From a virus: a stretch of DNA of 64,000 nucleotides. Position 1 is the stretch's first letter, and the number at the start of each line of letters is the position of its first letter. A program made the translations under genes and the position numbers. The stretch is from the IMG/VR virus record IMGVR_UViG_3300008267_000006, positions 32,001-96,000 of that record; one strand, 5' to 3'. Shown here piece by piece: positions 1-64,000 of this stretch. The notes beneath the pieces were generated by a model. It saw nothing but the letters and a program-made list of their open reading frames with translations. It searched no databases and was not told the origin of the DNA.

Positions 1-14
1 ACACCTAAACTCAT
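1..14 (-). CDS. 5' end of a gene running off the left edge (MSLG...)
   Basis: ATG at 14-12 preceded by an AAGGA SD (plus-strand tcctt 21-25) and a promoter at 51-79. Confidence 0.5.
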
Positions 15-32
15 ATTTAATCCTTGTTAAAT

Positions 33-67
33 AAAACTCCCACTCTGGTTAGAGTACCAGAGTGGGA
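33..67 (-). terminator. Intrinsic terminator
   Basis: Perfect 12-bp stem tcccactctggt (38-49)/accagagtggga (56-67), followed by a U-tract on the minus strand. Confidence 0.75.
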
Positions 68-79
68 TAAATCTGTCAA
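51..79 (-). promoter_or_regulatory. Sigma70-type promoter embedded in the terminator
   Basis: TTGACA (79-74)-N17-TACTCT (56-51), with TGG before the -10. Confidence 0.65.
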
Positions 80-97
80 GAGGCTTATATTTTGGAA

Positions 98-265
98 TTA
101 TTTACTAGCTTTTTTTTCTTTTATTTTTGATTTTATTTTTTGTACTTTTTCTCTTGTTTTTTTCTTACTAAACTCTTCTGCTATTTTTTTAGATTCATAG
201 CGATTATACAGATATAAACCAGCTATAGCAACAATTGAACTAATAGCTAACAAAAATATTTTCAT
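98..265 (-). CDS. Small membrane-anchored basic protein, 55 aa (MKIFLLAISSIVAIAGLYLYNRYESKK...), not in the ORF track
   Basis: Manual translation; GGAG SD; N-terminal hydrophobic helix and Lys-rich tail; late-type motif at 288-297. Confidence 0.65.
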   Translation of the reverse strand: MKIFLLAISSIVAIAGLYLYNRYESKKIAEEFSKKKTREKVQKIKSKIKEKKASK

Positions 266-328
266 TATTTTATCTCCATTAAAATATTATAAATAGTTAT
301 AAAATAATTTTTTTGTTATTATGTAATA

Positions 329-625
329 TTAGGCATTGTTTACTTTTTGTAGCAGTGAGCCGTTAAATATACCAAGTTGTGCCATCAAACTAATATATTT
401 CTCTTGAAATGCATTCATCTCTTCTGATGTCTTTCCTTCTTTTTGCACCATCTCAAAAGATCTATAAATCATAGATTCCATAACTGATGCAATTAGATAT
501 TTTTCTGAATTGGTGGTCGCTTCTTGAAACATACCTGTTTCTTCCCATTTCTTGATTAGACCATTATTGTCTAGATACTCTTGAACTTTTTCTTCTGTCA
601 TTTGTTCTTGTACTTCATTATCCAT
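329..625 (-). CDS. Hypothetical protein resembling the major capsid protein N-terminal propeptide
   Basis: LIKKWEETGMFQE aligns ungapped with MCP LVSKWEKSGLLEG; overlaps the recA stop. Confidence 0.6.
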   Translation of the reverse strand: MDNEVQEQMTEEKVQEYLDNNGLIKKWEETGMFQEATTNSEKYLIASVMESMIYRSFEMVQKEGKTSEEMNAFQEKYISLMAQLGIFNGSLLQKVNNA

Positions 626-1772
626 TTTGTTCTCCCGGGACCATTTGGTCCTCTAGTAATTCACCTTCTAAATTGTAGTAATTTTTTGCATCGCCTTGTC
701 GTGTATCAAATTTAACAATTACTTCTTCTTCCATTAATTTAAGGACTGCTTTCTTAAATTCTTCTTCTTTCATTAGTTCATTCCAACTTGGACTTTGGAA
801 TTTTCTTGGTTTTCCAGCCACATCAATTTCGTACCAAGCTCCCATTTGTTTTATAAATGGTTTAATTGAAAGAAAAATACTTTCTTCATCCATAATACCA
901 ACTTCTGGTGCTCCCCAAAGAATCTTAAAGAAACATTCACGACCTTGAGTTCCAAATCGTGATTTTTCTAGGCGTGCTTTAACTTCTGAGCCAATTCTAT
1001 ATCCACGTTCATCATTTATATAGCTATCATTTTTTCTAACACCAGTCAACCAAATGCGTAGACTATAAGAATATGCAAGTGCTTTTCCGCCTGGAGTTGT
1101 GTATCTTTCTGAATCTGTTAGATACTTGATATTACCTTGTGGGTTAAGGTTTGTTTTAAGTTGGTTTAGGACCAGTAAGGTTGCTTGCTTATTTGCAATA
1201 GGTTGAATTAGCTTTGATAAACCTTTTGATAAAATTCTTGGCTTTACTGCCATAGAAGAGTTTGGATCAAAATCTCCCTCAAGATCATTTTTACTTGGCG
1301 TTAAGGCAACCGAATCCCAAACAAACAAAAACTTATCATCCGTACTCTTTAATAGATCTTCAATAGTTTCAAGAACAAACTCTACGGAGTCAGCTTGAAG
1401 ATAAAGCAAATTTTGTACATCACATCCAGCTTTTTGTAGGAAGTCTGGATCTATGGCACTTTCACTGTCAAAATAAACAACTGATATGCCCATTTTTTGG
1501 GCATTAGCAGCTATTTGCGCTGCCATATAGCTTTTTCCGCTTGCTGTTTCGCCAGCAAGTTCACAAATTTTACCAACAGGAATACCAGCTAGTTTTCCTC
1601 TACAAATAATAGAATCAAGCCAGCGAGAACCAGTAGGAATCCATTCAGTTACTTCTGTTGGATTTGTTTCTTCAAGATCAAAAGCAACTTCTCTTCCTGC
1701 TTTTTTATTAATCAATGCTCTCATGTCGGAGATAGATATTTTTCCAACAGGTGCTACATTTTTTTTAGCCAT
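618..1772 (-). CDS. recA: RecA/UvsX-like recombinase
   Basis: IPTGS, Walker A GETASGKS, YFDSE, FVWDSVA, NQLK, TPGGKAL, GAWY motifs. Confidence 0.95.
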   Translation of the reverse strand: MAKKNVAPVGKISISDMRALINKKAGREVAFDLEETNPTEVTEWIPTGSRWLDSIICRGKLAGIPVGKICELAGETASGKSYMAAQIAANAQKMGISVVYFDSESAIDPDFLQKAGCDVQNLLYLQADSVEFVLETIEDLLKSTDDKFLFVWDSVALTPSKNDLEGDFDPNSSMAVKPRILSKGLSKLIQPIANKQATLLVLNQLKTNLNPQGNIKYLTDSERYTTPGGKALAYSYSLRIWLTGVRKNDSYINDERGYRIGSEVKARLEKSRFGTQGRECFFKILWGAPEVGIMDEESIFLSIKPFIKQMGAWYEIDVAGKPRKFQSPSWNELMKEEEFKKAVLKLMEEEVIVKFDTRQGDAKNYYNLEGELLEDQMVPGEQNG

Positions 1773-1784
1773 TATTACTCCTAT

Positions 1785-1824
1785 AAAAAACTGGAAACAA
1801 GCAATGTTCAGCTTGTTTCCAGTT
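1785..1824 (-). terminator. Intrinsic terminator between ssb and recA
   Basis: 14-bp stem aactggaaacaagc/gcttgtttccagtt ending in U6, immediately upstream of the recA SD. Confidence 0.8.
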
Positions 1825-1850
1825 ATACTATACTGGTGTCTAGTTGTTAA
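1822..1850 (-). promoter_or_regulatory. Sigma70-type promoter for recA overlapping the terminator stem
   Basis: TTAACA (1850-1845)-N17-TATAAC (1827-1822). Confidence 0.55.
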
Positions 1851-2629
1851 GAGTCAAGTCCAAGTTCTGCAAACGCATCATCTACTGGATTTGATTTCTT
1901 TGAAGATTTCTCTGCTGGTTTTGCACCAAACTTAACAGTCTCTTCTGAGACTGTCTCTACTTCTTCATCCGTATGATCACCAGCTAGGTATTCGTCTAGA
2001 ATAGACATAACTTCTTGACTGGTCTTGCGTGTATGAACCGTGTTTAGATCTGGTACAGAATCCATGATTTCTTTGCATTGCTGTTCGGAATCACATAGTT
2101 TTGTACTTTTAACGCGTGGGGTGATCTTTGGAACAGCATAAGTTTGACCTTTAGCTTTATTTGCCACAATAGTTAGATCACGACCACCAGAGGCATCAGT
2201 AATATCTTCGTAATCTGGGTTTAGCACATAACCAATTAGATCTTGGTATGCGTTCTTTCCATACCCCCAAACTTTTGCTCCTTCGCCTTCTTCTCCACGA
2301 ACAACAATTGCAGAAAAGAAGCGTTGGCGTGGATTAAACTTTTTAGCCATTTTGGCGCTTTCTTCAGTTTTTTCCTTGTAAAGCTTGCTAGCAAAATCAC
2401 AAGCCGCGCATTGCTCACCAAAGTTCTTCTTTGGGCAAAGGAATCCGCCTTGCTTACTTAGTTCATAGTGAAACCAAAATTCCTTAAATGGATCACCATC
2501 TGGTGATGGTAGAACACGGATATTATGGGTAATTCCCTCTTTAGGACTCCAGAATACAGTAGCCTTCTTAGAAGTTTTCTCAGTTAGAGCTTTTAGTTTT
2601 GCTTGCATTTTTGATACGTCGATAGCCAT
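1847..2629 (-). CDS. Single-stranded DNA-binding protein, T4 gp32-like
   Basis: FW-P, IRVLP, PF...HY, CPKKNFGEQCAAC zinc site, KVWGYG, DITD...GRDLT, acidic tail ending DDAFAEL. Confidence 0.9.
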   Translation of the reverse strand: MAIDVSKMQAKLKALTEKTSKKATVFWSPKEGITHNIRVLPSPDGDPFKEFWFHYELSKQGGFLCPKKNFGEQCAACDFASKLYKEKTEESAKMAKKFNPRQRFFSAIVVRGEEGEGAKVWGYGKNAYQDLIGYVLNPDYEDITDASGGRDLTIVANKAKGQTYAVPKITPRVKSTKLCDSEQQCKEIMDSVPDLNTVHTRKTSQEVMSILDEYLAGDHTDEEVETVSEETVKFGAKPAEKSSKKSNPVDDAFAELGLDS

Positions 2630-2643
2630 TTTATTTTCTCCTT

Positions 2644-2703
2644 GTTGAACGAGAGCCGCTCGTCAACTGTTGTTAGACTTCTACCACGGTGTGTAGCAGA
2701 AGT
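2644..2703 (-). promoter_or_regulatory. Two-hairpin 5' leader of the SSB mRNA
   Basis: 11-bp stem with two G-U pairs (2677-2703) and a bulged 9-bp stem (2644-2667) abutting the AAGGAG SD. Confidence 0.55.
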
Positions 2704-2714
2704 AAAGTGCAAAA

Positions 2715-3539
2715 TTATTCCTGAACTACTTTTGTGTGTGCGACAACATAACAATAATTGTGTTCAGATGTTGTGCCAAATATTTTATACGATACTTTTG
2801 TATTAGAGTTAAGTTTTTCTTTCATTTTTTCTTTTATAGTTTTAAAAATCTTGCCATCTGTTTTTAAGATATTTTCATTTATTACAAAATAATAACACTT
2901 ATCGTCTATATGATTAAAGTCGTAGAACATCTTTTCTGAGTCTTCGTTTATTTCATAAATACCATAAGTAATAATTCTACTAACATCTTTTGGAGGAGTT
3001 GAGTTATCTATTATTGGTTTTTTATTTTTTAAAAAGTCTATGCTTGTATACGTAGAATAAATTAATTTATTTAATGTTTCATAATAACTTAATATTGGAA
3101 TATCGCCAACAATATTTTCTAAATTTTCATTAGAAATAATACAAACATCCTTAAAGACACCTGACCGAGCATATTGCTGAAAAACATTAAATGTGAGCCT
3201 ATCTTGCATTTCTGCAATATTGCTTAATAAGTCTTTTTCTGGTCTTATGTATAATATGGAAATTTGTGTATCTCTATAGTGTTGTAGAATTTTTAAACTT
3301 GCTCCACTTATTTTACCAGATCCACCAATGATAAAAAGAGTTTCTTTTTCGTCACTATATAAGAAGCTTGATAAGTCAGGTAGCTTATTTTCATAATCTT
3401 CTGGGTTAGAATAAACTGGTAGTGAATAGCAATTTTCTCCCTCAATATTGCTATCAATTAGTTTTACTTTACAGTTTTCAACGCCTTCAAACATTTCCGC
3501 TATATTACAACCAGCAGATCCTAACCCAATTATATTCAT
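2715..3539 (-). CDS. Divergent tubulin/FtsZ-family (PhuZ/TubZ-like) protein
   Basis: IIGLGSAGCNIA (T1 loop), LIDS, IIGGSGKISGAS (degenerate GGGTGSG), YIRP, IISNE, LNKLI. Confidence 0.75.
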   Translation of the reverse strand: MNIIGLGSAGCNIAEMFEGVENCKVKLIDSNIEGENCYSLPVYSNPEDYENKLPDLSSFLYSDEKETLFIIGGSGKISGASLKILQHYRDTQISILYIRPEKDLLSNIAEMQDRLTFNVFQQYARSGVFKDVCIISNENLENIVGDIPILSYYETLNKLIYSTYTSIDFLKNKKPIIDNSTPPKDVSRIITYGIYEINEDSEKMFYDFNHIDDKCYYFVINENILKTDGKIFKTIKEKMKEKLNSNTKVSYKIFGTTSEHNYCYVVAHTKVVQE

Positions 3540-3540
3540 A

Positions 3541-4749
3541 TCATACCTTTAGTTTCAATTTTTTCATATTACCAAAATCTTTTCCAGCTTTTACATTAAC
3601 TAAAAATTTACCATATTGTGTATCTTGAAGAATATTAATTATATCTATAATATCTTTTTTTTCACTATCTTTTACATCAAGCACAAACTCATCATGTAAC
3701 AAAAATGATACAAAAGAATTTTTATTTTTTAAATATTCTTTCACTTTTAACACTTGTCTATGAAAAAGATCAATAAAAGTACTTTGATTTAAATGAGAAA
3801 TTGCATTATGTGAATCGCTTTCTATCTTTCTATGGAAAGGAGTATATACGTACTGTCCATCCCAATATTTGTTTAATAGTTTTTCTTTCTCAAATAATTT
3901 ATTTAATTCATTTTTATATAGCAGAGCTTTTGGATTATTTGAATTATACAGCCAAGAAGTAACTATTGCCTTTGTTTCGCTTCTCGACAACGAAGAAGAA
4001 AAAACATCACGCCTTATTTTTTCATGCAAATCTTCATCCGCTTGCAAATTTCCATTTAAAGCAAGAGATGTTCTCAACTCTGCTGCATTCATATCGAACG
4101 ATACAAACCAATCATTTGTTGGTTTTAGCATGTCTCTAAAAACTCTAGGAAACGTCTGTATTGGAAAACTATTTTTTTCTGTTGTAAGTCTGCCAGTAAC
4201 TGATCCGAACATATTATAATCAATACTCTTTTTAAGTTTTAAAAGTTTTCTATAGTATTCTAAAGCTCTTGGTTCACCAAATTTAAGCTTTAAACGTTCC
4301 ATATCTAGATTTAATTCTTGTTCGCTTATATCTCCCAGCAACTCAATAAAGTTTTTATAAAAGTCATATTCTTTTGGTTTTTCAAAATTTTGGAAAACAT
4401 GTTCCGAGATTTTGTTTTTTAAATCATAATATCTACAAAGAAAAGTTTGTGGTGTTAAATCAAAAAAACAATTTTCTTCAAGAGAAACTTTTGATTCAAT
4501 GAAAGACGAAACAAAAGCTTTCATTTTTTTATTAATATGACTCCAATCACTCTTTAAATAATCAGGACAAACTTCTTCTAATGATTTTCCATTACAGTAA
4601 ATCTCTGCATATTCAATATTTTTATCTTTTAAGTGGGCTGAATAAGACCATGTTTTTGTTAAATTAACTGGTATATTCGCAAAATAGAGCTTTCCATCTG
4701 CAAAGATACCAGCGCAATCTTTTTTGGAATCTAATGTCTGGAATAGCAT
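3541..4749 (-). CDS. Compact family-A DNA polymerase (polymerase domain only)
   Basis: TGRLTT, motif A FDMNAAELR, motif B RSETKAIVTSWLY, QST..D, motif C LHDEFVLD; no recognisable exonuclease motifs. Confidence 0.85.
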   Translation of the reverse strand: MLFQTLDSKKDCAGIFADGKLYFANIPVNLTKTWSYSAHLKDKNIEYAEIYCNGKSLEEVCPDYLKSDWSHINKKMKAFVSSFIESKVSLEENCFFDLTPQTFLCRYYDLKNKISEHVFQNFEKPKEYDFYKNFIELLGDISEQELNLDMERLKLKFGEPRALEYYRKLLKLKKSIDYNMFGSVTGRLTTEKNSFPIQTFPRVFRDMLKPTNDWFVSFDMNAAELRTSLALNGNLQADEDLHEKIRRDVFSSSLSRSETKAIVTSWLYNSNNPKALLYKNELNKLFEKEKLLNKYWDGQYVYTPFHRKIESDSHNAISHLNQSTFIDLFHRQVLKVKEYLKNKNSFVSFLLHDEFVLDVKDSEKKDIIDIINILQDTQYGKFLVNVKAGKDFGNMKKLKLKV

Positions 4750-6096
4750 TTAGCCTCTAAAAATTAGTGAATTGGTTGGCTTGATAAGATTTTCTTGTTG
4801 CTCTAGTGGTAGCTCATCAAACACCGCAGTCTGTTGTACAGCGGCCATATTTGTTTGTAAAGCATCAATTTGTTTGTTAATTAAAAAGTGATTAAATAAT
4901 TCATTTAAATATTTTAATAACAGATCTTTTCTATTCATTGCAAAATAAGATAAAACTCTTTTAATTAAAACATCATAATTTACTTGCGATAAGTTATAGC
5001 CAGTTTCAAAATTTTTTAAATAGATATATAAAGAATACCAAAATGGCTCTTTAAATTTGGATAAAAAAACTTCTAACGTGGGACTTTCTCTTGTTTTATA
5101 TTTTTGTTGTCGTGCGTCAGATATGCACATATTATGTACATGATCTTGGTATAGTGTATTATTTTCTAAAAATGTTTTGTAGCTAATAAAGAAAAATTTT
5201 TTTAACTCTTCAATATCTTCTACATAAACTTTTTTATATTTTTTATTAAATAAATCCTTAACGTCTTTAATATCATTTTTTTGAAAAACTGGCTTCATCG
5301 CTGGAGAACCAAGATCTGCAAAAATGAACTGTGGGTTGGTTTTATCTATTGCAAATCCAAATTTCATACAAGCGTCACAGAAAGTCAAGAATGAATTATC
5401 TAGAAATATTTTCTCAAAATTCTTCTCGTCGTCACCTGTTTTTTCTGTGGATATCGAAAATGTTAATCCATTAAGAAAATATTTAGAATTTAAAAATAAA
5501 GCCATTGAAGATTTTGTTACTGGTGAGAAATCTATATTTCTAACAAGATAATAAATATAATTTTCAATAAATGTTTTTTCATCAATTATTTTAGAATCAA
5601 GTTCTTTATTATTTAAAGCAAGTTTTTTAAATTTTTGTGCTGTATTTTCTGCAAAATATCCATAAAATGTATCAAGACCGACAAATCCAGACGTTATATC
5701 AACATTATAGAAGAAAGAATTTTTATTAATCTTATTTTTAAACTCTAGATCTTTTAAATAAGACTTCATATTTTTAAAAGAATCAGCAACAAATTTTTGA
5801 ATTTTTATATTATATCCTTTTCTATCTTTTTTTATTGTAGTAAAATTATCAGAATTCTCTATTGGACAAACAATATCTCCATCAATATCTATGATTCCAT
5901 ATAAATAATTTTTTCCCTTTAAATCTCCAAAAGGAATTTTGTATGTTTGAAAATCTGGGAAAGGTATATTTAAAAATTCGTTTCTTATAACATAATCTAT
6001 TGTTTGCTGTTGATAAAATTTTCTAGCCTCAAAGATAGATAATGAAGACTCGTTGCTATTTTTACTATAATAAGGATAAAAAAGTTTACTGCTCAT
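4750..6096 (-). CDS. Hypothetical protein, 448 aa
   Basis: Long ORF abutting both neighbours (TAAATG junction with the polymerase); motif-like FGFAIDKTNPQFIFADLGSPAM. Confidence 0.8.
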   Translation of the reverse strand: MSSKLFYPYYSKNSNESSLSIFEARKFYQQQTIDYVIRNEFLNIPFPDFQTYKIPFGDLKGKNYLYGIIDIDGDIVCPIENSDNFTTIKKDRKGYNIKIQKFVADSFKNMKSYLKDLEFKNKINKNSFFYNVDITSGFVGLDTFYGYFAENTAQKFKKLALNNKELDSKIIDEKTFIENYIYYLVRNIDFSPVTKSSMALFLNSKYFLNGLTFSISTEKTGDDEKNFEKIFLDNSFLTFCDACMKFGFAIDKTNPQFIFADLGSPAMKPVFQKNDIKDVKDLFNKKYKKVYVEDIEELKKFFFISYKTFLENNTLYQDHVHNMCISDARQQKYKTRESPTLEVFLSKFKEPFWYSLYIYLKNFETGYNLSQVNYDVLIKRVLSYFAMNRKDLLLKYLNELFNHFLINKQIDALQTNMAAVQQTAVFDELPLEQQENLIKPTNSLIFRG

Positions 6097-6098
6097 TG

Positions 6099-8609
6099 TT
6101 ATTTACCTTTACTTCCGTCGTTTCGAATTAATTCTTTATTTTCATCTACGTACGCATATAATACAGCGGAAAGAGATGTATCATATGTATTTTCATTAAA
6201 TTTAGTATATACATCTATAATTTGATAATATCCACCAAGTCCTAATTTTAACTGTAGATTAACAGCAGTATCTCCAGTAAAAAATAATGGCTCTATATAT
6301 ATGTAATCGCCTGGTCTATATATATTATTTCCAAACATAGATATATCTGCGTCGTATACTTCTCTTAATCTTAAGAGGCTTTGGTTTCCATTAGAACCTT
6401 GAGCTTTCGCTTCTTTATAAAAAGGAGTATCTGTTTTTTTAAATGTAATTTTTTTTATTAATCCCCTATCTGATCCTATACAAAAATGATAAATACCATC
6501 TTCTTTATCTTTTTCTATATTTCCTCCGTTATCAGATATTAAATTAGGTAATTGATTAGAGCAATAAAATATACAATAGTTTCCAAAAGGCTCTGTATCT
6601 GAAATAGATTTTGCTGATGCCAGTTTATCCGTTAATTTTTCTATTGTGCCACCAAAATTTTCTGTAATATTTTTTTCAGTAAATGCATCTTTTTCTGTTT
6701 GAAATGGAACAGAAACTGTCGTAGAAGACATTCTTATTTTTTTATTTAAAACAGATTTTGCTCCAAATACAGATGGAGATAAAGCTGGTCCGACAACATC
6801 TGATAGAATATCATACATAAAAGCTAATAATGGATATGTATCTTTTCTTGGTTTTACTATTTTTTCAATAAAAAAATTATGCAACATATCAACTGTGATC
6901 GGTATGTCAGCTAAGTTCATAGAAACTCTTTCAAACTGAACATTATCTTGATTTTTTGGATCAATACTGTTTGGAATTTCAATATCAAAAGGAGTTAAAA
7001 TTAATCTTGGTCTATCTATTGGATTTAAAACTTCTTTTTTTATTACACTAGAAAAAATATCAAAAATATCTCCAAGAAACACAAATTTTATTAAATAACC
7101 ACCTGCTGCTGATACAGCTTCAGTTCTTACATTTTCAGCTGCCGCTTCAGCCGCTGCATTTTTTGCTTTATCTGCTTGGTTACCTCCACCAACTCCTATA
7201 GCATTTTTAAGTGAGTCATAAGTACTGCGTTCCTTATCTGTTTGTGTCGCAGTATCAAGTGCTGATTTTGAAGGTGTATCAACTTTATATTTTTCAAGTT
7301 TTTTGGCTTTTAAAATTGCATCTAACCTTTTTTTGTGATCTGACGAGTCATCCGTACTGATTTCACCATCACCGTTTAATCCTATTGCTTCACCAGTGAC
7401 TATAGCACTATAAATTTTTCTTCCATTATTATCTAAGCCAATAAGTTGTCTCCACACCTCAGAATATAGTCTATTTCTTGCATTCTCTATAATTACCTGA
7501 TTTGGATCTTCATTATATTTTTTATCAAGTTCATCTTTAAGTTTTTGTTTTTCTTCATTATTTTTACTTGAGTCATCTTCAATTTCTTTTTTTTTATTTT
7601 TCAACTCTTCTTGTTTATCTTCTTGAGTTTTTTTTAATTTTTCTAGATCATTTTTGATTGCATCGCTTGCTATAGACAAAATATCTAAAGAAGCTAGTAT
7701 GGAAGCAGTTGATGCAATATATTTTATATTTATAGTTACTGCTCCGCTTTCTTCAAATGTTATATCATGATTATGTGGAGTCAAATAAAAAATTACTTTT
7801 GAAGTTGATATAGCTTCAATTATATCGTCAGCTTCTTCATCAGAAAAATTTCCTACATTTTTAATAAATTCTTTTTCAATTTTAGAATAACCTGCAATAA
7901 TTTTTATTCTAAAATATTCTTTATTCCAATTTCCATCTTTATCTTTTCTGGTTGAATCAGCAACTAAATCCGCATAAGAAAAATTAAATTTAGAACCAGC
8001 GTTCCCTTCAAAATTAGTATCATTTTCTGCAACGTTTATTTCTTTGACTAAATCTCTAACATCTTGAAAATATAATGATAGATCAGCCGAAATATTTGTA
8101 TTAACTTCTGCTGGGTTTGTGCCTTCATATTTATATGAAAAAGATTTTATTCCAACAGCGTGCATCCTTCCAGTACCAGCTATCAGTTCATCTAAAGAAC
8201 TGTTTACAAATTGAGAAGTTTTTGTATAATTTGATTCAAATTTAAAATTAGAATCATCAAAAGGTATTCTCCATTGGATTCCCTTTGATTCTTTGGTTGG
8301 AAATATAACTTTGTATATTTTAATTGATGGTTGAAGAATGCTTAAAATACTACTTGGAAGCTTATTTGAAAGATATTCAATATTATCATTTCTAAATAAA
8401 GCTTTAGTTAACGCTATATGACCACCAGATGCACTATCTTTTATATTAGTTGTTGTTCTAAAAATAGCAAAATTTTGATATGTTTTTACATTTCTAGCCT
8501 CTTTTTCTGGTTCTGGTTGTTTTGTAAGTAATTCTTGGATATTTAACATTAGCGCGGCTTGCTCGCCTAATCTAAGTTTACTTGCTTTTATATCTTTATC
8601 TTCAGCCAT
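6099..8609 (-). CDS. Putative baseplate hub-like protein (gp27/late control D-like)
   Basis: Position after tape measure/LysM genes; C-terminal MFGNNIYRPGDYIYI...LGGYYQIIDV typical of hub proteins. Confidence 0.6.
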   Translation of the reverse strand: MAEDKDIKASKLRLGEQAALMLNIQELLTKQPEPEKEARNVKTYQNFAIFRTTTNIKDSASGGHIALTKALFRNDNIEYLSNKLPSSILSILQPSIKIYKVIFPTKESKGIQWRIPFDDSNFKFESNYTKTSQFVNSSLDELIAGTGRMHAVGIKSFSYKYEGTNPAEVNTNISADLSLYFQDVRDLVKEINVAENDTNFEGNAGSKFNFSYADLVADSTRKDKDGNWNKEYFRIKIIAGYSKIEKEFIKNVGNFSDEEADDIIEAISTSKVIFYLTPHNHDITFEESGAVTINIKYIASTASILASLDILSIASDAIKNDLEKLKKTQEDKQEELKNKKKEIEDDSSKNNEEKQKLKDELDKKYNEDPNQVIIENARNRLYSEVWRQLIGLDNNGRKIYSAIVTGEAIGLNGDGEISTDDSSDHKKRLDAILKAKKLEKYKVDTPSKSALDTATQTDKERSTYDSLKNAIGVGGGNQADKAKNAAAEAAAENVRTEAVSAAGGYLIKFVFLGDIFDIFSSVIKKEVLNPIDRPRLILTPFDIEIPNSIDPKNQDNVQFERVSMNLADIPITVDMLHNFFIEKIVKPRKDTYPLLAFMYDILSDVVGPALSPSVFGAKSVLNKKIRMSSTTVSVPFQTEKDAFTEKNITENFGGTIEKLTDKLASAKSISDTEPFGNYCIFYCSNQLPNLISDNGGNIEKDKEDGIYHFCIGSDRGLIKKITFKKTDTPFYKEAKAQGSNGNQSLLRLREVYDADISMFGNNIYRPGDYIYIEPLFFTGDTAVNLQLKLGLGGYYQIIDVYTKFNENTYDTSLSAVLYAYVDENKELIRNDGSKGK

Positions 8610-8614
8610 AATTT

Positions 8615-8953
8615 CTAGCCTTTCGTTGTATTAAGAAATTGTTGTATGTTTTTTGGTATTAAAATAACTTCTCCAAGACTTACATGAGATTCTGTTGGTT
8701 TATTATTAAATTTTGCTATTATCCACCAATCCCTAACATCACCATAATATTTTTGTGCTAGCTTATAGAATCTATCACCAAGAGTCCAAACGTGTTCATC
8801 ATAATCTATATTTTCCATCTGTTCACCGGTTGGATATTTAAAATATGGAGTCGAATAATAATCTATATGTTTAAGATTTTTTTCTTTCAAAATGTATTCA
8901 TATAAACTTGAATTTAATTTATATACTGATCTATAGTCATACCTATTTATCAT
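8615..8953 (-). CDS. LysM-like baseplate protein (gp53/tail X-like)
   Basis: HVWTLGDRFYKLAQKYYGD...WWIIAKFN...GEVILIP. Confidence 0.85.
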   Translation of the reverse strand: MINRYDYRSVYKLNSSLYEYILKEKNLKHIDYYSTPYFKYPTGEQMENIDYDEHVWTLGDRFYKLAQKYYGDVRDWWIIAKFNNKPTESHVSLGEVILIPKNIQQFLNTTKG

Positions 8954-9654
8954 TATTTTGTTCCTGTACTAGACGGCACATTTCCATTTCTAGTGTTAGC
9001 AGATGTTTGCGGAGTTGTATTTTGTGTATTTTGAGTAACCGGAGCAGCTGGCTCTCCTAATCCATAAGGAAAACCAGTGATCCCGTGTCTTTGTACTCGA
9101 TTACCATCTACTTTTTCTGCTTTCCAACCAAGTGGATGATCATGTATAACATTAAAATTAAAACTAACTTTAAATAATTTTGGATAAATATTTTCATCAT
9201 CAGCAAAAAAACCTTTTTCAATATCTGGCTTGTATGAGTATCCGTCTATCCAACCTAATAAAGAAGCTTGGTTTGTAATACTTTTTATTAAATTTTTAAA
9301 CTTAATTTTAAAAAGAGGAGGAGAGGAGATGACCGCTCCACCAGCAGCACCTGGGTGTTCTTGATACATCGGATATAATCCCCTTATCAAGGAACTTATA
9401 CTTGCTACATTTGATTTTGCAGATTCAAGGTTTCCAGCTGGAACATCAAAACCAAGACTTATTTTTCGAATTGTATTTTTATATGTATATACTGGGTCCA
9501 TTCTACCATAAATTTCTTGAGTATTCCAATTACTTTTATATTCATCAGAAAAATCTGTTATAAACGCACCAAAAATAATATTAGCACCAGAAGTTAATGA
9601 GGTAATTGTAATTATATTTTTTCCATAATCTTCACAAGTTTTGGTATCAGCCAT
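8953..9654 (-). CDS. Tail tube initiator / baseplate tube-like protein
   Basis: FSDEYKSNWN...YGRMDP...YKNTIRKISLGF, LYPMY, PPLFKIKF; directly after the tape measure gene. Confidence 0.7.
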   Translation of the reverse strand: MADTKTCEDYGKNIITITSLTSGANIIFGAFITDFSDEYKSNWNTQEIYGRMDPVYTYKNTIRKISLGFDVPAGNLESAKSNVASISSLIRGLYPMYQEHPGAAGGAVISSPPLFKIKFKNLIKSITNQASLLGWIDGYSYKPDIEKGFFADDENIYPKLFKVSFNFNVIHDHPLGWKAEKVDGNRVQRHGITGFPYGLGEPAAPVTQNTQNTTPQTSANTRNGNVPSSTGTK

Positions 9655-9655
9655 A

Positions 9656-12600
9656 TTACATCGCTCCCATCGTCATCTTTGCATCAACAAGTGTATCGCC
9701 TGTCTTTAATGCTCTAGCTAACTCATTTCCAGTTATAATTAGTTTAACTTTCTGTTCTGCCTTTGCTGCTTGTGAGCTTGTCATTGCTTGCCTTAATGCT
9801 GCAACAAGAGCATCTTTTTCTATATCTTTTGATCTTGATTGCGCTTCATAATAATCTTTAACAGCGACAACAAATTTCTTTGTTGGTTGTATATCCTCTT
9901 CAGTAAGTGACTTAACAGTTGTTAATGTTTCATTTAATGCTGTAAGTGTAACTGCTTTGTTTTCTGGTATTGAATTTATTGCTGCACCTAGAGCCGTTAT
10001 CGCAAGAACCATCATCGATATACCAGCAGCAATAGCAATAAATCCTAAACCTCCACCTAAAAGCCCAACAACACCCATTGTCATAAAAGAGAACATAAGA
10101 TCTGAAATACCCGTGGCTAATTCAGAAAAAATAGCTCCAGATCCTTTTAATTTACCTATGTTTTCTGCTATTAATTTAATACCCTCTCCTAGCATTTTTG
10201 CACCCATGCCGACAATACTAGTAGAAATAGCTATGGAAAGAAGAGGCCCAGAAACTAATCCAAAAAGAAATACATTTCTAGCTAATGTTATTAAATTTTT
10301 AGTAAAATTTGAAATACCACTTGACACTTCTTCACTGGCTAAAGAAGAGAATCCATCAGACATCGCAGTAATCTTTTCACCTAGACCAGTAAGTGAAATA
10401 TTTATTAAACCAAACGCAACGCCTAATCCAATAAGAGTTGGTATAGCAAAAGAAAATATAGTTAATGGATATACTAAAATTAGTAATGCTGCTGCTAATT
10501 TTAAAGCACCAGTTATTGTGTCTGAATTAGATAGTTTATTCAAACCATCTGCAACTAAACCTAGGGAATCTCCTATTATTTTTATAGAGGTTGATGCAAT
10601 AGCAGTTGCTATTCCTAGCATTATAAACGCTCCAGCAACAAGCAATAAACCAGGCCCGGCAAGAGCTAATAAGTATAACATAGGAGCTGCAATAAGTAAT
10701 GCAGAGGATAACATTAACAGACCTATTGATAATTTATAAATACCGTCTGAAGTCTCTTCAGATGCAAGAAGAGGCAGACCTTCAGATAGCAACTTAACCC
10801 CAGCTCCTGCAAGAGTCAACCCAGTGCCGAGTAATAAAAACGCTAAACCAACACCAATTAGAGGTATAGAAAATAAGCTAAGAGCAAACAATACAGGGGT
10901 TAATAAATATAAACCAGCAGCTAAAGAAGCAATACCAAGGAAAATTTTTGGATCAGTTAACGAAGTCATTGACTTAACAATCAATGAAAGGCCAAGACCA
11001 GCTAATGCAACTCCAGCACCTAAAAATAAAAATGCAATACCAAGAAATATTAATCCTGGTGAAAGAGGAGCAGTTGACGTAACTAGAAACCAAACAGCAG
11101 CCGCAAAGCCACCAAGAAGTAATATAACGACTGCAAGTGCAGCTGCCATTTGTGGCCCAGTTAAGTCCTTAAAAGAACCAACAAGTAATGCTAGACCGCC
11201 AGCAGCTACTCCAACACCAATTCCTATCATTAAAACAGCCTTTCCAAGTGCTTCAAGTCCTTCTTCGGCCTGTTCTGCTGCTTCTCCTATTGCTATTATA
11301 ATAAATGGTAACATTATTAACGCAAGATAGAGAATTGGTGAGTGTGGAACCATTAATACATCGTGCAACATCTGAAATGCACTAACTAACATCATTATGA
11401 TCGATATCCAGCCAAATATTCCAACACCAGCAAAAGCTGCTTTTAGTGAATTCATAACTCCTGTTGTCGTCATTGCTTTTAATGATAATGCAGATAAATC
11501 AATTCCGACCATCTTTAATGCACCAGAGAACAAAAAACTAGCCTTTGAACCAAAAGCTATAGCGCCAGCTAATAGCCAGATTGTTCCACCTAATCCACCA
11601 AACCAATCATTTATATTAGCAATAACAGTTGTAAAAAAAACAAAAAGTTCAACAAGTGGTTTTATAATAATCATTAATTGATTAAACATTTGCGATAATC
11701 GTTCAGTTACCTTTGCTGCTTCACGCTGAACTTTCTCCAACTCCTCTTGTTTTGCAGCTTGCTTTTCCATGTCAGCGGTCAAATCACCAGTTGAGTTACC
11801 AAATAATCTGCTTGCTTCATCTAAATCTTTAATACCAAGAGTTGCTGCGATTGCTTTTTTCTCGTATTTACCAAGAGAATCGAAATTTTTTCCAGACTCA
11901 TCAAAAGATTTTTTTAATAAAACAATTCTTTCGGACTCAGTTGCATTTAACATTTCTACTGAGTTGAGGTAGTTTCCTCCTAACACCGCATTCAACTTTC
12001 CAGCAGCCCTAGCAGAACCCTCAAATGTATCAAATTGATCACCAATTATAGCAGTTAATTGTTGCACTTGTAATCCAAGACTTTTTGCTTGCTTTTCTAA
12101 AGCAACAAATACATCTATACCTTGTTTACCATATGCAGATAATTTACCCATATTTTGAGCAAATTCTCCAACCATTTTTGAAGGTGCAATACCAGCGCCT
12201 ATAGCAGCTCTCGCAATTTCTTCATTTGTTCGTTTTGCCTCAGTCGCTGACATTCTTAAATTTTTAGTTAATAGGTCATAATTTTTTGCAGACGTAGCAG
12301 CAGATATACCTAAGTTTTCAAGTTTAGCAGTAGATTCTGCTAGGTCTTTTTGAATATCTTTATTTAGAGCAGAATATGCTGACATGTCTGTAAATAATGT
12401 AGCATTTGCTTTACTTAATTTCTCAAATCCTATACCATAATTTGAAAGACCAGCACCAAACATAAGTGAATTATTGGCAATTTGTCCAGTTGCCGCAGCG
12501 AATTCAGAGTTTGCATCAGCAATTTTTGCAAAAGATTGCGCTGCAAATACAACTGCTTCTGAAAATGCTACTTTCCATATACCGGCCATACCAGCACCAG

Positions 12601-13081
12601 CAGCAAATTGAGAAGTTAATTTTTGAGTAATATTGCTAAGTCCTAGAGAATTTGCAAGGGTTTCTGTTGCTTCTTTTGCTGTATCTTTTGATAGATTTTT
12701 AGCTTTTTGTAAATGCTCTAAATGTTGATCTTCAAGTTTTTTTCTATCTTTTAGATCTTTTAATTCTTGTTCCCTTTTTTTTCTTTCTTCTCCGGTTAGT
12801 TTTCCTTGTGCAATTAATAAGTCTCGTTCAGCAATTAAATTTTTTATCTGTGCGTCTGTAACATCCGCTGCTGTTTCGGCAGTTTTTAATCTTTTTTCTT
12901 CTAAGTCTGCAATTTGCTCACTCAATGCACGGCTTTGTTTAGCTGATTCTAAATTTTCTTTTGCAATGTTTGCTCGTCTTTGCAGTTTTTGTAAAGAATC
13001 ATCTTCTAAACTATTTAATAATTCGCGTTGTTTTATTTCTTGTTCTAAATTATCATTAGGTTTTTCTTTTTTATCGGCCAT
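9656..13081 (-). CDS. Tape measure protein
   Basis: 1141 aa: N-terminal coiled coil then long Ala/Gly/Leu hydrophobic repeats; follows the tail chaperone. Confidence 0.85.
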   Translation of the reverse strand: MADKKEKPNDNLEQEIKQRELLNSLEDDSLQKLQRRANIAKENLESAKQSRALSEQIADLEEKRLKTAETAADVTDAQIKNLIAERDLLIAQGKLTGEERKKREQELKDLKDRKKLEDQHLEHLQKAKNLSKDTAKEATETLANSLGLSNITQKLTSQFAAGAGMAGIWKVAFSEAVVFAAQSFAKIADANSEFAAATGQIANNSLMFGAGLSNYGIGFEKLSKANATLFTDMSAYSALNKDIQKDLAESTAKLENLGISAATSAKNYDLLTKNLRMSATEAKRTNEEIARAAIGAGIAPSKMVGEFAQNMGKLSAYGKQGIDVFVALEKQAKSLGLQVQQLTAIIGDQFDTFEGSARAAGKLNAVLGGNYLNSVEMLNATESERIVLLKKSFDESGKNFDSLGKYEKKAIAATLGIKDLDEASRLFGNSTGDLTADMEKQAAKQEELEKVQREAAKVTERLSQMFNQLMIIIKPLVELFVFFTTVIANINDWFGGLGGTIWLLAGAIAFGSKASFLFSGALKMVGIDLSALSLKAMTTTGVMNSLKAAFAGVGIFGWISIIMMLVSAFQMLHDVLMVPHSPILYLALIMLPFIIIAIGEAAEQAEEGLEALGKAVLMIGIGVGVAAGGLALLVGSFKDLTGPQMAAALAVVILLLGGFAAAVWFLVTSTAPLSPGLIFLGIAFLFLGAGVALAGLGLSLIVKSMTSLTDPKIFLGIASLAAGLYLLTPVLFALSLFSIPLIGVGLAFLLLGTGLTLAGAGVKLLSEGLPLLASEETSDGIYKLSIGLLMLSSALLIAAPMLYLLALAGPGLLLVAGAFIMLGIATAIASTSIKIIGDSLGLVADGLNKLSNSDTITGALKLAAALLILVYPLTIFSFAIPTLIGLGVAFGLINISLTGLGEKITAMSDGFSSLASEEVSSGISNFTKNLITLARNVFLFGLVSGPLLSIAISTSIVGMGAKMLGEGIKLIAENIGKLKGSGAIFSELATGISDLMFSFMTMGVVGLLGGGLGFIAIAAGISMMVLAITALGAAINSIPENKAVTLTALNETLTTVKSLTEEDIQPTKKFVVAVKDYYEAQSRSKDIEKDALVAALRQAMTSSQAAKAEQKVKLIITGNELARALKTGDTLVDAKMTMGAM

Positions 13082-13125
13082 CTATTTTTACCTATTTTTA
13101 CTATACAAATAATTAGATGAACAAT

Positions 13126-13154
13126 AAAAAAAGTGGGCCGTTTTAGCAGCCCAC
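13126..13154 (-). terminator. Intrinsic terminator after the tail chaperone
   Basis: gtgggc/gcccac stem with U7 tract. Confidence 0.6.
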
Positions 13155-13160
13155 CTTTGT

Positions 13161-13350
13161 TTATTTGCCTGATGCTTTTTTCATTGCATCACTTTCTTGC
13201 TTTAATTGATCTGTTAACTTCTCTATAAACCATTTTCTTAATTGAACTGGTAGATTGTAGCTTTCAAAAAGCGAGAACCCGCCATAATATTTTAGATAAA
13301 AGAATTGTTCATAGACGTTTTGCTGATAGGTATCACTTAAACCAAAAAAA
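13161..13350 (-). CDS. Frameshift extension of the tail assembly chaperone (GT/E'/gp51-like domain)
   Basis: YEQFFYLKYYGGFSLFESYNLPVQLRKWFIEKL; overlaps the upstream gene at a T7 run; the track's GTG start has no clear SD. Confidence 0.7.
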
Positions 13351-14190
13351 GTCCGCAGTAATCGGAACCTCCATTTCAGCTTCGGAGTCACATGAACTAC
13401 AAACGAAATTCTGTCTTAAATCTATTGATTTAACAGTTTGTTGATATTTTTTTCTAATATATCTAGAGTCTGCTGCTGGTAGCATGACCACCGCTTTTTC
13501 AATAGCTGTTCTGTCGACAACATCTTGAATTTTAACAATTGTTAGTTTTAATTGATCAATAAGAGTTGAATCATTAGTTGATTTTTTCTTCATTTCCGAG
13601 ATTCTTAAAAGAGTCTTCTCGTCGCTTCCAAATAGCGCTCTGCAATGTACTCTCCATTTAGTTACAGGCAGTAGAATTGAAAAAGTTCCATCAGATGAAA
13701 CTTGTGCAGCTTCATCGTTTTCTTCTTCATCAGCTTTTGGTAATTTTTCTATTAAGTTAAAAGAATATTTAGATTTAGTGGAGCATGAAGGACAGACAAC
13801 AGTTGTTGTATATTCTGGTCCATATCCGCTAATTCTTGCTTGAACAACAATTGCGTTTCTATCTTCACTAGTAAGAGTCTCAGCATTAATGCTTTTATCA
13901 ACAATAAGAGATTGAATTAACTTATCAAGAGCTACACCTTTTTTCAATAAACTTTTTGATGTAAGAATATCCTCCTCTTTTGCTGTCATTTGGCGTATTT
14001 CAATTACTTCTTTGCCATTTAATGGATGACCATCTGTATAAAATTTACCTTTTGATGGAAGTTCTACAAATTCTGTTGGGATAACAAAATTTAAATTTAA
14101 ACCTCCTCCCTGTTGTTCTAATACTTGTGGTGGTATACTTGAGTCGTGTAGTTCTTGTTCTGATCCTAATCTTTCTTCATTGTTCCTCAT
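13333..14190 (-). CDS. Baseplate hub / tail assembly chaperone, T4 gp26-like
   Basis: VELPSKG, MTAKEEDIL, ARISGYG, CPSC and CSSC pairs, C-terminal DFFW. Confidence 0.85.
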   Translation of the reverse strand: MRNNEERLGSEQELHDSSIPPQVLEQQGGGLNLNFVIPTEFVELPSKGKFYTDGHPLNGKEVIEIRQMTAKEEDILTSKSLLKKGVALDKLIQSLIVDKSINAETLTSEDRNAIVVQARISGYGPEYTTTVVCPSCSTKSKYSFNLIEKLPKADEEENDEAAQVSSDGTFSILLPVTKWRVHCRALFGSDEKTLLRISEMKKKSTNDSTLIDQLKLTIVKIQDVVDRTAIEKAVVMLPAADSRYIRKKYQQTVKSIDLRQNFVCSSCDSEAEMEVPITADFFWFK

Positions 14191-14201
14191 TTGTTACCTT
14201 T

Positions 14202-14768
14202 CTATATTGGAAATCCTGGTGATACATCTTTTGTTCTACTTGTCGATTCTTTTACCAACTCCGCCCAGTCATATTGAATAGTAAGCGATACATCAACAAA
14301 GCCTTCATTTTCATAACTTAAAGTTCCATAATTAACATTTGTAATCATTGGATTATTTACTTTCCAAGTTTCTAATGTTTGACCATTTTCATCTATTTGT
14401 TTTAAATCAAAGCTTTTTCCACAATCTTTTTGTATTTGTTGTAGTTTTCCATCTTTTGGTGGTTGATAGCCAAGTTGTAGAATATATTGATGAATTAAAT
14501 TTGGTAAATAATTACCCTTATCATCAGCAGCAGAAACAAATTTTATATCAATAGGTTTCCACTTTAAATTACCTGGAAATTTTATTGGCTGACCTAATAA
14601 CTTATATTCATTAACATCTATATCATAGCTTGGTTTTGAACATTCTTTAAGCGCATAAACAAAAGAATCGGCGTTTTGGACAGATGAACTTAAATAAGTT
14701 CCAAAATCAATAAACCATCTATTTTGTCTTAATGGTTCTTTTAATATTTTTTCTGTCCAAAACGCCAT
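14202..14768 (-). CDS. Tail tube protein 2 (gp19-like)
   Basis: EPLRQNRW, KPSY, PGNLKW, ETWKV, YGTLSY, LTIQYDWA. Confidence 0.85.
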   Translation of the reverse strand: MAFWTEKILKEPLRQNRWFIDFGTYLSSSVQNADSFVYALKECSKPSYDIDVNEYKLLGQPIKFPGNLKWKPIDIKFVSAADDKGNYLPNLIHQYILQLGYQPPKDGKLQQIQKDCGKSFDLKQIDENGQTLETWKVNNPMITNVNYGTLSYENEGFVDVSLTIQYDWAELVKESTSRTKDVSPGFPI

Positions 14769-14780
14769 TTAAAAGCCTTA

Positions 14781-15347
14781 TTATTTTTCAGGGAAACCTG
14801 GACTATCACCAGGTACTAGATCAATGGATTCATCAAAATCGTTCAATTTAGCCCAATCATATTTTAATGTACAAGTAATTTCAACTATTTCTTCACTACC
14901 ATAATCAAGAGCACCAAATTGAACTGATGTAAATAATGGTTTATAAATTTGCCATTTTTCTCTGGTATTGCCGTCTGGATCTATTTGAATAAGATCAATT
15001 GTACCTATTGCACTATTCATCTTATTTTTTCCAATGGTTGATTTATCAGTTTCAGTATTTTTGCCAGATGGAACTCCATAACCAGATTTGGTTAAAATAT
15101 CAAAAAGTATTTTTGAGCCATTTGGTTCTGCTACTGCTGCGAATGTAACGTTTATATCTTCCCACTCAAGACGACCTGGATAATTAAAATAATGATTTAT
15201 ATATTTATGTTGAATTGTAGATATTTTTGCTTTTGGCTTATCAGCTTTTTTTAATGCATATGATATTTTTCCTAAATCTGTAGAAAAATTCATATACCAT
15301 CTAAACTGCCTTAAAGGCTCTTCTGTTTGTACGCTCCAAAATGACAT
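14781..15347 (-). CDS. Tail tube protein 1 (gp19-like)
   Basis: EPLRQFRW, YPGRLEWEDI, EKWQI, FGALDY, LKYDWA; follows the sheath gene. Confidence 0.9.
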   Translation of the reverse strand: MSFWSVQTEEPLRQFRWYMNFSTDLGKISYALKKADKPKAKISTIQHKYINHYFNYPGRLEWEDINVTFAAVAEPNGSKILFDILTKSGYGVPSGKNTETDKSTIGKNKMNSAIGTIDLIQIDPDGNTREKWQIYKPLFTSVQFGALDYGSEEIVEITCTLKYDWAKLNDFDESIDLVPGDSPGFPEK

Positions 15348-15382
15348 TCTATTTTCTCCTATAATTACTTATAATATTTAGT

Positions 15383-18163
15383 TTAATCTTCAAAAGATGC
15401 ACCACTATTTGTGATAACAAAGTCTAGACCTATAAATTCTATTGCTCTAGTTGGCTTTAGTAGAATCTTAGCATAAACGATGTTACGATCAACAAGATCT
15501 GGTGTTGTAGTGGTTTTATCTAAAATTACTTTAAAATCATCTAATCCAAATCTTGATTTAACACTTGCAAGGAATGGATTAGCAAGATCTGTAAATCTTT
15601 TCCAAGTAATTTCAACATTTGGATCAAATAGAACAGTCGAAGCCATACGGCTGATTTCTTTCTTAACGTAGATCATTAGACGACGAACGTTAATTCTATC
15701 AAGAGCACTTGGTGTTGCTTGTAGAGTCTTTTGACCAAATACAACAATTCCTTCGCTTGGGAAAGTTGCAATTGGGTTTACGTTTGCTGCATAGAGTAGA
15801 TCTCTATCTTTTGATGTTAATCTAGTGGCGGTTTGAACAACTGGTAGACCAGCAGCACCGTCGCTTAATCCACCACGATTAAATCCAGCTGGAGCAAACC
15901 ATAATTCAGTCTTGGCTTGTGAGCTAGAGAAAGTACCTAAAGCAGCAATAGATGGTGGTAACCATACTAGAGCACCATTTGAAGCATCTCTTGCTTGAAC
16001 CCATGGGAAAAATGCACATCCGTAGCTTGTATTTAATGAACGAAGTTTTAGTTTATTTAATACATTGCTAATATTTGGTTTACGGACAGAGGCATCTTCT
16101 GTATTTGAAGCTTTTGCTTCTTCTGGTACATAATCACCAACTAGATCAACAATTGCTAGAGCATCTCCTCTTTGTTCACAAATATCTAACATAGTAGAAG
16201 TTAGTGATTCGTTTTCAATACTTGGAACAGCTAAAATATTCATTTCAAGTGATTCTGGATCTGATACTGATTGAAGCGCCACTTTAACACTGTTAAAAGC
16301 AACATTGTTAAATTCAGTTTTTCCATCTAATAAATTTTTGCTAAAAGGAGTTCTTACAGTAATATCAAGACCGTCAAAGCCACCTTCTAATGGAAGAGTA
16401 AACTTATTAAAGTTTGCTAATAGTATTGATCTACCATCAGATGAAGTTACGTTTGCAGCAGTTAAAGATTTACCAGCTGCTCTGTTTCCAGCGGCCCAAG
16501 TTGGAGTAACAGATTGAACAATTGATCCGCTTGAATATGAAGCAGAAACATCATCTAGAGAGAAGAAAACTGAAGCAGTGGTTGCAGTATTATATTTTGA
16601 TTCAACTCTTACTAAATCTAATATATCTTGATTAAATCTTTTTGTTTGAGAAACGTTTGTTTGTAGACCAAAATAGACTGATTGTAGATTTGAGCCATAA
16701 GAGTTTGCTGCTGAAGTTAGCATAGGTAATTGTGGATATGCAAAGCTAGCAGTATATACTTGATTACCAGTTATTGCAGTGCCGTTAACAAATGGTAAAG
16801 TTGCTGCTGGTATATTTCCGTTGGTTGCATTAACAGTTTGTGGAGCGTATCTGTTTGCAGTATAAAAACCAAATGGTAATAATGTTGCATCAGTAATACC
16901 TAAATCAACATCTTGATTCATTTTTACTCTGATGTATTTTGAATTATTTGGATTGTTTCCATATTCAATAAATTGCTTTTTTGTATAATCCCACTTTGAA
17001 TATTTGTCACCAATAATTTTTGCAATATAATTTGGTGAAGTTGGATCAAGAGTTAAGTTTGCAAAGACTTCAAGGTATTGTGGTGCTACATCCGAATCAT
17101 TCATTGCTCTAACTGCAACGGTAAAAGTTCCGTATCTAACGTTAACATTGTTTGATTCATTGATATCTTGAATAGAAATTTTAATATTTGAGTTAGTCCA
17201 AGAATTTTCTGTTAGTCCATAAAATTTAAATAATTTTTGTACTGGATATTCGCCATTTGTAGCAACGAAGGAGCCGGTATCTAAGTTGGTGTGTTGAGAA
17301 ACAACCCAGCCAGATTCTGCATCTTGGGCTTGTAGTTCAAAATTTGATAATGCACCCTGTGTTGAAGCTAGAGGAACAAGAACCGCAGCAAAATTAGTTC
17401 CATTTACGCTATTTTTATCTAGCCAAGTTTTAAATGTTGGTCCAAGGAAATATTTCTCTGTTCTATCAGAATAATTTGAATTTGATGTTAATACTGGGCT
17501 GGTATTTAAAACTGTGCGAATATATTTTTTGCTTCCATCGTCAAAATTAACAATTTTTGTTTTTCCATCTAATACAATTTTAAATTCTGGTGAAGTGCTA
17601 CCGGCAACGTTACGAACAAAAGCCCCAGTTGCAGCTGATCCTTCTGTGGATCCACTTAGTGGTTTTCCTATTAAACCAACAGTGCCGATTCCAGAATCAG
17701 TATATATAACAGCTGCAAGAGATGCGGTTGCACCACCGGCTGCTGTTGTATACACATCAGTTGAGCTTGCCGAGATTGGCATAACAAAAAGTCCGTATGC
17801 CTTATCTTTAGACCATCCTGGTGTTCCAGAAGAAGCATTTTCATTTAGATAACCAGCTAACTTTATAAAGGTTAGTGGACCAGAATTTTTTAAGTATGCT
17901 TGTGCAGCATAAGCACCATATGTTGGAGCGGTTGGCATACCACTTCTCCAAACATCTCCATTAACAATACCAGGTGATGGTTGTCCAAAGATTTGAACGA
18001 ATTCTTCATAATCTCGTACTTTTACAGCTCTCATGGATGGACCACGAACTGATGTACCAACAACAACTGGTCCAATTCCTTCTGGTTGTTTGCGTACTCC
18101 TGATTCGTCTACTTCATTGGTGAAAACACCGGGACTTACAAACTTAAATTTATCAACTGACAT
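15383..18163 (-). CDS. Contractile tail sheath protein (gp18-like)
   Basis: FVSPGVF...E.D N-terminus; WFAPAGFNRG, RDLLYAANVNPI, FGQKTLQ, ALDRINVRRL, PTRAIEFI. Confidence 0.97.
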   Translation of the reverse strand: MSVDKFKFVSPGVFTNEVDESGVRKQPEGIGPVVVGTSVRGPSMRAVKVRDYEEFVQIFGQPSPGIVNGDVWRSGMPTAPTYGAYAAQAYLKNSGPLTFIKLAGYLNENASSGTPGWSKDKAYGLFVMPISASSTDVYTTAAGGATASLAAVIYTDSGIGTVGLIGKPLSGSTEGSAATGAFVRNVAGSTSPEFKIVLDGKTKIVNFDDGSKKYIRTVLNTSPVLTSNSNYSDRTEKYFLGPTFKTWLDKNSVNGTNFAAVLVPLASTQGALSNFELQAQDAESGWVVSQHTNLDTGSFVATNGEYPVQKLFKFYGLTENSWTNSNIKISIQDINESNNVNVRYGTFTVAVRAMNDSDVAPQYLEVFANLTLDPTSPNYIAKIIGDKYSKWDYTKKQFIEYGNNPNNSKYIRVKMNQDVDLGITDATLLPFGFYTANRYAPQTVNATNGNIPAATLPFVNGTAITGNQVYTASFAYPQLPMLTSAANSYGSNLQSVYFGLQTNVSQTKRFNQDILDLVRVESKYNTATTASVFFSLDDVSASYSSGSIVQSVTPTWAAGNRAAGKSLTAANVTSSDGRSILLANFNKFTLPLEGGFDGLDITVRTPFSKNLLDGKTEFNNVAFNSVKVALQSVSDPESLEMNILAVPSIENESLTSTMLDICEQRGDALAIVDLVGDYVPEEAKASNTEDASVRKPNISNVLNKLKLRSLNTSYGCAFFPWVQARDASNGALVWLPPSIAALGTFSSSQAKTELWFAPAGFNRGGLSDGAAGLPVVQTATRLTSKDRDLLYAANVNPIATFPSEGIVVFGQKTLQATPSALDRINVRRLMIYVKKEISRMASTVLFDPNVEITWKRFTDLANPFLASVKSRFGLDDFKVILDKTTTTPDLVDRNIVYAKILLKPTRAIEFIGLDFVITNSGASFED

Positions 18164-18204
18164 TATTATGTCTCCTTAATTTCATGGGAATTACTTTTAT
18201 TTAT

Positions 18205-18214
18205 TATAAATAGT
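18205..18214 (-). promoter_or_regulatory. Putative late promoter ACTATTTATA upstream of the sheath gene
   Basis: Recurrent intergenic motif upstream of structural genes. Confidence 0.6.
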
Positions 18215-18237
18215 AGACTAGTGCTACAAAGTTCTTT

Positions 18238-18759
18238 TTACTTTGAATTAAATACACTTTCTCTTGCTTTAATACATTTGGCTAAAATTTCAAATTTATG
18301 ATCTATTTGCCCAAATAATCTTTTTGATTCATTTAAGGATACTATTTCATAAAACGTATCACCATACAAAACATAATCACCCTCTCTTACATATAATTCT
18401 TGATCTTCGATTAATCTACGTCTATGAAATTTAACAACTATAGAGGTTAAACGATCTATTCCATATGCTTCTGCTGTTGTTTTGCTTCCTTCCCATTCAA
18501 TAAGAGCATTTATTTTTATTGGGGAAAGAAATGTTTTTTTAACTGCCTCTCCATATATTGGATGATAATTTGTATGTTCTCTGCTAATTGGATAATATAT
18601 AACAGTTTGTCCAATCACTCTTTCTATTAATTCATCATTTACTTGCTTAACAAGATTTCTCTCCTTTTCTCCAAGAAAAAGAGGAGGTGGAGGTGATTCT
18701 TGTGGAATCTCTGCTATATTTTCTGTTTTCTTTTTTCTTGCCATAATATTATCCAACAA
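18238..18759 (-). CDS. Head closure / neck protein (gp14-like); likely start MARKK
   Basis: ELIERVIGQTVIYY, IYGEA, REGDYVLYGDTFYEI; position between neck and sheath genes. Confidence 0.75.
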   Translation of the reverse strand: MLDNIMARKKKTENIAEIPQESPPPPLFLGEKERNLVKQVNDELIERVIGQTVIYYPISREHTNYHPIYGEAVKKTFLSPIKINALIEWEGSKTTAEAYGIDRLTSIVVKFHRRRLIEDQELYVREGDYVLYGDTFYEIVSLNESKRLFGQIDHKFEILAKCIKARESVFNSK

Positions 18760-20020
18760 ATATCAAGTTAGGAATAAAGCTTTGAGCTTTTGATGCTTCT
18801 TCCATCATTTTAGCACTTGTCTCGCTTACCTTAGAATAAGTCATCTCTTCTAGCTGAGTCTTTAATTCTTCTCTTAGATCTTTTTGTTCTTCCTTACCTT
18901 CAGAAATAAGTTTATCACCGTTAAGTGTAACTTGTTCTCCTGGAATAGGTATATTTGCAAATTTACTTCTTACTTGCCCAAGCATTTCTTTGCAAATTGC
19001 TAATGCAAATCTACGAATCCATTGTTTACCTATTGAATTAATTTTATCATATGGTAAATTTTGGAATGGCATAGTATTCATATTATTTATTCCATTTATA
19101 GTTGATTTAACTGTTGGATCTGAATTTTTCCAAGCATCAGATGGAATAGAGTATTCAAAAAAGAATTTAGTTGGAGTAGCTGCATTTGGAACAGGAAATA
19201 TTCTTAAAATATTATTTCTTAATTGAAACGACCAATCAGAAACTCTTGTTTTAATAGCATCTTCGTATGCCATTGCTTGTAGTTTATTTTGCCATGTCGG
19301 AACAATTTCAAATGTACTATCATCAGCATATTGTCCATATGTACTTAAATTTCCAACAACATTTAGACCACCAAAATAACCATAAAAATTCCAGCTTGCA
19401 CCAATTGTTTTATAAAATACTTTTTTAATTAATACTTTTTTATTATCAAGAGCAATATTATTAGCAGCGGCTGAAGAACTGACAGCTTTTTGTAAATCAT
19501 AATCTTGTTGTCCAACAACAGTATCTATAGATGCTGAATATGTTGGCTCGTTACCATTTAAAGATACCTCGTCATTAACTGAATTTGCTATGCCTTTTAT
19601 ATATGTAAAACTCATTTTAGGAAATGCAAGATTTGCATTTATATTATCTAATGATCCAGTTATTTGTCCGTCACTGTTAAAAGAACTTGTTGATTGACCA
19701 AGAACAAATGGTAGTGCATTTTTTGATTGATGTAGGTTTATTAAATAGGAATATTCAAGACATGCTTCTTCGTATGCTGCGTGTACTTGATTTTCAACTA
19801 ATTCAATATCTAGTACATCTCCACCAAGTTTTTTATATACATACGAAACTTGCTCTACTGAGCCTGTTTTATATTCATTGATTTGTTCATTTGTCCAATA
19901 ACTTTCATTAACATATACACCAAAAGGTAAATTAAAATTATTTACATTTATTATGTTCCCTGTTATTGGTAAAATAACTTTGCTCATTTGTGATAATGGT
20001 GAAAGTACTGGTAGGGACAT
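18749..20020 (-). CDS. Neck / head-tail adaptor protein (gp13-like)
   Basis: KKLGGDVLDIEL, WIRRFALAICKEMLGQVRSKF, PGEQVTLNG. Confidence 0.85.
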   Translation of the reverse strand: MSLPVLSPLSQMSKVILPITGNIINVNNFNLPFGVYVNESYWTNEQINEYKTGSVEQVSYVYKKLGGDVLDIELVENQVHAAYEEACLEYSYLINLHQSKNALPFVLGQSTSSFNSDGQITGSLDNINANLAFPKMSFTYIKGIANSVNDEVSLNGNEPTYSASIDTVVGQQDYDLQKAVSSSAAANNIALDNKKVLIKKVFYKTIGASWNFYGYFGGLNVVGNLSTYGQYADDSTFEIVPTWQNKLQAMAYEDAIKTRVSDWSFQLRNNILRIFPVPNAATPTKFFFEYSIPSDAWKNSDPTVKSTINGINNMNTMPFQNLPYDKINSIGKQWIRRFALAICKEMLGQVRSKFANIPIPGEQVTLNGDKLISEGKEEQKDLREELKTQLEEMTYSKVSETSAKMMEEASKAQSFIPNLIFVG

Positions 20021-20119
20021 TATTTTTCCTCAAATAAAATATCATAAATAAATAGTTTTTATAATCTTTTAAAGCAATAAAACATTCCTTAACTTTATAA
20101 AGCTTCTATTTATAGTACC

Positions 20120-20677
20120 ATGAAAATAAAAATAAATGAAAAAAAGAAATCAGCAGGTAGAGAAAAATTCTGCAAAAGTAAAGCAACAAGAGAATATGGT
20201 AAAAAAACAAGCCTATATCGCTCAATGGCGCTTTCAAAATGTAGAAAAGGCAAGATCTGGAAAGAAGCCATAGAAGCTGGTGTTCAAAGTTCAATTCTAG
20301 AAGAACAATTATTATTTGAACTAGAATCTATTAAAGATTTAGGCGACGACACAGCAACTCTTGATGATGGCACACATGTTTGCGAGGCGTGTCTATATGA
20401 GACTTTAACTACTCTTGATGAGAATGTATTAGAGGAAGCTGAATATCATGGTCGCAAGGTTACACTAAATAAACCAATGCGTGGCGATGTTAAAAAGTTC
20501 AAAGTGTTCGTCAAGGATCCCAAAACAGGTAATGTTAAAAAAGTTAATTTTGGTGATCCTAATATGCGTATAAAGAAAAGCAATCCAAAACGTCGTAAAT
20601 CATTTCGTGCTCGTCATCATTGTGAAAACCCTGGTCCTAAAACAAAAAGTAGGTACTGGAGCTGTCGCAAGTGGTAG
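20120..20677 (+). CDS. Basic two-module head-associated protein; the only credible plus-strand gene
   Basis: C-terminal EAEYHGRKVTLNKP...VKKVNFGD...RRKSFRARH.C...YWSCRKW module familiar from T4-like phages; motif CTATTTATA 5 nt before the ATG. Confidence 0.8.
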   Translation: MKIKINEKKKSAGREKFCKSKATREYGKKTSLYRSMALSKCRKGKIWKEAIEAGVQSSILEEQLLFELESIKDLGDDTATLDDGTHVCEACLYETLTTLDENVLEEAEYHGRKVTLNKPMRGDVKKFKVFVKDPKTGNVKKVNFGDPNMRIKKSNPKRRKSFRARHHCENPGPKTKSRYWSCRKW

Positions 20678-20713
20678 TAGTATTATAATTTAAACACACT
20701 ACATATAGTAGAT

Positions 20714-20758
20714 AAAAGAAACCCGCCTGACTCGATAAAGAGGGGCGGGTTTATTATT
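20714..20758. terminator. Bidirectional terminator between convergent genes
   Basis: aaacccgcc (20719-20727)/ggcgggttt (20744-20752) stem with an A-tract before and a T-rich tract after. Confidence 0.7.
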
Positions 20759-20808
20759 TGTAAAGGGTGTTATGACACATTTTCTTCTTGGCAGTTCTTA
20801 TTTAGAAC

Positions 20809-20839
20809 AAAAAAGAACCCCCGGCATTTCTGCCGGGGG
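20809..20839 (-). terminator. Major capsid gene terminator
   Basis: 9-bp GC stem cccccggca/tgccggggg with a GAAA loop on the mRNA, then U-rich tract. Confidence 0.85.
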
Positions 20840-20872
20840 CCTTTATTAGCAAACCGCTTGTTTTAAGCTAGT

Positions 20873-22648
20873 TTAGCCTAGTAGATCTTGAATTACTACA
20901 AGACCATACATATCTGGGCGAACCATCGTCTTACCATAACGAGTCATTACAGCCTTACGTGGAACGAAGGTGTTAGGATCGAAAATGGTTGGGGTGCTTT
21001 GTAGTGGTACGTATGGGGCATATACGTAACCGCTTTCTAGGAAGCTACCACCTTTACGACCTACTAGGATTACGTTACGTAGGAAGTATGGGTGAACAAT
21101 GATATCCCATTTCTTGTTTAGATCACCAACACGAACAGCACCTACTGAACCTTTTTCATCGGTTGCAGTTACTGATGCGCGGAAACCGCTGGTGAATTCA
21201 AGAATGTTAGCAACTTCTGGACCACATACAAGGAAGTTAGCTCCACCGCGTAGAGTTTTACGATGGATTAGAGCTGAACAATCATTGATGGTTTCAACTA
21301 GGGTTTCATACCACATTTGAACGTTACCAGTGAAATCTGGAGGAGCAGCATAACCACCTGATAGGGTTGAACCTAGATCAGCGCCAGTATCGCGGTTAAC
21401 AAATTTACCTGGACGACGTGACCAGTATTTGACACCGGCAGTTGCGCCCTTGACTAGATCGTTCATGATTTCTTGATCAATTTCTAGACCAATTTGTTCT
21501 GATAACATTGAAGTTAGTTCTACTTCAGCATCTAGATTGTGATAAGCATTTAGATCTTGACCTAGTTCTGGAGTCCATGAAGCTTTTAGCTTACGTGAAC
21601 GAGCAGTGATTGAGTATGAATCGACTTTTAGTTCGATTTCTGGAATTGCTGAAGAACCTTCCATTGTCCATGGGGTTGCACCAACAACAGCACCTAATGC
21701 GCTATCACCAACAGCAACAACATTGTCCTTGACTGGGTATGATAGTAATACGTGTGAAGCGGTTACAACTGCGGCTAGAGCAGCATCACCCTTAGCAGCA
21801 ACTACAACTTCTAGTGATTTCGCACCAGTTGAAGGATCAACAAATACTCTTGATAGACGACGAACTAGTTTAGCACTATTTGCTAGTGAAGAACCAGCAG
21901 CATCTTGTTCACCAGCGGCTACCGCACCAGCATTTTGTGCAAATGATACTGAGAATACGTCATTTTCAGCTAGTAGTTGGCTGTTTGCAATATTAGCAAA
22001 TGGTACGCGTAGTACTGAAGCTGAAACGTAGTTTGAATCAGTTAGTAGATCTGCATCCCAACGTACTGCTTTTTTATCAGCATCAGAAGCGGTTGCTAGA
22101 CCAAACTTGGCTACTTCAACAACGTTTGAAGCAGTGGTTGAAGAGTGATAGCGAGCGGTGTGATAACCGTTTGCCATGTTGTAGAAACCTTTTTCAGCAT
22201 TATCTACACCTTCGATACGAACACCGCCGGTGATTTGTACACCTAGACGATCACCGAAGAATGATTCACCTTTGTTGAATACCTTGTCACCAGTGTTACC
22301 GATATCGCTTCCACGGCGGAAATCCATGAAGAATACTAGACCTGATGGTAGGCTCATTGGTTGTACTGATACTAGATCGTTAGCGATTAGACCAGCGAAT
22401 ACACGACGAACGATTGGGAACGCTACTGAGGCAAAGCCTTGTACGTCACCATTTGACATAGTGTTGGTTTCTTTTAGTAGTTCTTTTGCTTGATTCTCTA
22501 GTAGAATGGACATGGTGCTTTTTTGACGAGCATCCTTTAGACCTTCTAGTAGACCGCTCTTTTCCCATTTAGAAACTAGAGCAGCAGTTTCTTTGAGAGT
22601 ATTACGTTCAACGATACCCTCGGTTAATTTTTCTAATACGTTACCCAT
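20873..22648 (-). CDS. Major capsid protein (T4 gp23-like)
   Basis: KW...LLENQ, PIVRR, VQPMSLPSGLVF, SRKLKASWTPELGQDL.AYH.LDAE.EL, YAPYVPLQ, MTRYG; AGGAG SD. Confidence 0.98.
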   Translation of the reverse strand: MGNVLEKLTEGIVERNTLKETAALVSKWEKSGLLEGLKDARQKSTMSILLENQAKELLKETNTMSNGDVQGFASVAFPIVRRVFAGLIANDLVSVQPMSLPSGLVFFMDFRRGSDIGNTGDKVFNKGESFFGDRLGVQITGGVRIEGVDNAEKGFYNMANGYHTARYHSSTTASNVVEVAKFGLATASDADKKAVRWDADLLTDSNYVSASVLRVPFANIANSQLLAENDVFSVSFAQNAGAVAAGEQDAAGSSLANSAKLVRRLSRVFVDPSTGAKSLEVVVAAKGDAALAAVVTASHVLLSYPVKDNVVAVGDSALGAVVGATPWTMEGSSAIPEIELKVDSYSITARSRKLKASWTPELGQDLNAYHNLDAEVELTSMLSEQIGLEIDQEIMNDLVKGATAGVKYWSRRPGKFVNRDTGADLGSTLSGGYAAPPDFTGNVQMWYETLVETINDCSALIHRKTLRGGANFLVCGPEVANILEFTSGFRASVTATDEKGSVGAVRVGDLNKKWDIIVHPYFLRNVILVGRKGGSFLESGYVYAPYVPLQSTPTIFDPNTFVPRKAVMTRYGKTMVRPDMYGLVVIQDLLG

Positions 22649-22671
22649 TTTATTCTCCTGTAGAATATTTG

Positions 22672-23913
22672 TTATTTTATACCTGCTAAAATTTTCATAC
22701 GTTCTGATTCATATGCATCTACCGATACATTTTTTGGTCTAGAGATAAAGCCAGAACTACCACGATTTAATGCTTCGCTTAGTGATTCTTTTGGTTTCTT
22801 ATTAGAAATACCTTGCACTGCGCTTTGAAGAGTACCGTAAATTGTTTTTGCTTCTAGAACCGTTTTTGCATTGGAAATGTTTTCAACAATATTTTCTTTT
22901 TGTCGCTCATTCAGGGAGTTATTTCCAAATACTTTATTAATATATAGTAATTTAGCGTTTGAAAGACTTAATTTTTCTGTATGTTCTTTAAGAGTTATTA
23001 AATTATCTTTTAATTCTTCTACGAGAACAGACATTCTTTTATTATCTTTTATTGATTCTTCTAGTTTACATTCTAGATCTTTTACTTTTTCTTCTTCCTC
23101 TTTACGTCTTTTTTCTTCTTCTTCATCTCTAGCAGCAGCAAATTCAACATTTCTATCAATTTCTTTTTCTGCGCTAGTTTGACCTTTCCAGCCTCTTAAT
23201 TGGTGTTTTGGATTTAGGTCAACTTTTAGTTCTTCTTCTAGTTCGTTAATTTCTTCTTCAGATAATTCGAACTCTTCCTCTAAGCTAGCTGCATCATCTT
23301 TTAATTCAGATACAGCATCTGGAGAGACAGTTTCTTCTACTGGGTCTGTTGTTTCGTCTAGTTCAAATTCCATTTCTTCATCAAGCTCTTCTTGCTCTTC
23401 AGTTTCTTCTTGGGAGCAATCACTTTCTTCCATTTCCTCTTTTTCTTCAAAAAGTTCTTCATCAAGCTCTAGTTCTTCTGCGATTGGAGCAGCTGGAGCT
23501 AATTCTGGAGCGGCTTGTTGTTGTTCTGGGGATGAAAGGATAGGAGAACCACCAATTTCACTAGAAAGTTGCTTTTTTAATTTATCAAAGTCTATAGTTA
23601 TTAATTCATCATCGTCACCATCAAGAAATGATGATGGTACATCTTCAAATGCCTCATCTTCTTCTGGCTGTTGTGTTTGAGCAGCTGCATCAGGTACTGG
23701 TGGTGCAGCTTGTGCATCTGGAACAGCAGCAGCGGCATCTTCTGGAGTTGTTTCTGGTGTATCTGATGATTGTGGTTCATCTTGCTCTAATAATTTTAGA
23801 GTTTGAGTAAACTCATCCTTATATTTCTCTATTAAGGCTGCTTCTGCGCTTTTTAGTGCTGTTTCTCTGAGTGCAGTTGCATCTGCAATGGCTTCTTCTA
23901 GCAAATTTGACAT
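22672..23913 (-). CDS. Prohead scaffold/core protein (gp22-like)
   Basis: Very acidic coiled coil with many L-x-E sites, directly upstream of the MCP; LSNAKLLY.NK and terminal RMKILAGI. Confidence 0.8.
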   Translation of the reverse strand: MSNLLEEAIADATALRETALKSAEAALIEKYKDEFTQTLKLLEQDEPQSSDTPETTPEDAAAAVPDAQAAPPVPDAAAQTQQPEEDEAFEDVPSSFLDGDDDELITIDFDKLKKQLSSEIGGSPILSSPEQQQAAPELAPAAPIAEELELDEELFEEKEEMEESDCSQEETEEQEELDEEMEFELDETTDPVEETVSPDAVSELKDDAASLEEEFELSEEEINELEEELKVDLNPKHQLRGWKGQTSAEKEIDRNVEFAAARDEEEEKRRKEEEEKVKDLECKLEESIKDNKRMSVLVEELKDNLITLKEHTEKLSLSNAKLLYINKVFGNNSLNERQKENIVENISNAKTVLEAKTIYGTLQSAVQGISNKKPKESLSEALNRGSSGFISRPKNVSVDAYESERMKILAGIK

Positions 23914-23952
23914 TAATTAGTCTCCTATCAACGACTAAAAACAGTTTTTTTA

Positions 23953-23962
23953 TATAAATAGT
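23953..23962 (-). promoter_or_regulatory. Putative late promoter ACTATTTATA upstream of scaffold/MCP
   Basis: Recurrent motif. Confidence 0.6.
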
Positions 23963-23993
23963 GCTTTAATACATCAATTGACTATTATAATAG

Positions 23994-24296
23994 CTATTGA
24001 CGATTATTTATATTTTTATTTATTGTTTTTTTCTTCTTTTTTGATTTTTCTTCTACTTCTGACATTAAATCTTTGTTATGTTTTTGAGCGTTTCTCTTAT
24101 ATCTCTCTCTTTTTTCACGCTCTTTGACACTTTTCTTCACAAATCTTCTATTCCAAGCACAATTATCATATAAATATTGAACTAAAGACTCTTTGCTACA
24201 AGCTTTAATAAATTTCTTAATTAACTGATCTGTGCTTTCTTCAGTTGGTCTTACATGATCTGGAAGTTTTACTTCTAAATGTACTGCTCTACCCAT
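23994..24296 (-). CDS. rpsU: Phage-encoded ribosomal protein bS21 homologue
   Basis: V.......ESTDQLIKKFIKACSKESLV......RRFVKKSVKEREKR matches the bS21 pattern E..D.ALRRFKR.C.K.G......R..YEKPS..R.RK. Confidence 0.75.
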   Translation of the reverse strand: MGRAVHLEVKLPDHVRPTEESTDQLIKKFIKACSKESLVQYLYDNCAWNRRFVKKSVKEREKRERYKRNAQKHNKDLMSEVEEKSKKKKKTINKNINNRQ

Positions 24297-24302
24297 ATTG
24301 TC

Positions 24303-24752
24303 CTATTCTTTCTTGCTATTTCCCATAGCACTGTTTAATAAATTCCAAGATTGTTTATTTACATTCATTAATCTGGATATATCCACACCAGATCCTTGAA
24401 TTCCTTCATAAATTTTATTTTTATCTGTTTCTTCGTGCATTTCTGCTGATTCTTGTTCTTCGGCAGTTAAATCAACACCAGAAAACGGATCAAATCCAGG
24501 CATACGAATTTCTTCTAAAAGTTTATTTTTTCTTTCTTGAATAGAAATTTGCGGAGTTGGCGTGTTTTTTTGAATAAATTGACGCTCTTTTAATTCATAA
24601 TTTTGTTTTGCTGGAGATGTATCTCTAATTGGCGCGGTATTTTGTACGTTTTCCTGTACGATCCTCATCAAACCTTCTTCATATAGAATTTCTTTTATAC
24701 ATTCTTTAATGATTGGTTTCATAACTTTTTTTAATTCTTGTACTTTTGACAT
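24303..24752 (-). CDS. Hypothetical protein (ELKKVMKPIIKECIKEILYEE N-terminus)
   Basis: ORF with GAGG SD and late-type motif at 24771-24778. Confidence 0.75.
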   Translation of the reverse strand: MSKVQELKKVMKPIIKECIKEILYEEGLMRIVQENVQNTAPIRDTSPAKQNYELKERQFIQKNTPTPQISIQERKNKLLEEIRMPGFDPFSGVDLTAEEQESAEMHEETDKNKIYEGIQGSGVDISRLMNVNKQSWNLLNSAMGNSKKE

Positions 24753-24798
24753 CTTAACCTCGTTTTGTTTTAAATAGTTTTATATTATACAATATCCT

Positions 24799-25194
24799 TT
24801 AATATGCAGTAAAATAATAACCATATAAAGTTAATTCAAATACAAGATTTGTAGAATCAGTTGAAGCAGTTGTATTTTTCATATAGATACTTGTACCGCG
24901 AGAAACAATAAGACTATCAGAACATTCATCTCTTCCATATCCATTTACTGTAGTTGGATATGTAATAGAAGCAATATTATTATACGTATTAGCAACTGTT
25001 CCAAGTGTCATAATTAAACCGGTGGATATAGTGCCTGATATATGTTTTAATGTAGCATAATAAGGCATAAATGCTGATATTCCGGTAGACGGAGGTGTAT
25101 AAAATATTTCTGATCTATTTAGAGTTGACATAGTGGTTACTATTCTTGAATAGCTAAATAAATTTTTATGAGTTAGACCTGCTAAATAAGCCAT
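24799..25194 (-). CDS. Small beta-rich protein, fibre-associated (paralogue 3)
   Basis: Ser/Thr-rich; AFMP motif; C-terminal LTLYGYY. Confidence 0.65.
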   Translation of the reverse strand: MAYLAGLTHKNLFSYSRIVTTMSTLNRSEIFYTPPSTGISAFMPYYATLKHISGTISTGLIMTLGTVANTYNNIASITYPTTVNGYGRDECSDSLIVSRGTSIYMKNTTASTDSTNLVFELTLYGYYFTAY

Positions 25195-25631
25195 TATAAA
25201 TCCTCAAAAAATCCATGAATAATAAACGAACCAGTAATTTTACTAGTTCCTATAGTAAATAGAGAAATTATTAAATCTGTATTATTTGGAAGAGCAGAAT
25301 TAGTTATAAATGTAGTAAAATTTTCTATTATATTTGTTTTAACACCCGTACTACCATTTTGTGTTAAACTACCAGATGAAATATATGCATTTAGATTACC
25401 AGCATATCCTAGATGGAATCTTGGTGCAGTAGCTGCTGTACCATCAGCTGTATTATAATGAAAAGTTGTTTTTGTTGGTATAAAATTTCCAAAATCATCA
25501 CTACCAGAAAATATAGTATAAGTTCCAGCAGTAGAATTATTAATAATCTGTGACTTTAAATAAGCAAGTCTTGGTGGCGCAAAAGATGATGTTAGCGAGC
25601 CAGAAATAAAAATAGAATTATTATTATACAT
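25194..25631 (-). CDS. Small beta-rich protein, fibre-associated (paralogue 2)
   Basis: NFIPT motif; C-terminal FIIHGFF. Confidence 0.65.
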   Translation of the reverse strand: MYNNNSIFISGSLTSSFAPPRLAYLKSQIINNSTAGTYTIFSGSDDFGNFIPTKTTFHYNTADGTAATAPRFHLGYAGNLNAYISSGSLTQNGSTGVKTNIIENFTTFITNSALPNNTDLIISLFTIGTSKITGSFIIHGFFEDL

Positions 25632-25639
25632 TCATTGTC

Positions 25640-26089
25640 CTATACATATATTCCAAACATCCATGTTCTAACCGATACTGTGTTTGTAGTAGATCCTATA
25701 GAATAATCTAAACCAATAGATGCTCCAGCTGAAATACTTGATGTGCCAGCGGCTGTTATTAAAGTAGCCATAACATAAGAACCTGGCAAAATAGTAGTGC
25801 TGCTTATTACAACAGAAGAATTAGATATTGTTGAATCTACTGCTATGCTTGGAGTAGTAGTATATAATCCAACATTTGTTATATTTGCTGTTGCTGTAGT
25901 TGTTGCAGATAATAAACAATGAACTACTCTTGTTGGTATGAATCTTCCGCGATCACTTTTTAAATTAAATAAAAATATTGGATATATTGAAGAAGCATTT
26001 GTTGTTTTTGTCCAATCAGCTACATAGCAATCAAATGTACTTTCTAATAAGGATAAATATTTTGCGCTTATTATGGATGAATTTATCAT
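25640..26089 (-). CDS. Small beta-rich protein, fibre-associated (paralogue 1)
   Basis: RFIPT motif; C-terminal TWMFGIY; start overlaps the fibre stop. Confidence 0.65.
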   Translation of the reverse strand: MINSSIISAKYLSLLESTFDCYVADWTKTTNASSIYPIFLFNLKSDRGRFIPTRVVHCLLSATTTATANITNVGLYTTTPSIAVDSTISNSSVVISSTTILPGSYVMATLITAAGTSSISAGASIGLDYSIGSTTNTVSVRTWMFGIYV

Positions 26090-29000
26090 TAAAATACCAA
26101 CCAGTTAGTTCCATCAGATATAAAATTATATGATGTATATTGAGTATAGATTGTTAAACCGGTAGCTTGACCATCAATTGTCGCAGCTGAAGATGTAACA
26201 AATAAAGAAGAAGTATGTAAATTTTTGATAACAAACGCGCTTCCTTGAATACCAGCTGCGTTAGGCAATGTTCCAGTCAACGAGCTACCACTAAATGCTA
26301 TAATATAATCAGTAGAAGCTGTTAAGTTATAATTAGAAGTTTTTGTTGATATTGCTAACTTAACTCCACCGCCAACTTGTAATCCATCTGATGTAATTAG
26401 ACTTCCAGAAACAACAACGCTTCCAGTGTATACTTCTAATATGTTGCTTCTTGCAGCATTTGAAGTTCCATTACCAACAAGCATAAGTGCTGTTGAGCTT
26501 GTCGCATTATATTTACCTTCAACATGTTGATAAGAAGCAGAAGCAATTGTCCATAAACCTTCTGCATGTGAATAATCACCAGAAGCTGTTACCCATTGAC
26601 CTTCTGCGTGCGATCCAATACCAGATGCTAAAGTTCCACTGCCCTCCGAATGCGCATAAGCGCCAGAAGTTACTGTTGAAATTCCTTCTGCGTGTGATCC
26701 TCTGTTGTTTGCAACGTTGCTGTTTCCATGAACAAGTATATATGCTTCAAGTGCTTTATTAGCATTTCCTAATGCAACAGAAGAGTTTCCACCTTGCGCC
26801 ATATTGTTAGAACCAACAATTAATGAATAGGTGCTGCTGATTGAATTACCGCCGGTTATCGAACCAATAACAACTCTACCATCAGCAAAAATAGCTTGTC
26901 CCGTTCCTCTTTGTGTTATTTTTAATGCTTGCGTAGAATTATTGACTTCTATACTTGATGTAGCAGAACCTGTAATATTTAAGGATCCACTGATGTTAAC
27001 TGACGCGGAAATATTTTGATTAGATGTAAATGTATTTATTGCAGCTAATCTAGCGAATGAAGAGGTAACATCAGCAGATTTAGCATAATCAGTTAAATCT
27101 ACAGTACCAGCAGATGCTGTTATAATACCTGTGTTATAATCTATTGAAATATTTTGTCCTGCAATAAATTGATTTCTTGCGTCTGTCGTAAAATTATCTA
27201 TATTTGAAGCAGTAATATTTGTTATGTTTGTTCCAATACCATTAAATGAACCAGTTACGCCACCACTAGAAGAAATATTAGAAGTAACTGTTAAAGAGCC
27301 TGTTATTATTTGATTGGCAGTAAAAGAGTTTTCATTTGATAATTTTGCATAAGGTTGTAGCGCGCTAGTTATTGCTCCAGATACTTGAACTGGGGTCGAA
27401 AACGAAGAAGAAACTCCGTCTAATGTTGCATAATTAGATAATATTAATCCACTTCCATCTCCATAGAATCCACCAGAAGATGAAATAGCGGCGGATGACG
27501 TTAAACTACCAGAAACTTTTAATCCTGGAAATATTTCTATATAATCTGTTACAAGATCGATTGGCGCATTGCCTTTTCTATACACTATATGAGCTACAGA
27601 GTTTTGTTCGCCAGTTGTAATATCAGTACTTCCACTTCCATATAATAACCCTGCTCCATCTAAGAGTTCATGAGTATTACTTCCACTCATTATGGTTATA
27701 TACTTATCACCAACAATTAATGATTGTTGATTTAATGTATTCAATAAAGCTATACTAGCAGTACCATTTACGATTATATCATTGCTGAATATGTTAGTTT
27801 GAGCAGCAAATGTATTAGCAGATCCTAATCTTGCATACGATGCAGTCAAATCTGTTTTTAGCCCAAAAGAACTGGAAACATCAGAAGACTTAGCATATGG
27901 GTTAAGAGCACCAGTTATAGCGCCAGATACTTCAGATCTAATTGGAAAATCATTTATCGCTGATGTTATTGCGCTTGAAACTTGTGTTGGGATAACAAAT
28001 GATGCAGAAACACCAGCTAATGTTGCGTAAGTTGTATTTGCTGTTGAAATTTCTAAATATGGAGTTAAAGCACCAGTTATTGCACCCGATACTTCACTTC
28101 TATTTGGTAAATTATTGATAGAGCTATTTATTGCACCAGTTACGCTTGCAGTTGTTGCATAAATTAATAATCTTTCATCAATAGCGCCAGTAACTTCTGA
28201 TCTGATTGGATATTGCACTAATGAATCATTTATAGCTCCAGTTACACTAGATGTTGTTGCGTAAGGAACAAGAGCGTCATTAATTGCTCCAGTTACTTCA
28301 GATCTAATTGGAAAAGCAACTTGAGAAGCAGTTATAGCACCAGAAACTTGCATTTCAGTTGTAAATGAAGCAGAAACACCAACTAATGTAGCGTATGTAG
28401 ACTGTGCATTAGTTATCGTTAAATATGGAGTTAGCGCTCCAGTTATTGCCCCAGATACTTCGGTTCTTACTGTATAATTTTCTAATGAAGCTGTTATGGC
28501 CCCAGAAACTTGAACCGGTGTTGTGAAAGATGCAGAAACATTATCTGATATTGCATACGAATATAAACTTGATGTTATCGCTCCAGAAATTTCACTTCTT
28601 ACTGCATAATTTTCCAGTGAAGCGGTTATAGCCCCAGAAGTTTGAGTGTGGGTTGTAAACGATGAAGATAGATCGGTCTTTGTAACATAATTAATTAATG
28701 AATCATTTATTGCACCAGTTACGCTAGATGTAAGAGCATACGGAATAAGTGATTCGCTAATAGCACCAGTAATTTCTGTTCTAAGCTGATTATTAGAAGA
28801 CGTAATCGTTGCACTTATTTGAGTAGGTGTTGTATAGGTTGTTTGTGCGTTTGATATAGTTAGATAAGGAGTTAAAGCACCAGTTATTGCTCCAGATACT
28901 TCAGATCTATTTGAAAAATCTCCAATAGCGGATGTTATTGCGCTAGAGACTTGGGTTGGAATAACGAACGAAGATGAAACTCCGTCTAAAGTTGCGTAAA

Positions 29001-31959
29001 TTATTTGTGCATTATTTATAGTTAAATATGGTGTTAATGCACCCGTTATAGCACCGGATACCTCTAATCTATTTCCAAACGAAGAAGATATTTCATCTCT
29101 TGTTGCAAAATTTATTATTGCAAAGTTTATCGCCCCAGTTACACTAGATGTTGTTGCATAAGGTACTAATGCATCGTTTATAGCTCCAGTTGTTTCTATT
29201 CTGGTTGGGAAATTACTAATTGCTGAGTTTATGGCTCCAGTAACGCTTGATGTTGTTGCATATGGAGATAAATCAATATTATAATAAGACGCAGTAAGAG
29301 CAAAACTTGAAGTTCCGGCAAAACTACTTACTGTGCTTGATGTGTATTCATTAAAACTTGAAGTTAATAAGTAATTTGTTTTTTCAAATCCTTCTAGATT
29401 TGAAGAAGTAAGAGAATTCGTTGCAAAGCTTGAAGTAAGCGGATATCCATTAACCCATTTTGTTCCATTATATACTAATGCTTCACCTGGTTGTTGTGAT
29501 TGTAAAAGAACGTCGGTTAGGCTACCTAAATTTGTAATTAATGGTGTGCCAGATGAACCTCCACCGGCTCCAGAAGCTCCTCTAAATAAACCAGCTTGAT
29601 AAATTCTAGCTATTGTATTATTTGTGAAGTTAGCAGCATTTCCTCTCATAACTGCATATCCAACTAATATGGCGCTGGTTGCAGTATTAGCTCCTTCTGT
29701 AAATTTTTCTGTATTTATGCTTGCTATCGCATCATCTAAGCTTGCATATTTTGCTTGACCATAATATGCAAATAAAGCACCATTTACAGCTCTTGGGAAC
29801 CAATAAATTCTTTGAACTGTATATTCGCTATTACCTACAGAGGATAATACAGATCCGTTTTGATATTGAGTTGGATCAAGTGAAGTATATCCAGCATTTA
29901 AAACTCCAGTATCTATTTTTGGAGTTGAGCCGCTCATATATTGACGGTAAATCTTAGATACAGTTACCGCTTGATCATTTTCAGATGTAATTATGTTAGG
30001 AATATTTGGATTATTTGAATAATTTCTTCCTTCAACATATGAATCGCCATTTGTTTTTGTAAGAGATAAACTGGTTGATCCGCTTGCTTCTAATACGTGA
30101 CCACTAATTTTTAATGGACCAAATGCTCTTATAAAATCAAGAGTATTAGAGCCTATTCCATAAGCACTTGGTGAAGTATTAAAAGCGCCATTTGTAATAG
30201 AACCGCTTTGATGTAAAACTCTTCCTAAATAAATTCTATCTTTAAATTCAGTAAAAGAAGGAGGATTAGTTGATTGTATTATTCCACCATTAGAGCCAAT
30301 GGATACATATGTTATTTCATCCGTTAAAATGTGATCAAGAGATACACCAGTTGATGTAGGCCAAGAAACAAAATTAACAGTAGGATAAGGATCGGATGAA
30401 GTTGATGCATTAAAAGAAACAATTAATCCAGAACCAGATAAAACATTAAACGTAGTGCTTCCATTTGTTGTAGATAGGATACCACCATGTAATAGTCCTG
30501 TATTAAGTAAACCTTCTAGCCACCTCAATCTAATTGTATTTGTATATGGACCCTGGTATTGAGTAAAATATACATCGTTTGTTGAACCCGATGTATAAAT
30601 ATATGAAGCTGTTGTATTAGTCGGTATGCTTGTTACTGTTACTGGTAGTAACTGTAAGTACGTATTTATTGATGCTTTATCTGTTGCAAAGAATGTTGAA
30701 GCGGTTAAGTTTGTAAAATTTCCAGTCGTGCCGCTAATAGTTGTTGCGATAACTGATGATAAAGAAATGTTATCTTTTAATCCAATTGGATCAGATAATT
30801 TGCCGCTTCCGGTTATATTTCCATTTGTTGCAGCACCAGTTATATAATTTGTTAAAGCTCCAGTAATAGCTCCAGAAACTTGTTGAGGCACAACAAAGGT
30901 TCCAGAAACTCCGGTTAAAGTAGCAAAAGAAGAGGAGACATTATCAGATATTGCATATGGATGTAGAGCAGCTGTTATAGCACCAGATACTTGAAAGCGA
31001 TCTGCAAATGAAGCAGATAGATTTTCTATAGTTACAAAAGTTCCAGATACACCACTTAGTGTAGCATATGAAGCAGTGACGCCATTTAGTGTAGCAAAAG
31101 TGCCAGAAACTCCAGATAATGTTGCATATGTTGATTGTGCGTTTGTTATCAATAAATATGGAGTTAATGCTCCAGTTATTGCTCCAGATACTTCGGTTCT
31201 TACTGTATAATTTTCTAATGATGAAGTTATCGCCCCAGATACTTCTACTCTCTCAGCAAAATTAATTGTTGATGAAGTTATTGCACCGGAAACTTGATTT
31301 GGTGTAGCAAAAGAGCTTGAGATATTATCTGAAATTGCATAAATTTGTAATGCACCAGTTATCGCACCACTTACTTCTGATCTACTTGAAAAATTAATTA
31401 TAGAAGCAGTTATAGCACCAGAAACTTGAACTGGGGTTGTGAATGAACTTGAAACATTATCTGAAACAGCATAAATCTGCAAGCTTGAAGTTATTGCACC
31501 GGAAACTTCATTTCTCGTTGAAAAATCTTGTATTGAAGAAGTAATAGCACCAGAAACACTTGATGGAATAACAAAAGTACCAGATACGCCTGTTAAAGTA
31601 GCATAATTAACTAAATTATTTACAGCTGATTCTGGAATATTATATAATCCAGCGCCATCTCCAACAAAAGATGCGGAAACACCAGAAGCACTTATATTTG
31701 TGGATACGCTTAATGTTCCATTTATTTGTGCAGCCGATGCAGTTAATTTTTGAATACTTATATCGTCTAATAATGTAACAGGATTTCCAGAAGTTCCGCT
31801 TCCGGTTATATTTCCTGATGTTTTTACTGTTATTGAACCACCAGCACCAACATCTCCAGCAATCCATGATTGTTTTGGTTCGGACCAAACAAGAGCTTGA
31901 CCATCAGAACCAGTTACATAGGGTATACCATATACTGAAAATCCGTCATTAAAAGACAT
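26089..31959 (-). CDS. Giant repetitive fibre/adhesin (1956 aa) with YadA-like head repeats
   Basis: Dozens of (E/Q)V(S/T)GAI repeats, SHAEG/AHSEG beta-roll repeats, VGNGTS..ARSN, C-terminal F.SDGTNW domain. Confidence 0.8.
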   Translation of the reverse strand: MSFNDGFSVYGIPYVTGSDGQALVWSEPKQSWIAGDVGAGGSITVKTSGNITGSGTSGNPVTLLDDISIQKLTASAAQINGTLSVSTNISASGVSASFVGDGAGLYNIPESAVNNLVNYATLTGVSGTFVIPSSVSGAITSSIQDFSTRNEVSGAITSSLQIYAVSDNVSSSFTTPVQVSGAITASIINFSSRSEVSGAITGALQIYAISDNISSSFATPNQVSGAITSSTINFAERVEVSGAITSSLENYTVRTEVSGAITGALTPYLLITNAQSTYATLSGVSGTFATLNGVTASYATLSGVSGTFVTIENLSASFADRFQVSGAITAALHPYAISDNVSSSFATLTGVSGTFVVPQQVSGAITGALTNYITGAATNGNITGSGKLSDPIGLKDNISLSSVIATTISGTTGNFTNLTASTFFATDKASINTYLQLLPVTVTSIPTNTTASYIYTSGSTNDVYFTQYQGPYTNTIRLRWLEGLLNTGLLHGGILSTTNGSTTFNVLSGSGLIVSFNASTSSDPYPTVNFVSWPTSTGVSLDHILTDEITYVSIGSNGGIIQSTNPPSFTEFKDRIYLGRVLHQSGSITNGAFNTSPSAYGIGSNTLDFIRAFGPLKISGHVLEASGSTSLSLTKTNGDSYVEGRNYSNNPNIPNIITSENDQAVTVSKIYRQYMSGSTPKIDTGVLNAGYTSLDPTQYQNGSVLSSVGNSEYTVQRIYWFPRAVNGALFAYYGQAKYASLDDAIASINTEKFTEGANTATSAILVGYAVMRGNAANFTNNTIARIYQAGLFRGASGAGGGSSGTPLITNLGSLTDVLLQSQQPGEALVYNGTKWVNGYPLTSSFATNSLTSSNLEGFEKTNYLLTSSFNEYTSSTVSSFAGTSSFALTASYYNIDLSPYATTSSVTGAINSAISNFPTRIETTGAINDALVPYATTSSVTGAINFAIINFATRDEISSSFGNRLEVSGAITGALTPYLTINNAQIIYATLDGVSSSFVIPTQVSSAITSAIGDFSNRSEVSGAITGALTPYLTISNAQTTYTTPTQISATITSSNNQLRTEITGAISESLIPYALTSSVTGAINDSLINYVTKTDLSSSFTTHTQTSGAITASLENYAVRSEISGAITSSLYSYAISDNVSASFTTPVQVSGAITASLENYTVRTEVSGAITGALTPYLTITNAQSTYATLVGVSASFTTEMQVSGAITASQVAFPIRSEVTGAINDALVPYATTSSVTGAINDSLVQYPIRSEVTGAIDERLLIYATTASVTGAINSSINNLPNRSEVSGAITGALTPYLEISTANTTYATLAGVSASFVIPTQVSSAITSAINDFPIRSEVSGAITGALNPYAKSSDVSSSFGLKTDLTASYARLGSANTFAAQTNIFSNDIIVNGTASIALLNTLNQQSLIVGDKYITIMSGSNTHELLDGAGLLYGSGSTDITTGEQNSVAHIVYRKGNAPIDLVTDYIEIFPGLKVSGSLTSSAAISSSGGFYGDGSGLILSNYATLDGVSSSFSTPVQVSGAITSALQPYAKLSNENSFTANQIITGSLTVTSNISSSGGVTGSFNGIGTNITNITASNIDNFTTDARNQFIAGQNISIDYNTGIITASAGTVDLTDYAKSADVTSSFARLAAINTFTSNQNISASVNISGSLNITGSATSSIEVNNSTQALKITQRGTGQAIFADGRVVIGSITGGNSISSTYSLIVGSNNMAQGGNSSVALGNANKALEAYILVHGNSNVANNRGSHAEGISTVTSGAYAHSEGSGTLASGIGSHAEGQWVTASGDYSHAEGLWTIASASYQHVEGKYNATSSTALMLVGNGTSNAARSNILEVYTGSVVVSGSLITSDGLQVGGGVKLAISTKTSNYNLTASTDYIIAFSGSSLTGTLPNAAGIQGSAFVIKNLHTSSLFVTSSAATIDGQATGLTIYTQYTSYNFISDGTNWLVF
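27880..31570 (-). repeat. Two blocks of intragenic degenerate repeats (about 27880-29260 and 30850-31570) encoding VSGAITxxL units
   Basis: Visible recurrences; exact 38-nt duplication ccagatacttcggttcttactgtataattttctaatga at 28451-28488 and 31184-31221. Confidence 0.8.
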
Positions 31960-31977
31960 TCTTTATTTTTCCTTGTA

Positions 31978-32376
31978 TTAACCAACTCCAGCAGAGCCAG
32001 ACCAGTTATTTGGTAAATTAGAACTATCAATGCCAGTTAAACCAGCAATAATAGAAGCAGATACTTGTGATCCATTGTTTGAACGGATATAGAGTTCTGT
32101 AATTCTAATGTCTGCTTGAAAAGATTCACCTTTGGATAAAAGGAAATAATGATTAGTATCTTTTAGGCCATTTGCACTAAAACCAACCCGTAAATCAACT
32201 GAAGTTGAATTTATATTTTTTATAACTATTGATTTAGTTACATTTGGAAATTTTATTTGTAGAGGTTCAGACGAATTAACTGGGGCAACTGAAGAAGTTA
32301 CCCAAGGCATACCAGAAATTTGATAACTTCCTACGCTTCCTATACCTGGTTGTGGTGTATAATACGGATTTGCCAT
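31978..32376 (-). CDS. Putative virion structural protein
   Basis: YQISGMPWVTSS, FPNVTK, LRVGFS; between the protease and fibre genes. Confidence 0.7.
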   Translation of the reverse strand: MANPYYTPQPGIGSVGSYQISGMPWVTSSVAPVNSSEPLQIKFPNVTKSIVIKNINSTSVDLRVGFSANGLKDTNHYFLLSKGESFQADIRITELYIRSNNGSQVSASIIAGLTGIDSSNLPNNWSGSAGVG

Positions 32377-32377
32377 T

Positions 32378-32983
32378 TTATTTTCTCACTATGTCATTAA
32401 GCAAACGATTTAAACGATCTGCTTTTGTAAATATTTCTTCTTCTTTTCTTACTTTTCCTTCACTCATCATAAAAGCGCCAGGAGTAGAAGGTTCTTGTAC
32501 GAAATCAAAACAAATAAGTTGAAAATCATCTTCAACAATTGTTTTACCACTTTCTTTTCTTGTTGAACCTAAACCACGGGAACTAATACCTAATTTAACT
32601 CCACCTTTAACAAGATTTTTTAATATATTGCCAGATGGCGTATCAAGAACTTTTACCTTGCCCATTACGTTATTGCCGTCCCACCACATTTTTGTAACCA
32701 TGTGTGAAACATTTTTTAAATTAATAACAGAATCGTCTGGATGATCTAATTCTCCTAACGCTCTACTATCTTGAATAATTTTTTGATAATTTTCAACTTC
32801 TCTATCTAAAATTTTTCTAGAATAAACACGACCGTTACCATTTTCTTGATCACATTTTTGCATTATGCCGGTTAACATTAAACCGCCGCCTCTAACAAAA
32901 ACTTTTTCTTCTTCTGTCAAAAGATCTTGACAGACTCCACCTTCACAAAGTGAATAATATTCTCTAAGAAGCTGTTTGCTCAT
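32378..32983 (-). CDS. Prohead core protease (T4 gp21-like)
   Basis: NGNGRVY, ALGELDHP, NVSH, LDTPSG, GISSRGLGS, DFVQEPST. Confidence 0.97.
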   Translation of the reverse strand: MSKQLLREYYSLCEGGVCQDLLTEEEKVFVRGGGLMLTGIMQKCDQENGNGRVYSRKILDREVENYQKIIQDSRALGELDHPDDSVINLKNVSHMVTKMWWDGNNVMGKVKVLDTPSGNILKNLVKGGVKLGISSRGLGSTRKESGKTIVEDDFQLICFDFVQEPSTPGAFMMSEGKVRKEEEIFTKADRLNRLLNDIVRK

Positions 32984-33237
32984 TATTGTACCTGAACTCC
33001 AAAAGTTTTTAGGTATGCAACAATTTTAGCATGAGATTGCGGATTCATGGATTTAATCGCAGCTAACGCTTGTGCTAGTTCTGGTGGAGGTGGTGTTGCT
33101 GGCTTTGCTGGCTGCGCTGGAGCTGCTGCTGGCGCTGCGGGTGCTGGCGTTCCGGCTGGTGCTGGTGCTGCGGGAGCAGTTGCTTCAAGCAAATGCTTTC
33201 TTACTAATTTTTTTAATATATTTTTAGAAATTTCCAT
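32983..33237 (-). CDS. Small Pro/Ala-rich probable internal head protein
   Basis: MEISKNILKKLVRKHLLEA N-terminus followed by a PA-rich linker. Confidence 0.7.
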   Translation of the reverse strand: MEISKNILKKLVRKHLLEATAPAAPAPAGTPAPAAPAAAPAQPAKPATPPPPELAQALAAIKSMNPQSHAKIVAYLKTFGVQVQ

Positions 33238-33262
33238 TTTATTTTCCTAACTTAAAATTAGT

Positions 33263-33298
33263 TATAGCCCTGTAGATTTTTTTCTCTACAGGGCTATA
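33263..33298. terminator. 14-bp hairpin (terminator or RNA-stability element)
   Basis: tatagccctgtaga/tctacagggctata. Confidence 0.6.
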
Positions 33299-33299
33299 G

Positions 33300-33374
33300 T
33301 TAATTACCAGAACAACAATGACGTACTGGTCTTACCATGCGACGAACATAAGTAATATCTTGTTTTTCACGCAT
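33300..33374 (-). CDS. 24-aa peptide MREKQDITYVRRMVRPVRHCCSGN, not in the ORF track
   Basis: GGAGGTG SD at 33385-33391, late-type motif at 33398-33407, hairpin right after the stop. Confidence 0.6.
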   Translation of the reverse strand: MREKQDITYVRRMVRPVRHCCSGN

Positions 33375-33410
33375 CGATAATCATCACCTCCATTCAGTAT
33401 AAATAGTGAA

Positions 33411-33704
33411 TTATTCATTCTTTTTCACTTTTATTGTTAAACCGTCGTCATCTGCCATCCTACTGATTAAATAGGATGTTCCCGACGAAATACACCCAGA
33501 TAAAAAGCTACCAATGATAAAATCGTTAAAAAAATCCATATCAAGTAGTAGCATAAGTGTATTTACGAATATACCTACCCAGAAACCAACACACATCGTG
33601 CAATGAAAAAAGTGATGCTTTGGTCTTATCTTTTCAAATATCTTTGAATAGACAAGAACCATTGTCATTCCATAACATGCTAATATAAAAGCTAATAAAT
33701 TCAT
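33411..33704 (-). CDS. Small membrane protein with a CxxC motif (DUF1360-like)
   Basis: Three hydrophobic segments; FHCTMCVGFWVG. Confidence 0.7.
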   Translation of the reverse strand: MNLLAFILACYGMTMVLVYSKIFEKIRPKHHFFHCTMCVGFWVGIFVNTLMLLLDMDFFNDFIIGSFLSGCISSGTSYLISRMADDDGLTIKVKKNE

Positions 33705-33712
33705 ATTATTTC

Positions 33713-34237
33713 CTAATAATTATAACGATAAATACCGCGAGTTGGGAAGCCATATTTTGGAATACTTCCTTTAAACTCCTCTTGTGGAACTTCTCCAAGT
33801 TCAGTAGAGTCTTCTAGATCTGGCTCTAGTAGAGATTTTTCATAATCTTCTTCAAATTCTTTTTCTTTATTTAATATTGGCATCTCATCTTCTATAAAGT
33901 TTGCAACATTATACACAACAACTTGTAAAACATCTTCTCCACCTGGAGATTTTTGTGGATATGAACCTTGTAAAGATCCGTATACATTACCAGCAGTTAC
34001 TGATTCTGGTAAAATAACGCCTTTTTTAACCATATAATTAAATAATTTTTCTTGGAGACTATAAACCTTATCTGTTTGTTCGTCTTTTGGTAATACAAGA
34101 ACCTTAAATTTTTGTGGTAGCACAATAACATCTATTTCTGGATGTTCGTGTAATAAATAATCTCCAGAAAGAGTTCTTTTGATCATTAACTCTTTTTGTA
34201 GACCGGTTTTTTTATCTTTGATAGAGATTCTTAACAT
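33713..34237 (-). CDS. Hypothetical protein
   Basis: Coupled ORF in the portal operon; STELGEVPQ motif. Confidence 0.75.
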   Translation of the reverse strand: MLRISIKDKKTGLQKELMIKRTLSGDYLLHEHPEIDVIVLPQKFKVLVLPKDEQTDKVYSLQEKLFNYMVKKGVILPESVTAGNVYGSLQGSYPQKSPGGEDVLQVVVYNVANFIEDEMPILNKEKEFEEDYEKSLLEPDLEDSTELGEVPQEEFKGSIPKYGFPTRGIYRYNY

Positions 34238-35067
34238 TAATTTGCTACCTCTTTAACAAATTGTTGAATTTTTAGAATTTTTTCAAGCATGTCTTGAGAA
34301 ATATCTTTTACATCTTTAAAATTATTTAAAAAATTAAGAGTTTTTAAAGTTTTTTCTTTCATACTTGGATCTTTCTTAATATCCTCTGAATCCATAGACT
34401 CAGAGACTGCTTTTTTTAAGCGATCTAACTCTTCGTTTAGATATACTTTAAATTCTATCATGTTATTTGAGAAAGAATTAATATAATTTGTTAATAATTC
34501 TTTCTGTTCGCTTAATAAGCCACTGTATTTCTCATTAAATTTTTTTGTGAACGTCTTTAAGAGAAAATTATCAACTGGTTGTAGGTTTTTTTGCTCTTTT
34601 TTATCGTTTACTATCTTTATTTTTTCTAAAATAACTTTTTCTAATAAAATTTTATCTTTTACTTTTGTTTTTGGATTAAAAACAAGAGAAATAGTTGCTA
34701 AATCTTTATAATTTGGAACAAAATTATTAAATACGTTCTGTCCAAGAGATTTATTTATTTTGTTAATTAGTCTGGATTGTTCATTAAATATTTTTGTAGG
34801 ATTTAAGCGAAAATATCTATTTTCAACCTCTTTTAAAAACGATTCTGCTAATTCTTCTTCAACAGTATTATCTTTTAAAGAAGAATAAAGCTCTAATTCT
34901 TTATATAATTCTGTTTTTTGAGAAAAATATTCAACAATAATAGATTTTATCTCTTTTGCTCTAGTAATATTTTTTTCTAGTGCTGCTTTTGTGCCTTCTC
35001 TTAAAAGAACTTCGTAAAGAAAAGCGGTATTTCTTTTCTTATTATGATTCATCTTTTTTGTCTCCAA
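34237..35067 (-). CDS. Hypothetical head-module protein
   Basis: HNKKRNTAFLYEVL, VPNYK.LATI, FNEKYS.L..EQK.LL; directly after the portal gene. Confidence 0.8.
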   Translation of the reverse strand: METKKMNHNKKRNTAFLYEVLLREGTKAALEKNITRAKEIKSIIVEYFSQKTELYKELELYSSLKDNTVEEELAESFLKEVENRYFRLNPTKIFNEQSRLINKINKSLGQNVFNNFVPNYKDLATISLVFNPKTKVKDKILLEKVILEKIKIVNDKKEQKNLQPVDNFLLKTFTKKFNEKYSGLLSEQKELLTNYINSFSNNMIEFKVYLNEELDRLKKAVSESMDSEDIKKDPSMKEKTLKTLNFLNNFKDVKDISQDMLEKILKIQQFVKEVAN

Positions 35068-38000
35068 TTACTTCTTTCTTTTTTGTTAAAAAGCCGCTCA
35101 TAGAGCTTAATTTATCTTGCACTTCATTTAATAACTGCTCATCTTTTTCAAAAAGATCGCGTTCATAAGTTTCGCCAACAATTCCTCTTGATAGTGTTCT
35201 TAGTCCAGATGACTTAAATGTATTATTTGCTTTTGTTGTTGTTCTTAACGCAGCTAAAGCTTTAAGACTATTTGTTCTTGATCCACCAGAATAGTTTGGA
35301 GAAGCAACAGGTGTATATTCTTTACCCTTTGCACCTGGTGACGTATGAGAAGGCTTAACTGCATATGGATCTTCGCGTCTAGCTGGAGCTGCTAATAACG
35401 GATTTCCAGGTTCTCCAGGGGGAGGAGATGCTTCTGCTCCACCTTCTGCTGGTGGTGTTTCTGTTTCTGGTGCAGGCGTTTCTCCAGTTGACGCATCACC
35501 TCCAGATGGCATTCCACCACCACCGCCACTAGCGGCAGCAGCTTCTTCTTGACCAGCTGCTTCAAGTGATTTAGTAAATGCACTATCGTAATATAGATCT
35601 CTTTGAATTCTAACGAATTCATCATCATGCATCTTAAATATATTTTCATATATCCAACGCTTGCTGAATCCTTGTTCTTTTGAAGTGCCTGCTATTTCTA
35701 ATTGTGCTTTAAAATGCTCAATTTCTTGCATTTCTGCTAATTTTGAAGGATTTTGTAGATTTATTTTAAATTTAATTAAATCATCATTTCTAAATCCTAA
35801 AGTATATAAGTGAATCATACCTATTTTTTCTAATTCGCTTATAAGTGTTCTTTGAAGACGTTGTATTGTTCTAGCAAATCTCATGTCTTTTTGAGCAAGG
35901 GTTGTTTTATCTTCAGCTGCACCCTCTCCTCTAGAAAGATAAGCTTGTGGAATTTTTATAGCTGAAAACAGTTTGTCTCTTAGGTATTTTACGTCTTCAA
36001 TTGCACTAGTAAATTGACCACCAGGTAAATTTTCTATCTTTGTTCCGCTCGCTTGCCCACGAACTGGAATATAGAAATCTTCATCTATACTCATTGGGTT
36101 ATAACGTAAATCAACTCGACCAGTTGTTGGGTCAACAATTTGATTACGTTTCATTTGTGTAATAATTTTTTGAACATATTGCTCAACATCTGCTGGGGCA
36201 ATATTACCAACATCAATATAAAACACTCTACGTTCTGGGCTTCTAACAATACGGTAAGCCATCATGGCATCTTCCATCAAATTTAATTGACGCCAGATAC
36301 GACGGGCTGGTTCTAGAACTGATGTACCGTATGGAGCATATTTATCTTGCCCAAGAATACGAAAATGTGCAATTTGCCAATTTTCAAATGTTAATCCAGC
36401 TGTATTCCATTGAAATTGAACATAATTTGGGTTACTTTCATCTTCACCTTCTATTCTTTCTACTTCTGGGGAAGGCAATCCAAGAACGTTTTTGATGCCT
36501 AACTTTTCATCAATATCAAGATATAGGAAAAAATCTCCAAATTTACACATTGTACGGCACCAACCATACAAATTTTGTTCTACATTAAGAATTTTATAAT
36601 ATAGGGTATGTAAAAGAGATCTAATTTCTTCATTTTTACAGTCAATAACAAGAAGAGGTCTAAAAAGATTAGAAGTTGTCATCTCGTCAGCATAAATATC
36701 TAATGCTGATGCAATCTCAGGTGTATTATGAGAAATAATTGAATCAGTAGCAAAATTTTTATAGCCGTCTACAGTTAAATCATAAAGATCAATAAAGCCA
36801 TAATACTCTACTGATTGAACTTTGTGATTTTGATAATTTTCTTCAAAATCCTTAAATGTTTTAAATCCATTAGATTTTATTCTATTTTTTACTTTTATTT
36901 CTGTTGTTTCTAATCTGTGAGCAATGTCGGCCATCTTCATGCCTTTTTCATAGACTGAACAAATCTTTTCAAAATTTAAACTATGGTCATACCTTGGATT
37001 TTTATTGCCAGTATTATCACAACCAGCATTTTTCCAATCAGGACTATACGCTTTTGCAAACATTTCAAAGTTTACGAAACCTTTTGCTTTTAGTTTGCGC
37101 TTGATTGTTGGAGGTTCTGTATCGAGCATTTTACAGATATTATTTTGATGGAATCCATAAATGTCGCAAAGATAGAGTATTTTCTCGAAAGTAATATCTT
37201 TACGCTCTGCCGGATTATTTTGTTTCATATATTCTGAATGCTTTTTACGGAACTCCTCCCACCAGCCACTATTTTTTCTTTGTTCGTTAATAATAGATTG
37301 ATGATATGCTAAATGAGCATCATTATTCATAATCTCTAGATTATCAGGGCTATTATCATATTTGATGAAGTTTTTGTGATGTACAACTTCATTTGTATCT
37401 ATTCTACGCCCTGCAATCCATTCTGCTATTAGTATATGTTCAGCAATCCACCCCTTTTTACGACCTTCATCGTTGTGCATAGTATAAATCCAGCGATATC
37501 CATCACCTTCATCTTTTTGTCCACGTATTAAATCTTTACGATAGAAAGGCATCATAGCATCGCCAGTCTTTAAATCAGATATGGTTCTATAAGTACCATC
37601 CCTCATCATAAGACGATGATCGGCAGTACCAATAATATATTGACCATTTTCAAAAGTTACTTTCCAAGCATGGTCGGTGCGCGTTTTTCTTGCTTGTCTA
37701 CCTAGTGCTGGTACTATTTGTTGTTTTGAGTGATCAAACGAATAGACTATGAATTCTTTATCTAGTCCATATTCACTTGTTAATTCTTTTAATGTTTTGT
37801 AACCGCCAGGTACGGCAATCTTAGTATCTCCATGTAAGCAAAATTCCATTTGATCAAAGTCAGAATACCTTTCGGCACGACTTTGGTTAGCCATAATGTT
37901 ACTTTGGATAGCTTCAAAGGGATTGTAGCTTTTCTTTTTAAAGCTTTGACCACTGGCGGATGTAAATTTAAAGCGATCTAGATCTCTTCTTTTATATCTA

Positions 38001-38155
38001 ATTTGAGATTGTTGTCTATAAGACGTTACAGGACCAGAAAATAATCTTGTTAGGGCAACATAAAGTGCCGATTCTTTATTTTTTGGATTCTTTTCAGAAA
38101 CATCTTGACTTGGTGCGGTGTTTCTATTCATGTTAGACTGTGAATTTGTAGCCAT
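35042..38155 (-). CDS. Portal protein (T4 gp20-like) containing an intein
   Basis: PEIASALDIYADE, PYGTSVLE, EDAMMAYRIVRSPERRVFYIDVGN, EDFYIPVR, LPGG, KIPQAYL, RFAR. Confidence 0.96.
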   Translation of the reverse strand: MATNSQSNMNRNTAPSQDVSEKNPKNKESALYVALTRLFSGPVTSYRQQSQIRYKRRDLDRFKFTSASGQSFKKKSYNPFEAIQSNIMANQSRAERYSDFDQMEFCLHGDTKIAVPGGYKTLKELTSEYGLDKEFIVYSFDHSKQQIVPALGRQARKTRTDHAWKVTFENGQYIIGTADHRLMMRDGTYRTISDLKTGDAMMPFYRKDLIRGQKDEGDGYRWIYTMHNDEGRKKGWIAEHILIAEWIAGRRIDTNEVVHHKNFIKYDNSPDNLEIMNNDAHLAYHQSIINEQRKNSGWWEEFRKKHSEYMKQNNPAERKDITFEKILYLCDIYGFHQNNICKMLDTEPPTIKRKLKAKGFVNFEMFAKAYSPDWKNAGCDNTGNKNPRYDHSLNFEKICSVYEKGMKMADIAHRLETTEIKVKNRIKSNGFKTFKDFEENYQNHKVQSVEYYGFIDLYDLTVDGYKNFATDSIISHNTPEIASALDIYADEMTTSNLFRPLLVIDCKNEEIRSLLHTLYYKILNVEQNLYGWCRTMCKFGDFFLYLDIDEKLGIKNVLGLPSPEVERIEGEDESNPNYVQFQWNTAGLTFENWQIAHFRILGQDKYAPYGTSVLEPARRIWRQLNLMEDAMMAYRIVRSPERRVFYIDVGNIAPADVEQYVQKIITQMKRNQIVDPTTGRVDLRYNPMSIDEDFYIPVRGQASGTKIENLPGGQFTSAIEDVKYLRDKLFSAIKIPQAYLSRGEGAAEDKTTLAQKDMRFARTIQRLQRTLISELEKIGMIHLYTLGFRNDDLIKFKINLQNPSKLAEMQEIEHFKAQLEIAGTSKEQGFSKRWIYENIFKMHDDEFVRIQRDLYYDSAFTKSLEAAGQEEAAAASGGGGGMPSGGDASTGETPAPETETPPAEGGAEASPPPGEPGNPLLAAPARREDPYAVKPSHTSPGAKGKEYTPVASPNYSGGSRTNSLKALAALRTTTKANNTFKSSGLRTLSRGIVGETYERDLFEKDEQLLNEVQDKLSSMSGFLTKKKEVIGDKKDES
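36725..37840 (-). mobile_element. Intein (372 aa) with HNH homing endonuclease, inserted in the portal
   Basis: Block A CLHGDTKI, block B GTADHRLM, HNH VVHHKNFIKYDNSPDNL, block F LYDLTVDGYKNF, C-terminal SHN followed by Thr+1; removal restores DFDQMEF/TPEIASALD. Confidence 0.93.
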
Positions 38156-38158
38156 ATT

Positions 38159-39736
38159 TTAACCTTTTAACAACCATAAATGTTCTTTGTATACTTCTTG
38201 TGCTTGTCTCAACTTTTGCGAATGCTCGTATTGTCTCATACCATCTATAGAACTGTTAAGATAATTCTTACTTCTAGAAATAGAGTCTAAAAATGCTTTA
38301 GAATATTCCATACCTCTTTCATTGCTGATAATAGCTGTGTCTCTAACCCAGCAAGCTATTGCCAAACTCATGATAAGATCGTCATTATATCCTCTTTGAG
38401 CTTCTGGTCTTCCATTGACCCAGAGAAATGTTTCCATTTCATTTATTGTTCTTAAAGAATTTACTTTTAACAATTTATTTCTAATAAATTCATCTAATTT
38501 TGCAACTATAAGTGGTCGTGTTTTCATCGTTGTAGTAAAACCAGGAACGCTATTACTATTATATTGAGCAGATGTTTGATCCATATAATCATGAGATGCT
38601 TTTGTTGAATAATAGATATTTGAATATCTCATATCTACTAATTTAGTAATAACAGAATAACCTATGTTATTGTTTTCAACAACAACCATGCAGCCGCCAT
38701 ATTCCATGCCAACATCATTTATTAATTTAGCAAAGGTGTCTGGATCTATTTTTCCTTGATATTCTGCAACTTGTTCCATTGTTTTTACGTCAATAACGTG
38801 GAACACAGAAAAGTCTTTTCCATCACCACGCGCAACGTCTGCAACTAATAGGTAACTTCCACCATTTTCATATGGTTTCCAAACATGATAATTTCTATCT
38901 ATCCAAGTTTTATAAACTGGTTCTTTATATAATTCTCTTAATCTTAAAATGTCATCACCGTGTATAACGGTTTCACCTGACGCATTGAAATTGCATTCAA
39001 ATTCTTGTGCAATCTCGCGCTTTGACATATTTTTAGTAATACTATCAAACCACTCCTGAGTATATTCAGGATGTACAGTCCAAGGTAGTTTAGTTGGTTT
39101 AAAGTTATTTGAACCGGCTTCTGCATCTACATAAGTTTTATGAAACCAGTTACCAACGCCGTTAGGAGTTGAAAGAGCAATACAGCGACCACCAGTAGAA
39201 ACCGTAGGTAATAACCCAGTCCAAAGCTCATCCATATCATCAACGAATGCAGCTTCGTCAATAATAAGTAAGGAGAGTGCTTGACCACGGCCAGCATCTT
39301 TTGAAGTTGGAACGCCTTGTATTTTTGATCCATTACTTAATTCAAATTTTGTTCTGTTGTTTGTTGTAACAGTTGCTATTTTTAAGAAATCTGGTACACT
39401 CTCTACCATATCTCTAACTTTATCAACAATTTCAATTGCAGTATTTTGTTTTGTTGCCATGACAAGAACATTTTTTTCTTTATAGAACAACATCATCCAT
39501 GCAACATAACCAGAAACAATTGTTGAAATTCCTAATTGACGACCTTTTAAAATAACGTTATATCTAAAATCATGAAAATCTTTCAAAAGTTCTTTTTGAA
39601 ATTTAAAAGTTCTAAATGGAATAACTCCTCTTTCTTGATGAATAATTTTTGCATAATTATCCAAAAAATAAGCAGGATCTCTTCCGCATTTTAGAATTTC
39701 TTTTTTTATTTCTTCTTTTGAAAATTTATAAGACAT
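38159..39736 (-). CDS. terL: Terminase large subunit (gp17-like)
   Basis: KGRQLGIST Walker A, LLIIDEAAF Walker B, LSTPNG, QEFEC, ADVARGDGKDFS, VVENN, NDDLIMS. Confidence 0.97.
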   Translation of the reverse strand: MSYKFSKEEIKKEILKCGRDPAYFLDNYAKIIHQERGVIPFRTFKFQKELLKDFHDFRYNVILKGRQLGISTIVSGYVAWMMLFYKEKNVLVMATKQNTAIEIVDKVRDMVESVPDFLKIATVTTNNRTKFELSNGSKIQGVPTSKDAGRGQALSLLIIDEAAFVDDMDELWTGLLPTVSTGGRCIALSTPNGVGNWFHKTYVDAEAGSNNFKPTKLPWTVHPEYTQEWFDSITKNMSKREIAQEFECNFNASGETVIHGDDILRLRELYKEPVYKTWIDRNYHVWKPYENGGSYLLVADVARGDGKDFSVFHVIDVKTMEQVAEYQGKIDPDTFAKLINDVGMEYGGCMVVVENNNIGYSVITKLVDMRYSNIYYSTKASHDYMDQTSAQYNSNSVPGFTTTMKTRPLIVAKLDEFIRNKLLKVNSLRTINEMETFLWVNGRPEAQRGYNDDLIMSLAIACWVRDTAIISNERGMEYSKAFLDSISRSKNYLNSSIDGMRQYEHSQKLRQAQEVYKEHLWLLKG

Positions 39737-39740
39737 TGAA

Positions 39741-40250
39741 CTACTTCTTTCTTACATTCATTAACCAGCCTTTAGCCATCTCTGCATAATGATCTCTTTG
39801 GCTATCAACTTGTTTTTTATTTATTTTTTCTTTTGGCATGTCCATATTTTCAATTTTATATGTTTGAACAGCGTTAACATAACAAGTTCTACGATTGGCT
39901 GATTGAACCATGATATTAATATCACCTTGTTCTAATAAGCTAAGTTGTGACTTGGTAACTTTTTTATATTCTGTTTTAATATGGCTAATGATATCTTTTA
40001 CAGTTTTACGAACATCTGTTTCAAAATTTTTATCATGAACTGCTGTTAATGGCATTTCACAATGATATTTTAATAATAGATTATTTCCTTGGAATTGAAC
40101 ACCAAATCCATCAATAATTCTTGGATCGTAAATTGATACGCCTTGTAGAAGGTTTTCACTTTCTCTTTTTAAACCAAATTCTGTTCCACCTTCATGTTTT
40201 GCATGAATGGCTTGTTGAATTCCTGTTATTACTTCCATGACATTCGCCAT
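39741..40250 (-). CDS. Hypothetical protein
   Basis: ORF in the operon upstream of terminase. Confidence 0.75.
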   Translation of the reverse strand: MANVMEVITGIQQAIHAKHEGGTEFGLKRESENLLQGVSIYDPRIIDGFGVQFQGNNLLLKYHCEMPLTAVHDKNFETDVRKTVKDIISHIKTEYKKVTKSQLSLLEQGDINIMVQSANRRTCYVNAVQTYKIENMDMPKEKINKKQVDSQRDHYAEMAKGWLMNVRKK

Positions 40251-40251
40251 T

Positions 40252-40593
40252 TTATTTGTCCTCTATGTTGCAAACATAACATTTATAACATGTTTTAAAC
40301 TTATTTAAATATAGATCATCTTTTTTATTAAATGAATATTTTTTACACAACTTACAAGTATTATTTTCATTTTTATTTAAAAGATTTTTTGGTATTAAAA
40401 TACCATCTACTTCTATTTTTTCTTGCGTTTTGCTGTTTAAATATTCTTTTTTCTGTGCTTCTTTAACACTTTGTATATATTCTTTTTCTTTTTCATCATC
40501 CCAAAACTGCTTTGGATTTATAGTAGCTTCGTTGCCATATTTTTCACGAACAGCTTTTTCTAAACCTTGAATAAAATTAATATCTCTTGGCAT
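40252..40593 (-). CDS. Hypothetical zinc-binding protein
   Basis: CKLC...CYKC pairs; EKAVREKYG...NPK..WD..KEKEY. Confidence 0.7.
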   Translation of the reverse strand: MPRDINFIQGLEKAVREKYGNEATINPKQFWDDEKEKEYIQSVKEAQKKEYLNSKTQEKIEVDGILIPKNLLNKNENNTCKLCKKYSFNKKDDLYLNKFKTCYKCYVCNIEDK

Positions 40594-40595
40594 TA

Positions 40596-41531
40596 TTATC
40601 TCATTTTTAATTTTATAACTTTAGCTTTTTTAGAAATTGGTGATAATCCTTCTTCTGCTCTTCCTTTTTGTCGATCAGCATCTTCTGCTGATTTCTTTTG
40701 TTCAGGAGTTCTAGTATCTGGTGCGATATCTTTTGGTTGAACTTGCGGTTGTTTACTAGCATTTGCTTGTCTTTGTTGACCAACAGCATCTAATCTTGCA
40801 GCTTTTTCAGTATCAGATGCTGTTACTCTTTGTTCAGTTCCGTGATCTTGAGCTAGTTGAAAAATATTTGGGATATTTGCTTTCATGGTTTGATCAGTTA
40901 GTGCATCAATAACCTCTTGTGACTTGGAATATTTACCACCTTCGTACTGTGATAAGAATGTCATTACAAATTTTGAAACTTCCGCTCTCCCAGTTCCTTC
41001 TTTTACTGTGGCAGATTTTTGTTTTATAAATTCATTATAAGCATTTGCAATCATTAGTGCAGTTTTTCTATCTATTGCGTTTGCTAAACCAACTCTTCCT
41101 TTGCTTGCAGCATTTGAAATTGCTGCCGCTACTGCATTTGCGTTAATAGAACCACCAGAAGATGATGGTGTCGCCGGTGATGCAGTTGCTTTTGCATCAT
41201 CTTTTCCTTCCTCATCATCTAAACCTTTGTTAAGTATATCATCTTTAAATGCTATTTTTGTATCAGCACCAGCGCCACTTGTTCCCCAATTCTTAATTTT
41301 ACCATAAAGAGCTAAAATTTCCTCTTTTGACATACCAAAAGATTTCAAAAGTTTAGCAACAGTGTCGGGAGTTGCGTTTTTATCCTCTGGCTTTTCAGCA
41401 GAATCAGCAGGTTTTTCCTGTGAAGCAGATGGATCTTGTGGTTGGGCAGCTGCTTCATCTTCAAATACTGCTCCATAACTTTCTTTTAATAAGAATTTAC
41501 CGTTTTTAAATCTAAAAGTATATTTTTCCAT
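40596..41531 (-). CDS. Hypothetical probable internal head protein; start revised to MEKYTF at 41531
   Basis: AAGGA SD before 41531; the track start at 41651 overlaps the upstream gene; LLKE/VFE sites. Confidence 0.65.
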   Translation of the reverse strand: MEKYTFRFKNGKFLLKESYGAVFEDEAAAQPQDPSASQEKPADSAEKPEDKNATPDTVAKLLKSFGMSKEEILALYGKIKNWGTSGAGADTKIAFKDDILNKGLDDEEGKDDAKATASPATPSSSGGSINANAVAAAISNAASKGRVGLANAIDRKTALMIANAYNEFIKQKSATVKEGTGRAEVSKFVMTFLSQYEGGKYSKSQEVIDALTDQTMKANIPNIFQLAQDHGTEQRVTASDTEKAARLDAVGQQRQANASKQPQVQPKDIAPDTRTPEQKKSAEDADRQKGRAEEGLSPISKKAKVIKLKMR

Positions 41532-41541
41532 TATTATTTCC

Positions 41542-42240
41542 TTAAGCTGTTTCTTCTGGTGATTCTTCTGGCTTTTCAGCTGGTGCTTCTGCTGGTTTTT
41601 CGGTTGGCGGTTTAAAAGGTGGTAACTTGCTTGCCTTACGATCAACTGCATTAGCTAGCATTGAACCAAAAGTAAATAATTGTTTTTGATCAGCAAATTT
41701 TTCTCCAACTTTTGGTTCGGCTTTTAATACTTTTTCATATAAACTATCTGGACCGCGAACAGACATAAGCATTTTAAAATCTAATACTGATATATCATTA
41801 TAAACTTCTACAAAATAAGCGTCAGCCTCGCTCATCTCTTCTATTTGAGGATATTTAGCTTTTGCTTCTCTGATAACTGCTATTACTTTTGAGAGCGCAG
41901 TTGCAATTATTGTACTTGGTCTACCACCTAATGCAGCTGCTTTTGCTTGATCTTGGCTAGCTTCTTTTAATTTTTTTGCAGTTTCATTTAATTCTTGTTT
42001 AGCGGCATTATATTTTTCTATAAAATCTTTTTTCTCTTGCTCGTTTTCTATTTTTTCTGCACCTTCAGTTGCAGCTTTATCGGCATCTTTTAATTTTTTA
42101 TCACCTTTTTGTAGGTCACTTTTCATCATAGCATAAAAAACTCCAAGTGCCATAACTAGAACAGAAAATAATGCCACAACAGCCATTGCTACGCCAACTA
42201 TTTCATTTACTTGTTTTTTCTTTCCTATTTTTATTTTCAT
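41542..42240 (-). CDS. Hypothetical protein with an N-terminal TM helix
   Basis: MKIKIGKKKQVNE then a hydrophobic helix; late-type motif at 42266-42275. Confidence 0.7.
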   Translation of the reverse strand: MKIKIGKKKQVNEIVGVAMAVVALFSVLVMALGVFYAMMKSDLQKGDKKLKDADKAATEGAEKIENEQEKKDFIEKYNAAKQELNETAKKLKEASQDQAKAAALGGRPSTIIATALSKVIAVIREAKAKYPQIEEMSEADAYFVEVYNDISVLDFKMLMSVRGPDSLYEKVLKAEPKVGEKFADQKQLFTFGSMLANAVDRKASKLPPFKPPTEKPAEAPAEKPEESPEETA

Positions 42241-42256
42241 TAATTTTTTCCTTAAG

Positions 42257-42691
42257 TTAGTTTTTTATAAATAGTTTTCCAACTACTAAACCAGCTGTTG
42301 CGCTAATAATAATTGCAGAAATTAATTTAATATTGCTCCACATAAGTTCATTTTGATATGAATTTATGACATTTTGTTTTGCTTCTAGTTGTTTTTGATA
42401 CATTTGTTTATCAGCAGAAATTTCTACATCTTTTGATTTTATAATTGACTCTAGATTTATTTTAACTCTTTTTAATTCCTCATCTTTTTCTGTTTTTAAC
42501 AAATTTAATTTTGTTTGAACTTTAGCTAAAGTATTTGCCATGCCTTCATCTGAAAAAAGATAACCGTCATATGGAGCTGGTTGATCTTTTAAAACTTCTT
42601 GATAATCCCATTCCTCTTTATCTTCAGCGGATACTGTTGGGACATATAGAAATAAAACAGAAATAAGTGCTAACCATGCAGTTTTTTTCAT
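42257..42691 (-). CDS. Secreted/membrane coiled-coil protein, possible spanin partner
   Basis: Signal peptide (VSA cleavage), PAPYDGYLF, coiled coil, C-terminal TM. Confidence 0.5.
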   Translation of the reverse strand: MKKTAWLALISVLFLYVPTVSAEDKEEWDYQEVLKDQPAPYDGYLFSDEGMANTLAKVQTKLNLLKTEKDEELKRVKINLESIIKSKDVEISADKQMYQKQLEAKQNVINSYQNELMWSNIKLISAIIISATAGLVVGKLFIKN

Positions 42692-43050
42692 CTCTTTTTA
42701 CCTTTCGCACCTATAATATTTTCTATCTCTTTTTTAAATCCTTTTTTATCATTTTTTGACATATCTTTAAATTTGTTTTTATTTTCTAGCTCTTCAAATT
42801 TTATATTGCATTTTTCTAGTTCTGTTTCTTTTGAAACAATTTCTTGTTTTAAATTTTTTTCTAGATTAATTTTTTCATTTTCTAATTTTGTTGTTATTTC
42901 TTTTATTTCTCTTGCGTGATTTTCTTGCTCTTCAAGAATTTTTTTTGAAACTTCATTTTTTATATGAGTTCTCACAAGCATAAAAAAAACAATTATACAT
43001 ATAATTTGTACAGCAGCTTTTATAATTGTTTTATAATTTTCGGGAATCAT
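42688..43050 (-). CDS. Possible i-spanin (Rz-like)
   Basis: N-terminal TM then charged coiled coil; overlaps both neighbours by 4 nt. Confidence 0.5.
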   Translation of the reverse strand: MIPENYKTIIKAAVQIICIIVFFMLVRTHIKNEVSKKILEEQENHAREIKEITTKLENEKINLEKNLKQEIVSKETELEKCNIKFEELENKNKFKDMSKNDKKGFKKEIENIIGAKGKKR

Positions 43051-43313
43051 CTACCAGCTCCCTTCCACTTTACTGCAATATCTGCAAAGCCCTCTATACC
43101 AACATAGCCAAGAGTTATAGCGGCCCACTCATCTTGAGATATTTTTCCCATAACAAGAAAAGAGGACGAAACAAGCCAAACAAGAAATTTTCTGCTTATA
43201 ATTTTTTCAGTAATTATATCCAAAAAACCTCTATCGTTTGCATCTTCTCTCATTTCGTCCTCTATTTCTTTTTCAATATCTTTTATAACACCTTGGTTTT
43301 GTTTCTTTTGCAT
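43047..43313 (-). CDS. Putative holin; likely start MQKKQ at 43313
   Basis: SRKFLVWLV TM1, WAAITLGYVGIEG TM2; GGAGGA SD. Confidence 0.6.
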   Translation of the reverse strand: MQKKQNQGVIKDIEKEIEDEMREDANDRGFLDIITEKIISRKFLVWLVSSSFLVMGKISQDEWAAITLGYVGIEGFADIAVKWKGAGR

Positions 43314-43317
43314 CCAT

Positions 43318-46300
43318 TTATTCCTCCACGAATGCGTATCCATCCTTTCTATTAATAACAATTTGTTTGTCTACGCATTCTTTAAGACTATCAAGGTGTG
43401 AAATAACAATGACAGTATCAAAGTATGTCTTAATTAGTTGTAGAATTTGAATAAAACCATGCATGTTTTCTTCGTCAAGAGCAGTACCTGGTTCATCCAT
43501 CAAAAAGATATTTCCAACGGGAAGCGAAGTAACAGATATTAGAGCTAAACGAATAGCAGTTGAGGCAAGAGTTTTTTCTGCACCGCTACCCATTTCTAGT
43601 GGTCGTGGATCACTATTATTATGTTTAATCATGATATCAAGCTTATCGTCATCGTTCTCTAGATAAACTGAAAAATTTACAACTCCATTAAGTATTTTAC
43701 CAATCTCTTCATTGATAGCTGGTAGCTTATTTTTAATAATTTCATAAGTAATACCGCTTGGATGCATACATTTTAAATAAAGATCATATGCTGAGTATTC
43801 TTTTCTTGTTTTCTCAAGATTTTCTTTTTGCTCATTTAAATTTTCAATTTTTTGTTTGAGAGAGCCTTCTTTTTTATAGAAGTCTCGTAGTTCACGATCT
43901 CTTGCTTCATAAGAACCTTTTGTTAATTGAAGATTTTGCTCTAGATTTTTATTTTGTTTCTTCAATTCATCAAATTTTTCAATAAGTTCACGATTTTTTT
44001 CTTGTTCATCAAACTCTTGTTGATCTTTTTCAATTTGAGTAGTTAATTTTTCAATTAAAAGAAGATTATTGGCTATTTGTAGCTCATTTTTTGATCTTTT
44101 GTCTTCTGATTCCTTCTTTTTCCTCGTCGCTTCACCATGCTTATTAAGACCATTAGTTGTTTTTTCATCAAGTTCATTAAAACGACTATCAAGGTTGTCG
44201 TAACTATGCTTATGACCCAACAATATTCCTTCATCAATAGCCATTTTTTCTTTAGCTTCGAAGGCATCCTTAATGAATTTGCAACTGGTGAATTGATTGC
44301 CACAGGGAATATCCTCTAGAAGTTTTAGTTTGTGTGTATATCCTTTAATATTCTTTTCTAGAGATTCAATTTCTTTCTCTAGTGGAATCATTTCGCTTCT
44401 AATTTTATCTAATTCTGCATTATCTTTTATTAATTGTTCATAATTAACTAGTTTTATAAATTCTTCAAGTTTAGAGATTAATGTATTTAATTTAGAATTT
44501 TCTTCTTTTATAGAAGAATTGCTATTTTTTAGTGTTTCAAGCTTATTTTTATTTAAAGTTAACAAATTGTGCAAATTAAAATAAGCAGTCACATCAATAG
44601 GAGTAGCATTAAGCTGATCTTTTATGTTTTTTATCTGTTCGTTAAAGTTTTCTATTTTTTGTTTAAATTCATCTAGTTCTTTTTGATTCTGAAGTATGTT
44701 TGCGTGTGTTTGAGATAGTTCTAGCTCTGTATTAATAATATCTCTATCAAAATTGTTTCCCTCTAGCTTCTTTAGAAGTGCTTTTAGCTCTGCACTTTCT
44801 TCCTTAGCAAGCTTAAATTTCTTCTCAAACATCTCTAAATCTAGGAATTTAGCTAGAATCTCCTTACGTTTAGTTGAACCTTCTGAAATAAATGAAAGAT
44901 AGCCAAATTGACTTGCCATAGAGGTCAAAAAGAAGTCATCTACTGTGCCAAAATACTTACGAATAGTGTTATCGGTATCGTTACGCGCTAATCCATTAAG
45001 AGAACCAGCATCAGAAGTAAACTCTACATCTGTTTTGGCTTCTGTTGTTAGTACACCCTTTAGTTTTTTAGTATATTTTTCAGAGGCTCTATCAATAACG
45101 TAATTTTCTCCATCAATTTCAATTTCTACACGTCCAGAACCTTTATCTTTAGCTTGATTAATAACATTTAGGTTCTTTCTGTTGTTCTTTGATGTAGTAT
45201 TATAGATTGTATAGAGCAGTGAATCTACAACTGATGATTTTCCACTATAATTTTTACCAAAAACACCAATAATACCTCTTAAATTATCAAAATTAATAGA
45301 ATTACCCTCTCCATAATTAAAAAGGTTATCCCATTGCAGATTTTTTAGCTTCCACTTGACATTTCTCTTGGTTTCATCTGCATCTTCAACCATAGAGGAG
45401 TATCTTTCGTTTAATTTAACTACATTTTGCATAACCTCTTCTTCAGTTTTATAGTCTTTTAAGAAATCGGTAATTAATTTCTCTTGAACTTTGCCATCTC
45501 GTAGATTTTCATTGTTTAAAACGATTTCTGAAACATGGTTTTCATCAGAACTGCTTGCCAAAGCCTTATTTACGAAGATTACTGATTCTGGATTGAAACG
45601 ATTCTTGATAATTTCAGTTGCACGCTTAGTTTTTTCAAGAGAAACATTCTTGGAAGTCATAATTCTGACTCTTGAACCATCTTTTATATCAATATCTGGT
45701 AGATTTCCATACTCATCCAGATCAATTGTAAGATACGGCTTAGGGTTTGGAATAGTAAAGTGCTCGCAAGAGAAGTCATCCTTTGACTTGATATCCCAAA
45801 TAAGGAAACCTTTGTCATCGAATTCACCAAAGTTACCTTGAACAGTAGATCCTGGATATCTGACACGGCCTTCGCTATCAACAATTTGATTTGTTTTATG
45901 AATATCGCCTAAAAATGCGTAATCGTGTCCTTCAAGAGCAGCAATATTATGCTCCCCGTTCTCTAAAGTATATCCACCATCAGTTTTTACACCAGAAATA
46001 GCTCCATGATATAGAGCAATATTAATTTTTGATGGATCTGACGGTTTTTTCCAGTTTTCTTCATCAGTTCTGCTAAGAACATTAAAAGTTAATTCATTAT
46101 TTACAATTTTTTCATCTGAATACTTTAGTAATTTTAAGTTTGATGAGTTAATAGCGTTAACAATAGGAGAAATAGCGTCAGTTCTTGTATCATTTTTTAA
46201 ATTACAATCATGATTACCAAGAATAACATAAGTTGGAGCAATTTCTGACAATGAACGTAGAAATTTTGTAGCCATTTCTACAAATTCTGGACTAATTTGT

Positions 46301-46449
46301 GTTTTTGTGTGAGCAATATCTCCGCAGTGAACAATATAGTCTACCTTTTGTTCGCGTAGTATAGAATAAATCTGATCAAATACCTGATTAAACTCATCGT
46401 GACGCTTTAGGTTTAATATGTGGGTATCTGCAATATGTCCAATTTTCAT
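43318..46449 (-). CDS. Fused Mre11/SbcD nuclease and Rad50/SbcC ATPase (gp47-gp46 fusion)
   Basis: HIADTH, CGDIAH, GNHD, HG, LGDIH, YPGS; then GKNYSGKSS Walker A, SQ Q-loop, coiled coil, GSGAE signature, LMDEP, VISH. Confidence 0.93.
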   Translation of the reverse strand: MKIGHIADTHILNLKRHDEFNQVFDQIYSILREQKVDYIVHCGDIAHTKTQISPEFVEMATKFLRSLSEIAPTYVILGNHDCNLKNDTRTDAISPIVNAINSSNLKLLKYSDEKIVNNELTFNVLSRTDEENWKKPSDPSKINIALYHGAISGVKTDGGYTLENGEHNIAALEGHDYAFLGDIHKTNQIVDSEGRVRYPGSTVQGNFGEFDDKGFLIWDIKSKDDFSCEHFTIPNPKPYLTIDLDEYGNLPDIDIKDGSRVRIMTSKNVSLEKTKRATEIIKNRFNPESVIFVNKALASSSDENHVSEIVLNNENLRDGKVQEKLITDFLKDYKTEEEVMQNVVKLNERYSSMVEDADETKRNVKWKLKNLQWDNLFNYGEGNSINFDNLRGIIGVFGKNYSGKSSVVDSLLYTIYNTTSKNNRKNLNVINQAKDKGSGRVEIEIDGENYVIDRASEKYTKKLKGVLTTEAKTDVEFTSDAGSLNGLARNDTDNTIRKYFGTVDDFFLTSMASQFGYLSFISEGSTKRKEILAKFLDLEMFEKKFKLAKEESAELKALLKKLEGNNFDRDIINTELELSQTHANILQNQKELDEFKQKIENFNEQIKNIKDQLNATPIDVTAYFNLHNLLTLNKNKLETLKNSNSSIKEENSKLNTLISKLEEFIKLVNYEQLIKDNAELDKIRSEMIPLEKEIESLEKNIKGYTHKLKLLEDIPCGNQFTSCKFIKDAFEAKEKMAIDEGILLGHKHSYDNLDSRFNELDEKTTNGLNKHGEATRKKKESEDKRSKNELQIANNLLLIEKLTTQIEKDQQEFDEQEKNRELIEKFDELKKQNKNLEQNLQLTKGSYEARDRELRDFYKKEGSLKQKIENLNEQKENLEKTRKEYSAYDLYLKCMHPSGITYEIIKNKLPAINEEIGKILNGVVNFSVYLENDDDKLDIMIKHNNSDPRPLEMGSGAEKTLASTAIRLALISVTSLPVGNIFLMDEPGTALDEENMHGFIQILQLIKTYFDTVIVISHLDSLKECVDKQIVINRKDGYAFVEE

Positions 46450-46461
46450 ATTTTCTCCAAT

Positions 46462-46490
46462 AAAAAATCCCGCTATGGTTAGCAGCGGGA
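46462..46490 (-). terminator. Intrinsic terminator just upstream of the Mre11-Rad50 SD
   Basis: tcccgct/agcggga stem and U6. Confidence 0.7.
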
Positions 46491-46492
46491 CC

Positions 46493-46521
46493 AGTATACA
46501 CTACCCTTGGTAGGATTTCAA
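46493..46521 (-). promoter_or_regulatory. Sigma70-type promoter firing into the terminator stem
   Basis: TTGAAA (46521-46516)-N17-TATACT (46498-46493). Confidence 0.7.
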
Positions 46522-47150
46522 CCCTCTTCTTTATCTTCAACGTCTTCTGGCTCTATGTCTTTTCCTTTTGGCCATTTTTGGAACTCTTCCGTATCTTCAT
46601 CCCACTCTTCGTCTTTTTCTTCTTGGTCTTCGCCTTCTAATACTTTTTGGATCTCTTCCATGATTATTTGTTTTATTTTTTCTCTAGTAAAAGTCATTTT
46701 ATCCTCTGATATTCCACCTTTTAGGTTTTTAACTTGTTTTCCACGTACATCCATTTGTTTATCAAGTGATCTTGTTTCTTCATCTTCCGCTTTATTTCCA
46801 CTTGGTACTTGATATGGATCGTGTCCTATCGACGGAAACCTCTCAAATGCATCGACTGAAATTTCTTGTTCTGAATTTCCAAGAAATTTTGCCATTGCAT
46901 TATGTAATTGCACTGAATCCATATAAAATCTTGAATCGACTTCATCTGCTGTTATCTGCTTTATTGCATCAAGTGGCTGAATATTTAATTGTTTAAAAGA
47001 GTCAATTAAATTTTTAATTGCAACATCTCCATCCAAATTAGATGTTTCTTTTTCGTCCCTAGCTTTAATAAAAGCTCTTATAATCTCTTGTTTAGTATTA
47101 GTTATTTCTTCAAAAATTAATTTATTATTCTTTTTTTTAACGGAAATCAT
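46518..47150 (-). CDS. Hypothetical acidic, probable internal head protein
   Basis: Internal MTFTREKIKQIIMEEIQKVLE motif; acidic tail. Confidence 0.65.
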   Translation of the reverse strand: MISVKKKNNKLIFEEITNTKQEIIRAFIKARDEKETSNLDGDVAIKNLIDSFKQLNIQPLDAIKQITADEVDSRFYMDSVQLHNAMAKFLGNSEQEISVDAFERFPSIGHDPYQVPSGNKAEDEETRSLDKQMDVRGKQVKNLKGGISEDKMTFTREKIKQIIMEEIQKVLEGEDQEEKDEEWDEDTEEFQKWPKGKDIEPEDVEDKEEG

Positions 47151-47151
47151 A

Positions 47152-48096
47152 TTATATGCTCATTATTTTATTTAATAAAAAGTAATCTGTGTCTTTAATT
47201 AGTCTTGCATTCTTTTTACATTCTAAAAATTCTTCATGAGACATATCACCAACATCTTTATTAAGTGGAATTGGTATTTTGTATACTTCTGCATTATAAG
47301 TTAGTAAATCTTTTACTAAATTTTCTGCTTTTTTTTCTGCATCTGGATCTAATGCAAGATAAATCGCTGGGTCGTTTTTTATAATTTCTTTAAAAATTTT
47401 TGAATTTTCTCTTAGAGTGCTACCCAATAGAGGTATTGCGTTTTTTGCTTTTATCGCATCAAACACACCTTCAACAATAGTTATATCAGAAGACCAATCA
47501 AGGTATAATTCATTAAAAATTATATCTTTCTTTGCTTCTGGATTCATATATCTTTTCCAGTTATTTTCATATGTTCTTGCAATAAAATAATTTATCTTTC
47601 CATCATTATTAAATGATGGAATAATTACTCTTCCCTCATATGGACCAGAAGTAGCATAACCAATTTTCCAAAATTTTATGTCTTGATCAGATAATCCTCT
47701 ATTTTTTAGATATTTTCTTGCTTTTATAGAAGTATAGGATCTATCTTTATTACATAGAGATTGAAATTCTTCTGGTAGAGTTAATATTGTCTCTGTTTCT
47801 TCTTGAAACTTATTATCACTTAAAAAGATTTTTTCATATTCAATAATATCAATAACACCAGATAGTTCATTCCATTCTTGTATTTGTGACCATGAGCCAA
47901 ATCTTTTGACAATTCTTGTCAAATTTGGAGTTGACCAATCACAAATCCAGCATTTGGCTGCATTTTTATTTATATTTAAGCTAAATTTTTTCTTGTGATG
48001 GTTACAAAAGGGACACTTAAAAAGAAGTTCTTGACCAGATGTATAATATGCACCAAGAATATTATTTAGTATTTCTATCTTTTTTGCTTCTGACAC
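47152..48096 (-). CDS. DNA primase (zinc finger + TOPRIM)
   Basis: CPFC...CWIC, YLKNRG, RVIIP, YFIAR, YMNP, IVEGVFDAI, LDPDA, DVGD. Confidence 0.92.
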   Translation of the reverse strand: MSEAKKIEILNNILGAYYTSGQELLFKCPFCNHHKKKFSLNINKNAAKCWICDWSTPNLTRIVKRFGSWSQIQEWNELSGVIDIIEYEKIFLSDNKFQEETETILTLPEEFQSLCNKDRSYTSIKARKYLKNRGLSDQDIKFWKIGYATSGPYEGRVIIPSFNNDGKINYFIARTYENNWKRYMNPEAKKDIIFNELYLDWSSDITIVEGVFDAIKAKNAIPLLGSTLRENSKIFKEIIKNDPAIYLALDPDAEKKAENLVKDLLTYNAEVYKIPIPLNKDVGDMSHEEFLECKKNARLIKDTDYFLLNKIMSI

Positions 48097-48605
48097 TGTA
48101 TGTAACCTGCTTTAGCAATAACATATGAATCTGCGCGATCATATGTTCCCTTCTTTGGGTTGTTGTGAGCAGTATACTCCACCTTAAAAGTTGGTTCAAG
48201 CGTCAAGATATTTTTTAAAACAATTTCTTTAGCGTTCTGTCCTTTTTCTATTTTTATTCCAAGAGCTTTACGAGCTGTAGATGCTCCTATATACTGTGGC
48301 TCTTTATTGAAAACTTCATGACAGATCCAGCTTACAATACCATTAAATTTACCAAGAGTCAAGATAACTTGAGCGCTAGATAACCCAGGTCTAAAAGCAT
48401 TTAAAGATTGTTCTATAAATATATCTTTAATATTATATAAATATTTTAGCTGAGTTAGTCTTTCTTTAACAGCTGTTGCTTTTTTAAATACATTATCTAG
48501 TTTTTTACTTGTTAAATCTATAGCTTCATTATGAATAACTGTGCCGTCTTCATTTAAAACAGTCACTCCTGTTATTGAAGTACTTATATCTAATCCTATA
48601 ACCAT
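48075..48605 (-). CDS. RuvC-like Holliday junction resolvase
   Basis: VIGLDISTSITG, IFIEQ, ARKALG, DRADSYVIA. Confidence 0.88.
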   Translation of the reverse strand: MVIGLDISTSITGVTVLNEDGTVIHNEAIDLTSKKLDNVFKKATAVKERLTQLKYLYNIKDIFIEQSLNAFRPGLSSAQVILTLGKFNGIVSWICHEVFNKEPQYIGASTARKALGIKIEKGQNAKEIVLKNILTLEPTFKVEYTAHNNPKKGTYDRADSYVIAKAGYIQCQKQKR

Positions 48606-48952
48606 TATTGACCTTCTTCTGTTAGTTCCGTTGGAATTATTTCTGGAACTGGTTCTGGAACTGGTTCTGGTTCTGGAACTGGTTCTGGTTCTGGAACTGG
48701 TTCTGGTTCTGGAACTGGTTCTATAGTATTTGATATTTGTTCAGATGTTAAAAATTTTTCAGACCAGATAGCTTTTGCTACTGCAAATATTTTAGGATCT
48801 TCATTTGTAAGATCATCATTTTTATCATAAGCTCTTCTATGATAATTTGATGCAATCTCTACTCCATCTTTTAAAATACATATTTTTTCTCTTACTTGTA
48901 TAACATCTCCAAGTATTTCAATTTTATCAATTATTTTTTTTTCTTCTAACAT
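48605..48952 (-). CDS. Small fibre-associated protein with a Pro-Glu repeat tail
   Basis: IQVRE....KDGVEIAS.YHR, ED.K..AVA.AIWS; follows a fibre-like gene. Confidence 0.65.
   Translation of the reverse strand: MLEEKKIIDKIEILGDVIQVREKICILKDGVEIASNYHRRAYDKNDDLTNEDPKIFAVAKAIWSEKFLTSEQISNTIEPVPEPEPVPEPEPVPEPEPVPEPVPEIIPTELTEEGQ
48641..48722. repeat. Tandem 18-bp repeat encoding (EPVPEP)n
   Basis: ttctggaactggttctgg units repeated about 4.5 times. Confidence 0.9.
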
Positions 48953-48962
48953 AATTTATTCC

Positions 48963-49583
48963 TTATTGAGCTGTTTTATAGGTTAAAGAAAAACCAATTA
49001 TACTCCAATTAATTAAATTACTAACCGGAACAGCTAAATCATATGAATATCTAAGAATTAATTTTGTGGGAACCGCAGACGAAGTTTGAACTCTAAATTC
49101 ATATGGAGCTTGCGCTCCAGCTGGTAGATTTCCTATATCTAGATAAAAAGCGGCTAAACCACTAAAAGAATAACCAAGATCAGTAGAAGAATCTACACCA
49201 TAAGGTAGACCTCCTATCATAATATTTCCAGTACCAGTAGAAGTTAAAGTTTTTATTTGAAGATGACAGCAGATAGTAACTAAATTTCCTATTTTAATAT
49301 AAGATCCTAGTCGAGAATTGTATTCAGCTATAGTTGGTTGTGTTGCATCAGAAGCAAAAACTGGAGTCCAACTTCCTTCCTCATAATCATTTAAAAGCTG
49401 AGAAGTAACTATTCCTGAGTCTGTTGGAGAAGAAGAAAAATCTATACCTTTGCCAGAAGAAAACTTTATATTTCCAGTTGTAGTTAAGCCTCCATCAAGA
49501 CTTATGCCATCGCCAGCATCATTTTCATTTAATAGTCTAACTTTATTTCTTATTCTTGAGAATTCAGAGTATTCAACTGCCAT
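48963..49583 (-). CDS. Tail-fibre-tip-like protein; likely start MAVEY at 49583
   Basis: GKGIDFS, LNDYEEGSWTP, GSYIKIGNLVT, IGGLPY motifs common in phage fibre proteins. Confidence 0.7.
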   Translation of the reverse strand: MAVEYSEFSRIRNKVRLLNENDAGDGISLDGGLTTTGNIKFSSGKGIDFSSSPTDSGIVTSQLLNDYEEGSWTPVFASDATQPTIAEYNSRLGSYIKIGNLVTICCHLQIKTLTSTGTGNIMIGGLPYGVDSSTDLGYSFSGLAAFYLDIGNLPAGAQAPYEFRVQTSSAVPTKLILRYSYDLAVPVSNLINWSIIGFSLTYKTAQ

Positions 49584-49596
49584 AATTTTACCCAAT

Positions 49597-49629
49597 AAAA
49601 AACCTAGCCATAAATAAATATGGCTAGGT
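49597..49629 (-). terminator. Intrinsic terminator
   Basis: 11-bp stem acctagccata/tatggctaggt and U-tract. Confidence 0.75.
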
Positions 49630-49646
49630 CTAAAATTTTGTATATA

Positions 49647-50426
49647 TTATTTAATTATATACATACTTGGATCTTCATTTACGGCCAGTACACGATATTT
49701 AATGACTGTATCGTCGCTTCCAGCTAAATCTGGTGCCCACATACGAACCCATAATTCATCAGTAGCCCCAGCTGTACCGCTAACAACAAGATTTACAGCA
49801 AGAATATCATTACACCAGGTTGCTTCTGTGTCATCCGCATCTTTAACCATAACATCTAATAAGATATAGTCTTTTGAGGAAACTGGGAAAGATTGATAAT
49901 TTGGATCATCGAGTTCACCTCCAGCATCAATAGTTCCTACTCCGTTTTCGAAAACTGGAGCTGTTGCGAAACCGTTTGCATCTGGGCTTCCAACTAATGT
50001 TGGATAATCATATTGTGCATAATTTGCTGGTAGTTTAAATTCAGCATAACCTTCTGCATTAAATGCACCAGTTTTTTGGTATCTTAAGCGTTTATATGCA
50101 TTTTCTGCTTCTTTTGCACGTACAGCATCAAGAGCACCAACGTTATAAAGAGCATCTTCTAGTTTATGTAAAACTCCGTCAACGTTATATCTGCTATCTA
50201 CAACTAGATCTTGAACATTTTGTGATCTAAAGTTGCTAGACGCAGAGATATTTAACTCTGGTGTATATACGCTTGACGCAGTTAATGGTAGAGAAGAACT
50301 AACGTGACCAGCAGCAAGAGTTCCTGAAACAACGAATAATTCAGTATTACCGTCTTTCTTTATAATTTGCTTTTTTGTGACTAAATCAGCTAAAACTTTA
50401 ACTGATTTATTGCTTGGAGCAGCCAT
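49647..50426 (-). CDS. Virion structural protein, WxND paralogue family
   Basis: VKVLADL N-terminus; YILLDVMVK...WCNDILAV...YRVLAVNE. Confidence 0.65.
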   Translation of the reverse strand: MAAPSNKSVKVLADLVTKKQIIKKDGNTELFVVSGTLAAGHVSSSLPLTASSVYTPELNISASSNFRSQNVQDLVVDSRYNVDGVLHKLEDALYNVGALDAVRAKEAENAYKRLRYQKTGAFNAEGYAEFKLPANYAQYDYPTLVGSPDANGFATAPVFENGVGTIDAGGELDDPNYQSFPVSSKDYILLDVMVKDADDTEATWCNDILAVNLVVSGTAGATDELWVRMWAPDLAGSDDTVIKYRVLAVNEDPSMYIIK

Positions 50427-50466
50427 TTATTTATTTTCCTTGACATAAAGTCTGATGTTAATATAA

Positions 50467-50721
50467 CTAGTCTTCTATACCGTATTCTTTCTTGATCTCT
50501 TTTAAGTTTTTTAAAAAATCATGCTGTATACCATGAAGACGTATCTTTCTATGTAAGATATCTTTTAGTTTTGTTACTTTATTACGCTCAGAGGTAAGTA
50601 ATTGTATTGCTTTTTCTTTACTTATTTCCTCTTTTATGACTAATTCTTTGATTTTTTTGATATTTTCTCTACAAATCAGCAGCCAATTAGTAACTTGCAA
50701 GAAGTTAAAGCTATATTTCAT
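50467..50721 (-). CDS. Hypothetical protein
   Basis: Short helical ORF overlapping the upstream gene. Confidence 0.6.
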   Translation of the reverse strand: MKYSFNFLQVTNWLLICRENIKKIKELVIKEEISKEKAIQLLTSERNKVTKLKDILHRKIRLHGIQHDFLKNLKEIKKEYGIED

Positions 50722-50920
50722 CTTCTGATTCCTCTTCTATATCTTCTTGTATATCTTTTATGATATTATCGTATTTTTTTTCTAATTTTTCGACATTTTC
50801 TATTAAATATTGACGATTTTTAAGTAATTGTGCTTGGCTTTTCATATCTTTTGTATGAATTAATATCTCTTTTATCATTTCATCCATATATTTGACCAAA
50901 TAAGTTACTTTTCTCTTCAT
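50711..50920 (-). CDS. Hypothetical protein; likely start MKRKV at 50920
   Basis: GGAG SD before the ATG at 50920; the track start at 50953 lies within a terminator. Confidence 0.6.
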   Translation of the reverse strand: MKRKVTYLVKYMDEMIKEILIHTKDMKSQAQLLKNRQYLIENVEKLEKKYDNIIKDIQEDIEEESEDEI

Positions 50921-50929
50921 AATATCTCC

Positions 50930-50972
50930 AAAAACTAAGGGAAGCGAGATCAACCCGCTTCCCCTAATTATA
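50930..50972 (-). terminator. Terminator with a TATAAT box just 5' of the stem
   Basis: gggaagcg/cgcttccc stem, U-rich tail; TATAAT at 50972-50967. Confidence 0.6.
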
Positions 50973-50990
50973 TCTTAACTTACAAATATA

Positions 50991-52277
50991 CTAAAGAAAC
51001 ATTTGGCCATTCTCATTAACAACTATTAAACGGTATTCCCAACCAGTATCGGCGGCTGGAACGCTGATTTCAACCTTTATTTTAGAGCTTGCTTCATATA
51101 TTTGTATAGAAGTTAAGTCATTTGTCCATGGAGCGTTAAATGCTGTACGAATCATAACGTCAGCAACGATATAATCTTTTTGATCTACAGCAAAGAACAC
51201 TGAATCTGCCCCTAAATCAACAAGATCTAGTGTTATAGTATCTCCTGAGATAGAACCGGTCTTCATAAATCTCATTTGACCATAATTTCTATCTTCTGTA
51301 TTGATAGCATTATCTAGAGCAGCAATAGCTGAAGCTACATCATATAAGCCATTTGCATCTCTTGTTACTGATGATATGTTTTTAAAGTTAGCACTACCAG
51401 ATAATTTTAGATCTTTTTCGGCTATTAGGCTGCTTTCTGCATAAATTGCAGTAGAACCACTTAAAAGTACATCTCCTCCAGTACTGTATAGCTTAGAAGC
51501 TGAATTATCTATATCTAATTGTACAGCACCAACGTCTGATAACTTAATAAAAGTTCTTGGAGATATAGCTGCAAAAGCATCTTTTGCTGAAACTTTAACG
51601 CCTTCTTGGCCGGTCATAGAACCGCCATAACCAAGATTACCAACAGATATTTTATTTAATGAACTAGATTGTAAGGTTACAATACCAGAAGCTGATTTTA
51701 ATGCTTCTGTGCCATGTAATTTATATCCAGTTCCATTTGCTGCATTAAAGCCGTTTGTAGAGGCTTCTATACCGTTAGAAGCAGTAAATTGAGCTACTGA
51801 TGTAACTATAGAGAGTGAATTTTGACCAAGAGTTGTACTTCCGGAAACACCTAAGTTTCCTGGTAGGTAAAGAGAATTTAAATTTAATGTATTTGCAGTT
51901 AAAGTTGCAAAATGACCAGTACTTGAAGAAACATCTCCGCTTGATTTTAGATCAAATGCTCCACTTATATCGCCATCTACTGTTATTGTTCCACCATTTA
52001 CAGATAGATCGCCGCTTAATATTTGTGAGCCGGTAACAATTAAATTTCCACTTAAATTTGTTATACCTTCAACAACAAGAGCACCAATTTGTGCATATCC
52101 ACGGTTAACAACTTGACCGCCGATATATAATTCTCCATCTACTCTTGCATCTTCTTTAACGTGTAGGCCGGTGCTACCACTGTAAGTACCAGAAACAATA
52201 AGACCGGTCTTCATTGTTGCTGTATTTTTAACTTCTAGATCTGTTAAAACTTTGATATTGTTAAAGATGTTCGACAT
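50991..52277 (-). CDS. Virion structural/fibre protein, WxND paralogue family
   Basis: IKVLTDL; beta-helix-like LxVxG repeats; YIVADVMIR...WTNDLTSI...YRLIVVNE. Confidence 0.7.
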   Translation of the reverse strand: MSNIFNNIKVLTDLEVKNTATMKTGLIVSGTYSGSTGLHVKEDARVDGELYIGGQVVNRGYAQIGALVVEGITNLSGNLIVTGSQILSGDLSVNGGTITVDGDISGAFDLKSSGDVSSSTGHFATLTANTLNLNSLYLPGNLGVSGSTTLGQNSLSIVTSVAQFTASNGIEASTNGFNAANGTGYKLHGTEALKSASGIVTLQSSSLNKISVGNLGYGGSMTGQEGVKVSAKDAFAAISPRTFIKLSDVGAVQLDIDNSASKLYSTGGDVLLSGSTAIYAESSLIAEKDLKLSGSANFKNISSVTRDANGLYDVASAIAALDNAINTEDRNYGQMRFMKTGSISGDTITLDLVDLGADSVFFAVDQKDYIVADVMIRTAFNAPWTNDLTSIQIYEASSKIKVEISVPAADTGWEYRLIVVNENGQMFL

Positions 52278-52371
52278 CTTTTAAGTTTTCCTTGCCACTA
52301 CGGGCAGTTAGTTATTATTATCACCTTCTCTCTAATTTAAAATATTCCCATTATATAATTAGTTCTGAAAA

Positions 52372-53805
52372 TTACGAACAGATGATGAGAACGTAGCCTT
52401 TGCCACCGTCGCCGCCATTACCACCATTTGCGGTGTATGGGCCATCATATATTGAACCACCACCGCCGCCACTTCCCCACATTCCAGAAGAACTATCACC
52501 AGCTTTCACTGGAAGAGTGAGTCCTGTCAGTGAAGTAGTCCTTCTTCCACCACCAGAGGCTCCACCTCCTCCAACAAGATCGGGCATATTTTCACTTAAT
52601 ACATTATTTATAAATAATTTATAGAATAAAAAACTTTTTCCTGTTTGCGGCGGACCGCCATCTGTAGCTAATACGGTATTACTACCGACAGTTCCTCCTG
52701 TTGCGGCAACAGTTAATACGCTTGTAACAAGACCACCAGCTAGGCCGTTTGAAGTTCTTCCAACGCCTCCAGCACCGCCAGCGCCTCCTAAATACACATT
52801 AGCGCCAGCTACATTTAATCCTCCACCGGCACCGCCATTATAAGAATATCCAATACCTCCCGCGCCGCCTGCTCCGTTAACTGGGGAAGGTGAACCAATG
52901 CCTCGCCCACCCGCTGTGCCTCCAAGAGAATAAACATAATTTCCAAAAGAAGAAGAGCCGCCATGATAACCATCCTCGCCCTGGCCACTAATGTAACCAG
53001 CTCTACCTAATGATCCGCCATTTCCAGCCGTAATTGTTACGTAAGAGTTTATTAAAAGTGCGTTAATGGTAACATCAGAATAGCCTCCACCACCGCCTCC
53101 ACCACCAGCACCGGGAAGTATTGCACCATTATCCATACTTGCACCACCGCCCCCGCCGCCGCCGCCTTGGCATATGACCCTTATAAATTTACACCCAGCC
53201 GGTGGCAACCAATTATTAATAACGGTCGAAGAAGCACTTGAAGTTCCAATTGATCCGGTAAATAAATAAACAACAATTCCGGTCATAGGAGTAAAACTTG
53301 GTTCTAATATACTTTTATCAGCTAAATCCCACGTTCCGTTATTATCAATAACTGCAACAATTTTATCGCTTTGGCCATATGCTGGTCCACTGCCAGTTGT
53401 TGTTATTAGTGAATTTTGCGTATATGTAGTATTTGACGTACCGCCATATAATGAAGATAATACGCCACCAGTTACATTTGATACTGATCTTACTTTAACG
53501 CCGCTTAACAAGCTTCCCGTTATATCACCAGCAAATTGTGCTAGTTCTGTACGGAACGGTCCAAATCCTTCATCGCTATCATATGTAAGTACAGACCCGC
53601 TATAATTTGACTGTGGATTAACTATACTGCTTGTTGCAACTGGTATTAGCTGACCGTTGCGTATTTGCATTATACTATTACCGCCAACATATGAAGCAGT
53701 ATTAATTGTTAATTTATATGATGATGAAAGTGCATTATTGTCATCAAAGGCAGCAGAGATCTCTTGATAGCTACCTGAATTTGATACTAATATTTTTTTA
53801 GCCAT
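52372..53805 (-). CDS. Glycine-rich fibre protein (no LamG domain)
   Basis: W.PP.G.K.IRVICQGGGGGG...SSFG...GGDGGKGYVLII glycine-rich domain. Confidence 0.75.
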   Translation of the reverse strand: MAKKILVSNSGSYQEISAAFDDNNALSSSYKLTINTASYVGGNSIMQIRNGQLIPVATSSIVNPQSNYSGSVLTYDSDEGFGPFRTELAQFAGDITGSLLSGVKVRSVSNVTGGVLSSLYGGTSNTTYTQNSLITTTGSGPAYGQSDKIVAVIDNNGTWDLADKSILEPSFTPMTGIVVYLFTGSIGTSSASSTVINNWLPPAGCKFIRVICQGGGGGGGGASMDNGAILPGAGGGGGGGGYSDVTINALLINSYVTITAGNGGSLGRAGYISGQGEDGYHGGSSSFGNYVYSLGGTAGGRGIGSPSPVNGAGGAGGIGYSYNGGAGGGLNVAGANVYLGGAGGAGGVGRTSNGLAGGLVTSVLTVAATGGTVGSNTVLATDGGPPQTGKSFLFYKLFINNVLSENMPDLVGGGGASGGGRRTTSLTGLTLPVKAGDSSSGMWGSGGGGGSIYDGPYTANGGNGGDGGKGYVLIICS

Positions 53806-53825
53806 TTAAGTTAAATCTCCCATTT

Positions 53826-56729
53826 TTAATATTTATAACTTATAACGGCGACATAACCATCGCCACCGTTACCGCCTTGACGAGTACCAACGAGCGAACC
53901 AGTGTAATTTGTTGAAGCACCGCCGCCGCCGCCACTTCCCCAAGCACCGTTGCCACCTATGCCGCCAGCATAAGATCCTTGTATAGGTGTAGGGTCTGTA
54001 TAAGATCCCGAACTATTAGCGATAACTGCATTATAATATGACAATATTTCTGCCGCGGATCGTGCTCTATTTATAACTCTAAATTCTTTGGCATAGCCAT
54101 TAAAGTTATAAGTACCGTGATTTACAGCTGTTGAATCTCCTAAACTATATCCAAAAGTTCCGTTTACTATTGGTGTTACAGGTGTTGTGACATATAAAAC
54201 ACCATTCACATAAGCTTGTAAAGCACTACCAGATTTTTGTAGAACAAAGTGATTCCAAGTGTTTAAAGAAAAAGAGTTTGTTGAAACTGAACCAACCAAA
54301 GCAGCAGGAGTTACTCCATTATTAGCGTACAAACGTACCCTTGGAGTACCAGCTGAAGACGTTACGCCAAGTATTGCTCCAATTGAACTTCCGTGATAGC
54401 CAGCATTTAAAAGATAACTTGTGACAGTATTTGCACCAGCGACATTACCTATATTTCTTAAATACATCCATGATTCTACAGAAAAATCACTTGTTCCAAA
54501 ATCACGCCCAGGAGAAAAATATAGACTAGAGGCCGTACCAGCGGTATTATTCCACGCAGAACTTGAAACAAATCCGTCTAGAAAAGTCCCACTAATATTC
54601 GCAGGAAGAGAAGAGGAGGATATAATTTTTATTCCAGAAGCTGAACTAGAAAAAATACTGTTGTTATGTGCAGAGTTATCTTTTAGTGGATCAGTTAAAT
54701 TAAAATGCCCAAGCGCAATAGTTTCGCTATCAAAAGCTTCTGTTACGGCAGCACTTGCCCCACCACCACCACCAGAAGCTAAATATATATCATTAGTCTG
54801 AGAATTACCGGCTATATCGGTATCTGAGGGCGGAAAAGTTGAAAATACATCATTTTTTATAGATTCTGTATAAGCGTTACCGGCGTTTAAATTTGATAAA
54901 CTTCCACTGTTTGTAAAACTTTTATCTACATAATCAGAAGTAGGTACAGAAAAATCTCCATCATATAACGCCTTTCTTGTTATTCTAAATGATTTTTTAT
55001 AGCCTACTAAACAATACATATTATACGCACCGCTAGGAAGCCCAAATATGTTAAAACCTTGATCTAAACGAAGGGGATTATAGTGTACTACCCCATTTCC
55101 TGAAATATTTTTCCCGTTAAGATAAAATTTCCATACATAATTTTTTTTAACTGCCGCAATATGATTCCATGTATTTAAAGAAACGGTTTCTGTTGAAGTA
55201 TAACCAGCATAGGAGACAGATCCATTATAGGACGATAAAAAAACAGTTTGTGTTGTAGTGTTTATTCCACATAAAATTCCATCACCAGTCCCATAATTGT
55301 TTTGACATCTTATTAATGTAGCATAAGCTGATGATATTGCGTCTTGTTTAAATACCCATTCAAGAGTAACTTCATCTGTGGCAGCAAGATTTGGTCCGAC
55401 ACCAGTAAAAAATTTATATGAAGTACTGGTAGTGTTATTATCATACATGCTATAACCATTATCGTTATATGGAGTAGTTTGTATATACGTATTTGGTGCA
55501 TAATTAGGCCCTGCCGCTATTGAAAATATTCCTCCTTTTAGGTAATCTGGTCCAGAAGAGTTAAAAGAAATATTTTCAATTATATTGGAAGAGATAACCG
55601 CAGCGTTTCCGCCATCGTAATTAGATATATAATTACCAAATATTAAACCGGCACCTGATGCACCATTATTACTTATATTGGTACCATTGCTTGTTTTGCA
55701 ATATTCCGAATTAATTCCTGCGTCTATACCTCCGGCGCTACCTAAAGCAGATTTCTTAATAGAAGTTACATTATATATATCATTATTATAATAATTATAG
55801 AATAAGCCGTTGCCAGTTCTACCAGAATATTGCGTATTATTGTTATGTTTCCCACCAGCACCACCAACACCACCACTCGCAATAAGAAAGGCACCAAAGG
55901 AACTACTGCCTCCAGATGATCCCGCATCCCCAGCACCACCAGTTGCTGGATAGCTACCACCGGCACCACCAGAGCCAACCACTATATACTCTGGACCTGC
56001 TATATTAATTATTTCAGATTTAATATAACTTCCTGCTGCACCCCCACATCCACCAAATGCCGCAACAGAACTTGTTCTATTAGCGCCAGCGGCACCTCCA
56101 CCTCCTGCGCCTTGTAATATGATTGTTGCTTTTTTTGTATTAAGTGGTGGAGTCCAAAGATACGTTCCTGGAACATTAAATATTTGAACTTCAATTCCTT
56201 TATCATATGACTGTGTTATATATGACCAACCATTTGGTGTTGAAACTAATACTGGATTATTTGAAGAAACAGATGCGGTCAAAAGTTGCATTGGATTCGC
56301 GCCATTACCAACTAATAACGATTCTCCAGCTGGATACGAAGAGGTATTTAAGCCAGTGCCTCCGTTAGCAACTGGTAAAGAGTTACCACGATTAACATTT
56401 GATAAACTTTTTACTTTTATATCCGCAAATGAACCAAATAAATCAGATCCATCTGGTGCAATGGTGTTGCTGGCAACTATATCTACTATTGCAGAATTTG
56501 ATTTCCATAGTTTACCTGAGTTATCCCAACTCATCACCTGTAAATCTGTAGCGTTTGATGATGATATTTGTGATCCGCTAACAAATGCCATGCCATCTGG
56601 AAGATTAATGGACATTGTATTGAATGTAACGTTTTTAAGAACAAGACTATTAGCGGAATCATCATAATAATTTCCTGTTGATTCTTTTACTTTGCCATTT
56701 ATATCATATATTATTTTCTTTTGTGCCAT
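53826..56729 (-). CDS. Glycine-rich fibre with two laminin-G/ConA-like domains
   Basis: LPVANGGTG; Gly-rich domain; LNTWNHIAAV...FRIT and DFSVESW...LNTWNHFV...EFRV. Confidence 0.8.
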   Translation of the reverse strand: MAQKKIIYDINGKVKESTGNYYDDSANSLVLKNVTFNTMSINLPDGMAFVSGSQISSSNATDLQVMSWDNSGKLWKSNSAIVDIVASNTIAPDGSDLFGSFADIKVKSLSNVNRGNSLPVANGGTGLNTSSYPAGESLLVGNGANPMQLLTASVSSNNPVLVSTPNGWSYITQSYDKGIEVQIFNVPGTYLWTPPLNTKKATIILQGAGGGGAAGANRTSSVAAFGGCGGAAGSYIKSEIINIAGPEYIVVGSGGAGGSYPATGGAGDAGSSGGSSSFGAFLIASGGVGGAGGKHNNNTQYSGRTGNGLFYNYYNNDIYNVTSIKKSALGSAGGIDAGINSEYCKTSNGTNISNNGASGAGLIFGNYISNYDGGNAAVISSNIIENISFNSSGPDYLKGGIFSIAAGPNYAPNTYIQTTPYNDNGYSMYDNNTTSTSYKFFTGVGPNLAATDEVTLEWVFKQDAISSAYATLIRCQNNYGTGDGILCGINTTTQTVFLSSYNGSVSYAGYTSTETVSLNTWNHIAAVKKNYVWKFYLNGKNISGNGVVHYNPLRLDQGFNIFGLPSGAYNMYCLVGYKKSFRITRKALYDGDFSVPTSDYVDKSFTNSGSLSNLNAGNAYTESIKNDVFSTFPPSDTDIAGNSQTNDIYLASGGGGGASAAVTEAFDSETIALGHFNLTDPLKDNSAHNNSIFSSSASGIKIISSSSLPANISGTFLDGFVSSSAWNNTAGTASSLYFSPGRDFGTSDFSVESWMYLRNIGNVAGANTVTSYLLNAGYHGSSIGAILGVTSSAGTPRVRLYANNGVTPAALVGSVSTNSFSLNTWNHFVLQKSGSALQAYVNGVLYVTTPVTPIVNGTFGYSLGDSTAVNHGTYNFNGYAKEFRVINRARSAAEILSYYNAVIANSSGSYTDPTPIQGSYAGGIGGNGAWGSGGGGGASTNYTGSLVGTRQGGNGGDGYVAVISYKY

Positions 56730-56746
56730 TTATTTTGTCCTCAGAG

Positions 56747-59700
56747 TTACCAAGAAATTACAGCAACATAACCGTCGCCACCTTTACCAGCTAAATAACC
56801 TCTATTTAATTCTTGTGAATGTCCTATTGTGCTTCCACCACCTCCACCGCCGCTTCCATAAATACCATCTGAACCCTCTCCTGGGAATGTATATGAGAAA
56901 CCTGTTGGATCTGGGAATGGAGCGGTTGGAACTGTTATGGTAGAACCTGTGTATAGAACAGCTTTGGATAAACGTATTTCATCTAAATATCCATAAGTTG
57001 TATAACCTTGAGTGACAATAGAAGATCCTAATACCATTCTTGTATCAACGAGATTATAAGTTGATGATATGGTGAAATTTTTTGTATCTCTTATACCATC
57101 TATATAAAAACAAGAATTTCCGTTCACGCCATTTCTTACGATAGCAATATGTGTCCATCTTCTAAGTGGGACAGATAAATTGGAAGTTATAAAGTAAGCA
57201 TTATTAGAATAAAGTTTTATTTGCCCAGATAGACTAAGAGCAGCATAAATACCACCAGCAGATGCTTGAGTTGCTCTAGTATCAAATATACAAGAATCGA
57301 TAGCGTTTGCATTATCTTTTCTATAAACCCAACACTCAAATGTGAATGGTTCTGTTCTGGTTACTGGAGCACCAACAACTGTTAATGCAGGAGATGATGT
57401 AGCGCTGCCAGATAGTAATATTGAATTACCGCTATTGCTAAATGGACTTCCAACTGTATTTGTTATTGTTGGAGTTGTTGCTTGACTTTGCACGCCTTGG
57501 AAGTAAATATTGCTTTTTAACTTTGAACTATCCGCTGTTGCAGTATAACTTCCACTTGGTTCCATGTGCATTAATAATAATGGATTATATGGATCACTAA
57601 ATCTGGTTGTTGATGGAGTGAATGAAGCTGTATATAATGCTTTTGGTGTTATGCGGAATTCGTCTATGTAACCGTCAATTGTAAAATTAGTTGTTCCGAT
57701 TGCATGACTACCAATTGTCATTCCATTCACGGTGTTGTTTAAAGAAGAAGCCCAGCTTGCAGAAGCAATATCTTTTTGTCCATTAATATAAAAATTAGCA
57801 ATACCATCCTTCCTTACTAAACTAATATGTGACCACTGGTTTAGTGATATAGATAAACTACTCGTAGCCGACATAGTTGCAGATCCACCAATATATAATC
57901 CAATTTTAGCATTATCATGTAAGGTGAATGCATATCTTGTACTGTTATTTACAGAGCCTACTCTTGTATCGACAAAATAACCTCTCATGCCATTAGGCAA
58001 ATTAATATCTTTATTACTACCGCTGCTGTTCAAATACACCCAGCTTTCAACAGTAAAATCTCTTGTTCCGATATCATCTCCCGACGAGACTGTTATAGAG
58101 CCAGTTTTATTTGTAGCAGACATTGGTGATAACACATAAGCAGTATCACCAAAAGCAGTTAAGCTTTGTGTTAAGTTTGCTGCACCATTAAATGTTACTT
58201 GTCTGCCATAATATGAAGAATCTACAGTTTGATTTGATATTGCGTTGCTGTATTGTGGTCCATTAATTAAAAGTATAGTGTTTGAATCATTACTAAATGA
58301 TTCGGTTGGAATAGTGTAATTTCCGGAATATCTTGCAGTGTTACTTAAGCGAATATTACTCATATAACCATCAAGAGAAAGTTGTTGAGCGACGGCAAGA
58401 GTACTATTACCAAAAGTTATATTTGTAGCATCAGTTAGACTCCAAGCAGCAGTATAAGTATTTGCATCTTGAGTACCGTTTATATAAAATCTAAATGAAC
58501 CAGCACTTCTAACTAATGCAATATGTTGCCAAGATCCAGTCGGAACAGCAGCAGAACTTGTTAATAGTGAAGATGCACCAGTTCCAGCATAAAAACCTAA
58601 CTTTCCACCAGTTGCTGTATAAATAGCATATTTATTTGCACTACTTACAGCATTTCTACTATCAATAAGGTACATCCTATCACCAGCACCACCAGCATTA
58701 CTACCCGTGCTGTTTAGATATATCCAGCTTTCCCAAGTAAAATTACTACTAGTTAAATTATACCCAGGTGTTATTGTGATAGAACCAGTATCATATGTAT
58801 TATTGATGCTGTATAGCCTTGGAGCAAGCGATGTTCCACCAGCAAAAGGAGCAGAAGCTGTTGTCCATCCGGCACTTCCAGTATAAGCCATTGCGGGAGA
58901 ATATGATGATGTTGATACTATATCTACTTTATTTTCATAAAATGGTTTCATATGTAATAAAACATATGGATCATCATATATATTTGATTGATTAACTGTA
59001 GGATTGCCTCCTACTCCACCAGTAACAGACATAGTTGGTACTGTATTAGCTATTAAATTATAATCGTATCCATATACGCCGTTAATATTAAGAATTTTTG
59101 TTATTGTTGGAGCGCTGGAATAAGAGGATGTCCCAGTATAAGCACCGCCAACACCGCCACCTCCAACAACGTCATTTGTAGAATTTATAGTATTATATGA
59201 ATTGCTGCTTCCACCGGTTTTTAATGTTGAACCACCACCAGAAGTACCACCAACGGCAGCAGCAACAGTTGCCGAGCCAACTGGGCCAGCAGCGCCACCA
59301 TTTCCATAAATAGATATGCCGGTAGCTGTAAAAGAACTTTGTCCACCAGCGTTTCCAGCAATATATGTTCCAGCAGCTATAGTACCAGAAGGTTGTGCTC
59401 CACCAGCACCAACTGTAACGATTGCAGAAGATATATTAGATACATCAAAAGTTGCTTCTGCAAGTCCACCACCAGCACCTCCACCACCAATTAATAAACC
59501 AGTTAGTTGTCTTGTGCCGTTTCCACCGCTTCCACCACCACCTTGAGTTATAACACGCGCAAAACGTGCATTTTGTGGTTTTTTCCAAGTAAAAGATCCT
59601 GGTGTTGTAAATATTTGGACATTTGGTTTCCATGCTGGGGTATTGACTTCAAAAACACCATTTGTTGAAGTTAAGATACTACCAGAAGCAAAACCACCAA

Positions 59701-60145
59701 GTCCAGATATTGTAGACCCAGATGCTTTTAAGATATAATTTCCTACTGGTATTGATGTTCCGGTTCCGCCGTAATTAACAGGCAGCGCACCAGAGTTAAC
59801 ATTGCTTATGTTTTTTACTTGAACATAGCCCGAGTAATTACCACTTAAGTCACCTACAGCTTCGCCAGTATAGTCATTAACTTGTAAACCAGAAGCAATC
59901 CATTTTGTACCATCCCACGCAATAGCACCAGACATAACAGTTCCCGCTGGAAATGTTGTTAAAGCACCATTTGATGCGCTAAGTATACCTATTGAAGTTG
60001 GCGCAACAGAAGAAAATGCCACTGCGCTAGCTGAAATATATGAAGCACTTATATTATTTGTTACATCATCCACAGAAAGTGAAGATGTACTGTTAAGAAT
60101 AACTTTACCATCTCCATTTGAGAGTACAATTTTTTGTTTAGCCAT
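56747..60145 (-). CDS. Glycine-rich fibre with three laminin-G/ConA-like domains
   Basis: LPVNYGGTG; three FTxExWxY...WxHIxxVR...GYxxxxR repeats. Confidence 0.82.
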   Translation of the reverse strand: MAKQKIVLSNGDGKVILNSTSSLSVDDVTNNISASYISASAVAFSSVAPTSIGILSASNGALTTFPAGTVMSGAIAWDGTKWIASGLQVNDYTGEAVGDLSGNYSGYVQVKNISNVNSGALPVNYGGTGTSIPVGNYILKASGSTISGLGGFASGSILTSTNGVFEVNTPAWKPNVQIFTTPGSFTWKKPQNARFARVITQGGGGSGGNGTRQLTGLLIGGGGAGGGLAEATFDVSNISSAIVTVGAGGAQPSGTIAAGTYIAGNAGGQSSFTATGISIYGNGGAAGPVGSATVAAAVGGTSGGGSTLKTGGSSNSYNTINSTNDVVGGGGVGGAYTGTSSYSSAPTITKILNINGVYGYDYNLIANTVPTMSVTGGVGGNPTVNQSNIYDDPYVLLHMKPFYENKVDIVSTSSYSPAMAYTGSAGWTTASAPFAGGTSLAPRLYSINNTYDTGSITITPGYNLTSSNFTWESWIYLNSTGSNAGGAGDRMYLIDSRNAVSSANKYAIYTATGGKLGFYAGTGASSLLTSSAAVPTGSWQHIALVRSAGSFRFYINGTQDANTYTAAWSLTDATNITFGNSTLAVAQQLSLDGYMSNIRLSNTARYSGNYTIPTESFSNDSNTILLINGPQYSNAISNQTVDSSYYGRQVTFNGAANLTQSLTAFGDTAYVLSPMSATNKTGSITVSSGDDIGTRDFTVESWVYLNSSGSNKDINLPNGMRGYFVDTRVGSVNNSTRYAFTLHDNAKIGLYIGGSATMSATSSLSISLNQWSHISLVRKDGIANFYINGQKDIASASWASSLNNTVNGMTIGSHAIGTTNFTIDGYIDEFRITPKALYTASFTPSTTRFSDPYNPLLLMHMEPSGSYTATADSSKLKSNIYFQGVQSQATTPTITNTVGSPFSNSGNSILLSGSATSSPALTVVGAPVTRTEPFTFECWVYRKDNANAIDSCIFDTRATQASAGGIYAALSLSGQIKLYSNNAYFITSNLSVPLRRWTHIAIVRNGVNGNSCFYIDGIRDTKNFTISSTYNLVDTRMVLGSSIVTQGYTTYGYLDEIRLSKAVLYTGSTITVPTAPFPDPTGFSYTFPGEGSDGIYGSGGGGGGSTIGHSQELNRGYLAGKGGDGYVAVISW

Positions 60146-60163
60146 GTTATATGTCCTATAAAA

Positions 60164-61288
60164 TTAAGCCATTTGTCCGAATGTTTTTAGTTGTAATATA
60201 ACTTTTCCGGAAGTTGGACTGATATAACCTACTTGTGTAATATATTTTCCACTTGGTATGCTGCTATATTGAACAACACTACCATTTGGACCAACATATA
60301 CTGGCGTTCCAATGCCACTAACAAGTGAAGCACTGGTTACGGTTACTTCACCAAGTATCTTAACAGATATATCGTTTCCATCAGCTGCGTAGACTATTCC
60401 GATTGCATTACTTTTTAGATTATCTGAATAATCAGCTTTAACAACAGAACCACTTAAGGCAACAACGTTACCAACTGCAAATCCAGATCCTGTTAAATAT
60501 AAAACACTATAATCTTGTCCTTGGGCAGAAAGAGTACTAGATTGAGTTGGCGCAAGGCTTATAATTCCAGTTGAACTATCATATACTAAACTACCGCCAT
60601 CAACACTTATTTGTTTTCTAACATCAGAAGAGAAATTAGATAATTGTGACGCTGATAAATTTGTTAGTTTTGCACCGCTTCCACTAAACGAAGCAGTCAC
60701 ACTTGTTAGTGATATATTATCTTTTAATGTTAGTTCACTTCCGCTTGTTCCATCGCCTTGTAGATTTCCACTTGAAGAAACAGCTGAAATACCGCCATCA
60801 GCAGATATTGTTGCACTGCCGCCTAAAGAAACTGCTTGACCATTTATTGTTATCGAGCTATTCTGTAATGAAGCATTAGGAATATTAGTGATTCTTGCAT
60901 CTATTGCACCATCTAAACCACCAATTTGTGAAGCAGTTAAGTTAGTTATAGCAGAACCATTACCACTAAATGAAGCAGTTACATCTGTTAATGATATACT
61001 TGCTTTCATTGTAACAGGAGAGCCGCTACTTCCATCTCCTTGTAAATTACCACTTGTGTTCACGGTTGATAGACCACCAGATCCACCACCGTTATTTGTT
61101 GGTTGAGCACCAACCCAAGTACCACTTATAAATGTTAATACTTCGCCTTCTGAACCGACAACTACGTTAACTGCATCAGTACCTTGACCGATTAATACAC
61201 CACCTACAGGTAAACTTGATACACCAGTACCGCCTTGTGGAACCAAAATAGCTGAGTTACTCTTTAATCCTGAGAATGTTACAGACAT
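60164..61288 (-). CDS. Fibre/decoration protein; likely start MSVTF at 61288
   Basis: AAGGA SD; VPQGGTG, SGNLQGDG/ISLTxVTASFSGxG repeats, C-terminal AIGIV...GEV...TQVGY...FGQMA. Confidence 0.7.
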   Translation of the reverse strand: MSVTFSGLKSNSAILVPQGGTGVSSLPVGGVLIGQGTDAVNVVVGSEGEVLTFISGTWVGAQPTNNGGGSGGLSTVNTSGNLQGDGSSGSPVTMKASISLTDVTASFSGNGSAITNLTASQIGGLDGAIDARITNIPNASLQNSSITINGQAVSLGGSATISADGGISAVSSSGNLQGDGTSGSELTLKDNISLTSVTASFSGSGAKLTNLSASQLSNFSSDVRKQISVDGGSLVYDSSTGIISLAPTQSSTLSAQGQDYSVLYLTGSGFAVGNVVALSGSVVKADYSDNLKSNAIGIVYAADGNDISVKILGEVTVTSASLVSGIGTPVYVGPNGSVVQYSSIPSGKYITQVGYISPTSGKVILQLKTFGQMA

Positions 61289-61382
61289 GAAAAGTTTCCT
61301 TGGGCGTCTGCCCATGAAAAAAATAAAAAAACTACTATTAATAATTAGTCTTAAAAAACAATAAATGGACTAAGTATTAACT

Positions 61383-62072
61383 TTAAAAGTTTATGTCTGT
61401 TTGTCGCGTTGCTATAAGACGAACTTTTGTTCCTATAACAACTCCTGGATCAGTTGAAAGTGGGGTTGTAAGCAGAAATTTAACATTGTTTGAGCTATTT
61501 TCTTGCATCTCAACTGATATAAGGTCATTCGACCATGAATTTCTAGACGGATTATAGATCATAATATCAACTGATATATACTCTACGTCTGTCCACGGGA
61601 ATTGGCTATCGAATTCTGCAAGACCATTTGATGTTAAACCGGATTCAAATTTTTGTTTGTTGTTGTTTAGCTTGTTTTTTAGTTCAAATAATTTTGAATC
61701 TAGTGAATGTATTGCATTATCAACAAAATATAAGCCTTCACTATTTCTTGTTACGTCTGTAATTGTTTGAAAATTAGAGCTACCAGATAATTCTAGACTT
61801 CCTGTTACAAGTAAATGACCACTTACCTGTAATAATCCATTTACATCAAGAACTCCAACTTGTGAAAAACCAACCGCATAAGTTTTATCTGCTACATATA
61901 GGTCTTTTTCGAAATATACGCCCTCTTCTACCTTTAAACCTATCTGTTCTTCTGGGTTACAAGGGCTACTTTCACCTATGCTACCAGATACAACCAGTCC
62001 TTTTTTAGCTACAGCGTCTTGTTTTGCCGTTATTCCAGTTAGAACTTTTATTGATTTTATTGGATTTGCCAT
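61383..62072 (-). CDS. Virion structural protein, WxND paralogue family
   Basis: IKVLTGI; YISVDIMIY...WSNDLISV...VRLIA. Confidence 0.68.
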   Translation of the reverse strand: MANPIKSIKVLTGITAKQDAVAKKGLVVSGSIGESSPCNPEEQIGLKVEEGVYFEKDLYVADKTYAVGFSQVGVLDVNGLLQVSGHLLVTGSLELSGSSNFQTITDVTRNSEGLYFVDNAIHSLDSKLFELKNKLNNNKQKFESGLTSNGLAEFDSQFPWTDVEYISVDIMIYNPSRNSWSNDLISVEMQENSSNNVKFLLTTPLSTDPGVVIGTKVRLIATRQTDINF

Positions 62073-62086
62073 TATAAAGACCTAAA

Positions 62087-62809
62087 TTATGCTAACTGAC
62101 CAAAAACTCTTGGTTGAATGATTATTTTTGAATCATTGCTAAGATAACCAACTTGAGTAGCATAATTTCCTGCAACTAAATAGGAATATGTGCATAAATT
62201 ACCGCCTGTATATGCCCAAAAAACAGTTCCAGTTGTTAATGTATCAAAAAATAATGATTTAGGAGTTGCTTCTCCACTTGTCTGAACGTATACTCCATCA
62301 GAACCAGAGGAAACAACTATGCCTATAACATTTGAAAGCGTATTACTTGTATTGTTACACCTTGACAAACCAGTTGAAGATAGTGCAACTGCATCTCCAA
62401 CACTTATACTGCCTGAAGCTTTTGTAAATTTAACTGTTGGAAATGCACTTACGTTTGTTAATCTAGAGCCATCTCCACTAAAAGAAGCTGTTACGCTTGT
62501 TAGAGAGATATTATCTTTTAATCTTATCTCATCGCCACTTAAGCCACTGCCAGTTATATTACCACTAGATGAAACAGACGATATTCCAGAAGAATTACTG
62601 CTGCCACCAGTTGAACTACCGCTAAGACTTCCAGTTAAATTACCATATATGCTACCAGATATATAGAGATTGCCAATCACATAAGCATTTGATAGCTGTA
62701 CTCTTTGTGATACGTCATCATATCCAATGGTGCGAACTCCAGAAGAGTCTAATTCACTCTCCTCTAGATCACCATCACCACTTGATATGATAAATTTTTT
62801 GATTGACAT
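62087..62809 (-). CDS. Fibre/decoration protein, paralogue of 60164-61288
   Basis: SSGNITGSG...LKDNISLTSVTASFSGDG; VIGIV...GE...TQVGY...FGQLA. Confidence 0.7.
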   Translation of the reverse strand: MSIKKFIISSGDGDLEESELDSSGVRTIGYDDVSQRVQLSNAYVIGNLYISGSIYGNLTGSLSGSSTGGSSNSSGISSVSSSGNITGSGLSGDEIRLKDNISLTSVTASFSGDGSRLTNVSAFPTVKFTKASGSISVGDAVALSSTGLSRCNNTSNTLSNVIGIVVSSGSDGVYVQTSGEATPKSLFFDTLTTGTVFWAYTGGNLCTYSYLVAGNYATQVGYLSNDSKIIIQPRVFGQLA

Positions 62810-62819
62810 ACGTAGAACC

Positions 62820-63293
62820 TTATAATGCGCTAGAATCTAATTCAATTAATCCAACTTGAATATAAATTTTTCCATTTGGACCTTTAGAATTTAAATTTGT
62901 ATCATACCATGTTTCTATTTGAAAATTTTCTGGATTAATACCGGAAAAAAGATATGTTTTTGGTATAGTTTCTATTGGTTTTATAGACGGAGAAGGCGTT
63001 ATTGGAGTTGGCGCTGGAGTTACTATTTTTTCTGAACAATCATATAAATTAAAATTAAAATTTGTAGAGTTTACCGGTTTAACAATTTTATTTACATCTA
63101 ATGATGAGTAATGTACGTCTGATACAGAACCAACCGTTCTAGAAATAGATAGTTTTTCTAATTTAATATTATTATTAGCTAAAGCTTTTTTTATTATATT
63201 TTCACTTAAAGAAAACATAGAAAAATAATCTATAGAAAAATTATTAAATTTATATTCATTAAACTCCAAACTTGTAATCTCTTGTGCCATCAT
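62820..63293 (-). CDS. Hypothetical protein
   Basis: ORF in operon orientation. Confidence 0.65.
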   Translation of the reverse strand: MMAQEITSLEFNEYKFNNFSIDYFSMFSLSENIIKKALANNNIKLEKLSISRTVGSVSDVHYSSLDVNKIVKPVNSTNFNFNLYDCSEKIVTPAPTPITPSPSIKPIETIPKTYLFSGINPENFQIETWYDTNLNSKGPNGKIYIQVGLIELDSSAL

Positions 63294-63299
63294 ATTTTC

Positions 63300-64000
63300 C
63301 TAAATTTCAGGAGCATCATCCGACACCCATGGAAACCAACAACCGCCCCAGTAAACTTTTTTATAGTTTTTTGGACCAATAGTGTCAGCGACCACAGATC
63401 CTTCTTGAATAGAAGTTGGCGCCCACATTATGTCTGTAACATATCCCTTAAAAAGTTGTCTATCTTTATTAATAGAAAATAAAAACATTGGTAATTCTAA
63501 ATAAGAATTTGTAACATCTTTCTGCTTAAGAAAAATAGATGTATTTGAGTTACTTTCATTAATTGTGCCAAATATAGATTTATCTGTTACGTTTTTAGAA
63601 TTTTCAGAAAAACTATAAATAGTTGAAACTAAAGGTGTTTGCTGATCTGCATAAGCAGATTTAAATACTGAAAAATAATTTGCACCTAAATGTTGGCTAA
63701 TACTTGATGGCACTGTCGACTCAAGATTAGTATCAAAATCACCTTTTTCAGTTGTTTCTGTTGGGTTTCCATCTAAATCACAAAAAATTATTTTTGTCAA
63801 ATCATAAATATCAGTTATTGGAACATCAATATACCATTTATTAAGAGCCGTTTGTTGAATTGATCTTGAACCATTACCAACTTGTGAACTTTTTAAAGTT
63901 TCTACAATAGCAAGATAGTCTATAGCGTTTGCTGTAGTAATTGTATCATCTGGATTTAACTGTTTAACAGCATTTATAAAGGTAATTGTAAATGATGCAT
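63300..64000 (-). CDS. Hypothetical (probably structural) protein, 5' end outside the window
   Basis: The frame has no stop between the track's TTG start at 63800 and the window edge. Confidence 0.7.
   Translation of the reverse strand, partial: ASFTITFINAVKQLNPDDTITTANAIDYLAIVETLKSSQVGNGSRSIQQTALNKWYIDVPITDIYDLTKIIFCDLDGNPTETTEKGDFDTNLESTVPSSISQHLGANYFSVFKSAYADQQTPLVSTIYSFSENSKNVTDKSIFGTINESNSNTSIFLKQKDVTNSYLELPMFLFSINKDRQLFKGYVTDIMWAPTSIQEGSVVADTIGPKNYKKVYWGGCWFPWVSDDAPEI

Follow-up and report, generated by a model that had tools for sequence, protein, structure and literature searches.

The locus described here lies in a window of 64,000 nucleotides (positions 32,001 to 96,000 of the IMG/VR virus record IMGVR_UViG_3300008267_000006), to which all positions below refer. 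On the minus strand, a gene for an 836-aa protein of the tail region is followed by three genes encoding proteins of 448, 402 and 274 amino acids, which we call unk448, polA402 and tub274, and then by genes for a gp32-type protein and UvsX (Table 1). The junctions are tight: TAA-CA-ATG (a gap of 2 nt) between the 836-aa and 448-aa genes, TAAATG (0 nt) between the 448-aa and 402-aa genes, and TGA-T-ATG (1 nt) between the 402-aa and 274-aa genes. The first-pass annotation had described the three genes at these positions, joined in this way, and the sequence reads as it claimed. With 94% of it coding on one strand, however, this genome has closely packed genes everywhere, and such junctions are therefore weak evidence of partnership.

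Table 1. Features of the locus in order of position
Feature	Position	Strand	Basis or remark
UvsX/RecA recombinase	618..1772	-	PF00154 E 2e-36; phrog_97 E 8e-52
Terminator-like hairpin, strong, after gp32	1789..1824	-	14 pairs and a T run
gp32-type single-strand DNA-binding protein	1847..2629	-	PF08804 E 3.5e-11; phrog_1192 E 5e-24
gp32 leader, 85 nt	2630..2714	-	two short hairpins and an AAGGAG ribosome-binding site
tub274, minimal tubulin/FtsZ-fold protein with degenerate GTPase loops	2715..3539	-	predicted fold
polA402, family A DNA polymerase of divPolA1 type	3541..4749	-	PF00476 match and full catalytic set
unk448	4750..6096	-	predicted LAS/VanY-type fold at about 55-290 without zinc histidines, then a C-terminal helical region
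836-aa protein, tail context	6099..8609	-	after the 1141-aa protein and the 112-aa baseplate-wedge match
ACTAATTA box, putative promoter	9736..9743	-	89 nt upstream of the 233-aa gene; nearest phage-type box upstream of the trio

A hairpin scan of the gene strand found strong terminator-like structures only at 13158-13129 and after gp32, and none between the 836-aa gene and gp32. Matches to sigma-70-like promoters were not enriched (60, against 63.4 in shuffled sequences). The motif ACTAWTTA, on the other hand, is strand-specific, with 31 copies on the gene strand vs 2 on the other, and 23 of 30 have a start no more than 100 nt downstream (12% of random positions do so); from this distribution we infer that the box is a phage-type promoter. 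No ACTAWTTA box is present between 9743 and 297. Near-variant TCTAWTTA sites at 5024 and 13117 were considered as promoters and rejected, because this variant has no strand bias (12 vs 8). The hairpin scan and the box map thus agree that neither a phage-type promoter box nor a terminator separates the tail genes from the trio, as had been proposed, and no early-type promoter of its own precedes polA402. In two relatives, promoter-like boxes stand immediately 5' of polA. The terminator-free run from the box at 9743 to the hairpin after gp32 suggests that the trio is probably co-transcribed with the tail-tip genes, and presumably timed with them, and not from the host-type early promoters further downstream.

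The arrangement is conserved. A single-sequence scan of viral contigs returned no relatives, whereas an alignment-based scan succeeded and gave 80 related loci, spanning polA identities from 60% down to 39%. Their common order is 1141-aa, 233-aa, 112-aa, 836-aa, 448-aa, polA, tubulin-like, gp32 and uvsX. A gene of the unk448 family is found immediately 5' of polA in 65 of the 66 informative loci, and tub274 is present in 77 of the 80; the three exceptions are contigs which end right after polA, hence 77 of 77 informative loci. The trio does therefore co-occur in relatives, as expected from its first description as one cassette.

The polymerase and its replication context

Against the Pfam family DNA_pol_A (PF00476), polA402 scores 36.7 bits (cut-off 34.3). 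It has 970 homologues; among the 120 matches listed, nearly all are about 400 aa long and most carry PF00476. Motif A (DMNAAELR, residues 219-226) and motif C (HDE, residues 352-354) align to the Klenow motifs. In comparison to E. coli Pol I, D219 and E224 correspond to D705 and E710, with R226 completing the D..E.R pattern; R256, K260 and Y268 of motif B correspond to R754, K758 and Y766, and H352-D353-E354 of motif C to H881-D882-E883, while R187 and Q322 are the equivalents of R668 and Q849. Motif B departs from the standard at two places, with Thr264 at the F762 position and Asn instead of Gly after the Tyr. Judged by these residues, polA402 is a catalytically complete family A polymerase. 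The 3'-5' exonuclease family PF01612 gave no match in it, and its N-terminal FQTLD lacks the acidic pair, so that the description of a polymerase with motifs A and C and no recognisable exonuclease was borne out. In a weak alignment (E 0.024) the polymerase domain starts at residue 112, and from there to TGR there are about 73 residues, vs about 147 in Klenow; after this placement we dropped the idea that the N-terminus is simply a full thumb. The N-terminal polymerase profile had no match among PDB sequences and no significant match to the N-terminus of the divergent polymerase of phage immuto.

This last polymerase belongs to a published group. Yutin, Tolstoy, Mutz, Wolf, Krupovic and Koonin (2024, Virol J 21:200; PMC11348598) described divPolA1, an additional family A polymerase, divergent and about 400-440 aa long, found in phages of 155-190 kb which also encode a regular polymerase and GroEL. 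Its palm is conserved, its thumb is truncated and its exonuclease is not active, and the genes downstream of it encode SSB, recombinase, flap nuclease and DnaB (PMC11348598). The authors argue that divPolA1, and not the 'regular' polymerase, occupies the conserved replication context; the context of the regular polymerase is less replication-like, and members of families A, B and C replace one another there (PMC11348598).

The present genome encodes GroEL and, about 19 kb from polA402 in the same record, a Pol III alpha of 1151 aa that includes a PHP domain; complete long relatives measure 168-187 kb. Downstream of the trio lie gp32, UvsX, flap nuclease and DnaB, and the Flavobacterium phage immuto_3-5A has the same order of SSB, recombinase, 5'-3' exonuclease and DnaB. 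In hhalign, polA402 matched gp1 of immuto_3-5A with a probability of 95.9% (E 6e-9, 278 columns), in comparison to 62% for E. coli Pol I. By this profile comparison polA402 belongs with divPolA1 (PMC11348598) and is therefore already described, so the polymerase part of what had been called an undescribed module is not new. Still, this clade is distant from the cultured member: tblastn of polA402 against deposited phages, at E 1e-5, found no match. Its motif C is a full HDE, vs YDA in immuto, and it has a tubulin-fold gene directly downstream, which the immuto phage lacks.

The five long relatives each encode one Pol III alpha and one mini-PolA and no PolB, and two of them are at least 90% complete. 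Pol III alpha is about 1150 aa in this record and in these five, and the polA402 type is never the sole polymerase there. A separate polymerase, for which the first-pass annotation had suggested a check, thus accompanies the small one in every case. This record also encodes a stand-alone flap nuclease, DnaB and a ligase; an epsilon-like exonuclease was found in 2 of the 3 long relatives searched, and no beta clamp in the complete relatives. With gp32, UvsX, flap nuclease and DnaB downstream, the context of polA402 is one of replication and recombination, and the label 'non-replicative' given to the trio is not supported.

A tubulin/FtsZ-fold neighbour

The AlphaFold2 model of tub274 has a pLDDT of 95. 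Foldseek matched it to tubulin/FtsZ folds with E of about 1e-12 and TM of 0.70-0.74, and VIA gave Z of 23.8-20.5 over 252-271 residues (CetZ 23.8, TubZ 22.6, FtsZ and tubulin about 21). On the strength of this predicted model we regard the two-domain tubulin/FtsZ fold as certain. No PF00091 match was obtained for tub274, nor in a search of the whole record at E up to 1, and its identity to FtsZ is only 11-16%. Among 143 representatives of the family, the glycines of T1 (GxGxxG) are kept, as is the guanine-contact Asn in 78%. The T4 loop, GGSGKISG in tub274 vs the signature GGGTG(S/T)G, has a two-residue deletion, and across the same representatives only G73 is conserved (93%; G75 55%, G79 58%). 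No conserved acidic residue stands at positions 168-186 of the 143, where the catalytic acid of T7 (NxDxxD/E) was looked for. The protein ends without a C-terminal tail beyond the core. The reading of this gene as a degenerate tubulin was therefore correct. Since both the phosphate loop and the T7 loop are degenerate, it is unlikely that tub274 forms a GTP-driven dynamic filament.

Several known proteins share the fold. TubZ and RepX are encoded by mobile replicons (Bacillus and Clostridium plasmids and prophages), and RepX is linked to DNA replication; TubZ, of about 400 aa, has a C-terminal tail and an intact GTPase and works with TubR and a centromere. The likeness of tub274 to TubZ lies in the fold (Z 22.6 and 22.2), whereas at 274 aa it lacks a tail, its T4 is degenerate and an acid is not conserved in T7. 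PhuZ, likewise a phage-encoded member of the tubulin superfamily, forms GTP-dependent dynamic spindles, for which it uses its acidic C-terminal tail, and belongs to phages whose nucleus is made of chimallin; in tub274, by contrast, the loops are degenerate and the tail is absent, and its gene lies between those of a polymerase and gp32. Alignment to FtsZ and CetZ covers both domains (252-267 residues) with T1 kept, but without the T7 NxDxxD and with the T4 deletion.

The tub274 family comprises 867 representative clusters, virus-only and 275-290 aa long, and no curated family covers it. No fused long forms were found, which is weak evidence, and neither tblastn against deposited phages nor a search of the cultured immuto phage gave a homologue. 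The junction between polA and tub274 is the best-conserved of the region, with ATGA overlaps and a spacing of -13 to +12 nt in 65 of 75 loci; tub274 and gp32 never overlap in relatives, where most gaps between them measure about 85-95 nt or about 320 nt. The pair is nevertheless not obligatory, because the immuto phage has divPolA1 without tub274, and in some relatives an extra ORF is inserted between the two genes. The main text and one supplementary file of Yutin et al. (2024; PMC11348598) make no mention of a tubulin-fold gene. Thus, the polymerase itself being published, the mini tubulin/FtsZ-fold neighbour of divPolA1 is the new part of this locus.

The 448-aa protein and the tail block

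The tail context upstream consists of a sheath, two tube proteins, a T4_baseplate-family protein, the 1141-aa protein, which occupies the tape-measure position, and the 112-aa baseplate-wedge match. The 836-aa protein, a 'baseplate hub' in the first-pass annotation, and its family profile had no match in Pfam, PHROG or PDB sequences to bear out that name.

For unk448, the predicted model (pLDDT 86) has VanXYc, LdcB and VanY as best Foldseek matches (E 0.07, probability up to 0.94), and VIA returned ShhN, VanY, LdcB, VanX, MepA, Ply500 and LysB4 at Z 6.8-4.6. Both aligners lead to the LAS (M15) family, though with middling scores. ESM Atlas held only a poor model and no usable match, and a homologue search with the unk448 profile gave 3 matches, swamped by chance words. 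Conserved motifs of the family are SGLxI(D/E) and FGFxxDxxxPWRL. Of the zinc ligands His-Asp-His (SxHxxGxAxD, ExxH), no His is conserved in the 33 members compared; the Asp position holds Asp or Glu in many members and Ser in this protein. None of the 33 matched VanY (PF02557) at E up to 1, and the tie to VanY is a weak one. With the zinc ligands lost, the modelled protein probably binds or scaffolds instead of cutting. We also considered unk448 as the exonuclease half missing from a split PolA and rejected this, because its predicted fold is LAS-like and not RNase H-like.

Phage immuto_3-5A carries, two genes upstream of divPolA1, a 938-aa 'carboxypeptidase' with a canonical VanY domain. The unk448 profile matched this domain weakly (E 0.055), and the segments G-L-x-I-(D/E) and GF...NPWRL occur in both proteins, which are also both encoded where the tail block ends. 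The immuto domain has all zinc ligands, whereas unk448 lacks both histidines, is a separate gene and has an extra C-terminal helical region. The gene which precedes divPolA1 in immuto is a different one, of 323 aa, to which the unk448 profile has no match. The 836-aa family profile has no similarity to the immuto 'carboxypeptidase' and thus lends no support to a split-gene scenario.

In divergence, unk448 (0.15 bits per residue) falls with the tail proteins (0.12, the value of the 836-aa protein), and polA, tub274 and gp32 have 0.66-0.90. Since it evolves as fast as tail proteins, unk448 is probably the last gene of the tail block rather than a polymerase adaptor. The suggestion that it serves as partner or adaptor of the polymerase is thus made less likely by its predicted LAS/VanY-type fold, its tail-like divergence and the real VanY domain at the equivalent position in immuto.

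Two blocks or one machine

We would give even chances to the whole of the following explanation, in which two conserved blocks meet here and do not make one three-part machine. The genome would be that of an immuto-like freshwater myovirus of roughly 170-190 kb. The tail-tip block would close with unk448, a fast-evolving protein with a cell-wall peptidase fold of VanY/LAS type minus its zinc ligands, presumably located in the virion. The recombination/replication block would open with polA402, whose active site is intact by its residues and which would have a short thumb and no proofreading; most likely it performs short-patch synthesis, extending UvsX/gp32 recombination intermediates and, next to the stand-alone flap nuclease and the ligase, filling gaps, and Pol III alpha would be the processive replicase in such a division of labour. 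The conserved translational coupling of tub274 to the polymerase suggests that it may be a stoichiometric accessory or scaffold of the replication block. Of the first-pass annotation, the observations, the co-occurrence and the second polymerase stand in this explanation; the polymerase is no longer an undescribed one, unk448 as adaptor is less likely, the term 'non-replicative' is not supported, and no observation favours a polymerase delivered with the virion or tethered to a filament.

A more specific version, in which tub274 was recruited as a dedicated subunit which clamps or tethers the thumb-less polymerase during recombination-dependent DNA synthesis, seems to us unlikely, though it fares best of the narrower proposals. 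T7 gp5 is a family A polymerase which depends on a small non-polymerase protein, the host thioredoxin, for its processivity; the comparison with polA402 and tub274 would be one of working only, with no homology.

Going further, divPolA1 could be the main replicase, with tub274 as the processivity or tethering subunit which replaces the truncated thumb, as thioredoxin serves T7, and with Pol III alpha otherwise employed. The published placement of divPolA1 in the conserved replication context makes this reading conceivable, since it stands first in the conserved block with SSB, recombinase, flap nuclease and DnaB while the regular polymerase has the less replication-like, swapped position (PMC11348598). 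The closely coupled polA-tub274 junction, the short distance to TGR in the weak alignment, the computed pI values (8.6 for the basic polA, 5.1 for the acidic tub274) and the complete relatives with no detected beta clamp point the same way. However, a replicase without proofreading would be unusual for a 190-kb genome, the clade keeps Pol III alpha with PHP throughout and the epsilon-like exonuclease occurs in relatives, immuto phages run divPolA1 without tub274, and fused forms were not found. We consider this reading distinctly unlikely.

Equally improbable, in our estimate, is a tub274 independent of the polymerase, acting as a DNA-positioning filament like PhuZ or TubZ, or as a cap which would stop division by poisoning the FtsZ of the host. 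Tubulins and inhibitors of FtsZ are both established kinds of phage protein, the two domains of tub274 are complete and closest to TubZ, CetZ and FtsZ, and the nucleotide contacts of T1 and the Asn are mostly kept. Against this, the T4 signature and the T7 catalytic residue are not conserved, the tail is missing, the low identity to FtsZ makes co-assembly with the host protein unlikely, and the position inside the replication block is kept across 77 loci. Least probable of all is the single late, non-replicative machine with unk448 as adaptor, whether it processed ends or nicks or served as a polymerase delivered by the virion or tethered to a filament: synteny and tight joining in nearly all relatives, the lack of a terminator or promoter box after the tail genes, and a divergence of unk448 which correlates alike with that of polA (rho 0.76) and of the 836-aa protein (0.77) speak for it, but unk448 has a predicted fold of cell-wall-peptidase type and evolves five times faster than polA and tub274, immuto has the dissimilar 323-aa gene before divPolA1, and such spacing is general in this genome.

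For similar loci the lesson is that closely spaced genes say little about a functional cassette when a genome is one-strand and 94% coding. What is new is that the constant neighbour of divPolA1 in this clade, within a replication/recombination block, is a large virus-only family of tubulin/FtsZ fold with decayed GTPase loops. How labour is divided in phage replication becomes a testable question here, since Pol III alpha and divPolA1 occur together, with the flap nuclease encoded separately and an epsilon-like exonuclease present in relatives. If tub274 works with the polymerase, the uses of the tubulin fold would extend from filaments to accessory factors of DNA synthesis, and this could account for how a polymerase works despite a truncated thumb. 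Should it be a dedicated subunit, it would represent a new kind of polymerase accessory factor, spread across hundreds of aquatic phage lineages.

Gene order and transcription signals around the trio

The source record (111,487 bases, of which bases 32001-96000 form the window) was judged 59% complete and is 94% coding, with nearly all genes on the minus strand. The first-pass annotation had described three closely joined genes, unk448, polA402 and tub274, and all three open reading frames were recovered (coordinates are collected in the table). Their junctions read TAA-CA-ATG between the gene of an 836-aa protein and unk448, TAAATG between unk448 and polA402, and TGA-T-ATG between polA402 and tub274. 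Upstream of the trio lie tail genes encoding the sheath, two tube proteins (neighbouring 188-aa paralogues by tail tube family matches), a T4_baseplate-family protein, and proteins of 1141 aa (in the tape-measure position), 233 aa, 112 aa (a baseplate-wedge match) and 836 aa. The gp32 and UvsX genes follow downstream, and farther on, outside the window, are those for UvdE endonuclease, a stand-alone 5'-3' exonuclease, DnaB, ribonucleotide reductase, thymidylate synthase, ligase, Pol III alpha and GroEL.

Coordinates of the features discussed (window positions unless a locus is named; G000:C1, whole record; L083, part of the same record; G001 and G002, complete relatives; L088, cultured relative MW353176.1)
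Feature	Position	Strand	Remark
unk448	4750-6096	minus	448-aa ORF
polA402	3541-4749	minus	402-aa ORF
polA402 N-terminal domain	4417-4749	minus	residues 1-111
tub274	2715-3539	minus	274-aa ORF
gp32 leader	2630-2714	minus	85 nt
Tail tube paralogues	14202-14768; 14781-15347	minus	188 aa each
Strong terminator-like hairpins	13158-13129; 1824-1789	gene strand	the latter after gp32
ACTAWTTA sites near the trio	18214; 9743-9736; 297		second site 89 nt before the 233-aa gene
Host-type TTGACA-N17-TAnnnT boxes	79-38; G000:C1 near 18880 and 7900	minus (79-38)
Pol III alpha with PHP domain	L083:13484-16939	minus	1151 aa; same record
GroEL	L083:3408-4976	minus	same record
Epsilon-like (RNase_T family) 3'-5' exonuclease	G001:C1:83521-84009; G002:C1:162329-162829		far from both polymerase genes
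7-deazaguanine DNA-modification set	L088:18607-36971		between the two polymerase genes

An alignment-based scan of viral contigs yielded 80 loci with polA identities from 60% to 39%, and the order tail genes, unk448, polA402, tub274, gp32, uvsX was identical in all of them. The tubulin-like gene was present in 77 of the 80, the remaining three contigs stopping just past polA, and a family profile placed an unk448 relative next to polA on its upstream side in 65 of the 66 loci that are long enough to show it. The gap between unk448 and polA lies between -4 and +14 nt in 55 of 63 loci. In 65 of 75 loci polA and tub274 are separated by -13 to +12 nt, the outliers at this second junction being due to a small inserted ORF or a start-codon artefact. 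Since the trio does occur together in relatives, the original observation of a linked gene set stands.

Sigma-70-like matches did not rise above chance level. Of the motif ACTAWTTA, the whole record has 31 copies on the gene strand and 2 on the opposite one, and the motif is strand-specific in relatives as well (137 versus 24). In 23 of 30 cases a start codon follows within 100 nt (12% for random positions), mostly at a distance of 20-100 nt, and the motif precedes sheath, head and other structural genes; it is likely to be the phage's own late-type promoter. TTGACA-N17-TAnnnT boxes were found only at position 79 and farther downstream, in the Pol III, ribonucleotide reductase and helicase region, where they overlap terminator hairpins or come right after them, forming terminator-promoter units. 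Taken together, the motifs suggest that the run from the 233-aa gene through gp32 is one unit under a phage-type box. This favours the proposed attachment of the trio to the tail operon and speaks against a separate early promoter for it. Promoter-like boxes stand directly before polA in two relatives.

The gp32 leader contains two short hairpins followed by AAGGAG and, by analogy with T4 gene 32, may be a translational operator. In relatives the gap between tub274 and gp32 clusters near 85-95 nt or near 320 nt, and an overlap of the two genes was never seen.

The family A polymerase and its replication context

The polA402 product scores above the Pfam DNA_pol_A cut-off. In profile alignments with Klenow and E. 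coli Pol I, R187 corresponds to R668, D219/E224 to D705/E710, R256/K260/Y268 to R754/K758/Y766, Q322 to Q849 and H352-D353-E354 to H881-D882-E883, and a threonine occupies the F762 position. No PF01612 exonuclease match was found. A weak but sensible alignment places the start of the canonical polymerase domain at residue 112, and the thumb appears short because about 73 residues separate this point from TGR, versus about 147 in Klenow. The first 111 residues are strongly conserved (invariant F3, Q4, D7, K9, C12, W34, P62, C94, D97 and P100; Cys61 is near-invariant) and have no match in the PDB by sequence. Two of their motifs, FQTLD and ENCFFD, are reminiscent of ExoI and ExoII, but the acids of ExoI are missing. 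The domain may be what is left of an exonuclease, or it may bind metal.

A divergent second family A polymerase, divPolA1, has been described in which the palm is conserved, the thumb truncated and the exonuclease inactivated, and which is followed by replication genes (Yutin et al. 2024, PMC11348598). In the cultured Flavobacterium phage immuto_3-5A, whose gp1 is a named member, the gene order is as here: divPolA1, two small genes, SSB, recombinase, 5'-3' exonuclease and DnaB. Given this order and a direct kinship test in which hhalign gave 95.9% probability against immuto_3-5A gp1 but only 62% against E. coli Pol I, we conclude from sequence comparison that polA402 belongs to the divPolA1 kind, and the polymerase part of the module that had been proposed as undescribed is therefore already known.

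A candidate for a separate replicative polymerase, which the first-pass annotation had suggested looking for elsewhere in the genome, is encoded about 19 kb from polA402: a Pol III alpha with PHP, alpha core, fingers and HhH regions. Each of five long relatives (completeness at least 90% in two) has exactly one Pol III alpha and a single mini-PolA, and no PolB was found in these five. A stand-alone epsilon-like exonuclease was present in two of three long relatives searched, a beta clamp in none of the three, and neither was found in the 59% complete source record. It has to be considered that divPolA1 is the main replicase and the tubulin-like protein its processivity factor; the two genes are coupled, but with a Pol III alpha present throughout the long relatives we find this improbable.

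The Pol III alpha gene is adjoined on its upstream side by a GIY-YIG-type homing endonuclease gene. In MW353176.1, a full 7-deazaguanine DNA-modification set (QueC, QueD, QueE, FolE, QueF and DpdA) lies between the phage's two polymerase genes.

A tubulin-like protein with decayed loops

The AlphaFold2 model of tub274, built on a 37-sequence alignment, has a pLDDT of 95. Foldseek ranks FtsZ and TubZ first (E about 1e-12, TM 0.70-0.74), and VIA, aligning 252-271 residues, scores CetZ at Z 23.8, TubZ at 22.6, and both FtsZ and eukaryotic tubulin at about 21. The modelled fold is certainly that of tubulin/FtsZ, with no subfamily standing out in the structure comparison; by sequence, there was no match to PF00091 and no significant hhalign match to E. 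coli FtsZ. Among 143 family representatives, the T1 glycines are retained at 85, 99 and 82%, G73 alone is conserved of the T4 signature, and the T7 region has no conserved acidic residue, which bears out the earlier description of a degenerate tubulin. The most conserved residues (Q121, R125, S126 and Q273) are family-specific.

At E up to 1e-3 the family comprises 867 representative clusters, and lengths are 265-300 aa in almost all of the best 150 of these. No fused forms were found among the homologues, and related clusters in the Atlas are viral only. We found no homologue in phage immuto_3-5A, and the main text and one supplementary file of PMC11348598 do not mention tubulin or FtsZ. Although the superfamily is known, a mini-tubulin beside this polymerase is an undescribed variant, new in its context.

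In five relatives (L039, L040, L045, L065 and L067) an ORF of about 100 aa starting with K(I/V)YNKLVRDKIP sits between polA and the tubulin-like gene, so the pair is separable. An independent cytoskeletal or host-directed tubulin is a reading that we regard as unlikely beside the decayed loops.

In relatives (L006, L011, L013, L016, L024, L029, L030, L032 and others) ACTAWTTA also occurs inside the tubulin-like gene, with about 135 nt left to the stop codon; it is absent from the window's own gene. It coincides with three conserved codons, for KLF (ACTATTTA) or KLI (ACTAATTA), and may be an internal gp32 promoter or a coding by-product.

The 448-aa protein and a joint reading of the block

For unk448 the model has a pLDDT of 86, and the sole notable Foldseek matches were VanXYc, LdcB and VanY (E 0.07, probability up to 0.94). 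Independently, VIA returned ShhN, VanY, LdcB, VanXYg, VanX, MepA and the phage endolysins Ply500 and LysB4 (Z 6.8-4.6 over residues ~55-290); the scores are middling, but the peptidase family is consistent between the two methods. The family alignment retains S-P-x-x-S-G-L-x-I-(D/E) and F-G-F-x-x-D-x-x-x-P-W-R-L and has no conserved histidine. Two genes before divPolA1, phage immuto_3-5A encodes a protein of 938 aa that has at its C-terminus a canonical VanY domain (PF02557, E 7e-10) with SSPHGWGGALD, EMWHFEY and HGWYNPWRL segments. Profile comparison of the unk448 family with this domain gave E 0.055, the family members examined had no Pfam match, and no resemblance was seen between the 836-aa and 938-aa proteins.

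In divergence, unk448 (0.15 bits per residue) is like the 836-aa and 1141-aa proteins (0.12), whereas polA402, tub274 and gp32 reach 0.66-0.90. We therefore read unk448 as probably closing the tail block, with what may be a catalytically dead VanY-type domain. Of the proposed DNA-handling module, then, the attachment to the tail operon is supported by the motif signals, while the polymerase was already known and the supposed partner or adaptor is probably a tail protein; that the three constantly linked genes encode one three-part machine seems very doubtful.

The reading that we favour, at about even confidence, takes as its base the intact active site of polA402 without proofreading, a family C polymerase constant in the clade, a separate flap nuclease, ligase, gp32 and UvsX, and a decayed-loop tubulin fold coupled to the polymerase gene. 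Here, divPolA1 would synthesise short patches at gaps and on recombination intermediates, Pol III alpha would be the processive enzyme, unk448 would belong to the tail, and tub274 would be a non-dynamic accessory or scaffold of the replication/recombination block.
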